64,000 bases of DNA from Gnetum montanum (taxonomy: Eukaryota; Plantae; Gnetophyta). Made by a program: the position numbers and the translations under genes. The stretch is taken from positions 2,346-66,345 of the forward strand of contig MNCI01000167.1 in the NCBI GenBank assembly GCA_015680685.1, in the 5' to 3' direction. Positions 1 to 64,000 of the stretch are shown in pieces. Below the pieces are notes generated by a model, which ran no database searches, had not been told where the DNA came from, and saw only the letters and a list, made by a program, of their open reading frames with translations. Positions within the stretch are counted from its first letter, which is position 1, and every line of letters starts with the position of its first letter.

Positions 1-229
1 GAATAAAGACACCGTACAATTACATTCACCACACTGCAGGCAGACACGGGAAAAAACCTAACTCTGGAGGGATCGAACTGCTAGAGCTTCGCTACTTCTA
101 AACTGGGATCCCAAACAAGGGAGAGTCGCGTCTTATTTATAGATATGGCAACGGACTGCGATATCGCGTACGCGATATCGTAGGGAAGACGCGATATCGC
201 GGCCTATTCCAAGAGCTATTGATCAATCA
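1..229 (-). mobile_element. Partial LTR (5'/U3 end) of an Athila-like family, running off the window start
   Basis: Reverse complement of 1-45 (TGCCTGCAGTGTGGTGAATGTAATTGTACGGTGTCTTTATTC) matches the LTR at ~9360-9402. GCGATATCGC motifs present. Ends in ATCA (TGAT start on minus). Confidence 0.75.
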
Positions 230-736
230 GGGAGAAAAAAATTATGTGTCTTAATTATATCAACATTACTATAAAAAAGAATCTCAAATTTTTGCTCACT
301 AGCTTGTAATTTTGCTTTCTTGGAATCAACAAAAAATTTTGCATTGATAGAAGAAGTAAAAATTTTAGCATCAGTTGAAGAAATTGGAGATAATTTAGAA
401 TTCCCCTAGAGAGATCAAATTTTTTGGAAAAAAATCAAAGAGAGAAAATTACATTTATTGAAGAAAAATTAGATCTACATATAGAATGTATTAATTGTGA
501 GTAATACAAGTGATAGTAGATGAGCAATATGTATTATTAGAACACTACTATTTCTTTATAAGAAAATGATAAATCTCAAGTATTTAAACTATAAATATTG
601 ATTCAAGATCATTATAAAGAAGAAGTTTTCAAACTACATTAATACACATATCAACAATGAGGTCTTAGCCTAGTTATAAGATTCTTGAATTGGAAGCTCC
701 AATTTATGGGTATGATTTTTGTGGGTAATACTAAGT

Positions 737-3094
737 TATAACATCCTAATTACATGATATATATTAGGGCGTACATATGTTTACATGAATACACATATTT
801 GTTGTACTTAGGATTTATTTGCCTAATATTTTTTTTTCCTGTTTTTTTTTTCTTTTTTGGGAAGGGGTTGGGGGGTGGGGGTGGGTGGGGGAGAGGGGAG
901 GAGATGAGCGTGCCAAATCCAAAAAATGAATAATAATATTTAAAAAATTCAAAGTATATCAAATTACTAAAGAGGGAGTCTAAATGACATTTTTTGCCCT
1001 TTCTTATTTGTTTTGAAGCCAATTTGAGCCTAATTTCTTTTGTTCTACCCCTTATAAATAGGTAGTGATCTCTACATTTCATCACAATTTGTAGAATGGT
1101 TTTGAGTGTGATGGGATAAGTTTTGTTCTTCCCCCCTTATAAATAGGTAGTGGCCTCAACATTTCATCACAATTTGTAGAAGGGTTTTGAGTGTGATGGG
1201 ATAAACGAAACAAAAACAAATTGAGAGCATGAGGTTGAAAAGGAAGACACTCTGAAGAGAGATTATTTTATCTTTATTTTTATGAATTTGCCTTATATTG
1301 TTGTGGATTTTCTATTCCCCATCTTTGCTTTCTTATCTTTTGCTATTCTTCTACAATTTTGATTATTATGCTAAGATTCTATAGAATTTTTATCATTTTG
1401 GGCATGTTTTTATGAAAAATAATATTTTAATTTTGTCCATACCATTTTCTATCTTTTGGTAAATTTCTAAAATTGTGGAAACTTTGTCCAACCTACTTCT
1501 TAGATATTTTATGAATATTTTGGATCAACTTTTAATGTGAACATGGTTTTTGGTTTAACTCATGATATAAATATGATTTTGCCAAAATTTTGTGAAATTT
1601 TGGCTATCATGAATTTTTGGCAAGAATTTTGTGGAATTTAAGCTTTAATGAATTTTCCCCGTTTTGGAAATCTTTTGGATTTTTGGAATAAAATAATAAT
1701 ATTTGTGGAACTAGTTTTACTTAGTTCGTAGTAACAACTACAAATCTTTTAAATGCCCCTGTTTACATGAAGTAGTGGAGTGTTCTTTAGTGGGACCCAT
1801 CCCACAGGAACAAAGATTGTTGGATGGATTTTCTATCCTAAATTTTGATTCGGAAGTTTATGTGAGGCTATTGATTTAGTCAAAACCATGACATTGAACA
1901 TTTGAGTCTACTGATGTGTGGTGAGGCATAGTCGAGACCTATCCTTCCGATGATACGTGTGCCTTAGCCACTGAGAATGCTAGTAGTGAGGCTATTGCAA
2001 AAACCCAACCATGAGGGACTCGCTTAAGGTCATAAGGATAATCTAATGATAGTAGTGAGGTTATTCCAAAAGCTGTCAGTAAGTCCCTTTAGCATTGAGA
2101 GTAACCAATGCATAGTTACTAACAAATTTTTGGACAAATATACACTCTTTATATTTTTGTTGGACAAATTTGTGATATCCTGAACATTAAAATAATTTAA
2201 AGGATAATTCAATGATAGTAGTGAGGTTATTCCAAGAGCTATTGGTGAGTTCCTTTAGCAATGAGGGTAACCAAGACCTAGCCTTTGAAGATGCCTAGAT
2301 AAAATATACATTCTTTGGATTTTTGGGATATTTTGTGGCATTTAGAGACTTGAAAACATTTTATTAATTTTGTGGCTTTTTAGGAATTTGAAACATTTTT
2401 GAATATTTTTTGCAAGCCTTTATCTAGCCCATATCTTAAGACTTTTAGTCCATAACCTTTATGCTCCAGAAAAAGAAAAATAAAATAACCTTTCTTATTT
2501 GAGGAGTTTTGACTCCTACATTTTGATGCAAAGAGTAAGCAAGGAAATATTGGAAGAGGAACATAGGATAAAAAATGGACTGATTGTATATAAGATGGAC
2601 CCTCTAAATTTGAAAATTAATTTCTATATATTTTGTATTTTTGTAAAATAAAAACCTTGTACACTTCTTGGATATTGAGCCATGTACTTATTTTTGTGAA
2701 TAAATAATAAAGCATGATAGATATGAATTTTTTGTTTGTGCCCTTGGAACTGTGAGATTGCAAGGAACATTTTTCACTTCAATGCACAAGAAATTTAATA
2801 TTATTTATTATTTATTAATATATTAATATTTAATTTAGTAAACTTAAAATGTGAATAACTTTCTTTCTAGATGTTTGATTGAGGCAAAACAGGTGTCATT
2901 GGGATCATTGTTTATAAAATTTTATTACGCTATATTGATCTATTGTATTTATGCTCTTTATTACTAATTTTTATCTATTTTACTAGTTCCTTTTGAGTTA
3001 GTAAATCAAGGTTAAATCCATATGCTTAGGGTTTCATAGCATCTTGATTAGTTATTGATAGGATATTTTATAGATAATCAATAAGGGTGTTACA
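737..3094 (+). mobile_element. Probable solo LTR of a Tekay/chromovirus-type Gypsy element
   Basis: Termini TATAACATCC...GGGTGTTACA (imperfect inverted repeat). TATAAATA inside an ~82-bp tandem duplication (1039-1203). Internal AATGATAGTAGTGAGGTTATT repeats at ~1976, 2045 and 2211. Flanks match only 3/5 (TAAGT/TAAAA). Confidence 0.5.
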
Positions 3095-3791
3095 TAAAAT
3101 CTATCAATTTGATAATAAATTTTATTATTTCCTTGTTTATTATTACACAAGTATAATGCTACTCATTTGAATGATGTGAGAATAAAGAGCTAATATTTGA
3201 AAGATAATATTTTTATTTAAAATGGCACCAATATTCTTGTTCTCGAGAGGACATATTAGGAGGAAGACCATCAAGTTTATCTAAATAGCTTTCAACCATA
3301 TTAAAGTCACCCCAAATACTCTAAGGAACTTTAGGTACAGATGAAAGATATTTCCAAACCTTTGATCGATTTTTCAAATTATTAAAAGCACAAATATTAC
3401 AAAGCCCAATGTCTCCTATGACAAGTAATCCAAAGAACTATTCTAAGGTTATCAAAGCTAGAATTCAAAACTTTTTCAATCCAATTTTTATTAACTAGAA
3501 TAGCAACACCTCTTTTATTAACCTCATGAGTAGCAACAACAAAAAAGAATTTAACAACAAAATTAATATCATGCATTGAAATCTTAATTTCTTAAAGGAA
3601 AAGAAAATCTAGAGATAAATGTTGATTTGAAGTATACTCCTTGGTAATCTTTGCTTGGAGTTATTAGAAAGACATTGACATTCTATGATAAAGCTAACAT
3701 TTAAATGTGGGGGAGGAAACATCCAATATTGAATTTTCAAGCTTAACATTTGTATCACAATTTATGTCATTGATAAGTATAAAAGCATTAG

Positions 3792-4713
3792 TGATGAATC
3801 ATGGTTTTCCAGGTGTTGATATCAAACCCCTATTATCATACCCCTATTATCAGACCCCTATTATCAGACCCCTGATATTGAGTACAAGATATCATGTCTG
3901 ATGAGTCCCGATATCGAACCCCCGATATCAGGTACTCGATATCACAACCTGGATAGCAATATTGGATACGCGATATCATGGTTTCTATGTGAGCCTATAA
4001 ACACACAATGGGATGCATGGGAAAGTAATAGGAAGTTAATGTTAGAGTAGGATCTTTTTGTCAATTTTTTACTCTCAACCCTTTCCCCAGTGCATGCCAG
4101 CAATGTGATGATTGTAATTGTACAGAACCTTTCTTTGAGTGTGAAGTACTTGGACGTGCATATGATTGGCAATAAAGATCGAGATTACTTCATCATTGCA
4201 GCATTCACTTAATTTTAATTATTATTTATTGCTTTCGTAATTAATATTTCTCTACCCTCACCTCCTACCCCTATTAGTAAACATGGAATGAGTACAACTT
4301 AATCATGAGCATTTAACTGTGACTACTTGGTATCCCAGTAGCATACCTAGGACATGTGCTTGGTAATCCCAGTGGTAGTACACAAGGTCCAAGATGTGTA
4401 CAGATGATTAAGGATGGATGCTCATTGCACTTAAGCTAGCTTAGATTCTCTTCTCCCTCTCCATCTTAGGTTAATCAAAGTTACTTTCCATTACCTCTAG
4501 GATTAGAACTAGCTTAGGACCACATCATACACCTCACTCTAAACTAAACTATATGTGATAAAGCAAATACTAGTCTAGGTGGGAAGATAGCAAACTACAA
4601 TCAACGTGTAATTATCTAGATACCACAACTAGCCCGTCTACAGAGTTCGACTGGATCGTGTGTGAACGCTCATATTCGTATGGTTGAGTGTAGGGATACC
4701 TCGCCACTCATCA
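3792..4713 (+). mobile_element. Solo LTR, Athila-like
   Basis: TGATGAATC...CCACTCATCA termini with perfect 5-bp TSD ATTAG (3787-3791 and 4714-4718). Clearly similar to the LTRs at 9119 and 18449. Confidence 0.92.
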
Positions 4714-6142
4714 ATTAGTAAATAAAATAACATTTTGAATAATACTTCAACTAGAGAGAGAAGGAGATATCTTTGGGATAATTAAATTGAAATTAGTATT
4801 TTTAGACCTCTTATTTTTTTGTTGCACTAAGAAAAATTCATCCACATTAGTATTTTCACTTCTAGTCCTTGTGAAAATTTTCTTTTTTCAAGAGGAATTT
4901 TCTTTAAATATCAAGAGCTTATTAGCACATTTAAATTAAAAAAATTTAGTAAAATGCTAAGAACTTGTTGAAAAAGATTTTATTTATGATTGTTAAAAAC
5001 TACTGATGAGTGGCAAGGTACCCCTACACACAACCATACAAATCACAAAGTGTTCACACACAATCCAATTAAATTTCATGGACTTTATAATTTCTAGTGC
5101 ACTAGTCTTCTAGGTAGTGAGCCTTGCCCTAAGGTCATTCATTATCTTCTTGATTATACTTGTGAAGTACAAAGGTATGGTTAAGTGAAATCGAGGCATA
5201 TGATTTTTATCATTTTATATTTTATGTTCTTGGTGGTTTGAATAGAGAGATAAAGTAATTTAATGACTAATCTAAATTAACTAACTAACTGATCTCTAAC
5301 TAATCCTAACATAAGCATCTAGTCTCACTTTTTGTACATGTCCTGAACCCACGTATCCATTACTAGGTTGCAAAGCGCTACGCCACTGGGTCCACCAAGC
5401 AATAACACTATTGGGATTACCAAGCAAATACATGTTATGCTCGAAGCGGTTGTATTTATGTATTTAAACTATCTAGCTTATCTCACTTAATTAACTTAAT
5501 TACTGGAAAACATTAAATCATTAACTGAAGACATTAAATGCATAAATAAATATCTGAACTATCCAGAATGCTGCAAGGTTTATCAGGAAGCTTGTCTTTA
5601 TTACTGTACATACTATCATGCTCAAGTATAATAATGCTTGAATAAAGATCTATACACCCAATGAGTCCTATTATGGGCACTACGAGAAATATTCTAATGT
5701 TCAAATGAACAAACTACAATAGCTCTGCTACTACGATGAATTTGATGTCATAAATGTGGTTGGCAAGCACATATTTATAGTAACAAATGGACCTTGCGTT
5801 GATGGGGTCGTGTCGACATAGCAAACAATGCATTGACAGGGCCGCATCAACATAGCCAACCACAATCCATGATATTCCCATGACTAAATAAAAACTCGTT
5901 CTTGAGTTTTTTTACAAAAAATTGAAAAGGTATGGGATTATTAACTAACTCTTTAACAAAACAAAGCAAACTGACTTGATAAAACTGAGTGCCTGAGTGT
6001 ACAAATCAACACATTACAACAATTGTGGTGTTCATAACACAAAATTAAACATAATGACATGACTCTTCAAAATTGGATGACACTTACTTTGATGGCATGA
6101 AGTTGGTGGAAAAGGTTAAATAGTCCCAAGGGGTGGTGGCTC

Positions 6143-9029
6143 CTAACGCTCCAAGGGACCTTCACCAGCTTCAAGCATGTGTGGTAGCTTTGGTGGTTGT
6201 GGTTGTCCTGCTACTGCTACAACTTCTGACAGGAGGTAAAAGGCATTCAGTAATGGCTTCATTTTCTCCTCCTTACTCCTAGGATCATGCTTTGTCCACA
6301 CATCTTCACCAATGTGGGTAGGAATGGGCACATACCAAGGATAGGGAATCGTTGGGAATAACTCCTTAGTGTTAATCAACCAGGTAGCAAATTGTTTGCA
6401 CTAGATGTCAAACACCTTAACTATGTCTTTTAGCTCCTGGTAATCATTCATTCTCTTGGCCAAGTTCTCAATAGCTAATCATTAATCCATGAATCATGCC
6501 CTAAGAACTTCAAGTTTAGCATTTGTTATCTCAATCTTTTGCTTGGTGTCCTCATGGTACTTGAACTTGGCCTCGTATAGCAAGATGACCTGGCCACTTG
6601 TTTTTCCAATTTTGACCACGGTCGTCCAATAGTAAACATTGCTAAGTTTACATAGCAAAGATTGGCCAATTCCATTTATTTTTTCATTTCTTCAATTTGC
6701 AACTTCTTTAGGTGGATCTTCACTCTATTATATGCATCAATCCCATCAACAATGGGCTACCATACTTGTCTTCCTTCCTAGAGCTGTTGGAGGGCTTCAT
6801 TTACTTTTACCTTAGTCATTTGAATATGTTTCTCATTTACCTCCTTCTGCAAGCCAACCTCATCTCTATAGTAATTTTTAACTCTTTCAAATTTGAGAGG
6901 CAATGATCTTAATCGTAGACTTCTAGCATAAGGCTCAAACTTCCTCTATAGAAAAATTTTGATTCTCTATGGCTAATTTTCTTAACTTAGTATTTACCCT
7001 AGTGAGCTACTCCTGTTGATGATGAATGAATTCCTACATTTGTTAGTTTTGTGCATCAACATTGTGCAACAAATGATTCTTTGTGATCAATGATTTGTTT
7101 TCCTGGTGCATCTAAACCAAGCCCTTCTAAAGCAAGTAAGTTTTTTCTCCTACTATCGATTGGTTGAAGATGGCCATCACCATTCCCTCCTTAGCTTTTT
7201 TAAATCATTCCTAAAGCTATTTAAAATCTTTATCTCTGGTGATTGCTAGGCTGAGGAGTGCAGGATTAGCAAAATGGGCACGTAGTTTAGCAATTTCTAC
7301 AGTTAAGCATTGGTTTTGTGCTTGGCCATTTCAAGTTGTCCCTCTAAGATGATGCACTTGCCCTTTGTTTCCAACATCTCTGACTAGGTTGCAATAATGT
7401 TATTCAGGAAATCAAAGATTTCCAGAATTGGTTGCCCAATTCCCAGTGGTCGGTTCAACAACTCTTCATGCTGGGCTGCATTCAATCTTTCACTGACCAT
7501 GCTTGTGAACATCTACACATCTAGAAGTGTAGATACAAATGGTATAGACACCGCAAGTGCATTAAGTGCTTCAACGATTCGGTCAGTGACTACTTTAGTA
7601 GCAATCTCCTGTCCTTGATGCTACACTACCAATATAGCTGCCCCCTTGCCTTCCTTCAAATGCACCGAAAAGAAGGCAGCCTTCCCAGAGATTTCTAGGA
7701 ATAAATGGTGTTGAGATAAGGACATTGTCAACTCTCAAGCATTGGGATCTAACCTCGTAGCCAGCTACATTCTATGGGTAGAGAACATCAACCCATCTCT
7801 TTCCATCTAGCTAATTCGTTGAGCCACATCATCAAGGTGACTCATCATTGGTTGATATACAGATGGGTCTACACCACTCGTTCCTACATGTTGCTCCTAC
7901 TCACTTAAGAGCTACTCTTAGATTTCGTGCAAGTGCTCAATGGCTACACAAGCCTCCAGCGTTGTTTCTTGAGTAGTTGGTGGAGGTGGTGGCTATTGCT
8001 CCCCTTCTTTAGTCATGGCAAGTGTCTTGCCCTTCATTATTTCAGACCATAAGGCAATGGGAGTATGCCTGGTCATGTCATTTACATAGTTGATGATCCT
8101 TACCCTTTTGCAAAGTTTCTGGATGAGGCATGAAAAAGGCAAGGTTTTCCTTTCACATTCATTTTCTTTGAAGTGCTTCTTGATTTTTAAATAGATCAAT
8201 TATGGAAGATTTGCTAGAAATCTCCCGCTTAGAGTAGCACATGCTTAGATGGAAAAGGCAGTCACCTTACTAGGCCTCACTGTTGGATTGAGATGGTAGG
8301 CCATCATTTTGAAGTATATGTGTTCCATCAGTGTGAGCATGTTGTATTCCTTACGGTCAACCCTGTAACACCATTGAGTCAACTCCTTTTTGGCCTCAGG
8401 TTCATCTTGTGTTAACAACTCTACTAGTTGTGTCCTAATATCAGGTAATCCCAACACCTGTGCGATAGCTTCAACTAATTAGAACATTTGAATATCCTTG
8501 ATTTTCACTATGGAGCCTAGACTTCTATTATTCTAGAAGAGATACATCTCTCCCATGTATCACTTCCCACTGGAAGTGATGACTAGCCACATGGGAGAAA
8601 TTTGCAATTGTGTTTTTACCTCTACTAGAGCATGCTCTAAAAATGGCCCAAAGTTCAGTTCCTAGAAAACTGAGCGTTGGATATCACAGGGCCTAATGAT
8701 GTCAAGGAAGGCTTGTGTTAGTGTGACCTCAAGTCTTGGTATAGGTCCTAGTGCTTCCCCTCACTATGATTATTCTATTACCACTTCTTCTTCAGGAATC
8801 TGTTAAACAGATTCAGTTCAGGCTCTGCTCAAAGAGGTCCTATTGCATGGGTTGCTTCTGGTTGTTCCTAGGATTGTTCTTGTTAACCCCTTCCAGTTTT
8901 GGATCATTTCTTCCTTGGTTGAGAAGGTCCTCCCTTCTACAATCATTTCGATCTTGGCACCATTTGTAACCACAAGATGATCATAAGTTAGTAATTGTTG
9001 TGTAACATGAAACAATGGGGGTACATCAT
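6143..9029 (-). pseudogene. Athila 'env-like' extra ORF of the outer element (PF20167/ATHILA-like N-terminal domain plus coiled coil), decayed
   Basis: Fragments ERKTLPFSCLIQKLCKRVRI and EHIYFKMMAYHLNPTVRPSKV. AG immediately before the ATG at 9029. Homologous to 15522-18280. Confidence 0.7.
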
Positions 9030-9939
9030 CTACTTAGGATAGTTACACTTGGCTAAGTTGTGACTATGGATGATTTAATTAATTTTAATCATTATTTTAT
9101 TTATGTTTTAATGTTAACTGATGAATCATGATTCATCAAGCCACAATATCAGATCCTCAATATTGGATCCACGATATTGAGTACGCGATATCGCAGCCCA
9201 ATAACGATATTAGATACACGATATCGTGGTTTCTGTGTGGGCCTATAAATACACATGTAGGCACACAGGAAGAGGGAGTTTTTTTTTAGTAAGTTATAAA
9301 AGTTAGTTTAGTGTATGATCTTTTTGTCATTTTTCCTCTCAACCCTTTCTCCTAGTGCATGCCTGCAGTGTGATGACTGTAATTGTATAGCATCCTTTAT
9401 TCGAGTATGATGTACTTGGACACGCACATGGCCAGAAATAAAGATCAAGATTACTTCATCATTGCAACATTCACTTAGTTTAATTATTTAATTGTTATTG
9501 TTATTTATTGCTTTTGTAGTTAATATCTCTTCACCCTAACTCCTTAAACACGAAATGAGTACAACTTAATCATGAGCATTTAAGTGTGACTACTTGGTAA
9601 CCTAGGATACCTAGGATCTGCACTTGGTAATCCTAGTAGTAGTTGTGCATGAGGTCTAAGATCTGTATAGATGATTAAGGAACAAATGCTCATCACACTT
9701 AGGCTAGCTTAGATTCTCTTTCCCTATCTCCTATTAGTTTAGATTCTCCCTCCCTTTTCCTCTTAGCTTAATTAAAGATTATTTTCCATTGTCTCTAAGA
9801 GCAGCATTAGTTTAGGAACACATCATACACCTCACTCTGGACTAAACCATACGTGACAAAGCAAATATTAGTCTAGGTGGAAAGATAATGAACTACGATC
9901 AATGAGTAACTATCTAGATACCACAACTAGCCTGTCTAC

Positions 9940-11343
9940 TGATGAACAGTGTTAAAATTCCAGAACTAGTATCTGCCATAACCACAACTCAGCCAATGCA
10001 CTTCACGTTGAAGCAATGTATTAACTACATTGTGATTTATCTACCCTCGCTCATTTGTGACTATGTTGTGTGTGCAGATGGCAATCATACAACAATGGAC
10101 TGGGCCTGGAGGATGCACTCAGGATGGACCAGAATTGGAACATTCATGAAAGGACCAAGATTGGTGGCGTGGCCATGGATGAACAACGACAGGTGCAATA
10201 TTGACATCGGCAGCAACATGTCTCATTCTTTTCTTTCTCTATCCTTCTTCCCTTTTAGCTGCTAATAAGGCTAGCTATCATGTATGTACAGTGTTCACTT
10301 TTGTGGTCATGAACACTAATGTTATCATGTATTGTATTGTTGATCTGTTCACTGGGCACATTGAGTTAGTCACCCCATTCCACCGTCAATAGTCATTCAG
10401 TCAATAATCCCATATCTTCCCAATATTTTGTAAGGAGCTCGAGGATGATTTTTCATCCAGTCATGCGGGTATGATGAACTGTGATATCATGTATGCGATA
10501 TCATGTCCACGATGTTGCGTCCGCGATATCGGATCAACCATGCGATATCAGATACCCGATCTCGTAGCCTGTCTCATATTTATAAATAAGAGGCAACACC
10601 TTTGGTTTCCATATTTAAGAATTAGTCCCTTAGCCAAACTCTTGCCATTTTCTCCCTCCAGAGTTAGAATTATTTCTGTGTGCCCATAGTAGGAGTCATA
10701 GAGTGAACAGATCTTTATTCGAGCATTGTGTACCTGAGCACACTTCGTGTACAGCAATAAAGACGAACTTTATGATAAACCTTGAAGCATACAGAATAGA
10801 TTAATTAGTGTTAATTCTTATTTAATGTTTTCATAGTTAATTAATGATTTCTCTCACCCTACAACTCTCTTAGTTAATTACACTCAATACGATCGCTTCG
10901 AGCAGGTGTGTAGCGCTTGGTAACCCAGTAACAATTAGCATTTGGTAATCCTAGCAGCGTTGCACTAGTTCAGGATGTGTACAAAAAGCGGGAACAGGTA
11001 CTGGTGTTAGGAGTACTTAGAACTTAGTTANAAAGCGGGAACAGGTACTGGTGTTAGGAGTACTTAGAACTTAGTTAATGAATAGTTAAATTAGATTAGT
11101 TACTTAGTTACTTCTCTCTCCCCTCCTTATTAGTGCAGGATAGAAAACACATAAAAATCATATACCTCAAGCTTACTTAACCATACAATAGTGACATACA
11201 AGTAAGTTTGGGAAGACAACGATTAATCAACCCATTATCGTTCCACAAGGCGCATAGCCACTTAGTCCTTCGAATTCGACCAGATCGTGCGTGAAACGCT
11301 CATATTCGTATGGTTGAGCATAGGCGTACCTCGCCGCTCATCA
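9940..11343 (+). mobile_element. Internally deleted Athila-like element inserted in the 5' LTR of the nested element
   Basis: TSD TCTAC at 9935-9939 and 11344-11348. Starts TGATGAACAGTG, then ~520 bp of 3' internal sequence, PPT CATGCGGGTA and a complete LTR at 10472-11343. Confidence 0.85.
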
Positions 11344-11702
11344 TCTACGGAGTTTGACCAAATCGTGCGTGAAATGCTCATATTCATATGGTTGAGTGTA
11401 GGGGTACCTCATCACTCATCATTAGCGCCATTGTCAGGATAGTGCTAGTTATCTAGATTAGTTACATCATACAATATTGTTGTAACAAAGTATTCACAAT
11501 ACATCTTTTAGAAAAGAAATTAATTTCAATTAAGTCACATACAATATCTCTCTTACAAGATTATGATAATGTAACAACCAGTAGGGCAATTCATTAGAGA
11601 ACCAATGAATTGTATGATGAAGAAGATGAAGTTTGGAGTACTCAATCTGATGTAGGGGTTTCTTATAAACATAAACGAAGACAACATCATCCCAACTCAT
11701 GA

Positions 11703-12560
11703 ATGCATAACATACCTAATGACGATGAACCCCTACTAACCACTACAAGCCTAACGCAAATAAAAGAGGTTGTTCAAATATCCCGTAGGCATCGTAAGGA
11801 AAGCCATCTACCCAGGCTTGACTTAAACAACTTTTACAAATTCTCAAAAGGCTATGAATTAGATCCACAACAACATTTACAAGCCTTCTACAATGCCTGT
11901 GCATGGAACAACATTGATAATGGATGGCAAAAACTTAAGCTCTTTCCTCTGACACTCGTTGTCCAAGCAAAAGTATGGTATAGGTCATTAAAACCAAAAT
12001 CAATTCGATGTTGGCCAGCAATGGTAGAACTCTTCAATGAAAATATATCAAACTTATGCAAGAGTGTCAGCCTTGAGGAGAAAAATCCAAGAGTGGAAAC
12101 AAGTGCAACATGAACCCTTGGACATGGCCTTAGAGAGATATTATGCATTGTTAAACAACTGCCTAGGCCATGAGTTCTCTGAGGAGAGGCTAATGTACCA
12201 TATCATAGATGGGCTCCATAATGAAATAAGGGAGACCCTAGGAATGTATGCCTGAGGTTAACTATATGAACTACGAACCCATCATTTCCATGAGCTTATC
12301 AAACAGGTAGCAAAAGAAGAAGGAGAAATGGCTAAATGGGAGAACATTGAAAAATCTCAACAGGCCCAAAACTTAATTCAACAAAGGCCCATGATAATGA
12401 AGAGGAGAAATCAACTCACCTCAAGGAGGTGGAATCATCTTTACCAATAGTACAATCATTAAATGAAATTTAGGCAAAGATTAATAAGATGATGGAATGG
12501 ATGCATAAAAAATGTGAAGAATATGCCAACATTATTGGAGATAGAATCATGATGAACCAA
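11703..12560 (+). pseudogene. Retrotransposon gag of the nested element, decayed
   Basis: FSKGYELDPQQHLQAFYNAC...KLKLFPLTLVVQAKVWYRSLKPKSIRCW and RKIQEWKQVQHEPLDMALERY: Retrotrans_gag-type motifs, with frameshifts. Confidence 0.85.
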
Positions 12561-15521
12561 GAAGCAGGATGAAGCACCTTTAGACAATCGGAAAGAAGGA
12601 TAGAAGAGAATAAGAACTTAACTGCCAATCATACATATCAATGTAATGTTTGCTTGTACGATCACCCCAAAGGCCAATGCCCAATCTTGTCAAATTTGCA
12701 TGAGCATTGGGGAAGAGTGTTGCACCTAGAGTTTGTAGAGAGATACTATGTTCAATCACAGTGGCAAAAATCCTAGTTGTGGGGGAGGCCACCCTCGAAC
12801 TAGGTACACCCTTCATATCATCCAAACCCAAGCACTTATCAGGTTCAGCATCCTGTTTTCCCAACCAAGTCAACATCCTCTATCTCACCAAATAATGATT
12901 ATTCTCCTCAATACTATCAACCCATATCCTCTCCAACACAACCACCACCTTGGATACCTTACACTTCTTCTCAATTTCAACATTCTCATCCTTCACCTGC
13001 TTCTATATTGCCACCAATTGTACCTAAGAGTTTTGCACCACATCATCAACCCACGAATGTTACTTGTGCTTCTATTGTCAATAGCAGTGGGAATCCTCCA
13101 CAACATCATAGGCATCCCTTCTTTAGATGTAACCGTAGAAAGGGACACCATAGTTCAGAAACCACTGCATCCTCCAACTTAGCACAAGTCCAACACTGTG
13201 GTGCAACTCCCTTTTTGAACCCAATGCCTCATGTTACCTTATCAAGGCCACCACTCAATACACCAATGACTATACGGCCCAATGAATATAGCCACATGGG
13301 GAGACATGTTGATCCTTGCATATCATCTTATGGTCACAAGTATTGTAGTGGGTCAACTCCTTATAAATTAACCACATATTCTAACTTGCCCCACTATGTC
13401 AACTCTAATCAAGTGTGTGAACCCTAATGGGGTAAGTATGACTAGGTTCCAATATCTCCAGCATGCAAGGACCCTAACTTTTCATTTATTAATTCTAGCC
13501 ATGCTCAAAGGATTAGTCATGGGGGATACCCCCCATTCTAACAAGCAAAATTAATAAATGTTTTTCCTTTTCTTTAATTTTACAATTTTTTGTTTTCTAG
13601 TTTTTCATCTTTCAATTTTTCTAGTTTTATATTTTTATTAGTTGTGTCATCTTTTTATTTATTTATTTATCTTTTTATAAGTAATCTCATCTATGAATAA
13701 AGCACTCATGTAACTCATTGGTTGAGGTGTTGTTCTATGTTATCAAGTCTCAGGTGACTAATTATTTGGACAGCAAGCCCACCACATCCACCCAACCATT
13801 CTACTAATAAGAGGTTCTACCCTGGTTACAATGATATTCCTAATCATTAAAACTTAAAGTAACCTTGTGTTCATTATGCCCAGAATGAAAAATGATGGAT
13901 TAAGAGGGAATGGCCAGGGTGTGACATCAAGGGGACTTGTGAATTCTCTTTGGTGACACCTGTGGGAGTTATCATGCAACTTGGTTGTACTAAGATCCTT
14001 GTAGATCTAATGAAAAATGGGAGTAAGAGTAATCAAAAGGCACTCAATCAAGAAACCCAATGCTATTCTAGGGGGTCCCATTGGAAAGACATGCACCCAT
14101 GCCTAAAGGTAGGCGGCTTCTCTGGATTAACCATTCAAAAAAAAAAGAGTGTGTGCCAAAGCGACCACACAATAAAAAAACATGTGTGCCATAAAGCAAA
14201 AATTACTCCTCCCTTGAACAAAACACCAAGTGATCGTACACCTTGTTGTCATGATGCTCTTATGGTTGTCCATAATGGGATGAAATAATGCAATGTCACT
14301 GATCGGAGGAATGGACTTGGTCCTGATTTTGGAGTGATGGGAAAATGACACACTAATCATGCTGTACACGCAGGATGCATTGTGCCTTGAGTCAGTTATC
14401 TCATGTCCCAATCTCGGCAATCCCTTCTACAAGTTGCCCCACCTCATTGTTCGTGTAATTGTGACTTGTGACTCCGATAGCATGGGATTCATAAATCATC
14501 ATAGTGATATCTACATGTGTGTGTTTTGTGAGCTTGGTGTGGATTACATTTAACACTTCTAGTGCCTATAGACATTTCAGGGTGTGGTTATGCAAGGGCA
14601 CTATAGGTTGGAACCTGCTTTGGGGAGGACCCACTTGTATAACCCTTGTAATTTGCACTTGTACAACATCTCCCACACATCATCTTATACCCTCTAAGTA
14701 TTACCAATGTTCTTCTTTCCTTTATCATCCTTCTAGTTCAAACGTTCCTCTTTCCGCCTACTCTTCATGATTTTCATTAACATATTTTACACCATTATAC
14801 TCTTTATGCCTTCAGGACTAGTTTGTATTACCCTGGATCCCTTTACATTGACCTACACGTCCTTAGTTTATACCTTGGAATTTCAAAAAATTTGTAACTT
14901 TTTTAAGTGCCCTATTTTTTATAGGACGTAATATTGGGTCCTCGATATTGAGTCTGATGTGATATCGGGTCCCCGCTAGTGGGTACATGATGTCGCGTCC
15001 TTAAAATATATATATATATATATGGACCCCCCACGCACGTTAACATCATTTGCAACTGTTCATGTGGGGGAAGTTTTTTAAATTTTCTTCTACGACTTGT
15101 GATTGCACATCTCTTGTTTCAATAGCCATAACTCGCTCGCTAGCGCTCTAATTTTTATTCCATTTGAACCTACTTGAACCTAGAGTGTTCAGCTTAGTTG
15201 TGGGGGAGGGGTACATGCTGAATTGCGTATAAATTTTTTGAAATTCGTCATCACCCAAAGGACACTATCAAGGGTAATTAGCTATAAAAATAATAAACAT
15301 GTGCCAAAAACAATTTCATCTCCTTATCTATACTGGGAAATTAAACTCTGAAACCACCTAAGCAAAGTGGACCAAATATTAAAATCTTTTGGGGACATTT
15401 CCATAAAAATTCCTAACTTTAAAATCACATGGAATCAGAACAAACTCATTAAGGCGAGAAGTATGGCATAACTTAACTTTGGTAAGCAACCTTACTAATG
15501 ATTGGTCCCATGTGATTGCAG

Positions 15522-18280
15522 ATGGCCCCAAAGCATGGACAATAAGAAGGTACCTCTCAAGGTGCGTCTAAGCAACTCAGGAAAGGTAAAGGATAGGTGC
15601 CTACCGAACAACATGCAGAGCAAGAGGAGCAATCATTCAGTATCCATCAAGAAGGCCCTACCACTATACAATTGGGACAGGCAGAAGGAGGAGCTACTGC
15701 AATGCCTGAACAAGGACAATGCCTCACATTGCCTCTGAAATGTGTCCCGGCCATCCATGAAAGATCCACATGAACTGCAGTGATCGTGGAATTGAACTTC
15801 GAACCTTTCACAGAATTTGCTCCTGAGGCCGTTAGGGACCACCTCAAAGGGTCCCCATTATGGCCTATCCTCTCCGAAAGTGGTGCCTGGTACTTAGGAG
15901 AAACGTACCAAAATTGGCACAATAAAGAAGAAGGCACAACAGTTGACATTTGTGGTGTGTCTATTGATTTTAGTGTTGAACCTTCTGAATACAAGGCCAA
16001 AGGCTGCTCGTCTATCTACTCGTTCTGATGCTAATGTGTGAAAGATTTGGTTAGATAGAGCATATGGTAAGGAAGATAAGACCTATGGAGAGTTGATGTT
16101 GGAAGAGAAGATATACTTTAAAATTTGAACTTAGCATATCTTTTCGACAAAAGGATTAAATAGAATTTCAACATATGCAGCAAGAGGAAGTGCTATATTG
16201 ATGGGAAAGGTTGATGCTAACCTACCTCATCTATATTTTGTGGAGATCTTAAGGCGGTTTGAAGAACACAAGATAGGGAAGTTTGCATTGCCCTTCTCTT
16301 GTCTCATCAGGAAGTTGTGCAAGCATGCTGGTATTCGAGGATACACCAATGACACCCTCAGAAGAGCCCAAAATGCTTTGTATGCCAAACTACTAAAGCC
16401 ACCAGCTACAAGAAAAAGTGTTGGTGAGATGTTGGGGCTAGAATAAGAGCAAGAACATATGGTGGGGCCCACTGCAACTCAACTTGTAGGGCCTAACCAA
16501 CTTCTAAGCATGGGACCTAATCAACAATAAGAAGCAAGGCCTAACACGAGCCAACAAGGTCAACCACCATAGGATTACCAACCGTCGATGAGCCATCTCA
16601 GGGCCATTGCTGAGACAATCAATTGGGGAAGTCGTGATGATGCAAATCTCTTCTGTGTCATCGACGATACCGTACAGTCCACTGTCTCTATAGATCGTGC
16701 ACAGGGCGAGGTGTCCATTTAGATAGGAGGAGGAGAGACTTATTGGTCACTATAGATTTCAAGGAACGTTGCATCCTTTTAGGTGTAATTAGAGATTGGT
16801 GAAGAGGCCACAATGGTGATCATGTAGGACCAAGATGCAGTGGGAGCTGCAGAGGTGGTCACAGATAACATCAAGGAATATTTTAACCTCCCTGTTGTGC
16901 CACTGGTAGATTTCATAGGAGCACAAGATGCTCAAACTCTGGCTAGTTCCTCAATGACTCCTGCAAAACATGAGGATGTGCTTAATCAATTACTACAAAT
17001 AGGACAGGTAATGATGTCCTTGTTTGACATCCCACAGGATGTTACAATAGCACAATCAAACCTCATCTCCACTAAGGGAAAGCTAGTCATGACAGAGGTA
17101 AGGGTTGGGCACGTAGAAGTAGAAGTGGCAAGACTGTAAGAAAGGCTTATAACCTTGCAAGCTGCATAGTGAGATCCCTCTCAATTCATTCTTGTAGACC
17201 AGCTGGACACCTTCAGGACCGAGCAACTCAACAAATTGTTGGTAGAAAATAAAAGGGTGGTGGAGGAAAAAGAGACGGCCGACTAGGATGCCTCTAAGGC
17301 ACAAGCGCAAACCTACGCACATGCCAAGGCACTCAAGGCCTTACAAGAAGAAAATAAACAACTTGTTGCTGACAATCTTTGGTTGACCTCTGTGGAGAAA
17401 CAAAAGAACATTCTCAAAGAAAATTTTTAGTAATTGCTAGAATAGTTGATCAGGGTCAACTAGGACATGAACCGTTTGGCTAGAGAAAATCAAACCCTCT
17501 CAATAGAGGAGGTATGTGCCATCCGTTAGAAGACAACCATCGAAATAAGCGCATGGCAGAACGAGGCCAAGCAGCACGAAAAGTTAAAAGAGCACTTCCG
17601 AGACCAGGTGGGAATGTACAAGCAAATCATCGAGAAGGAGCTTCATATGGCCAAGGCCCACATCAACGCTTTTAGTGCTCAACACACTAATTGGTGGGCC
17701 ATATAGGATACATATACATTTGTCCACCAGGCAAAACTTAAAAGCTAAGACCTGCAGATTCAGGATATCACAGAGTACATGGAGTTGGCAAATCTATAGT
17801 ATGCCAATCTAGCCATGTTGATAGCAGGGCACCCGAGGACAGAGCTCAAGAGGTAGGTAGCTACCACCTATGCCAAGTATGAAGCAGAATTTACAGAACA
17901 CAAGAAAACATTACATAAGCTGGAAGTCACAAATTCTGAATTAGAGGTGGTTAAAGCAAGCTACCAAGGACAAAAAGATGTTGCAATTACAGATTTTCAT
18001 AAGTACAAGGACAAAGCTAGAGCCTACGAGGAGGAACGATGATTATTTGCAACTTGGGACATCAAAGCACACAAAATGTTTCCACAACTACCATGCCCAT
18101 GGAAGGTGCCAACTCCATCAAACATCGGAGCATCAGCATGGATGGCACAGGATCCCTGAACAGAAGAGGAAAAGATCTGGGCACTACTTCAACATCATCA
18201 AATCTCAAAACCTGGAGCACAAGACAAGGGGAAGCAACCCATGGAGGAGCCACCGCCACCTGGAACCACATGAGTTCCAC
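15522..18280 (+). pseudogene. Athila 'env-like' extra ORF of the nested element, decayed
   Basis: Splice-acceptor-like TGATTGCAG directly before ATG (MAPK...). GTTVDICGVSIDFS and GKVDANLPHLYFVEILRRF...FALPFSCLIRKLCKHAGI motifs, then a long coiled coil. Confidence 0.75.
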
Positions 18281-21200
18281 AAAATTTTGTAATTTCGTGT
18301 TGTGTCCCAATTTTGTTCTATTGAGTTCTCCACTGTAGCATGAATAAATTCTCTGGCAGTCAATAATCCCATACCTATCCATTATGTAATCAATGGGACT
18401 TGTTCTCATTTTGACTTGAGGATGAGTTTTTATTCATTCGTGGGGGTATGATGAATCGTGATTCATCAGGCCACGATATCGGGAATGCGATATCATAGCC
18501 CAATAACAGTATCAAATACACAATATCGTGGTTCCTGTGTGGGCCTATAAATACACATGTAGACACATGGGAAGAGGAAGTTTTTTTCAGTAAGTTTTAA
18601 AAGTCAGTTTAGTGTAGGATCTTTTTGTCATTTTTTCTCTCAACACTTTCTCCCAATGCATGCCCGCAATGTGATGATTATAATTACACGACATCCTTTA
18701 TTCAAGTGTGACGTACTTGGACATGACTGAAAATAAAGATCGAGATTACTTCATCATTGTAGCATTCACTTAGTTTAATTATTTAATTATTATTGTTATT
18801 TATTACTTTCGTAGTTAATATCTCTTCATCCTAACTCCTTAAACACAGAATGAGTACAACTTAATCATGAGCATTTAAGTGCGACTACTTGGTAACCTAG
18901 TAGTGTACCTAGGATCTGCACTTGGTAATCCTAGTAGTAGTCGTCCACGAGGTCCAAGATGTGTATGAATGATTAAGGAATGGATGCTCATCACACTTAG
19001 GCTAACTTAGATTCTCTCTCCCTATCTCCTATTAGTTTAGATTCTCTCTCCCTTTTCCTCTTAGCTTAATTAAAGATTATTTTCCATTGTCTCTAGGAGC
19101 AGCATTAGTTTAGGAACACATCATACACCTCACTTTGGACTAAACCATACGTGAAAAAGCAAATACTAGTCCAGGTGGGAAGAGAGCGAACTACGATCAA
19201 CGAGTAACTATCTAGATACCACAACTAGCCCATCTACAGAGTTCAACCAGATCATGCGTGAAACACTCGTATTCGTATGGTTGAGTGTAGGGGTACCTCG
19301 CCACTCATCATTAACAAGTCATTTTGGATGGTGTTGGAATGGTTAACTCTCAAAATTTGATGGTTTCATATCATTTTGTTCATTAACCCTTTGAGGGAGT
19401 TAGAAATTTTTTTTGAAAAATTTCATGAAAAACTTTAAGGTTTGTGGCCCCCTTGATCAAGAGTTTATTGGTAGCTATAAGATCAAGAAGTGATTTGAAC
19501 AAACAATTGGGAAGTTATGGGCTTTGGAAGGTCTTGGGCTTTGAAAAATGGCAAAACTCCCCTTGTGTTGTGAAGAAAATGTCAAAAAATTACAAAGTAT
19601 GCAATGGTATATATAGAGTTTTTGACATGTGTTGACAAGGTCTCATCGATGGGGTTGGCTATGTTGACAGGGCCTTGTCAATGCAGCTGTTGACCACTAT
19701 AGACTTTCATTGACTTTGGTCAAACTTTCAAAATACAAGGAGTTTTTGAGTGAAATTGGGATCAAGTGGAAGCCCAAAAAGCCATGAACATGATTAAAAT
19801 AGTAGAAGATGGTATTGGAGTTTAGAAAATTAAGAAATTTGATAAAATAGTTCAAAGAATGAATATTATGGAAGTCTAAGGCGCACTTTGCAAGATACAC
19901 TATGGAATATGTGAAATATAGGATTGTAACAATGTCTAAAGTAAGGAACTTAACTAACCAAGCCAAAGGATATGCAAGTGGGTCCTCTCCATAGTAGGCA
20001 CATGTCCTTTATGCTCTTTCATAATCTCAACTAAGGAGTCCATGGGCCTAGAGTCGATTAATGGTCATGAAAAGTTAAGGACCAACTCAAAGAATCTATC
20101 CAAGAATTTCAACATGTTAAACTAAGGCATCGAGCATAACATAGAACCTGACAATGAGATGAGTTATGGTAACATAGATGGATGATTGAGAAGATGGAAT
20201 GGAATCCCGAATTGAGGTCATAAGAAGTCCCTTGTGGAATTTGTGTTTAAAATACCTGAGAAGATCCATCCTTAGTCCAAACCAAAACCAGCTTCTTTCA
20301 GTGACTTCTCATTGCCACTCCTAAACTAATCCACCTCCTTGAGACATAAGAGTGCTCCTACAAAACAACCATTGTTCCATAAAGAGAAGAAGAGAGAAGT
20401 AGGAAGTAAGAGAAGGCCTTAGTTGGAGGGGACCTTCAGGCATGGGTGCATGTCTTTCTAGTCCCATAACCAGTGCTTGTAGCCCATTTATTTGTCTAAG
20501 GAGTGTGCTTTGAATTCCCATCATGTTTTTTTTTCTTTTTCTTTTTTAAAAAATTTGGATGGAAACCATACCATGCAAAGACTTTATTTGACTTCCTATT
20601 AGTGGTTGGAATGGAACAATAAAAAGTTCACAAAAAACACTGTAGCACTCAAGTAAGTAGAAGAGTACAAAGAGTATTGAGTTCCCTTGAAGTCACACCC
20701 TATACAAGCCTTTGAATCCTTTCCAATTCTAGAAACTGCCAAGGTCATTAATTAATTAAAAGTTTCTTTAATGGAAGGGACCTCAAACTTCTAGAACAAG
20801 GAGAACCATAAAGTTTGTTGGATGGGTGGATGACGTGGACTCACTGCCTTTTCCATAAAAAATAAACCATGTCATAGTCATTAGACATTAGAATTCAAAA
20901 ATAGAAACTAGACATTAACAATCACGACATTAAGCACAAATTATCATTAGTAAACAGCAACAGTGGCATTGTGTTCTATGGTAATAAAGCACTTTTATTA
21001 GCAAAAATAATGAAAAGTCATACAAAAATACAACAAAGTAAAATATAGAAAAAAAGTATAAAATGTTCAAGAAAGATAAAATATACTAACGATGTTGTAA
21101 AACAAAAAATTGAGAAAACCAATAGAACCAAAAACCAAAGAAAAAGGTAAAAATCAACAAAGTATAAAACAAAAATCTATAAAACAAAAAGTAAAAATTT

Positions 21201-21399
21201 GAAAAGCCATATGGATGGTTAGCATAGATGGCCATCTCCCCCATGACAAAGTTGGAAAGAGGAGATCCAAAAAATTGAACGTGGTTTTCCATCAATTGAG
21301 GTGGTAGTTGCACTAGCTTGTCTTAGTTCCAGGCAAGGTTTCATTTATTGGATGTTGACTAACTACTTTTTATTTAGGCTCTCAGGCTTGTAGATTAAC

Positions 21400-24372
21400 A
21401 TGACCCCAGAGGGAGAGGTTTGATAAATTATATAAGGTCATTTTCACAACGTTTGGAACTTTGTCTTCTGGGGTACATGTGTGGGGTTCCAGTAGAGAAC
21501 CTTATCTCTTAGTTGAAATTTTTCTTTCCATATTTTGAGGTCATGATGTTACTTGTTAAATGCCTTGTGCACCTCATGCAAAGATAGGACCACTAATCAG
21601 TTTTCATCTAGCACATTGAGGTTGATTAGTCTTTCTTTTTGTGCTAGACTTAGGTCAAGATTCAAATCGCAGGCTATTGAGAGTGTACGAAGCTCGGATT
21701 GAATTGGGAGTGTTGGAAGTTTTCTGTACACTAGCTCGTAGCGAGAATAGCCAATAGGAAGTTTCCATGTTGAGCGGTAGGCCTAAAGGGCATCATTGAG
21801 TTTTGTTCTCCAATCTTTCCTATATTTGCTAATGGTCCTTGTTAGGATCTTTCTGATCTCCCTATTGGTTACCTCTGCTTAATCGTTGGCTTGGGGGGTG
21901 ATAAGGTGTTATTAATTTATGTTCATCCCCCAAGCATTGCATCAACTTTCTAAAAGCGGCACCTGTGAAATGAGTTCCATTGTCAGAAATTAGTGCACAT
22001 GGCATCCCAAACTTATTTACAACATTTTGTTATATAAATCTAGCAGTAGTGGATGATGTACAATTAGTGACAACTACTGCTTCTGCCCATTGGGTGTAGT
22101 AATTGATTGCTATGACAATCTATGCATTTCCATTGGACATGGGTGTGATGGAACCCATGAAGTTAATGCCCCATATGTCAAAAGGCTCTAGTGGTTGCAT
22201 CCATTATTGAGGATCCTCCATTCATGTGGTGATCCCACCATCTCTTTAACAATGTTCACAAGATTGAACAAACTAGTGGGTATCCCTAAAGATTGTAGGA
22301 ATAGTATCCTACCATTAGGATTTTTATGGTCGTGTGTCTCCCTACATAGTGGCCTCCACAAGGCCCTTCATGATTATCCTAGAGAATGCGCAGTTGATCT
22401 TTATCAAGGACACACCAATGAATCAAGCCATTGGTGCACACCTTGTAGAGGTGTCCATTGATTTCCATGAAGTATTTGGCATGATGAAGAAATTGTTGCT
22501 TCTTTCTAAAGTCAAGATCTTGTGGCATTTCCTGAGTGAGAAGATAGGTGAGGATGCCATTATACCACGTTGGTTTTGTAAACACTTGATCATTTATTAC
22601 ACTTGTAAAGAGGAGTTCATTTGGAAATTGATCAGAGAGTGGGCTCTCCTCCTCTTTATTATCCCATCTTAATCAAGAGAGGTGGTCAATGACCACATTC
22701 TTAGTCCCTTTCTGATCTACCAGCATGAGATCAAATTCTTGCAAGATCATGATCCACTGTATGATATGCAGGCTCATCGTTGGCTTGTTCATTAGGAAGC
22801 GGATGGCACTATGGTCCGTGTGCACAAATACTTTATAACCAAGCACATAGTACCTAAATTTTTTAAGAGCATACACCACTACCACTATTCTTTCTCCATG
22901 GATGACCCTTATCTTTTCTGGGTCTACCTCAATCCCTTTTTGTGAAATTCAGTGTCCCAATACCATGCCTTCCTAGACCATTAGATGGATTTTCTACTAG
23001 TTAAGGCTAAGGTTTGTTTCAACACATCTTTTCAAAACCTACTCAAGGCAATCTAGGGCTTTCTCAAATGTAGCCCCATAGATAGAGAAGTCATCCATGA
23101 AGACTTCTACCCCACTACCAATCTGCTATTGGAAAATACTAAGGACTAGGCATTGAAATGTTGTAGGGGCATTTCATAGACCAAATGGCATTTTNTCTAT
23201 GAAATGCCCCTACAACATTTCAATGCCTAGTCCTTAGTATTTTCCAATAGCAGATTGGTAGTGGGGTAGAAGTCTTCATGGATGACTTCTCTATCTATGG
23301 GGCTACATTTGAGAAAGCCCTAGATTGCCTTGAGTAGGTTTTGAAAAGATGTGTTGAAACAAACCTTAGCCTTAACTAGTAGAAAATCCATCTAATGGTC
23401 TAGGAAGGCATGGTATTGGGACACTGAATTTCACAAGAAGGGATTGAGGTAGACCCAGAAAAGATAAGGGTCATCCATGGAGNGGCTCAACATTGATTAT
23501 GACCATCTTACCATTATTTAAGAATGCATACTCTATGCTAGTTGGTAGAGTTTTCAACTCTAGGAGCTCCTGCTTGAAGTTATTAGGGATTTTGAACTCT
23601 TCCTAACATGTATCATCATCTTCATCACCAGAGAGTTGGTGATGAACTTACTCAAGTTCATCCATGCTTTCAACATAAGCACATGTTAGGCTCTCAGTTG
23701 GTTCCATGCATAATGTGCTACTGTTTGAGTTAGCTGTTAGTCACTAGGTGGCCTCCTATTTCATGGGTGTTGTGTACAATCACCTTTGAATATCTATTTC
23801 TTGTGCACAATGATTGCATGCTTTAATGTATGTACTTTTGATGGACCAAATGCTTTGCACGCAATTGCACCTATTATCACTGTATGCTATGCATGGAATA
23901 TGATTCTTCTCTAGCCTTCCAAATTCATTTTCCTTGAGATTTCCAAGGAGAGGTTCCTTATGCCCATATGTGCATCAATTGTGCTTAACCATGCTCTTCC
24001 CATAATTATGGGGAGGTCACCTTTGCAATTTTCAACCTTGATCACCAAAAAATCAGCAGGATAGGACCACCCACTAACTATGGTCACAATGTTTTCCACT
24101 AATCCCAAAGGAATAGTGATTGACTGGTTTACAAGTTCCAAATGGATGTTGCTCTTCTTGAGAGGTGGTAAGTTCTGTGCCTTGTACATGTCATGAGAGA
24201 TGAGATTGACACTGGAACCAAAATCAAGAAGAGCCTTGCATGGCTCATGTCTAGTGATTTGTAGGTAAATGAGTGGAGTTCCTGGGTTAAATCTTTTCAT
24301 GGGAAGATTGTGAACCTTGATCCAATTAGAAACATCATTAGTTAACATTACATTGCATATCCGAGGTGGCAT
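21400..24372 (-). pseudogene. Gypsy pol of the outer element (protease, partial RT, RNase H, integrase), decayed
   Basis: CKALLDFGSSVNLI (PR), FMDDFSIYG (RT), YALKKFRYYVLGYKVFVHTDHSAI (RH), PFDIWGINFMG and ISDNGTHF (INT). Confidence 0.9.
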
Positions 24373-25299
24373 TTGGTTTGAAGGACACTTGAAGATGTTT
24401 GATGCAGAGGATGAGGGTGTTAGGGATGCAAGACGACTAGCCGCATTAGGTTGTGAGGGTTTGGGAGGATTGTTGGATTGGAAAAAGGATTGTTTCTTGG
24501 ATTGATTATTTGAACCACTTGGTGGAAAAGCCAGTTGTGAATGTACAACCCTTGCAGCATTTCGTTGCTACGATTGTGGATGAATCTCTCCCTACATGGA
24601 CGAAGCATGAGGTAACTGAGTTAAGGGTGGAGGGATGTGTGTAGACAAATGCAAAGGGTGGTATGGATATGGATTCTCTCCCAAATTAGATGCTAAATGT
24701 GTTTAATGATACTCTGGAGGGTAATAGTGATATTGAAATGAGGCATGGCTTGTAGAACTTCTCAGAGAAATAGGTTGCTGAACATAGTACTTGTATGGAT
24801 CTAGTTGCCTATAGGGGCACTACTTCCTTGGTAGTGGCATTCCCCACAATTGTGGTTAGTGCCACTATTGGTATTGCTCCTATGGTTGTGGTGGAGCTCC
24901 ACTTGGTTAATAAGCTTATTGTTGCTGGTGGAACTACCTTGGATTGCCTTGAGGATAAGGCAATTGTCTAGGTGCTTGCCTACATGCTAGTTGAGGATTC
25001 AATGTGTACATTCCAAACTCTTATAAGTGTGATATTACAGGGCAACATCCTTTTAGATGTTCATATCGACAAATGTCACAATCAATATCATCTTCAAAGT
25101 CTGTCTCCACCACTTCTTCTACTATGGCAACCTTGCCCCTACCTATTTAGTAGGCACATTCAACTTCTTTTCATCTCCTACATTCACAATTACTATTTTG
25201 TTCTTTGAATGCCTTAACAATCTAAATAGTGGTTTAAAGTTTTTCATCTAAAGAGTCCCATAATTTATCAACCTTTGACAAAATGTTAGAAATAGATTT

Positions 25300-26060
25300 T
25301 TGAATAGGTGAGGTTTTCTTGTTCATCACTTCATTGAGTAGTGACTCCTCCTCATCACAAAATCGAACCTCCCTTTTTCTTATGGAAGGGTCTCTATTAT
25401 ACTTTTTTGCACTTTCCCTTTTTCACAACTCACCTTCTTCTTTCACTACCTACTCTATAAGCCTTTGGATTTGATGAGCTCTTAATTCAGATAGTCTCCC
25501 TTGGGCATAAACCCCAAGAGTTCTTCTAGTTTCTACTCTAAGCCCATTTATGATGTAGTGAAGTTGTTTCCTTTGAGAAAAATCATGGCCAAGGCATTGA
25601 TGTAAGAGTGAATAATATTTGCCCATGGTAGCATCCAAGGGTTCGTGTGTTCCTTGTTTCCAACCCTAGATTTGCCTTCTCAGGTTAAACACTCTAGAGT
25701 ACATTTGGTATTTATCATTAAATAGGTCTAACATGGTACTCCATCGACAAATGGGTTTCGGCCCCAAGGACCAGTACTAGCTTTCAACTTCCTTGATGAG
25801 TGCCTTGGGGAAGAGCTTAAGTTTTTGCTAATCATTTTCAATGTTCTATAAGGCACAGGCATCATGGAAAGCTTGTAGATGTGTTTACGGATTAGAATTG
25901 TATCCCCCCTTAAATATTGGGATATTGTTCATGTCTAAGCACTTGATTTGACTATCTTTCACATGCTTGGTTGGGATCGTTACTACCTCTATAATGTTAA
26001 GCATACTTCTAGTCGCCAATAGAGGTTCATCATCATCATTATTGCATTGTCTTTGATGAT
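25300..26060 (-). pseudogene. gag of the outer element, decayed
   Basis: HLQAFHDACA, KLKLFPKAL and YYSLLHQCLGHDFSQRKQLHYIINGL; homologous to the gag at 11703. Confidence 0.8.
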
Positions 26061-29000
26061 GTCCTCTATTACCTCGATGTTCTTTGTATGCTCTATGATC
26101 ATTGTTGTCTTGTTGATCACCTTTATCATAATTATTTCTCTAGTAGCTTCTATTAGAACTAGATGATGAAGGGGAATGTTTAGAATTGGATGAAGAGGAT
26201 GAAGAGGAAGGTGAACTGCCACCGCCATTGCAGTGTCCACCACCACCTCTTTGTTCATTATGACCATAATCCTTAGATTCCTTGCCATTGTGATGTTTAC
26301 CCGAGTCCCTGCCTTGACTATCACTCTTTCTTAAACCTGGTTTATGAATAGTGAATCACAGGTTTGGAGCCACACCCTCATCACCAACAACAAAGGGTGG
26401 AGAATCTTCATGTTGGAAACCCTCTAGGGGAGGATCCTCATTGCTATCTTGGTTCAGTAGAAACAAAGGGTTAGTGAAGTGTTTCCCCTTCATAAACTCA
26501 TGGTGCTTCGCCTAGTGTCAATCTCTCCTGCGTTATGTTTCGGTGGGACGATAGGCTCAAGTGTCATAACCATTCACAATGTATTCTTCATGAAGATTTG
26601 GGATGCCCAACTTCTAAAGAGTTTGAAAAAGCATTCTTGGCATAAATTGATCAGGGGACAATATGATATTGCCCTCCATGTCACCCCATCACAATTGCTC
26701 ATCCTAGTGTAGGATGAAGGTGAAGTCTAGTACATACTCATTTGGATGAGTATATACCACTTTGCACTCTTGTGGGAACAATGTCTTGACATCTTCATGC
26801 CTGTGGGAAGAAGACATCTTGCAAAACAAATAAAATTATCAATGTGCTTAGTAGTTATATGTCATGTGAGAGTGATGTTGACCTTGAGTTCATCCAATGA
26901 TATTAATAATGATCACTAATCCTAGATAGCGCACGTTCAACAAACAAAGTCCCCCATAATGGTGCTAATGATGAGTGGCAAGGTACCCCTATGCCCAACC
27001 ATACGAATCACAAAGCATTCACGTGCGATCCGATCAAATTCCGTGGACATTATAGTTTCTAGTGCACTTGTCTTCTAGGTAGTGAGCCTTGTCCTAAAGG
27101 TTGTTCGTTGTCTTCTTGCTTATACTTGTGAAGTACAAAGGTATGGTTAAGTGAAATCAAGACATATGATTTTTATCATTTTATATTTTATGTTATTTGC
27201 TGCTTTGAATAGAGAGATAAAGTAATTTAACAACTAATCTAAATTAACCAACTAACTAATTTTTAACTAATCCTAACATAAGCATCCAGTCCCACTTTCT
27301 GTACATGTCCTAAACCTACGTATCCACTACTAGGTTACCAAGTGCTACGTCACTAGGTGTACCAAGCAATAATGTTGTTGGGATTACCAAGCAAATATAC
27401 GTTACACTCAAAGCAATCATACTGATGTATTTAATCTATCTAGCTTATCTCGCTTAATTAGCTTAATTATTGGAAAACATTAAATAGTTAACTAAAAGCA
27501 TTAAATGCATAAATAAATATTTAAACTATCCAAAATGTTGCAAGGTTTATCAAGAAGCTTGTCTTTATTGCTATACACACTGTTGTGCTTAGGTACAATG
27601 CACTCAGGAGAAATATTTTAACTTTCAAATGAACAAACTGCAAGAGCTTTACTACTACTATGAATTTGATGCCATAAGCACATTTTTATAGCAAAAAATA
27701 GACCCTATGTTGATGCAGCAAACGATGCATCAATGAGACCATGTCGATGCAGCCAACCATGACCCATCAACTACCATTATTTGACTTTTTTGAAAATTGT
27801 TATTTTTTTCTTCATGAAGAACTTTTTTTTAATGAAGAATAGGACAAATTCCAATAACATGGCCTTCATGATGACAATAGTTATAATATCCTCATAAATT
27901 ATAGTACATAATTTATTGAGAAAAACACTTATTACTAGCCTTGAGTTTTAATTTGTCTTCCTCTATTGTAAATTAATCTATACAAAATAACATGTACGTT
28001 GCACACCATTTAGTGATGCTTTTGACTCTATCTTCAGAAGTGTGTTAATGTTGCCTATAATTTTGCATTCAATAATTTAAAAAATAAGGTGAATATTTTA
28101 TAATTCAATTTAGCAAGGAATTTTAGATTAATTAGAAGAATAGAAATCAAAATCTACTTTTCATTCTCGAGCAATAAAAGTATTACATTGATCCATAAAA
28201 CTTTCAGATTGAATTCACTAGTTTGACAAGTAAAAAAGATTCGGAAAAATATTAGGCATGCAAAACATTAATTCCATGGTGTTTGAGGATAGCTTGAATC
28301 ATTGGCGTAAAACCCTTATTCGCGCAAATAAATCTAATAATTTCCATAAATATGTATTGTGAAGTGATATCTTTTGACAAATATTCATATAAATCATCAA
28401 GCAATCTTATGAAATTCGTTATAGTCTCTATAGTTTAAGAGACAATAGTATTTTTCATCTTCGGATCATTCCTTGGGAAAAAGAAAAAAACACACATGTA
28501 GAATAACTTTGCAATAAACCTTCAAGAGATCAACAACAATTTCTTTTCTAAGCAATAATAAACTTAGATCTAGAAATCACCTTTCACATTTATCTTATTT
28601 GCCTAAGACAATGAAATAACCACTTAACTAGTTAAGACACCTCCCATTAGCAAAATCTTTTCCTTAGCATAACACATGGTTCCAACCATCCTACTTTTTG
28701 TTGGATCATACCATAAGGTGAACCTTATGATCACACTAAATGACATTCATGTGACCAAGATATTTTTCCAATATTAAATCGTTGCATAAAATGCACATTA
28801 GGCATCAGTCCCAGGACCCACAAATGCTAGCCTAAATGTCTAGTTCCAAGCATATTGCCCTTTAAAATTTTTATTAAACAAAAAAAAAGAAAAAATCCTG
28901 GGGGATATTACAACTGGAAATGAACCGACCTATTAATGACCCGGCAACTTCAAAGCCTTCCGGAACAACAATAATAACAATAATAATTTCAGAAAGTAGC

Positions 29001-29199
29001 ATGCCACCTCAGCCCCGTCGGCATTCTACAACAGCGTTCACAAAAACGTATCCCTTTCTCTATTTAATTCAACTTCATCGACGAGCAAATGATGTCTGCT
29101 TTTATCTTAAGCCACTGCTAAACCAGAGAGACGCTCACTCTGGAAAGCAAATAGCGAATCGCCAATGCACATGGCATTCTTTTTTGTTGCAGAACATGC

Positions 29200-30322
29200 T
29201 CCAGAGCCCTAAAGATTTATATAGACATACATATATATCGGAAGCGCCAACGGGAATTTTCAAGGCATCTGTTCAAGTCCGAAGAGGGAGGGTAACAGTC
29301 GCTGGCAATACCGTTCAAGGTCAGGATTTTGATTAAGAACCGGTTCAATATTCCACGATCTTTTTATTGCAGAGATGTCGTAGTTTGTCTGAAATTTTTT
29401 TATAAATGTACTGCTTATAATTGAAGTTATGTGAATCTTTTCTTCTGTATGCAACGTTGTGTCGGTGGCAAGGTACGCTGAAGCGTTATTCGATTCTGTA
29501 AGATTATGCTTGAATTGTTTTATTTATTCGAAGCTTGTAGTTGATTATGATGTGCTGCATGATGTTGTTTTCCCGTGCGTTGGCACGCATGTGTTGTTAA
29601 CTGCGTATTCTATCTGTCATTTTATGCTTTCGGATGCAGTGCTGATTTTGTTGTAGCATTGCTTGATTGTTTAACGTTTTGCGATGCATTTTTATCGGTG
29701 TTTGGTTATTGTATGCTTTTTAGCAGGCAATTTTGTAGTGATGTTTCGGCAGTGTGAAAGGTAGTCGTCGTTGTAATATACGTTCTTGCCACAGAGAGAT
29801 GAGTTATGCAATGCTGGGCATCTACTTATTTTCGTGTCACGTTATGATATCTTGAAACATTTTGTGTGATAGCATGTTTAGGCTGGGCATGGTATCATAT
29901 AAGTTTAAAGGTTTTTAGCTGGCTTTTGGCGATGCCTTGAGATTGTGGAACTTTTCAGTATCATGTATCGAGGATTGTATATTCATTGGGCTTTATCATA
30001 GCAGTCATGCAGTACCGGAACTTTTTTGTCCTGCGTTTGCTTTGTTTGTTTGCCATACATCCTTTCCGAGTTTTAGTCATAAGCAACGATTATTTTTGGA
30101 GCATTATTTTAGGCCCACACTTTTTTTCAGTTGCTATTAAGGTTGATGAGACAATTTTCCCTCAACGGCTCTTTTGAACATTTCAAGCATTCTTACATGA
30201 ATGAAGGAGTATTTATCTTTTAAACTCGTTGAGCATCTGACCATATAATTTTAATAAATGCTCAGGTTTTGTGAACTTGACTTTTCTTGGTGCTGCGCTG
30301 TCAGAAACTGCTTTATAACTAC
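29200..30322 (+). promoter_or_regulatory. Probable TATA region, 5' UTR exon and 5' UTR intron of the importin gene
   Basis: TATA-like run at ~29216-29238, donor AAG|GTCAGG after 29319, U/G-rich intron, acceptor CTCAG at 30265. Inference only. Confidence 0.45.
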
Positions 30323-30463
30323 ATGGCCCTGTCCACGGCTGATCTTCAGACCATTTATTCATTATTAACAAATGCTCTGAGTGGAGACAAGAATGTCCAG
30401 AAGCCTGCAGAGGCAGCACTTTCAACCTATGAAAGCAAGCCTACCTTCTGTTCTGGTCTCCTG
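30323..30463 (+). CDS. KA120: Importin-11 coding exon 1
   Basis: MALSTADLQ...FCSGLL; donor GTAAGC. Confidence 0.92.
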
Positions 30464-33400
30464 GTAAGCTATGTATGTTAAGCTTTTGTTCTATACTTGG
30501 CTCACTATGTAATTGTGAAAAGATCAATGTATGGATAAAGGTACCATGATGATGATAATGACCACTGTTTGTGTAGATGAAATTCCATACCATTTTTATA
30601 GGTGGATAAGTTTTCATTTCTGTTAGAGACAAACACGTATTGTGGATCGTGGGATTAGTAGACTAATGCCATTTGCTATTCTTATGTTCTGATCGTCTAA
30701 TTAGCAAAAAATTAGGAATGTCTTTGCAATAATGTGTTTTCAATCAGAAGCCATCTGGATTTAGATTCTATTATGTTTGTTACATCCTGTTCACTCATTC
30801 ACCATTTCTCTAAAATTGTGCTTATCCTTTTATTGAATAGGCACACATAAAAAAAAATTTGTTAATGAAATTGTGCTCATCTTTAACATGTATGATGTAA
30901 AATTGTTTACCCATGAATCAAACCTCACAAGAACACAGGACTGCATATAAATGTACTTATTTTTATAGAACAGTTTGTAAGCAGTTTTATAGTTCATAGC
31001 TCAATGGTAATTAACGTTTAAAAATGGTTTCTTTAAAAATCAAAGTATTATTCTCTGGAAATAGGGTACATCTGAAATGTTATGGCTGACATCTGGTAAT
31101 TGCAAATCACACTGTAAATACAAGTTGTCCATATGGATACTTTTGTTCAATCATCCAACAGTATGGAGCCGAAAGGTTTCACAATTTGCCAATAAATTTG
31201 TTTAATCACAATTTTTCAACAATTTAATTAAGAATATATTTTTGTTCCCTTTCACTATAAAGTTTTACCTAACTCTATGTTTAGTATTTGTGCTTTAATG
31301 TGATGTCAGAAACATACCTGACTCACTTTCATCTCACCTTCTGAGCCTGGCAAACTTCTTGACATGAAGCCTGTTTTCAGTCTTACAGTTTTCTGCCAGA
31401 TGAATGCATATGAAAAGGAGATTATAGAAGAACATAGTTATCTTGCCTTGTTAGAGGCATTGGTTCTGATATTTCTTTATTGCCTTCTTCCTTTAAATGG
31501 AAGAGAACATTCTTGTGTAGACACTAGCTTCAAGGTTAATATCATTATCTTTCAGAGTTGTTAATTCATATCATGAGATGGGACTTTAGTTTTTTTAGCT
31601 ATTTTCTAATTTTTTGTAGTGTTTAATTAAACAAATGATATTTGAATTCTTGAATATTATATTTGGTTGTGAGTCTCTGTCAATGTGTGTGTGGGATATT
31701 CATCTTGACAAGTTACTGACTTCTTCCTAAGGGGGAATGTAGGAGATTATTTCGAGGAAGGATCTGGATAGTCAAAATAATGCACGGTGGTTGGCAACTG
31801 TGTATTTCAAGAACAGCATAAATCGGTACTGGCGGCAGAGACGGGAGTCTATGTAAGTTTTTCTTGATATGCAATTTTAAGCATCCGAGTGCATTGTATT
31901 AGATTTTTTTTTTTATTTCAACAGTTGAGAACAAAAAATATGTTAAAAAAAGATGAAGCTATAAAATGATTGTAAGACCTAAAATATGAGATTTCTGACT
32001 CTAACATATCATGGTTACATATGCATGAATCTAATGTCCAAAATATAGTTATGTATAAATTTTTTATATATTTGATTTTAGTTTTTTTGGGTGCTATTAT
32101 GGTTTAAATTTACTTTTGGAATAGAGTTATAACCAAGGAGGAGAAGACATATTTGCGGAAGAGACTTTTGCAACTAATCAGGGAAGAGAACTACCAGGTT
32201 AGTTTTTTGAAAGATTGATATCCTAATATATTTCCAACATCATATATTCTGTTTGTTTTTGAACGAATCAATGTGATAAATTTGGTCTAGTTAAAACTTT
32301 AAATATCATACAATGCTTCCAAGAACACATATGTTAAGAGTTTATATAGATTGGTTTTGATGCCTATATGCATTTATAATCTTACTGGTCATCTGTTTAT
32401 TTTATAAGTGAAATGTTTGATTTTGCATTCAGGTTGCAGTTCAACTGGCTGTACTCATATCCAAAATTGCTCGGATTGATTATCCTAAAGAATGGTATCT
32501 ATCTTTTACAATGACTATATGGAAAATTGTAATTTTTTGCATATGGTTTGGATTTGGATATATTTATTGAAAAACATAATCATCTTTATCATTATCCTAG
32601 TCACATCCAACATCCATCTTAACATGTGCATCTCTGTCACATGTATATGGTGAGCCTGATGCTTTTTTATAGGTTAACATTCCATATTGTAATGAATTGT
32701 ATGTCTGATAGTAGTACTGTAGAACTTACCCTTCAACCTAGCATGGATTTTTTTATCGCAAAGGAAATCATTAGCTTTCTGCCATTTCTTCTATCATACT
32801 TCAATTATGTTTGTTACATCATTGTTAATCACACCATCCACTTAAACAAGAGACTCGTAGTATGAGTTTCTATATTTCTAGAAAAGTATCTTTGAGAAAA
32901 TTCTTTGCAATAACCACTGCTAGATGTTGATGACTTAACCATAATTTTGGCTAAGCGTTCGAGCCCAAATGTATGATATACTAACTGTAAGCATTATTTA
33001 GAGCTTATCATGCTGACCGTGTTCTTGTATTTTACACTCAGTTCAGTATCTTTAGAAATTCTTTCAGGTAGGCACTCTTGAGAAAAAAGGACCTTGGTAG
33101 ACAAACATAAGATTTTAAAAGAAATTTATGCAAAACCCCTTTTTGGCATTCTGTGTTAACTTTTTTTTTTCCTTGTTTTGTTCTTTTTGGTTTTCTTTTT
33201 ATTTTTCTTGTATTTNCCTTGGACTGGTTGCTATATATATCTAACATTCTAAGATCCTAAACATATTACATGAGGGACTTCTGTGAAGAAATATTAGTTA
33301 TTCCACTTCCACAGTTATGCAAAATGAGCTTACTGAAATACAAGAAAAATAAAAAGAAAACCAAAAAGAACAAAACAAGGAAAAAAAAAAGTTAACACAG

Positions 33401-36400
33401 AATGCATAAATTTCTTTTAAAATCTTATGTTTGTCTACCAAGGTCCTTTTTTCTCAAGAGTGCCTACCTGAAAGAATTTCTAAAGATACTGAACTGAGTG
33501 TAAAATACAAGAACACGGTCAGCATGATAAGCTCTAAATAATGCTTACAGTTAGTATATCATACATTTGGGCTCGAACGCTTAGCCAAAATTATGGTTAA
33601 GTCATCAACATCTAGCAGTGGTTATTGCAAAGAATTTTCTCANATCTTGTGCAGCACCTTCAGTCAATTGATATTCTTGGCAGTCACAGGGTTTACTTGG
33701 TTTTGCATCGAATACTGAAGGAACTGTCAACCAAAAGGCTTGCTGCAGATCAACGTAATTTTGCAGAGGTTTTATTTCACATATTCCTACTTTATTATTG
33801 TCTCTTCTCTTTCAGTGGATTTAAAAAAGTATTGTAGTTAACTTAAAGTTTTAGTTGTATGTTTTCTGGTGAAGTCTCAAGACATACATTTATGTTCATA
33901 TATTTTAAATAATTTTTTTTAAATTGTTAAAATGATCATAATGCCCTGGGTCCTTTTCCAAGGGCTTGTAACTTCTTTCCCCATTATTTTTATGTAAAAA
34001 TTTGAAAGTAGATATCTATGACATAACAAAAACAATGTAATAATACAATGTTATATAAAGGCTTGATGTACAAACTTATATTGTTACATCTGATATGTTG
34101 GGTTGGTAACCCTTTTTTCAGTGCCTAACCTTAACATATCACATGTTATACTGATTATAGTATATTTGGTGTGTGTTATGACTTAAATCGTATTTAGTGT
34201 GATGAAATTTGGGGCTTGATGAGCTAAGCAAGGTTCCAAGAATTCTGTTGGTTGTGTTTCAGTTTTTATGAAGAGATAATTATATTGAGGTGTTCGGAGC
34301 TCCAAGGTAACAAATTTCAGAAAGAAGAAGCTTGTGAGTTCGTGCAATAAGCTATATGAGCCAAAAGCACCAGTAAATTTAAATGCTTATACATGATAAA
34401 TCAATTGAAACATGGGGCCTTTGCAATGCATTGTTTTGATTGAATCAGGTTAAGAAACAACATAGGAATATGAAATGTGCTACTTCTTACAGTATGAAAA
34501 CAATACCAGTTTTGAATTTAATCTAATTCAATGTTATTCCTTAGTCTTCTAAGTAGAGCACCTCTGTATCTCACACCACCAATAATGAATCTAGATAGCT
34601 GGATCATATGAGATTATGCTTTCTTTTAACGTGTTAATTTCTCACGATATGCTTTTTGGCAATGCTACCTCTCACTAAATCCTATTTATTTTGAATAAAC
34701 TTAGAAAGTCCTGTAGGAAACATGAAGTTTTCTGCAATATAACCATGGAAAAATAAGGTTCGTCTTTAGACGTTTCAACCAATGCAGTGGAATTAAGTGA
34801 TTTAATCTTTTGAACATTATTCAAATATATCAAACTTAGAATATTCAAACATTATTTAAATATTATTTTTATTAATAGGTTTAATATAAAGTAAAATGGA
34901 TTATTTATTTATTTGGTCTAATGATAATACTTTATTTATTTTAACTCATCGTGTTTCTAATGAGATATTTCAAAGGCCTTATGCCAGTTAATTTTAGAAA
35001 TCTGAAAATTATAGTATAGAAAATTTAATATTGAAACTTTGAATTATCTATGGAAATAATTTTTTTTCTAAAACTTTGTTGGGTTAACTTCCTAACTGGC
35101 TTTATTCGAATTACCAGGTAACATCCCTGCTTTATAATTATGCATGGGTTCAGTGGACAGCTGATACAAAGTCTATCATTGATGGATTTTCTATTGCTCT
35201 TCAATCTTCTTCAAGAACCTTGCCTCCATTGGGGCACCAACAAGCACTCCATCTAACTAGTGAGAGATGGCTGCTGTGTCTAAAGATACTGAAGTTAATG
35301 CTTCTTTCTGGTTTTCAAAGTGATGCAAAATGTATTCAAGTGAGAAATTTTCTTATCTTTTGAACATGGTAATTTTACGTATTGATTTTAATAGCTATGT
35401 ACTAGCTTATGTGGTGTGCTACTCACACAGGAGGTTCCTATTGTTAAGGATGTTTGTCCTGCTGTCCTGCAAGCAGTTCAATCCATATTACAGTATCGTA
35501 AGTGTTTTCTTCTCTTTTGATCTGTGTACAATAAATAGTCTCTTCTACCTTTATATGTTTCCTTCGACGAAAAATAAGTATATGCTCTGAAGTTAGTTCT
35601 GTTCATTTTTCTTTTGCATGTTGAATATTGTTTTTTTGGAAGGAAGGTCAGGTAAATCGTATCAACAAAATAAACTTCAGGTACATAATGCATATTTACA
35701 ACAGAAAACCCATCCAAAAACGGGGCAGGCTCCCCCTACAACAGGCCCCTTCTAGGCCTATATACACACTGTAAACACAGCAGCCATCAATCTGAAGCAA
35801 TCAAGACCAAAACCGGGCAGAGAACAAAGCCCAACCAAACCCAGACCCAATTCCCTCACCCAAACACGACACACCCCCAAACACAAACAAGGAACAGAGA
35901 AGCCCCTTAAAGATGGTGGGGAAGAGAAAAACAGGTGCACCGGTGGGCCACCTTGAAGTGGACTTGATCTAAAATAGCCCTAAGCTGCGTAGAGGCAACA
36001 AAATTCGTTGCCTGTTGGAACTCTAGGAAGTCCTGTTCCACCTGCAAGTGCTCATTATCCGGAAGTCCTGTTCCACCTGCAAGCGTTCATTATCAGGCAT
36101 ATCTTTGGTCTTATCCGGGTGATACTTGGTGGCCACTAACTCGATATGCCTCTACAACTCAGTCCATGATGCTTCATTGTTGATGACCATAAGGATATAC
36201 ACCTCAAGTGGGGTGAGTGTTTGACATACTTATATAGAGTTTTGAATGAATTTTGAAACTTGAATTGCTGATATTATTATTTACAGGGAGACCATTCTCA
36301 TCAATTTGACATACTTCAGTTTTTTTTTAAAGGTTAAAATGATCAATTTATAATTAGTAAATAAAAATATGTAGAAAGCCAGCTGCTGTTGAACCTAACA

Positions 36401-39400
36401 AGCAGTTAATCATGAGTTTTGTAACCAATTATGAGAAGATCATGATTTGTAAGTCATGGAATGTTGGGACTCTTCTGCGAAATTAAATTATAAGGAAGAA
36501 TAGTGTAACTAAGTGAGAAAGAGAAGTGTGTATCATATACAATCATGAGTTTTGTAACCAATTATGATAGAAGATTGTGATTTGTAAGTCGTGGAATGTT
36601 GGGACTCTTCTGCGAAATAAAATTGTATGGAAGAATAGTGTAACTAAGTGAGAAAGAGAAGTGTGTATGAGAGATGTAGACAAGTGAAAAGGAAAGAAAA
36701 AAGAATTTCATAGAACAACAGGACAAAAATAAGAGTAGCAAAAAGTGAAGACATGGACACAAATAGTCCATGGAGCTATGAATTAAGAAGGTTGTAATGT
36801 TTACAAGATCATTGTAGACTTAATAATCAAAGATGACACATGAATATCCTTTGCTAGAGAAGTGAAGCTGCTGAGTAGACTCACGAGTGAGTTAGGATCT
36901 AGTTTTCTCAATAGGAAGAGAAGGTTCACTATTGAGCTAATTGGTAAGCCTAATGGAGGCAACATTGGAGTAAATGGAGTTGTGAATTAAAGTAGCAAAG
37001 TAGTACACAGAGTCAAACAAGTTTAAGTTGGCCAAGGTAAACTAACTTTTCCTTCATAAGACCAATAAGTACAATTTGGTTAACCTGTAACACATACCTT
37101 GTGTGTTATAATTATGAATACATCTGTCCACTTTTAAACCATTTACAAAAAATATTAATCAATTAATCATTCAGTTACATTCCCTCCACAAGATCCTTGG
37201 GTAATTAGAGTTATCTTTATAACATAAACCAAACTCTAAACATGATATTGGAGTAAGGTTATGGTTAGTGGAAATCACTATTTATAAATCAATTGAATGC
37301 AATAAAAGCTTGTTAAAGGAAAATTGTTAATAGGTACAACGGTACCCAACCAACTGTAACCGTTGGGGAAACAGTATTAAATAAGGATCAATTTAGGGGG
37401 AAAAATTAAGGCATGCAACAAGATCATTTTCAAGAGTGATACAAAGTAGGCAAAACAACATCGTAAGATGGAGAAGGTTCATGAGTTATTGATGAGCTCT
37501 AGAACTACAATTGATGAGGCACTCCAATACCTTATGGCATGTCAAAGCCATTCCACACATTTGAAGTAGCTCCCTCTCTCTCATGGAGTATTGTTTCGAA
37601 TACATTATGTCTGTTCTACAAAGGATGGAAGGTAAGTTGGATAATGGTTACAACTTCATATGAGATTAAGGCATAACCAACACGTGCAACAAAATTGTCC
37701 AAATCAATTGAAACAACAACAATGTAGACAGAATGTCGGGCCTTATTAGTAATATTAGAGACCCATGAATAAATCATGGAATTTACCGTGTAAGCCAAAT
37801 GCCAAGTTTCCCAAACCAAAACCTTATGTTCCAAATTTATCATGTCAGAATCCAAAACATTATATTAACCATTGGAGGGAATCAAATTGAGTCAATATCA
37901 CTTTAACTCACTTTTGTAATACTCTTGCATGGCAGTGAAACACAGATAGTATGTTTCGTTAGATGTTCATTGTGTAAGGATTTAAAACTTATATATTATG
38001 TACGCTTACAAAAAGTAACAACACCATACCAAGGGTATTGAGCTCATAATTGGGATATAATTCCTGTTAAAGAATTTGGCGCATATTGAGGGCAAATGAG
38101 AGTGAAATTAGGGTACAATTTGCACTTGCATTTCTTTATCAAAATCTTGTTGTGAATTAACTATTTCTCAAATTCAGTCAGTGCAAGATGAATCCAGAAA
38201 AGAAGTACAATTTCAAAGCAATTCTAGTAAGGCAAGAAGCTTTTGTGCCTCTGTCTTTCCAGGCCAGGAGAGAAACATTTAAGATTGAACACCTGATAAT
38301 TTTCAATACCAATTATGTGTAGTTGATGGTTGATCTTGATATCGAAGAACAACTCAATGAAGTTGGAATGAGCAGATATGCAGTGCAAGACCTTTCTTCA
38401 GCACAGTTGATTTCAGATGTGGGCATGCTGAAGACCCTCAAATCGTATAACAACGGTGTCTTGGAAATTTTCTACAAAGGTATGTTTGTACACGTCCCTG
38501 TCAATGAGGAAATTGTGAGGCATGTGTTGAAACGTGTGGTGTAAGCCATGATTCCTTGGCTTCAGCCTTTTTATCAGAATAGAACTTTGTGAAAAATCGG
38601 ACAGCTATTTGGATTAATGTCAATTTGTTTAGGGAGCCTATTAGTTGAATGGCCAAATTATACAATAATTGGATTGACTGTTGAGACCATCGGATGTCAA
38701 TTTAATGGAGTATATTGAGGAGTCTATTTTATTTTCATATGTGGAAGATAAAATGCTGCTGGGCATGTTTTGTGGTGCATAATTTTTATAGGGCTCTCTC
38801 GAAGATTAAGGAAGGCACATGATCTAGATTTGGGTTTGTAAGTTTGGTCATAATTATTGAAAAGAAGTTTTTGAGCGCAATGATTTCATCTAGCTTTCCC
38901 ACACATATGTTAATCTCAGTCTTGTCATAAAAAAACAGAGGTTGTTAATTTCCAGAGCGACAAAATTGTTATGTTTGGGTCTGCGGCTATTGTTACGTCT
39001 CCTGCCATCGTAATCATGCAGGTTACGCAAACATCCATAGGTAACTTTAGAAGAAATCCAAAAAGAATAGCCACTTAATCCCCAACAACAAGCTCAAGCA
39101 GGAAGAAGGTACAGAAGATTGATGTTGGTCCTAAGTCCACACCATCAAGACAAAACTCTAACTGTCCATTAGCTGAAGTAGCAAAGAAACATGAACGGGA
39201 GAGGATTCTTAAAGATAAGTTTTTTTCATCGTCCCTCTTCCTTATTCTGAAGATACCAATGGAGAAAGTTTGATTGGTTTAGAAATACTTAATGATTATG
39301 CTTTGGAAAGTATTAAGGAAGTCATGGATGCTACCCAATTGACTCATTCTGTTAGAGTGTGTGGATGTAATGGCATTAGATATTTATAACACAATAGGGG

Positions 39401-42400
39401 CTAAAAATTATTTGCTAAGCAGTAGGATCCCCTTTGCCTAAGAATGGAGGATGCATAGAGAATTCTGGGACAACATTCTGAAAATATGGCTTAAAGACCC
39501 TGAGAAGGCTATTTACGAAGTTGAAAAATATTGGCTAGAGTTAAAAAAAGATTGCATTTTGAAGGATCATGATCTCATAAGGATGGGTGCTTACTGGTAT
39601 GTTGAGTCTATGATTCATTATGTTTGCTTTGGATGAGTGCTGAATCAATAAGAAGAAGATGTCGCTGAAGCATTAAAAAGGTTCTCACTGATAGAAAAAG
39701 ATAAGGAAATATGGGACACATTGAAGCAGGTTCAAGTGAACAAACATGAAAATATTAAAGAAGAATTTAAGAAATTTGTTGAGATAGTCAAGGAATATAA
39801 GATGCATATCAAACCAAAATTAATGCTTCTTGAGCTACTGTCAAGCGCAGCACCCAGAGAACTGGAAGGCACTATTTATAGAATTGAAAATTTGTTGAGA
39901 TAGTCAAGGAATATAAGATGCATATCAAACCAAAATTAATGCTTCTTGAGCTACTGTCAAGCGCAGCACCCAGAGAACTGGAAGGCACTATTTATAGAAT
40001 TGAATAGAAATATCAAGACCAAATTTACGAACTGAAGGACAAATCCTTGAAAGATATAAGACCAATGCAATGCCCTTTGTAGTATCAATCAGGCTTGGAA
40101 TTGATAACAATGCCCCAATTGTGAACATCAATGAAGCAAAGGATAGAATGCATATTACCAAAGTTACTTCCACAGAATTCAAACAGAAATACATAGCCAA
40201 GGAAAGTGAATCTATGGGACGGCTATCTGAAATTGAATGACTGGAGAAGGAGAACAAAGCACTAAAGCTTCAAATGAGTTGGCAAAATCTTGTGCTGCAG
40301 TTACTTGGTCCTGTACTCACAACTGACGTTACAAGTGTAGAAATCGTATACGATATTTAGGATAATTTGCCTCCACAGCTAGATTTAGAAATGACATCAC
40401 CAAAACAGTTAGAACTCTATATTGCTACAAAGAAGACATCATCTCTGCCACTGTTGCCTCAGGAACAACAGCTAGCATCATCAACAACTCTACCAAGTGC
40501 CTTAGTGAAGCAATTGGATGAAACTTTAGAAATTCCCTAGGTTGGACCCTATGATCCGTTTCTCTTAAAAACACATTTGTAGATAGACCGTGATTTAGTA
40601 GTTGTTATACTTAATTTCATCTCATTTGTCATTTCTTTGTCTACAAATGCATGAGTGAAGGGGGAGTTTACTTATGTATATATGATACTTCGTGGCTAGC
40701 CACCATGAGGTTAATTATATGCTCATAATTTTATAACACGTCAAATTCATGACTAAATGCCAAATGAAGTTACAAAACTAATGCTTGAGGGAGAGTGTTG
40801 AATCTAAAAATTAATTAATAATATACAATCATTAGTTTCATAACCAGTTGTGATAAAAGATTGTGATTCGTAAGTCATGGAACATTGTGACTCTTCTGTG
40901 AAATAAAATCATAAGAGTAGTGTTATGAAGTGAAAAAGAGAAGTGTGTGTGAGAAATGTAGACAAGTGAACAAGGAAAAAGAATTTCATGGAACAACAAG
41001 ATAGAAATAAGAGTAGTGAAGAGTGAAAACATGGACACGAATAGTCCATGCAATTATGAACTAAGAAGGTTGTAATGTTTACATGATCATCATAGATCCA
41101 ATGGTTGAAGATGTCATACAAGTATCCTCTTCTAGAGAAGTGAAGTTACCAAGCAGACTCAGAAGTGAGTTGGGATCTAGTTTCCTCAATAGGAAGAGAA
41201 AGTCCATTGTTGAGCCAATTGTAAGCCTGATCCAATTTTCTTAATAGGAAGAATAGGAAGAGGAGGTCAACTTGGGGGCTAAGTTGGACTAAAAGGAGCT
41301 ATGAATTAAAGTAGCAAAGTAGTACATAGAGTATAACAAGTTTTAATTGGCCAAGGCAAACTAACGCTTACTTTGTAAGACCAACAAGTCCAATTTGATT
41401 GACTTGTAACACATACCTTGCATGTTGTAATTATGAATACATTTGCCTACTATTAAACCATTTACGAGAATTGTTAAATAATTAATCATTCAGTTACATT
41501 CCTTACTACAATATTCTTGGGTAATTAGAGTTGTCTTAATGATATAAAACCAAACTCTAACAACCTCAATCAGTCCTTTGTAGGGAAAAATGAAGCAGGG
41601 TCGTGAACCATCCATACAGATTTGAACATGCCTCAGCTTGGGGCAGGGAAATGGAGGAACGTTATGGAAGAAAATCTTGCTTGGTTTCAGCCAAACCACA
41701 GATCATGAGCTGAAACCCATAAACCATATCCCAAACAAAAAAGGACTAGTAGCCTATACCATAGACATGAGCCAAACAAAAGGCACAGACCATTACCCAG
41801 ATAAAATGACCCGGTACTAGTGGTAAGCACACCAGCATGGCAAGCACTCCTGCCATTGTTCTTCTTGACTCAAAATTGAGTTCAAGCCATAAAGGTATGC
41901 CACCTACAATAAAACATTTGAATTGCAATTGGCAGTGATGTGTTACCTGTTCATGCATGGTGCTTTGGATGGACAATGTGCAAATTCCTATTGATCAGTT
42001 GTCATAGGAAAATTACTTGGTTGTTGCTGAGGATGCTGTGCAAGCAAGGCCAGTGAGGGGTTTCCACAGTAGAATCATGCAAGGACTATCTGGCAGAATT
42101 TGAGCAGTGGGGTTAGCGATCTGGGAATGGACAATGTGCAAATTCCTATTGATCAGTTGTCATAGGAAAATTACTTGGTTGTTGCTGAGGATGCTGTGCA
42201 AGCAAGGCCAATGAGGGGTTTCCACAGTAGAATCATGCAAGGACTATCTGGCAGAATTTGAGTAGTGGGGTTAGCGATCTGGGAATCATTGTGGGGTAGA
42301 GAGGTTGAGGTACGGAGTGCTGAAATGTGGATGAGGGTGGGGGTGTGGAGGGTCAGGAAGCTTGAGAGAGGATGTGAAACAAGAGGATATGTGGGAATGG

Positions 42401-45400
42401 GCATAGACGTAACCTGCAGAAAGGGGGTTGGCAGGATAGGGATAGAGAGGATTGACATACTTTTGGTTTAGCTATCAATTTTGTGATCGTTCTTTATGTC
42501 TTAGGTGTTAGAATTTCATGATTTTAAGAGTCATAAGGTTCATGGAATTGCAAATCAACATTTTATGTTCAATGTAGAGTCAAATTTTTGAAAGAAGTAA
42601 TAAACAAAGTTTTCTTTACCATCAAGTTGGGTTTGTTCGAAGTTGGTTCCTACAAGATTAGATGATTTTAATGTAGGAGGTTATTCATGCTCTACGGATT
42701 GCCAAATTCCCTAGATTGTGCCTAAAGCTTGACATCATTAAGGCCTACGATATGCTAAGTTGAGAGGCACTTTCTACTATTATGCAAATGAAAGGGTTTG
42801 AGCCTACATTCATTAGCATGTGTATACACATTCAAGATTCAGCAGCTTTCTCATTTGATATTGGCGGGAGATTATGGAGGTTCTCATCCCTTGGATGGGG
42901 GTTGAGGCAGGGAGACCCACTTTTCCCTTTGCTTTTCATTATCATGATGTATCTCCTTAAATACTATTGTAAGGTGGCGAGGGTGCACGGTCTTGAGACA
43001 GTAGGGGTGGAGTGCTTTTTGGAGCACTATGTTGATGATACCATGTTGCTTTCTCGAGATGGGATTTGCTAGGCGCAGAGGATTAATCAAGCCCTTCAGC
43101 ATCTGGCCTTAGAAATTGGATTGGAGATAAATTGGGGGAAATCTTTGGCCCACTACATCAATGTTGATCCTAGGGTTAGTGGTTGCATATCGTAGATTTT
43201 GGGTATATTGCCTGGCTCCCCTCAAGATTCGTATATGGAGATTCCTCTTTTTGAGTGGAGGATGAAGCCAATATGGAATAAACTAATTTAGAAAATTGAA
43301 ACTTGGGTGGGACATTGGGTTAACTGCTTCTTGATGCGGAAGGGGAGAATTCTTTTGGCTTCGGGGGTGCACTTGGCAATCGTGTGTTTTGTCACTTCTG
43401 TTGTTGCCACCTGACAGGCTATTACTTAGAAAATTAATCAGTTAATTTGAAATTTTGTGTGGTTGGGGGGTAGAGGGGATAGCAGAATGCGTTTCATAAG
43501 TTGGGATACTATTGTGCAACCTCATGAGTCGGGGGGATTAGGCATTTTTAAATTGTTATTGGGGTGGCAATGGTTGGTCACATGACTACTATGGTAGGAA
43601 GAGGGTGCTGCCTAGTGGATTTGAATCATGGCACACATATATCGATGTTGGGAGGTGGGATAGAACGACTTGAATTATGGTGGACACTTTGCGCACATGC
43701 ACAGTTAGTGATGGCATGGGGTTTGATGGGGGAGTCTTTGCGGTAGGTTATATAGGCACTTTACCTATTGGTGGAAGGATGGAAATGCATTTGGCGGGGC
43801 TAGCTATTGGAGAAGATTGAGGTCTTTCTTTGGCTTATTGAGCATAATGCACTCCTAGTACATGCATTATTAAAATGACGGGGGTTACACATTAATGATG
43901 ATTGCCCCTTATGCACTGGTAGCCTTGAGATGGTAATCCATTTCGTTTTTGAATGCCCGTACATGCAGGACATGTGGCAAGTTGCAGGTTTGCATGGGTT
44001 GGCGTAGTTGATGGGGGACTCCAAAGTAGTGCTTATTTTATGGGAGGCTTGGAAAATTTGGAATCGCACCATTTTCAGATTGTAGCATATTTTGGCACCT
44101 GAGCAGATTATCGACAATGCTAAGCATGCGTGGCAGGGACTAATCATAGCTATGGGGGTAACGTCGACCTTCGAGGCAGCCTACGTGGCGTATCACGCGA
44201 ATAAGGAACTTTGGAATCTGGTCGTGCGTAGTAGTTGGGCTGAGATTTTATTGTAGTTGGAAGGGGACCTAGTGTTGGCCAATGATGCTTTCTTTTCAAA
44301 CTAGAGTGGGGACACTACTGAGTTCCAGGGAACTAGGATCATGCTCATAGAGGTAGCATTGGCACTTTACCTAGGGACTGCAACCATGGACGAAATAATT
44401 TTACTAATGGCGCGTGGATTGCATGATGTGCATTTGTTCTTCTATGGGGTTGTGCCACGTACCAAGAGCAAGCAGGTGCCAAAATCTGCCTTGTTGTTGA
44501 TGTGGCGACAAGTTGTTGAGTTGGTCGATAGGTTTTTTGTTCATTCTGGAAATACCTCCAAATTGTAGAGTACGTACTTTGCTTTTTTGAAGTGCACGTG
44601 TCTTGAACAAAGGGTTAACCTTCCTAAGTTTTTTCTAGAAGTGCTGCATCAACAGCACAGAGGTCATCACTTTGGGCTAATCTTTGTGATTTGGTGGGTG
44701 GCATCTATAGGGTAGTTGCAGGGACAAGCTTTTGAGGTTCCGCAGTTGGTGCTTATTGCATCGTGTAAGGTAGTGTACTCATGATGGTAGACAACATAGA
44801 GGGGATAGGGTTCTTAGGTGCTTGGCATGGTAGTAAGGTTTTCGTTGATCTTGAGGGTCTAGATTTGTTGGGCGGAGCTGATTTAGGTTGTGGAGGAGGC
44901 GGTGGCCAAAGCTTGGGTAGAGGAGCGGTAGGCTTGGGAAGCTAGATGGGAAGAGGCTCTCCAACATGCATAGGCCTAGATGGAGGCCCAGTTCCAAGAA
45001 AAGGAAAAGGAGTTGCTTAGGCAAAATGCTTTGCATGTGGAGAGCTCATAGGTGGCAATGTTGGATGAGCTCCAGAACCAGATAAGGGCAGAAATGCAAC
45101 ACAAGAAGGAGGAGCATCAGGAGTGAGAGTGGGCTACAAGGAAGCGGTGTAGCTTAGTCAACAGGTGGACAGGGCACATGCCCGAAATGCGTGGACGTGG
45201 TTTAGGGTAGGCTGATGCCCTTATTTGGTGATGGACATCCATTGCGAAACCCCTTGGTCCATGCTCCGTCGACATATTCGCAGAACTTCCTCTTGGCTAC
45301 TTCTGAATGGATGAGGTTTGCTGCTGAGAATATGAGGAAGGAGGCTGCCATTAAGGAGTTTTAGGAGGCTGCAACCTTCGTTGACTCCACCGGGACACGT

Positions 45401-48400
45401 TGAATGCTATTCACGATCAGGAAACTCCTGACTGTATGTGCTAGAATCTTTCTAAACGTTTGTAGTTGTTTTGGCCATCTTGGGACCTCGACGGTCCCTT
45501 GTTGTTTTCTATTTTCTGTTTTGGTCCTTTTCAGGAGGGGGCTTGATAAAGGTGAGGAGGGGTGATTCATAACACCTTGGTTTTGAAGCTTGAGTGGTTT
45601 TGGGGGGAGGGGAATTGTCCATGGATTCCCAGAGGAGGCCAGGGTTCTAGCATGCTTTTGTTTTGTTTTAATGTTGTTTGTGTTGGCTTGGTTGCTTTTG
45701 GTGGGGGGCTGTGGGGGTTGTCCCCTGCCCCTGCTACGCTGAAAATCACCCTTGTACAAATTTACTTTTCCGTAATACATTCCCAAACATTTTCTCAAAA
45801 AAAAAAAAAGAAAAAAAAGTTTGCTTTAAATCATTTTGGGTGATATACACCTTGTAGTTTTCATGATTGTTCATCAACTTATTTTGTATGAGACATCAAA
45901 TTCTATGATAAGCTGGAATTTTTATAGATCATATACAGACAATTTTTTAATTCATCGTGAGTTATAATATACAGTTCTTCACTCTCGTTGAATGTTATTT
46001 GGATATGAATTTTTTGACACTTTATATCATTCATTAAACTATCGCGACTCTTGGTAATCACTTCATAATTAATATAACAACCACTTGTTATATGTATCAC
46101 CTTGGGTATTGATAACACCACCATGGTGACAACACCATACATGGTGATAATGATGATTGTTAGAGCACAACAGTGGAATAAGGTTCCTTTAAGCTTCTGG
46201 CCATTTAAATCTTGACTCCAAATTTGGCCTCTAGAGTTGACCATGAGTCAACATTGAGTAATTGCTGTTGATTGTGGTATTTTTTTTCTTGACTAGGAGT
46301 TGTAATTGGCTCATGGTGAGCCACCACGGGTTATGGTGTGGTCATGGTGAAGCAGATCCTAGGTTGTGGTCTGATCGTGGTCTTGCAAAATATAGAAAAA
46401 ATTATAATTGAGTAAACCATAAGCTGACCATGTGGTACTTTAAACTACTTTTCCACAGGTCCACCACATGTTGTGGTGGCTTTCGATGATTTGACCACAA
46501 GGAGACCACAGGTTGTGGTCTCTGAAATTTTGCAAAAGTGAAGACCATGAGTTGTGGTGAGGTTGTGGTTTGTTAGAAAACAGATAATAGGTGAACTGGT
46601 CACTTACAACTTTGAGTACGCAAATTAGACCAAATCCATGTTGCTTAGCCTCTCAACAAACACATGAGGCACCAAACGTACAAATAACAGTAAATCTTGA
46701 GAGTGATTTCTTAATTGTGCCACAATCACAAAAGCATGAAAAACATGCAAAACCTCTTGAATCTCCTTCAGTTGACACATACACTGTGAAAGGACTGAGA
46801 CACACATGGGAAACCTTCTTCTCAAGCTTCTAAGGCTTGGACAAAGCTCATACAGGACAAAGCTCATACAGCACACCGAATGAAATTAGAACATGCACTT
46901 GAAAGGATGGGTGTTAATCTTTCCTTGAATGATGAACTCAAACATGAAAAGTAGAGAGAATGAACTTGAATTAGATGCTGAGTAGTGATCCTCTTCAAAT
47001 ATGAACATTAATCTACCTTATACTCTTCATTTCTGTCAACATAGACATGAGAAAACATCCAATTAACTTCAGAAATTGTGAGAACTACAAATATGAGAGA
47101 ATTATGCAAGAAACATTTGAGAATGCATGTAAATAAGATAATTCGTGAGAGATGAACGTGAGAGAACTTGAGAGAAGAATTCATGGAAGTGTGAGAACCA
47201 TAATGCAAGAATGCAATAAAAGAAAGAAAAGGGGGATTGAAGCTAGGAAAGCTTCAACTGAAACACACAATGTGCACACATACAAAATGAAGGGAGAGCT
47301 TCTTTTATTCAACTTCAATATGAGCTTGGCAAGTTAAAATGGGATTACACCCCTATTTATACTTTTTTCTTGAGAAACTTGCCCCATTTGGCATGGCCCC
47401 AACATGAAGGCTCTTGGCCCCTTTATGCCATTTTCAAACATTTCTCTCAACCTAACCTTCTTTTCTTGGTCTGCAAACTAAACAACACTATTTATACCTT
47501 CTATGCTTCCAAACAACCTCTTCAAACATAAAGCAAAGACTATCACCTACCACTACATTACTCAACATGAAATGAAATGATCATGGAAGAGTAAAGCAGA
47601 CCACATGTTGAGGACATCACCTAGCCCATGTGTCAGTTCTCATCCATGATGTGTGTTTCATGTTTGTTTGTAGTGTCTCTATGTGTTTTGGCATGATTGG
47701 GGGTGTTTTGAGCCTAATTTGAGGAGTTTAGGGGGTTTTGGGGTCAATGGGGGCTTGTTTGAAGGTGTTCAGGTGTTTTAGACCTCCAAAAAAGCATATT
47801 TATTTTTAAGCTTGGCAGAATAGACGTCTCCTTTGGAGGATGGACGTCTACCCACAAGGCCAGATGTCTCTTGCATTGACCAACAGCTTTGGAAAGACAT
47901 TTATATCATTTGCAAGACATATACTCTTGGTGTAAGACATATTCTTTTGGTGCAAGATGTCTCTTTGTAGGTAGTCTCAATTCAGGAAAGACATCTTCTC
48001 TACCCCCAAGACATCTTCTTTGATGGGAACAATAGTTATAATTTTGCATTTGGGCATCAAACAACTCTAAAAGTTATAAATAGGCATCAAGTGTAACAAT
48101 GTTGCCCCGACGTTGCCGGGCANATACGCCTCCAAGCAAGCAAGCAACTCACGAGTGAGTGCAAATAGAAGCATAGCTTCTTAACATACACGACTACACA
48201 CCTCATGGAGGGAAACCAACTCCAAAACAAGGACCATACAAACAAGCACACACACACAACCTTGTAGACAACACCGGTGAGAGGGGAGACGATGCACCTA
48301 CAAGGGAAGGTGCCTCACCCCCAGATCACTCACGATCTGGTACAAGGTGTGGCCTGGCACCGCACCAAAACTATCCAGTCTTGGCTGCCTACATATCTGC

Positions 48401-51400
48401 GACCGTCGTAGAATTAGGCCCATGTAGTTCTCCACGGAGAAGAGGGAAGGAAGAGGATTTAGAGAAGAGAGTTGCAATAGGAGGGTGTCCTATTGCTAGC
48501 TTGGTACCACCAAGCCAGGGTGGGTTTTGTAACACTTGAGAGCCACCCGAGGGCGCCTCAGAGTGTTTCATGGCCCCCGAACCATGGGGAGAGCCCAAGA
48601 GAACCACCACTTGGGACATCTCTCACATCAAGGCATTTGGAAGAGAGAGTTTTGTGGAGAGGAGGGAGAGGTCCAAGAGAGAGGTGAGGAGAAAGTGATA
48701 TTGAGCTCATCTTGAGCTTTTGTTCTTGTAAAGCTTAACCATTGTGTGTGTGAGTGTGATTATATGGGATCTTGAGCCCTTGTTTGTTAGCAGGCATGTT
48801 GCTTCTAGCAATTTTGTATTTCTGTTCTATTGCAACACAAGAATAAAGTGTGGTGTTCTTTCTTGTTCCCATTTTATGAGCATTTTTGTAGGATTTGGCT
48901 TCAATTTTGGATTGGATGAGGCCAACTCCTCATCATGACACATTCACACTATTTCTGACAACGTTAAGCTTGCTATAAACATACCAAACCTTAACATCAA
49001 GGTAAACACTTCAGGATTGATCCTCTAGTTGGAAGGTAAACTTGGTAAAACTGCACAATTGAATTAGAAAGATAAATAGATAAAAAAAAGGACCACAAAA
49101 TAGAGTTGTTTTATTGGTATAGCAAAGAAATGCAAGACATCTTTCAACTTCAGCTAAGACCACCCAACATTTTCTTTTATCTAATCATCATTGTGGCCTT
49201 GTTTGAACATAACAATGTCTTATGTATAATTTGAATTAGTAACCTCTTGTTTAATAAGATAATGAGCTAACCACTTGAACCACCTATCACTAACAATGGT
49301 GTTAATTACATAAGTTCTTTTTTACCATTTGCTTTTATGAAGAACTACATCTTTATTTATATGTGATTTCTTGAGATTATCTTCAATCATTTTTTCCCAT
49401 GTCTTTTTTGGTTTTTCTTTCAGTGGCTTTTCTAGAACAGTGATGTAGTAGCATTTTCTTATGAGCTAGTTATCTGATCTTCTTTGCACATGTCCAAACA
49501 ATCTAAGATACCATACCTGTAACTTATCTAAAATAGAAGCCACTTCAAGCCTTCCTCTAATGTTTGTATTATGTAGTTTATCTCTTTTGATAATATTCAG
49601 CATCCATCTAAGCATTCATGTTTCTGCTGTATTGATTTGTTGTTCATGTCTCTTTTGTATTGCCCAACATTCAACACCATATAAGATAGTAGGCCTGATT
49701 GCTATTTTGTTAAATTTTCCTTTTAATTTTATTGATATTCTTTTATCACATAGAACACCACTAGTTTGTCTCCATTTTGACGATCTTGCCTCAATTGTAT
49801 TTCTTATATCTTCATTAGTTTCACCATTTGATTGGAGCATTGATCCTAATTAGTGGAACTGTTTGCAGTCATGGACTTTTTGGCCTTGAATTGTTACTTC
49901 TATTTTACCACTGTTTATGTTATTATTGAAATTTCATTCCATATATTTTGTCTTCTACTAATTTTTAAACTTTTTGATTTTAGAGCATATCTCCGATTCT
50001 CAATTTTAGAAGCAATATTTTTTGGAGCTGTAACCACCAATACAATTTTATCTATAAATATCATACACCAATGGATTTCATCTTGTGTTTCCTTTGTTAA
50101 TTCATGCATAATAATGGCAAATAAGTACGGCCCAAGTGCAGACATTTGATGTAGACCAACTATTATTGAAAAATCAGATGTGGTTCAACAAATTGGTCTG
50201 ATTTTAGTGGTTGCTCCTTCATACATATCTTGAATCACTCTAATATATCTATCAAGGATGTTTGTCCTTTGCAGGGTCTACCAAATATATCTAGGCACTC
50301 TGTCATATATTTTTTCGAAGTCAATGAAGATCATCTGTAAATTTTCTCTATGTTTTTGAATTTCTCTATTAATTGTTGTATCAAGAAAATAGCCTCTATT
50401 GTAGATCTCCCTGGCATAAATACAACTTGATTTTCAAATACTTGTTGATTCAAGTTTGAGACACTGTTTTATAACTCTCTATCAAAGCTTCATAGTATGT
50501 CACATTAGCTTGATCCTTCTATAATTTGCGTAATGTTATACATCCCCTTTATTTTTGTAGCTGAGAACAACAATGCTTTTTTCCCAATTGTTGGGCATTT
50601 TGCCAATTTTCAAAATTTTGTTAGATAATTGTGTCAGCAGTGAAACTCCTGTATTTCCTAGTACTTTGTAGGCGTCTAAGAATGTGAGAGAGATGACACC
50701 AATCCCTTGAAATAAGACACAACAATTTACCAAAACTGAGAGCTGTTTATCCCAATATAGCTGCCTTGGTGAAAGCTTTCATTAGGATAAAAACCCTCAA
50801 TGTGTGTAAACCTTTTTTTACCTTGACAGTACATAATAATTTTATAACATATCCCGCTAATTACATGTTACGAAAATAATTTGAACCCAACTGAAGACTT
50901 AATTATAAACCAAGTAAAATAAAGGTTTTCGTGTGTCTGTCTAACAGTAACAAGCTAAAGTTCATTAATCAGTTTAAGTTTTGGTTTCATATTAGATTAT
51001 ATATTCATAAAAATGTGGTAATATTTTTATTTAAAACTTAAGTCTTTCTTTGATTTTTATATATGCTATTAGACTATATAGCAATGGCCATCAATTGGAA
51101 TGATGGTTAGGTGCTTGTTTCTTTGCTCATAAGGCTTCGTTTCAAGCTTAGCCATAGCCACTTGAGGAGTTGTTAGGCTTTTGTTCATCTACTGGTCCTC
51201 CTGGATCCTGCTTGGTGGGTGGGGTGAGTATTGAGCCTCTGATATTATATTGTATAGCATATTAAATATTCCTTTGGATAACATAAGATTATGAGTGATA
51301 TGAGAACATTCACAGCTTAGACAAACATGAATGGAAGCTCTAAATCAAAATCAAACTGTCATGGATTGTTGAACTTTTGGAAATTTATTGTTTAGGAAAG

Positions 51401-54400
51401 CGTTACTTTGGAAAGGTGTACATAGATTTTAAATTGAATCATGATTGTGGATTTCTACTTGCTTTTTTAGTTTTTAAAGATTAAACTATGATTCTAGACC
51501 ACTATGAATGCTTACTATAAACTGCCAGACAACTATGACTCCAAGTTATGGTAATATGTGTTCTTAGAAATGTATATAGGTATTTTTTAAGTTATCCTAT
51601 ATGAATGTGTCTTTGTGAGTATTGTTATTGTAATGCAATTTAATTAGTAGCTTTTTATATTTGTTAGCACTTCTGATTTTGTTTATCACATGTCTTGTAA
51701 GGATTATTCGGGTGGTAATGAATATTTACGATTAGTCATCTGTTAATTTAGACTGCGTATTGATTTTTTTTCCTATATATTCAATTGTTACAGGCGCTGC
51801 TTTTTCAGAAAGTGCTGATAGTTACCACTACTTCATAGAAAAAGCATGCTTGAAGTTAATGAAGGTTTTAATATCAGTCCAGAGAATACATCCATATTCC
51901 TTTAGTTACAATGCCATCATTTTTCCAGTTATGGAATTTTGCTTCAAGAAAATCACAAGTCCAGAAGCACATGTTGCTTCTTTTGATATGTTTGTGATTC
52001 AATGCATGATTTTATTTAAGGCAATACTTGATTGTAAAGAGTACAAGTCATGTGCCATTGGTCATGTTGTTGGTGATCGGACCATATCTTTAGAGCAAGC
52101 AAAGGCTGATGTTGGTAGAAGGGCTGAACAAGTTGTAAAGTCATTTATGCTTGAGGACCGGGTCTTACTATTATGTAATGTTCTTATACGCAGGTATGCT
52201 GTAGTAGTTTTAATTTAATCATTACAGTATATATAAATTTCTCTAAATTCCTATTGAAGTAGAATCTTCAATACATACCACAAGTTAGGCACCCTGATTA
52301 GTTTTTTTAGTAGTGTTAACAATGAACAATGCTTTCCTGCAAACTAGGCATGTTCATTTTTTTCTGTTCGACATTGGTATTTGTAAGTAACACTGATTAT
52401 GTATCAGAATTATAAATGAACTTTTTTAGAAGTAACATAAGAGTTGTCGAATCTTTTCCTTATAGTTTTGGCATAATCTGCACCTCTCACATATTTCATT
52501 CAACTCTTAACAAGTTTTTTTTAATGCTAACTGTTTCTTTTTTTTTTTTCTATATTGGAATACATTAAGAGGTGATCTTAAACTATCTTTTTTTTTAAAG
52601 AAAAGATCGGGAAATGTATTATAAAATATCATGTTATATACAATGTAATAGATATGGGGGATAAGAACCCTCTTGTCCCCCATCACCCCACCCCCGCCTT
52701 CCCCTACAAGTGGAGAAAACATCCCTCCTGAAAAATTGATATGACAGAGACATCACATCCACTCATTAGTGAATGTGCCCGAACCTAACTTTCATTCTCA
52801 ACAAAATTCCCCATTTCAATGGGGTAGATCCAACGATGGATTGTAGACAAGAGACAAAGACCAAATCAGTAGACAAAAATAGGAGCCCTCTTCTATCCAA
52901 TACCAGGGTCTAAAGGTTATAGATGTCTAGGGAGCCTAACATAGTGATATGTTGCCTGTTCCTAGGCATGAATGGCTTCGAAGACTGCCCTGTGTCTTAT
53001 AGTATCTACAAATGCATTAGCTTGCTAAAATGCTTTAAAGGCCTCCTCTTTCTGGGCACATTCCTCAGCAGTGCTAGTCCCATTTGGGTGGAGCTTCGTA
53101 GTAGTTCTTTTGATGTGCTTGTGGAGAGCCATCTAGGACATATTGCAATTAATATCTATAACAATGTATGGACATTTCTTGGGCTCAAGCCACCATCGAG
53201 TCTTCTGCTTGTGAGCGCGATCCTATTGTTGTTGTAGCTCTTTAGACTCTTGTTGGTCTTGCTCGAGCTGCTTGTTGTTCCGCATGAATCAACTCCTCAC
53301 GAATTTGCTCACATAGGTCGTCTTCCATCACAACCCTAGTCTTTGATGCCTTAAAATCCCAACGTCTTTTAGCCTCACGCTCTCGCTTGGCATACTGGCT
53401 CTCGGCCATAGCCGTCAAACATTAGAATTCCTCTTCCCTAGCTTGCCACTTTGCCTCCCAAATGAGTTGTTCTTCCCGTCGAGCTTGCTTTGCCACTTCC
53501 TCTGCTACTTTCTCTGTAGTTGTTGCAATTGCCTTTAGCACAGCCTTTGTTGTTGCCTCCGCTGTGGCCTTTTTTGTCACCTTTGCCACAACTTGTCGCA
53601 ACTCCATCTCAAGTGTTGCGAAGTCAGCTTTGCCCTCTCCGGGAAAGGTGGCCGATGAGCCCCTTGGATGTTAGTGGTCTGTGCCCTTGATGTCTGGCTC
53701 TCTTCTAGCATCCACACTTCCTAGGTGTGCCTTCCAAAAAGAGTCCCCCCCACCTCCCCCCCCTTTGGTCGCTAGCCACTGGTTGTAAACAACATGCAGC
53801 TCAGGTCTTGGTTGCCTTGGGCAAACCAGCTGTGCCACCCTTTGGAGGGCCAAGATTAGGTCTGAGTGGTGGCCCTATCTTTGTCGTCGTAGTGCTGCGA
53901 AGAAGAAATGAGGAAGGTTGACACTGTGGCCAAGTCTTAGGCATCTCAAAAACAAAACATGTATGCTCTATAACTTCCAGGCATTACCTGATTGGATGAA
54001 AAATTGGTCCATCAATTTCGTTGCCACTAAAGCATCAAGTTGAAAGCATCCAAGAGATTTTCCCTAGGAGATCAATAAAAGCCCAAAAGAATTCTTCTGG
54101 GCCACTCATCAGGGCCAGGGGCTCTATCTGACTTAATGGAAGCCAATGTCTCATCTAGCTCCATCCAAGTGAAAAGTTCCAAGAGTCTATTGTTCTCCAC
54201 CATGCCTATAACTGACCTCATTGGAACAGTAGGGGCAAGGTCCTTTTCTTGGCCAAGATATTGGCCCAATACTTCTCCATCACTTGTGCAATCTCCTGAG
54301 CCTTGACTAGAGTGGCCCCCCATCCTGTGTCAGCTTAATGTTTTTAGCCTGGCCATTAGACTTTGCAACAGTGAAAAAGAATTTTGTATTTTTGTCTCCT

Positions 54401-57400
54401 TCCTTCAACCATTTAGTTCGTGCACATTGTTTCTAGTACAACTCTTCTTCTTCAGAATGGAATTGTAATGCTTTTGAGCACCGCCTGTTTTGACTCCTTT
54501 ATCGACTCCCTTTGAATTCTTGTTGAGCTTGGAGCTTTGCAAGGCACGTGAGTAGGGCCATTTAATTGGATCTAAAGGAGAACTTCTTTGTAGCTTTTAT
54601 AGAACAAATGACATGCTTAAGGCCTAGTGAGGCCTATTTTAAGAAAATTTTGTGGATCAATTTGCAAAGGATAACCAGCCTAGATCTTCGCCACTAGAGG
54701 TTTGAGCCAAGGCTTTAGTAGCCATGAGCATTCAAAACAAAAGGGAGAAGTTGTGTGTCCTGGCCCCCTCCCCACCTGGCATAGAATAGATTAGTGATCT
54801 GAAGCTTGTCTTTCCCAAACACCTGCACATTAGAGTTCATCAAGATGTTGGTACTCACCCAAACTTGATCACTTTTGGATAGAACTAGGTCCTTCCCTCA
54901 ATGACGATTACTCCAAGTAAACTTGTAGTTTGCAATATCCATGTCCACCAAGTCATGGGCCTGTAAGAAGTCCAAGAATTGCTAACTACTTGGTGGCTTC
55001 GAGAGATCATCACCAAACTTCTCCCAAACATGCAAGTGTTGGTTTAAATCTCCAACCACAATCAAGTGCCTTTGGTCAACCAACTGAGCAATTCTATTCA
55101 GTTCTTCTAGCCCAACCTTCTAGGTCTAGGCTCCATAGAAGTTCATAAGCCAAAAACTATTCTTCATGAGAAAAAATGGTAATATTCCAGGTAGAGGAGT
55201 CTACTAGGGTATAGGGAAATCTTGCCATTATTGCCAAACCGTCAACCCTACCTCTATTGGGAACCAACTGTGTTTGCCACCCAGCCTAGTTGAGACGGTA
55301 ACTTGGTTTCTTGTAAGCAAACTACTTCACATTTCTTCAAGGTTGGTTGTGACCCCATGTTGATCTCCACCTGAGTCTTTTTACTGCAAGCCATCGGCGT
55401 GAGAGGTCTCCTAGCCTTCCCTAGCTTTGGTGAGATTGGAAAGCCCCCTTGCATGCCTTAGCCGCCTCCAGAATCTTCGTCATTTTGGGAACTGACGAAC
55501 TTCTAACTATTGCAACCCACTCTCTCAATGGGGGTAAATCCTCCCCCCCTCCTCCCCCCCAACCTTGTTAGGTTTTGTAGGCGGTTTGGGGGAGGCAAGT
55601 TTTGGTGATTGGGGTTGCATAGGAGTAGATGCATGCACTTAGGTGTAGGTCGCCCATGTTGAGCCACCAACGTCCATCTGTCTCCTTCCTTGCAAGGTGC
55701 TGGGGCCTTGGTGTAGACCCAACAAGCCATAGCCTGGTGGTTGGCCTTTCCACAAATCGTGCAATGAGCACTAATGGCAGTGCCACTTGCTGAAGACTTG
55801 TTATTGGGGAGATTCCCATACTCAACATGGAGTTTGTCTTCCCTAGCTAGGAGATCCAAGACCACTTCTTGCACTATGTGACATCTTGTTCTCGGATGTC
55901 ATGGCAAACGTTAAATATGTGTTATATTAGACATTATGTAGAAGAAGACAATATACCAAACGTCAAATATATGTCACATTCGACATTATTTGTAAAGGAA
56001 ATAATAGGGAAAATGCATAAGGAGAAAGAAAAAGAATGCTTTATTGATATGGAATAGTGTATCCAGATCATGCTATGAAAGTGTTCCTTAGGGTTTTCTT
56101 CTTTCAGCATGTATCCTTTAGAGGCAATCCAACACTACCACCACGGTTAGGCCTATCATTGACTAGAAGGGATGGCCATTCTTCTAGTTGTCCCACTTCA
56201 CTTGGCTTCCATGACTTGCTTGTACCGGCTCCGCCACTCCATGCCTAGCATGACCTTTAAGCTCGGGTATAAACACCGTAGGTCAAACCCCGAAAGGTTG
56301 CCTCAATAGACATGTCCGTTATTACAATGCACCCTTTCGGGTCTCAATTACAACTACCCTTTTGGGTCTTCTTACGATAATGATAACATTTGTTATGAAG
56401 AGGCACCATCTTCATTATGCAACAGCATCATTTAGGAATGCGGACATTACAATCTACCCTCGTTAGGTTTTGTTTGTCTTTGAACAAGTCCACGTTCATT
56501 GTCTTTTTCCAGCTCTAGTACTTTTGTTATGATCATGTGCTCCAATAATTTGATTTCTCCTTTGAACTTGAAGTTGTTTCTTGCTTATTTTGTAAACAAG
56601 ACACATGTAAGAAAAATATATGGAAAATTAAATATTACTTTTTTAATACTTCATTTTCTAAGATAATGAAAATAGGTGAATTAAAGATCTACCAACCACC
56701 AATCACCAATCCTAACTAGGGTCACACAAATTGCAACTCGTATTTGGTTACCCAAGTGAAGGTAGGGCAAATCCTTTATTCCCGACTTCCATTACCTTAG
56801 ATATTTCACTCATCTAATGAAAATATAAATTAAATAATGAAGAAAATAATAAGATTATAAATAAAAGTAAGAGTGAGATACTTTTTGATCTTAATCAATC
56901 TTATGAATTGATCGGAGTAATTGTAATTCTATCATAAGTGGTATATGATTGGATGATCTTGTTCGAGATGGCAAGGCTTGATCTTGATTCTCAACTTCTT
57001 CTTTAGAAATTAACTCTAGTAATTTGGTAACTTGGAAGAATCGAACATTGTATCAAATATAATCTAGGGTCTTAATGAAGAATGCTATTGACCCACCCTC
57101 ATTAGTCATAGTAGAGTAATTGGTAAACTGTGGTTCTTGATGAGTACTATCCATCAGCATCATATGTTCCTGAATTTTGGAATCTGATTTATCTATTGGA
57201 GATTTGAAGTAAGCAGAATATGCACTGGCTCATGGGATTGCATGTTGAATTGAGTGAAACATCTTCTTCAAATTAGGTTCATCTTTGAAGGATTCTTTTA
57301 CACATCTATATTTTAAGAATTGATGAGCATCACTTCCAACTTTTACATTGAAGTCTCCACAAAGAACAAATGGCACTGGATCGGTATAACTTAGGAATAA

Positions 57401-60400
57401 CTTATTCTTCAAGCTTTCTTTTATTTGCTTAATCAAGTATGCTCCTTGACACAGTCTAACGTCTGAACATGTTGGTTTGGCAATTAAATGTGTTGATTAT
57501 ACATACACATCTTCCTGATAACTAGATTTTTAAAATCACTGCCAAGGCTATGTGATTTTTCCGAAATGTTGATTGTTCTTTCTTTGTCATCACTTGTAGT
57601 TCTGAAATTTCAAAAATCATATTTTCTAAACTCCATTCAAATCTTTGTACTATTCAAACTTGGCTTCTTTATAAAAGATTGTGCAACCATCCATGTTGTG
57701 ATTTCTAGGCATAAAACATCAGCATCCAAATTTTGTAACTTTGTTAAGATGCGTGGGTATTGATATTTGTGCCAATCCAAGGCCCATGGTGGACATAGCA
57801 AATGTTGTTTCTCACTTGTTAAGGATCTTACAAGCATGTTGTATGTTGCAACTTTCATTCTCATTTTTGTATTTTCTTCTGGATCATTTCTCTTCATGGG
57901 TTTCATACACTTTGTCGAAACAATATTTTGAGTCTCCGTGTTGTTCTATCATATGATTTGATTGCAAGATGAATTGATATACATCTTCTTGACTGTTGAA
58001 GACCATTCTATTTCATTAATTGATTCTACAACTAATTTTGGTAATATTTAGCTACATTATCTAATTTCAATAATATTTAACAACATTATCTAATTCTTAA
58101 CAATGTTTCTACGCCACTTAAGACACTGACTCTGGCAGTGTAACTAATGACATGCCTTAGTGATCTTAATACCACAAGCAAAGATTAAGCACTTGATCTC
58201 AAGGCCCACAAGGTTAAATTTGTTAGTCCCAACAAGGCATGATTAGTTCTCGTTTTGTTGTCAACTTTTAAGGCACAATTTCATGATATCATTGAATTAT
58301 TGAGTACCTAGATGATAAATCTGACATCACCATTGAGTTCAAAAGGGTGAAAAATGTTGGAAATGACTATTCATATGTTAAAAATGGACATCGTATACTT
58401 AAGTTACTCTAAAATTAAACTTTTGAGGGTCTTAAGGCACTATATCGGGCAAGGGGTGAAAACTAATTTTTGAGGTTCAATGAGGTAGATGTGACTTCAC
58501 GATTGTGTCTAGAAGGTTGAAATCTGTAAGAAACGACTCTTCGTTTGTTGAAAAAAGCTTCCAAAATCAAAAGTTATGGCTTCTAGAGTCTAGAACCTTT
58601 GGCGCAAAGAAGAAGACTTCTCGAAAGGTCACCCATCCCAAACTACTCCAAAATGAGCATGCTTAATTACAGAATTTTATTCTCGTTGCTACCAAGGTGC
58701 CTAATCTCTCTTTTTTTTTTGAAAATTTTATTTTTTCTCATTCTTAATTTAAACTAATGGTTCAAAGATGGAAATTTGAATTTTTTGTCAGTTGATGGGA
58801 ATTTTGAATTTTTTGTTAGTTGATGGAGAATTTTTCCTGTTGTGCAGCAGGGTGGGATGTCAGCAGCAATGGCCGCGGTGGCATGCTAGCAATGGCTTCG
58901 GGAGCAGATTAGCGGCATTGGGTACAGATTGTTGTTGGTCAATATAGATTGGTGTTTGAGCGGCAGCTTGGAACGGAGCAGATCAATGTCGTTTTTCATT
59001 CTCTTTACTGCATGGCCCAGGTGAGGGCCAACACGGTTTGTGTGTGGCTTGCACAGCATGCAAAGGGGCTCGTGCAGCCCATGTAGGGCCAACGTGGCCT
59101 TTGTAAGGGCTTGCGCAGCCCCAAGTAGGGACTATGTGCCCCATGTAGGGGTCTCTGTGGCCTGTGCTAGGGCCTGCACGACCCCCACAAAGGGTTGGTG
59201 CAGCTCAAGTAGGAACTATGTGGCCTATGGCCTTGGCAGAAACAACGTGCATCAGTGGCAAGGGTTTTCGTTGTTGGAGGGTGCCAGAGGTGGCCTTTAT
59301 GGGTGGTGTTGTCAGTGTCTACGGAGCATTGGAGGTGGCCTTTATGGGCAGTGCCGTCGGTGTCCATGGAGCACTAGAGGTGGCCTTTATGGGCAGTGTT
59401 GTCAATGCCTACGGTGTGCCAGAGGTGGTAGTGATCTACGGTGCTGTTGGTGCTCGTAGAGTGTCGGAGGTGGCAATGATCTAAGGTGCTGTTGGTGCCG
59501 GTGGATTGCCAAAGGTGGTAGTGATCTTTGATGCCATCGGTGCCTGTGGGTGTTAGAGGTGGCATTGATCTACGGTGCCTGTTAGTGCCTATGGAGTGTC
59601 GGAGGTGGTAGTCATTTGTGGTGCCATCAGTGCCCATGGAGCATCGTCAGTGGCTAAAATTGTGATGGATTTTTTGGCAATGGTGGAGGTGACAGTAGCA
59701 GCAATGATGACAATGGTAGTGGAGGCGGTGGCAAAAATGACAGTGCGGTAGGCAGCGAGGGTTTCAGTAGACTACAGGTAAGGGAGTGGCGGTGGTGGCA
59801 AGTGTTGCAAGGCACAGAGGAGTAGGATTTTAGTAGCAACTGAGTGGTATTGCGGGAGCTTGGGGTGCAGCAGCCATGCGTGGCAAGTGTTGGTGTCGCA
59901 GCAGTGCACGGTAGGCATCAATGTTGCTTTGGCCAAGTGGCTAGGATGGCGAGTGGCAGTAGGGAAATGACACAGGTGGTAGGGTGTTTGCAGGAGCATT
60001 GGCCTTAGAAGGGTTCGTGGCTTTTCTAGGGCTTGCATGATCCTTGCAATATTTTNCGCAGCAGCACCATTTGGAAATGGGGATGTTATTTAGGGTTTCT
60101 TAGGAAGAGTTTCTTTATTAATATGGAACTGAAATTGTTTTGTTATTGCGATGTCCCTGAAATTGTGACTTTGTAAGATTTACATGATATACTTTAACTG
60201 AAGTAATATGCAAACTAGAATTGAAAACATAAAAAATTAAACTAACAAATATGAAAGAATAAAAATATGTAAATCAAATGAGCAAACAATCTTATAGCTA
60301 GAGTTGTTTAAAGTTATTGCTTCCAACAGCGTAAGTCACATTTTATTCACCAGTATTAGGTGTTGCACATTTTTGATTTGCTATGTTTGTGGATGGATGC

Positions 60401-61288
60401 AGCCTTGAGTTCTTTGGGTTCTATATAAATTTGTTTTAATAGTGGTATATCAAATTTATTTTTAATATGTTCTTACATTTTTATTGAATGTCTTTATATT
60501 ATTTTTTTACAGATATTTTATTTTAACATCAAGTGATCTGGAAGGATGGGGTGATGATCCTGAAGAGTTTCACCATGAGCAGGATATGATTCAGTGGACA
60601 GATCGTTTGCGACCTTGTGCCGAAGCATTATATTTAACACTGCTTGAGAATCACCGAGAGGTAATTTGTATGGATTTACATTTTATTATAAAGTTATTTT
60701 AGAGTTTTTCTTCTAAGGAATTCAAGTATATATTTACATAATGTTTTTATACATATATATTTATTTTGATTTGGTGAGATTTTATGAATAATAATATTGA
60801 ATATACACAAAATACTGCATCAGGTTTTAGCACCCTTAGTCATTAACATTTTGAAGGAGGCAATGACAAATCGTTCATCTAATGAAGCTGAAAATGCATC
60901 GGAAATGATTTTCAAGGAAGCTGTGTACAATGCAATTGGAGTTGGTCATTATGAAATATCAAATCATTTGACATTTAAATCATGGTCGGTAAACTCTGAT
61001 TATTGTTTTTTCGAATCCTAAAAACTAACATGAATGTAGCAGGGTTCTTTTATGTGTCTATAAAGCAAAATTCAACTGGGTTTTTTTGTGAAATTGATCT
61101 TTAGATGCTATTTAATCAATGACTATGCGCACACATTAATTTTTAACATTATTAGCTGATTTTATCTATTGAAATTATTTTTTCTCAGGTTTGAAGGTGT
61201 TCTTCTACCAGAACTTAATAATCCGTATCCAAATCGACATATCCTACGGCGTAGGATAGCACTTATATTAGGACAATGGGTAACAGAG
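30323..61288 (+). CDS. KA120: Importin-11 / karyopherin-beta KA120 orthologue, coding exons 1-11 (gene continues beyond the window)
   Basis: Exons 30323-30463, 31743-31852, 32125-32197, 32433-32494, ~33644-33768 (5' end in an N gap), 35118-35339, 35431-35497, 51794-52193, 60513-60660, 60824-60984, 61189-61288. GT-AG sites and phases are consistent wherever visible. Peptide MALSTADLQTIYSLL...VYFKNSINRYW...KIARIDYPKEW...KELSTKRL...FHHEQDMIQWTDRLRPCAEALY matches plant importin-11 as recalled. Confidence 0.93.
31743..31852 (+). CDS. KA120: Importin-11 exon 2
   Basis: EIISRKDLDSQNNARWLATVYFKNSINRYWRQRRES (IBN_N region). Confidence 0.92.
32125..32197 (+). CDS. KA120: Importin-11 exon 3
   Basis: ITKEEKTYLRKRLLQLIREENYQ. 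Confidence 0.9.
32433..32494 (+). CDS. KA120: Importin-11 exon 4
   Basis: VAVQLAVLISKIARIDYPKEW. Confidence 0.92.
33644..33768 (+). CDS. KA120: Importin-11 exon 5 (5' end lost at N 33643)
   Basis: LVQHLQSIDILGSHRVYLVLHRILKELSTKRLAADQRNFAE. Confidence 0.88.
35118..35339 (+). CDS. KA120: Importin-11 exon 6
   Basis: VTSLLYNYAWVQW...ERWLLCLKILKLMLLSGFQSDAKCIQ. Confidence 0.9.
35431..35497 (+). CDS. KA120: Importin-11 exon 7
   Basis: EVPIVKDVCPAVLQAVQSILQY. Confidence 0.9.
35631..36220 (-). mobile_element. 5'-truncated L1-type LINE 3' end (copy A) encoding a J-domain-like segment
   Basis: Short poly(A) (T7 at 35631-35637) and a 3' UTR similar to the other two L1 copies. Minus translation YILMVINNEASWTEL*RHIELVATKYHPDKTKDMPDNERLQVEQDF, then after a 35-bp duplication (36026-36095) LEFQQATNFVASTQLRAILD. 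Confidence 0.8.
36387..41562 (+). mobile_element. Non-autonomous Copia-type LTR element
   Basis: LTRs 36387-37242 and 40796-41562 (TGTTGAA...AACA). Degenerate tRNA-Met PBS TGATATTGGAG and PPT TTGAGGGAGAG. No gag/pol motifs seen. Flanks (GCTGC/ACCTC) do not form a TSD. Confidence 0.8.
38188..40540 (+). pseudogene. Decayed long ORF of unknown function inside the Copia-type element
   Basis: Runs of coding-like fragments (MNPEKKYNF..., DIEEQLNEVGMSRY...EIFYKGMFVHVPVNEEIVRHVLK, REFWDNILKIWLKDPEKAIYEVEKYW) and a coiled-coil tail. Contains a ~115-bp tandem duplication at 39772-40003. Confidence 0.55.
41969..42286. repeat. ~159-bp tandem duplication
   Basis: TGGACAATGTGCAAATTCC...GCGATCTGGGAAT occurs twice, near-identical. 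Confidence 0.85.
42670..45818 (+). mobile_element. 5'-truncated L1-clade LINE (copy B): RT, zf-RVT, long in-frame C-terminal extension, poly(A)
   Basis: LKLDIIKAYD, GLRQGDPLFPLLF, YVDDTML, CPLCTGSLEMVIHFVFEC and LWEAWKIWNRTIF. Extension runs to ~45450; poly(A) at 45797-45818. Confidence 0.9.
46200..46575. repeat. Cluster of ACCAC/GTGGT direct and inverted motifs, possibly DNA-transposon subterminal repeats
   Basis: Many ACCAC(A/G)..TTGTGGT units; no TIR or TSD identified. Confidence 0.3.
46600..48935. mobile_element. Composite LTR fragments, including a probable solo LTR at 47606-48935
   Basis: TGTTGAGGA...TCCTCATCA inverted termini, TATAAATAGG at ~48075 and AATAAA at ~48842. A minus-strand TATA-bearing LTR-like block lies at 46870-47400. 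TSD imperfect; N at 48123. Confidence 0.45.
49300..50665 (-). mobile_element. RTE-clade LINE, decayed RT
   Basis: GKMPNNWEKSIVVLSYKNKGDV, PGRSTIEAIF, FIDFEKIYDRVPR, GLHQMSALGPYLF and AIRPTILYGVECWA are typical plant RTE motifs. Confidence 0.9.
51794..52193 (+). CDS. KA120: Importin-11 exon 8
   Basis: FIEKACLKLMKVL...HPYSF...CKEYK...VLLLCNVLIR. Confidence 0.93.
52588..55876 (-). mobile_element. L1-clade LINE (copy C): ORF1 zinc knuckle, APE endonuclease, RT deleted, C-terminal extension with J-like domain, poly(A)
   Basis: CTICGKANHQAMAC, VVCLQETKL, WLKEGDKNTKFF and SDRAPGPD, then a jump at ~54035 to the extension. Poly(T) at 52588-52596. Confidence 0.85.
55877..56451 (-). mobile_element. 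3' LTR of a chromovirus-like Gypsy element
   Basis: Termini TGTGACATC...GACATTACA. PPT (AACGAGGGTAGAT on minus) abuts the end at 56452-56464. Interrupts ORF1 of LINE C. No partner LTR found. Confidence 0.65.
56891..57906 (-). pseudogene. Intronless CCR4/nocturnin/angel-type EEP deadenylase domain, decayed
   Basis: In order: KVATYNML, CPPWALDW, DADVLCLE, DGCTIFY, IINTHL, PFVLCGDFN, EPQFTNY, TLDYI, LPSRTRSSNHIPL, stop at 56891-56893. Several stops and frameshifts plus an internal deletion. Confidence 0.88.
58612..58678 (-). other. 5S rRNA-derived internal promoter core (A box, IE, C box), degenerate and TE-embedded
   Basis: Minus strand AAAATTCTGTAATTAAGCATGCTCATTTTGGAGTAGTTTGGGATGGGTGACCTTTCGAGAAGTCTTC versus plant 5S AGAACTCCGCAGTTAAGCGTGCTTGGGCGAGAGTAGTACTAGGATGGGTGACCTCCTGGGAAGTCCTC. 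Confidence 0.7.
59280..59640. repeat. GC-rich 45-bp minisatellite, ~8 diverged copies
   Basis: Unit approximately AGCATTGGAGGTGGCCTTTATGGGCAGTGCCGTCGGTGTCCATGG. Confidence 0.85.
60513..60660 (+). CDS. KA120: Importin-11 exon 9
   Basis: YFILTSSDLEGWGDDPEEFHHEQDMIQWTDRLRPCAEALYLTLLENHRE. Confidence 0.93.
60824..60984 (+). CDS. KA120: Importin-11 exon 10
   Basis: VLAPLVINILKEAM...KEAVYNAIGVGHYEISNHLTFKSW. Confidence 0.92.
61189..61288 (+). CDS. KA120: Importin-11 exon 11
   Basis: FEGVLLPELNNPYPNRHILRRRIALILGQWVTE. Confidence 0.92.
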
Positions 61289-61799
61289 GTTGGAATATAT
61301 TTCAATGCTTCATGAAATTAGGTTGTATTTCATAGAGTTTCAATTTTGTCATTCTTAAACAATTTACAATTAAATTGTTGAAGTTTGTGTTGATAAGGGT
61401 TGCATTAAACTGGATCAACCATTAAGATTAAACTCCAATAATGACAAACAAAAAGAACTTATAATGTTAAGATGAGTATATAAAACCATGGTGTTACCAT
61501 AAGGATATGTATAACAAATGTTTCAATTTTGGTTATTCAATTCTTCACCCTATTAGGTTTGAACCATGTATATATGTTTCTTTGCCAAGAAACAGTACCT
61601 GCATGGATGTCAGCCCCCAAATTGAATCTCTTGGATATTATTGTGAAACTTGAATGTGTAGGCTAATCCAGTAGTAATATTACAAAACTAGAATTGATCA
61701 ATAAGCAATTTGGTGTTCAATCTAACAAGATAAACAGAATACAGAAGTGTTAGAATTAAGTTATGATCAAAATTATCCAATTTTCAAAAATATTACAAT

Positions 61800-63300
61800 G
61801 AATGTTGATTACGACAAAATCTAAAATGAAATTGCACAAATCTAACAAGTTAGACAACATACAGAAATGTTGGACTGAACCATAATGTGTGGGTTTAGTG
61901 TGTACAGTTGATTTGATGTTGGCAGAACATTATTGATAGAGGCAGAATTGCGTACATCACGTGCATTAGAAGTATAGATATTGCTGAGAAAAGAAAACCC
62001 TGTTGGAGATGATATGTCCCTTCTTTTCACGATAGTGGAGGTGAGCTGATAAGATGGGAAATCTCTGTATATGCTAGCATATCTGGTCCTTGAAGTATGA
62101 GATTCATAAAAGAGAAAATCTGCCCATGACTCTTGGGTTTGCCTCAGGAAAGGATAAGAAGAATAATACAAACAAGGCAAGTGTCCAAATTTGTTCCACC
62201 ATCTGTAGAAAGCATCATTGGGTTGGATCTAAAGGGTTAAAGGAGATATCTATTGATGTCAGGGGCATGCAATGCAGGGTATGCTTTAATCTGATATACA
62301 TATAAAGAGTTTGAAACTCTTGCCAAATGATCAACAAACCAGTCAAAACTTCTTCTATATTGATTATTTAACTCAGAAAATTCATCAGCCGGTAGATTTT
62401 GTTCTTCTGGGGATGCATGTCAGAGGAATTTTGAAGACCTTTCCTGCCATCTTTGTCCAAGCAAGAATCCTGAAATACTCAAGAAGAATTGTTAAATTCT
62501 CAAGTCAAGTAATCTGCTTAATTATTAATTTTACATTCAATGAATTCTGCATCGAAATCAAAATTTGATAACCATAAAGACCATCTTAATAACCTAGAAC
62601 ATGCAACCTTATTCATATTTTTACTTTGTAAGAAGCTTTTGAAATGTTTAAGATCGTATTTAACAAGAAAATTTTCTGTTTGTAAGAAAACTCTAAAGCT
62701 TTCAATACTCTTGATGATGGCTAATATTTCTTTATGGGTGCTGTGATATTCTTGTTGGGTATTGTTGAAAGATCCTGAGGCGTATCTGCAGATTTTTTCT
62801 TTATTCTGATCTTTTTCCTTGAGTACTGCTCCCCAATATGTTTCAGATGCATCTGTTCCTAATGTTTTAAAACCATTGCTGGGCAATTTTAATTTTGGAA
62901 GATTTTTAACTTTTTTTATCTGCTTTACTGCTTGTGTATGCTTATCTGACCACTTAGGTGGTTTTTTAGTAAGCTGTTTGTTTAGCAGTTGTCTATCTGT
63001 GGCAACATTAGCATAGAGACCTGAAACATAATTTAGACATCTTAGAAATCTCTGTCGTTGATTTTTTATGTTTAATAATGTTCGGAAATTGAGATGTTTT
63101 CTTTAAGATGTGATCTTGCATTTGGATTTGTACTTCCTTTATGTGAATTCTTAAAAATTCAATTTTGGGAACTCCAATTTTCATTTTTGAAGGGGATAGA
63201 ACTAATCCATTGTTTTTAATGATTTCCTAAAAATGTTCTAGATGTTTAAGATGCTTGTGGACATTTTTACTAAATACTAGAATATTATCAATATAAGGTG
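61800..63300 (-). mobile_element. Endogenous caulimovirid (pararetrovirus) fragment: RT C-terminal half, RNase H and a downstream ORF
   Basis: PYIDNILVFSKNVHKHLKHL, QMQDHILKK, TDASETYWGAVL, ICRYASGSF, HSTHKEILAI, RLLRWSLWLSNFDF and ADYLTR. No integrase follows; the downstream fragment contains FYRWWNKFG. Confidence 0.85.
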
Positions 63301-63878
63301 GCAAATACGGTCCATCGTGGATTGAACACACCTAAAAAGCACTGTCCACAAATAGGTGAGAGTGATTACAATAACAACCATATGTTGGCTAAATAAAATT
63401 GCAGCTGCTCAATGACTGCAAAATTGTTGGCCAAGGACAGAATGTTAACACTGAGAAGGCTAAGGTATAAAAGATAGAGGCATTTGAAAGAATAGACATA
63501 ACATGAATTCTTTGAACTTTTTTATGATTTCACAGTAGGCAATTTTGTGAACAGCTACAGTGCACTAAAACCTTGTAGATTTGTTAAAATATGAAAATAC
63601 ATCAATACACAATAAGTACAAAAACGAAACTGTAATGTGCACACTATTGCAAACAATTTAGAGCTACAAGAGCTAGAAACAGCAGGAATAACAACATCCA
63701 ATTATCATATGGTCGTTTGTGGTCATTTATTTCAAATCTTTTGATTAATTCTACAGTAAAATTGCTAAACCTATGCGTGAATCCAATTGAACAAACCACA
63801 TTAATGACTCCACTATAAAACCACAAAACCTATGGGTGGATTTAAATTAACAGCACCAAGATCTAGCTCTAAAACAGG

Positions 63879-64000
63879 TCAATCAATGTTAATTTTAAGA
63901 ATTAAGAGATAATTTTAGAAGAAATTGCCATAGTAAAATATCAATCAATATTAATTTTAAGAATTAAGAGATAATTTTAGAAAAAATTGCCATAGTAAAA
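63879..64000. repeat. ~62-bp tandem duplication
   Basis: TCAATCAATRTTAATTTTAAGAATTAAGAGATAATTTTAGAARAAATTGCCATAGTAAAA twice. Confidence 0.8.

Follow-up and report, generated by a model that had tools for sequence, protein, structure and literature searches.

A decayed L1-type LINE of Gnetum montanum and the probable extension of its family's ORF2 into a C-terminal J-domain

LINE copies in the window

The window, the whole 64-kb stretch of Gnetum montanum DNA analysed here, carries the related LINE copies A, B and C. Copy B (about 42540-45818, plus strand) belongs to an abundant family of plant L1-type LINEs and is an old, heavily decayed, 5'-truncated insertion. Copy A is also 5'-truncated, and the 3'UTRs of the three copies can be aligned with one another. 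The features are as follows.

35910-36229, minus strand: copy A, heavily 5'-truncated, J-domain kept with HPD, one stop and a tandem duplication
42540-43800, plus strand: copy B, decayed RT part of ORF2, truncated at its 5' end inside RT
43879-44082, plus strand: copy B, zf-RVT and WEAWKIWNRTIF tail motif, in the frame of position 43801
44086-44712, plus strand: copy B, extension block 1, about 210 codons in the zf-RVT frame, family unrecognised
44713-44880, plus strand: copy B, variable linker
44881-45123, plus strand: copy B, charged, helical, coiled-coil-like stretch in the 43801 frame
45124-45162, plus strand: copy B, first frameshift zone, a Q/E/K-rich low-complexity stretch
45163-45444, plus strand: copy B, decayed J-domain, aligned to copy C by tblastx, ORF stop at 45442-45444
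45445-45818, plus strand: copy B, 3'UTR and poly(A), the latter at 45797-45818
52965-54063, minus strand: copy C, tail with second half of block 1, linker, coiled coil and J-domain (HPN)
54064-55898, minus strand: copy C, upstream part with ORF1 end and CCHC knuckle, endonuclease and RT N-terminus

The module order in this LINE family is zf-RVT, globular block, helical/coiled-coil stretch, J-domain, stop, 3'UTR and poly(A). The RT motifs KLDIIKAYD and YVDD are readable in the translation of copy B, and the piece 42764-43069 matches RVT_1 (Pfam, E 2.8e-4), with a score under the Pfam gathering score because the piece is decayed. The zf-RVT of copy B is CPLC...HFVFEC (Pfam, 42-aa piece at 43879-44004, E 1.2e-5, 26.3 bits vs a cutoff of 27.5), and WEAWKIWNRTIF lies in the same 43801 frame. 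The endonuclease is missing from copy B because of the 5' truncation. It is seen in copy C only (Exo_endo_phos_2, Pfam, E 7.5e-4 for a 45-aa piece at 54985-55119), where the CCHC motif and the RT motif APGPD are also readable, and where RT is joined to the extension by an internal deletion near 54025. The poly(T) of copy C on the plus strand is at 52588-52596. Target-site duplications were looked for around copy B and none were found, and an Rfam search of the whole window gave no match.

The tail downstream of zf-RVT

The first-pass annotation, made from the letters and translations, had described in copy B a ~450-codon extension after zf-RVT, in one frame from 43801 to ~45160 with mostly TAG stops, followed by two frameshifts. 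The quoted peptides, frames and both frameshifts, together with LLN at the HPD position, are all present in the translations of copy B (43801-45444), and the extension, counted from 44086 through the stop at 45442-45444, spans about 452 codons. The 43801 frame has 20 stops over 43801-45160 (17 TAG, 3 TGA and 0 TAA); the other two frames have 29 and 30 over the same interval, of mixed types. Over 44086-44565 (160 codons) there are 2 in-frame stops, compared with 10 and 12 in the other frames (binomial P 0.004). The variable linker has many stops, is poorly alignable with copy C and is covered by few aligning paralogs (the summed contig depth drops to 16-37 in the two better-covered public DNA runs, X1 and X5). 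The frame inside 44782-44860 is uncertain, as there are six stops within 27 codons. The conserved blocks that flank the linker (44518-44709 and 44887-44952) share the 43801 frame, and thus the net shift across the linker is zero; the claim of a single, mostly TAG-interrupted frame is upheld to this extent, with 44782-44860 set apart.

Extension block 1 is probably all-helical. Its three stop-free pieces from 44086-44712 have no Pfam match at E up to 1 (pieces only), and the same pieces gave no match to RNase H/RVT_3, which was sought after zf-RVT at the same threshold. With the 87-aa piece (44305-44565), phmmer against 1.84 billion representative proteins found only a spurious tandem-repeat protein, DUF6297, and a word-based homologue search found no candidate with enough common words. 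An Atlas search with the globular block gave no usable match, and a metagenome scan with the B/C alignment of the VNLPxFF block gave 322 pattern matches, of which 0 were confirmed. The absence of block 1 relatives may simply reflect decay and fragmentation of the query pieces. An AF2 model of the 87-aa piece has three helices with a pLDDT of 59, too weak for use. The coiled-coil-like stretch of copy B contains VVEEAVAKAWVEER and, past a stop, AWEARWEEAL. For the stop-free homologous piece of copy C (53425-53670), AF2 gives a 45-residue helix (pLDDT 84-90), and this long charged helix is a putative coiled coil.

By tblastx, the proteins of copies B and C are 47% identical over 64 aa, 45% over 22 aa and 41% over 58 aa (summed E 6e-27). 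The 47% identity is at 44518-44709 (phmmer 40-43 bits), and the coiled-coil stretch at 44887-45114 is matched with 15.3 bits (phmmer, E 8e-6). In copy C, a single frame from 54063 to 53245 (273 codons) has 4 stops vs 13 and 13 off frame. In three ungapped B/C blocks, identity is 53-72% at codon positions 1+2 and 28-36% at position 3, with pN/pS of 0.30-0.41 in frame vs 0.8-1.4 off frame. A frame-blind nucleotide alignment of B and C has 63/67/48% identity by codon position (chi-square P 3e-6). With third positions saturated and a pN/pS of 0.3-0.4 in frame vs about 1 off frame, the tail is concluded to have evolved as protein. The annotation had held that a lack of purifying selection on the extension would speak against its proposal. 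Judging from these sequence comparisons, the C-terminal ~300 codons of the tail are under purifying selection in the frame given here; for the first ~145 codons, to which the window holds no comparator copy, the evidence consists of the low stop density and indel-free paralogs.

Public DNA runs contain many paralogous contigs, covering zf-RVT, the whole tail and the 3'UTR alike; paralog contigs are collinear and gap-free over 43811-44378 and 44044-44443. The TAG stops of copy B at 44566 and 45049 are CAG in the paralog majority, its stop at 44302 is TGG in paralogs, and its stops at 44254 and 44083 are CGA and GAG in individual paralogs. Several stops and both frameshifts are private to copy B. 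Poly(A)+ RNA reads match short patches only (44263-44302, 44668-44703 and 45191-45241), with flanks diverging on both sides, suggesting low-level poly(A)+ transcripts of relatives, so that some members of the family may still be expressed.

It is very unlikely that the tail is a passenger, that is, a host-gene fragment acquired a single time, through template switching or 3' transduction, that is of no use to the element. LINEs do make chimeric copies, the tail block matches nothing LINE-like in databases, and RNA reads that match in short patches and diverge beyond them could stem from a host gene with such domains. However, A, B and C are mutually saturated at synonymous sites and yet have the same module order immediately before homologous 3'UTRs and poly(A), and the in-frame pN/pS points to long-term purifying selection while the module was copied within the LINE. 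The breadth of the paralog contigs also counts against a passenger.

Less improbable, though still unlikely, is that the tail was a separate third ORF (or two) downstream of a normal-sized ORF2, reached by reinitiation, an internal start or frameshifting. No intact copy is seen, and the ancestor may have had a stop separating the tail from zf-RVT. Copy B has a TAG at 44083, three codons past the WEAWKIWNRTIF motif, and paralog depth falls at 44072-44207, right at the zf-RVT/extension junction. The one paralog with GAG in place of this TAG argues against such a stop (at a loose alignment end, at 44077), as do the single frame shared by zf-RVT and block 1 and the three paralog contigs that span the junction without indels. 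Additionally, no conserved ATG is found past the 44083 stop in copy B.

A separate ORF might also be read from the frame change right before the J-domain in both B and C. In copy B, RAHARNAWTWF..CPYLVMDIHCETPWSMLRRHIRRTSSWLLLNG is in the third frame beyond the shift near 45124-45160, and beyond the second shift AENMRKEAAIKEF, a stop and EAATFVDST are in the second frame. However, the shift between coiled coil and J-domain, at about the same place in each copy, is +2 in copy B and +1 in copy C. One paralog contig has 126 nt vs 101 nt in copy B at 45049-45149 (+25 nt), which brings the coiled-coil and J sides into one frame. The differing shifts of B (+2) and C (+1), and the lack of one in this paralog, speak against a conserved programmed frameshift before the J-domain, and this idea is rejected.

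The terminal J-domain

The J-domain (DnaJ/Hsp40, PF00226) has roughly 70 residues in four helices, with HPD between helices II and III. A local J-domain profile built on 118 bacterial DnaJ genes has only two matches in the six-frame translation of the whole window, one in the tail of copy A and the other in that of copy C, each on the correct strand. Read-throughs for frame-tracked scoring were taken from window coordinates, with X marking every stop and shift and no actual residue inserted; in copy A, which has a 35-nt tandem duplication at 36025-36094, one of the two repeats was skipped, with X at the joint. With frame tracking, the profile matches copy A with 24.0 bits (E 1.7e-9) across its positions 6-68, and copy C with 13.9 bits (E 2.4e-6); 0/2000 shuffles attain either score. 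The sole Pfam family matched by the 42-aa HPD piece of copy A is DnaJ (E 0.036), and 11/11 PDB matches of this piece at E up to 10 are J-domains; a word-based search for homologous proteins found no candidate with enough common words. PDB searches with the helix III-IV piece of copy A, and with the HPN piece of copy C alone, gave no J-domain match. The terminal domain of the sister copies A and C is, as judged by sequence, a true J-domain. In all three copies a stop is found 5-21 codons past it.

The first-pass annotation had aligned the terminal segments of copy B to J-like segments of the other two copies, and this alignment is reproduced with copy C by tblastx (the 41% over 58 aa) and with copy A at the DNA level. 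HPD is present in the family (copy A, KYHPDK), is HPN in copy C and is lost in copy B, where the position reads LLN (45300-45308). Copy B scores 0.6 bits on the J-domain profile, which 45/2000 shuffles reach and which is not significant; its terminal segment is identifiable as a J-domain only through homology to C and A. This low score and LLN are what a chance likeness, with no J-domain remnant in copy B, would also give. Such a coincidence seems very improbable: B aligns to C through the J region and the part just before it, the J-domain matches of C and A are significant, and the paralog majority has the residues kept in A and C at two positions where B deviates, namely T instead of P at 45252, as also in RNA reads, and F instead of I at 45350. 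The J segment of copy B has further breaks at 45312 and about 45387, and the gap of roughly 7 nt at 45387 is filled in paralogs. The module of copy B is dead: 20 stops precede the first shift and more follow in the J-like tail, the frame is shifted twice, and HPD has turned into LLN.

Ancestral ORF2 and possible meaning of the J-domain

The best explanation is that ORF2 of the ancestor probably ran ~450 codons past zf-RVT into a C-terminal J-domain, and that copy B is a dead copy of it. In an active ancestor, zf-RVT would have been followed by a helical block of unrecognised family, the variable linker, a long charged helix and the J-domain, and then by a stop, a 3'UTR of roughly 350 nt and poly(A). 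As to the EN-RT-zf-accessory-coiled coil-J architecture proposed in the annotation, the module order and the membership in a LINE hold, with copy B lacking EN. Because no intact copy is seen, we infer the uninterrupted EN-RT-zf-tail-J ORF2, and consider it likely.

In the literature searched, no published description of a LINE with a J-domain was found, in agreement with the annotation, which did not recognise the architecture as described. Its phrase that the extension stands where RNase H would usually be applies solely to the RNase H-bearing plant L1 lineage. In these plant L1s, ORF2 carries an additional RNase H domain at its C-terminus (Smyshlyaev et al. 2013, cited in PMC5203782 and PMC4686597). 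They resemble the present family in EN, RT, zf-RVT and an added ORF2 C-terminal domain upstream of 3'UTR/poly(A), and differ in having RNase H instead of helical block, coiled coil and J-domain. Insect R1 LINEs carry a tobamovirus-like SF1 helicase domain at the C-terminus of ORF2, a region that tolerates insertions (PMC4686597). There too, a foreign protein domain is joined to the C-terminus of a LINE ORF2, but the LINE clade, host kingdom and domain are different, with a nucleic-acid enzyme there and a co-chaperone module here.

Among viruses, polyomavirus T antigens carry an N-terminal J-domain. Copy A shares the HPD fold features with J-domain co-chaperones, and the LINE family would, like the T antigens, be a mobile or viral element encoding its own Hsp70 recruiter; here, however, the domain is C-terminal on the RT polyprotein of a non-LTR retrotransposon. 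Compared with bacterial DnaJ, the loop that links HPD to helix III has a few extra residues, and unlike in class I/II Hsp40s there is no Gly/Phe region and no zinc-finger domain.

LINE ORF2 proteins are large, fold with difficulty and work in cis, on the RNA that encodes them. By analogy with known J-domain action, the HPD loop would dock on a host cytosolic or nuclear Hsp70 and trigger its ATPase; both Hsp70 binding and ATPase stimulation by the tail J-domain are predictions of this analogy. In this way the element would load Hsp70 in cis onto its large ORF2 protein or its RNP, where the chaperone might aid folding, RNP assembly/remodelling, or nuclear steps of target-primed reverse transcription. 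One role of the coiled coil may be to multimerise the J-domain or to space it. The Hsp70s HSPA8 and HSPA1A are co-purification partners of human L1 ORF2p (PMC5821459), an example of a LINE ORF2 protein associated with Hsp70; a comparable association is predicted here from the J-domain. Human L1, however, is without a J-domain of its own and would depend on host J-proteins, whereas the plant family would hard-wire recruitment.

On balance, it seems somewhat favoured that a whole long-lived, abundant plant L1 lineage has an Hsp70 co-chaperone of its own, encoded at the C-terminal end of its RT polyprotein after a previously unseen helical domain. This helical block may represent a new protein family linked to mobile elements. 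If true, the J-domain would be a third kind of C-terminal acquisition, beside RNase H and SF1 helicase, and the lineage would be the first known case of a retrotransposon with built-in recruitment of host chaperones. Chaperone recruitment would then limit retrotransposition enough to merit encoding.

Reading frames of copy B and its sister copies

Three copies of the LINE family were compared in the window:

43800-45450, plus strand: zf-RVT region and extension of copy B, a decayed, 5'-truncated L1-type LINE
35910-36229, minus strand: copy A, short and 5'-truncated, with its terminal domain kept (KYHPDK)
About 52590-55900, minus strand: copy C, with an ORF1 end carrying a CCHC knuckle, an endonuclease, the RT N-terminus and a partial extension

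All peptides quoted for copy B in the first-pass annotation were found in the three forward translations of 43800-45450. The zf-RVT motif CPLC...HFVFEC (Pfam zf-RVT, E 1.2e-5, 43879-44004) and the WEAWKIWNRTIF motif share the frame starting at 43801, which extends as far as ~45123. Between 43801 and 45160 this frame contains 20 stops (17 TAG, 3 TGA, no TAA), compared with 29 and 30 stops of mixed types in the other two. The stops are thus mostly TAG, as first described, and the bias is consistent with the proposed decay through C>T and G>A transitions in CAG and TGG codons. Over 44086-44565, within the first part of the extension (block 1, 44086-44712), only 2 of the 160 codons are stops, where the off-frame readings have 10 and 12 (P 0.004). 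Within the linker the frame is uncertain at 44782-44860, due to the presence of 6 stops in 27 codons; the conserved blocks on either side of it are in one common frame. Near 45124-45160 the reading shifts to the third frame (...DRAHARNAWTWF..CPYLVMDIHCETPWSMLRRHIRRTSSWLLLNG), then shifts again to the second frame (AENMRKEAAIKEF*EAATFVDST) and, past a small deletion, continues in the first frame (...RDTLNAIHDQETPDCMC) up to a stop at 45442-45444. The 3'UTR follows, ending in poly(A) at 45797-45818. RT remnants are found upstream (RVT_1, E 2.8e-4; YVDD), and as the copy is truncated within the RT, near 42500-42600, it has no endonuclease.

Just upstream of this truncated end, a 158-nt unit is present twice in tandem (41969-42284, 99% identical). 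A different repeat, ~750 nt long and with no relation to the LINE tail, occurs twice in the same orientation (78-79% identical), once upstream of copy B (40818-41560) and once flanking copy A on its upstream side (36408-37239). Plus-strand GC skew is strongly positive across 42000-46000 (0.25-0.34), marking copy B; 58001-60000, similar in skew and GC content, has G-rich, repeat-like ORFs.

One stop and a tandem duplication of 35 nt interrupt copy A. The duplication occupies 36025-36094 (minus strand, units from 36094 and 36059), and the frame shifts just past HPDKTKDMPDNE. Copy C carries a recognisable endonuclease (Pfam Exo_endo_phos_2, E 7.5e-4) and an internal deletion of ~2.4 kb near 54025 (54020-54075, minus strand), which joins the RT N-terminus, in the region of the APGPD motif, to the middle of block 1. 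A single frame runs from 54063 to 53245 (273 codons, 4 stops versus 13 and 13 off frame); the J-like part, reading HPN, lies past it after a 1-nt shift. A conserved programmed frameshift before the J-domain was considered, and is argued against by the different shifts of B (+2) and C (+1). Beyond the upstream end of copy C, an 89-aa ORF (57637-57906, minus strand; VATYNML...DADVLCLE) resembles the N-terminus of CCR4/nocturnin-type EEP nucleases.

No nucleotide-level similarity was found among A, B and C with blastn. The B and C proteins align in three blocks of 64, 22 and 58 aa, which are 47%, 45% and 41% identical, respectively; phmmer scores block 1 at 40-43 bits and the coiled coil at 15 bits. 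The 3'UTRs and tails of all three copies are alignable, and in each the frame ends 5-21 codons past the terminal domain.

Identity of the terminal domain and the rest of the extension

Taken singly, the stop-free pieces of the terminal domain are too short for strong scores. A 42-aa piece of copy A matches Pfam DnaJ with E 0.036, and all 11 of its matches in the PDB (E up to 10) are J-domain chains. A J-domain profile of 78 positions was made from 118 distinct J-domains of 120 bacterial dnaJ loci (degenerate DNA pattern) and scanned against the window translated in all six frames, with stops as X. Only two matches appear on both strands of the 64 kb, 36086-36199 and 52977-53177 (both minus), and these coincide exactly with the tails of copies A and C. 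In frame-tracked read-throughs with X at every break, the profile gives 24.0 bits for copy A (E 1.7e-9, profile positions 6-68) and 13.9 bits for copy C (E 2.4e-6), neither score being reached by any of 2000 shuffles. On these scores, the terminal domain of this LINE family is a J-domain. Copy B itself (0.6 bits, reached by 45 of 2000 shuffles) retains no more than a decayed remnant of it, which can be recognised because it is homologous to C and A.

For block 1 the searches found no known family: its stop-free pieces gave nothing useful against Pfam, a word-indexed protein search gave no match, HMMER against 1.84 billion representatives gave a spurious repeat protein as its sole match, and an Atlas search and metagenome scan found no relative. 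AF2 models an 87-aa piece as all-helical with low confidence (pLDDT 59), and the copy C piece homologous to the coiled coil as a 45-residue helix (pLDDT 84-90).

Selection, paralogs and transcripts

Codon positions 1 and 2 of the three ungapped B/C blocks are 53-72% identical and position 3 is 28-36% identical, the latter indicating saturation. The proposed frame has a pN/pS of 0.30-0.41, compared with 0.8-1.4 when the frame is shifted either way. As these blocks were picked by protein similarity, a frame-blind nucleotide alignment of 44500-45460 with copy C was added; identity by codon position is 63/67/48% (chi-square P 3e-6). The codon-position bias and pN/pS together indicate that purifying selection acted on the second half of block 1, on the coiled coil and on the J-domain during the divergence of the B and C lineages. 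The first-pass annotation had made its proposal depend on such selection, which is thus seen for these three parts; the first ~145 codons of the extension are without a comparator in the window, and are supported by low stop density and indel-free paralogs. Purifying selection over a long time, and a module conserved across copies with saturated synonymous sites, make it unlikely that the tail is a passenger without function.

DNA runs labelled as three organisms contain the copy B locus itself at about 99% identity, which points either to an old insertion or to closely related taxa. At likeness of at least 80%, 225, 251 and 97 contigs from three DNA runs were aligned to 43800-45830, covering zf-RVT, extension, J region and 3'UTR; most are <90% alike and are thus paralogs. 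Base calls at single positions rest on the 40 variant rows listed of 732. Among these, the TAGs of B at 44566 and 45049 are CAG in most paralogs, CGA stands in loose ends opposite the TAG at 44254, and loose ends past 44302 begin with GG, so that B's TAG there would be TGG in paralogs; at 45387, paralogs carry ~7 nt missing from B relative to A and C. At least one paralog has GAG in place of the TAG at 44083. The 101 nt of B at 45049-45149 correspond to 126 nt in one paralog, detected in two runs, and this length puts the coiled-coil and J frames in register. Paralog contigs span 43811-44378 and 44044-44443 gap-free, and the phase relation of zf-RVT and block 1 is therefore common to them.

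In one poly(A)+ RNA run (X18), 49 reads match B in short patches only (44263-44302, 44668-44703 and 45191-45241). Their flanks are diverged on both sides but remain open in the same frame; near the J-domain start, for example, they read DKAHAQNAR and HQFTTWSAL. Low-level transcription of more distant relatives is thus seen. The reads may come from a LINE subfamily that is still active or from a host gene sharing these domains.

Architecture and possible function

The best reading is of a plant L1 lineage with the ORF2 order EN, RT, zf-RVT, helical block, linker, coiled coil and J-domain. Fusion into one ancestral ORF2, as first proposed, is likely and is supported by the shared frames, the stops and shifts private to B and the indel-free paralogs, although no intact copy is among those seen. 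A tail encoded as a separate downstream ORF is less probable.

The first-pass annotation did not recognise the architecture as one already described, and in a full-text literature search for J-domains or DnaJ in LINEs or retrotransposons no LINE encoding a J-domain was likewise found. At its C-terminus, LINE ORF2 is known to have gained RNase H in plant L1 (PMC5203782, PMC4686597) and an SF1 helicase in insect R1 (PMC4686597), whereas the family here would carry a J-domain in this place. Going by what J-domains are established to do, the HPD loop would bring in host Hsp70 and stimulate its ATPase, and the recruited Hsp70 may act in cis on ORF2p or the RNP. Such a mechanism is plausible, as human L1 ORF2p co-purifies with HSPA8 and HSPA1A (PMC5821459).
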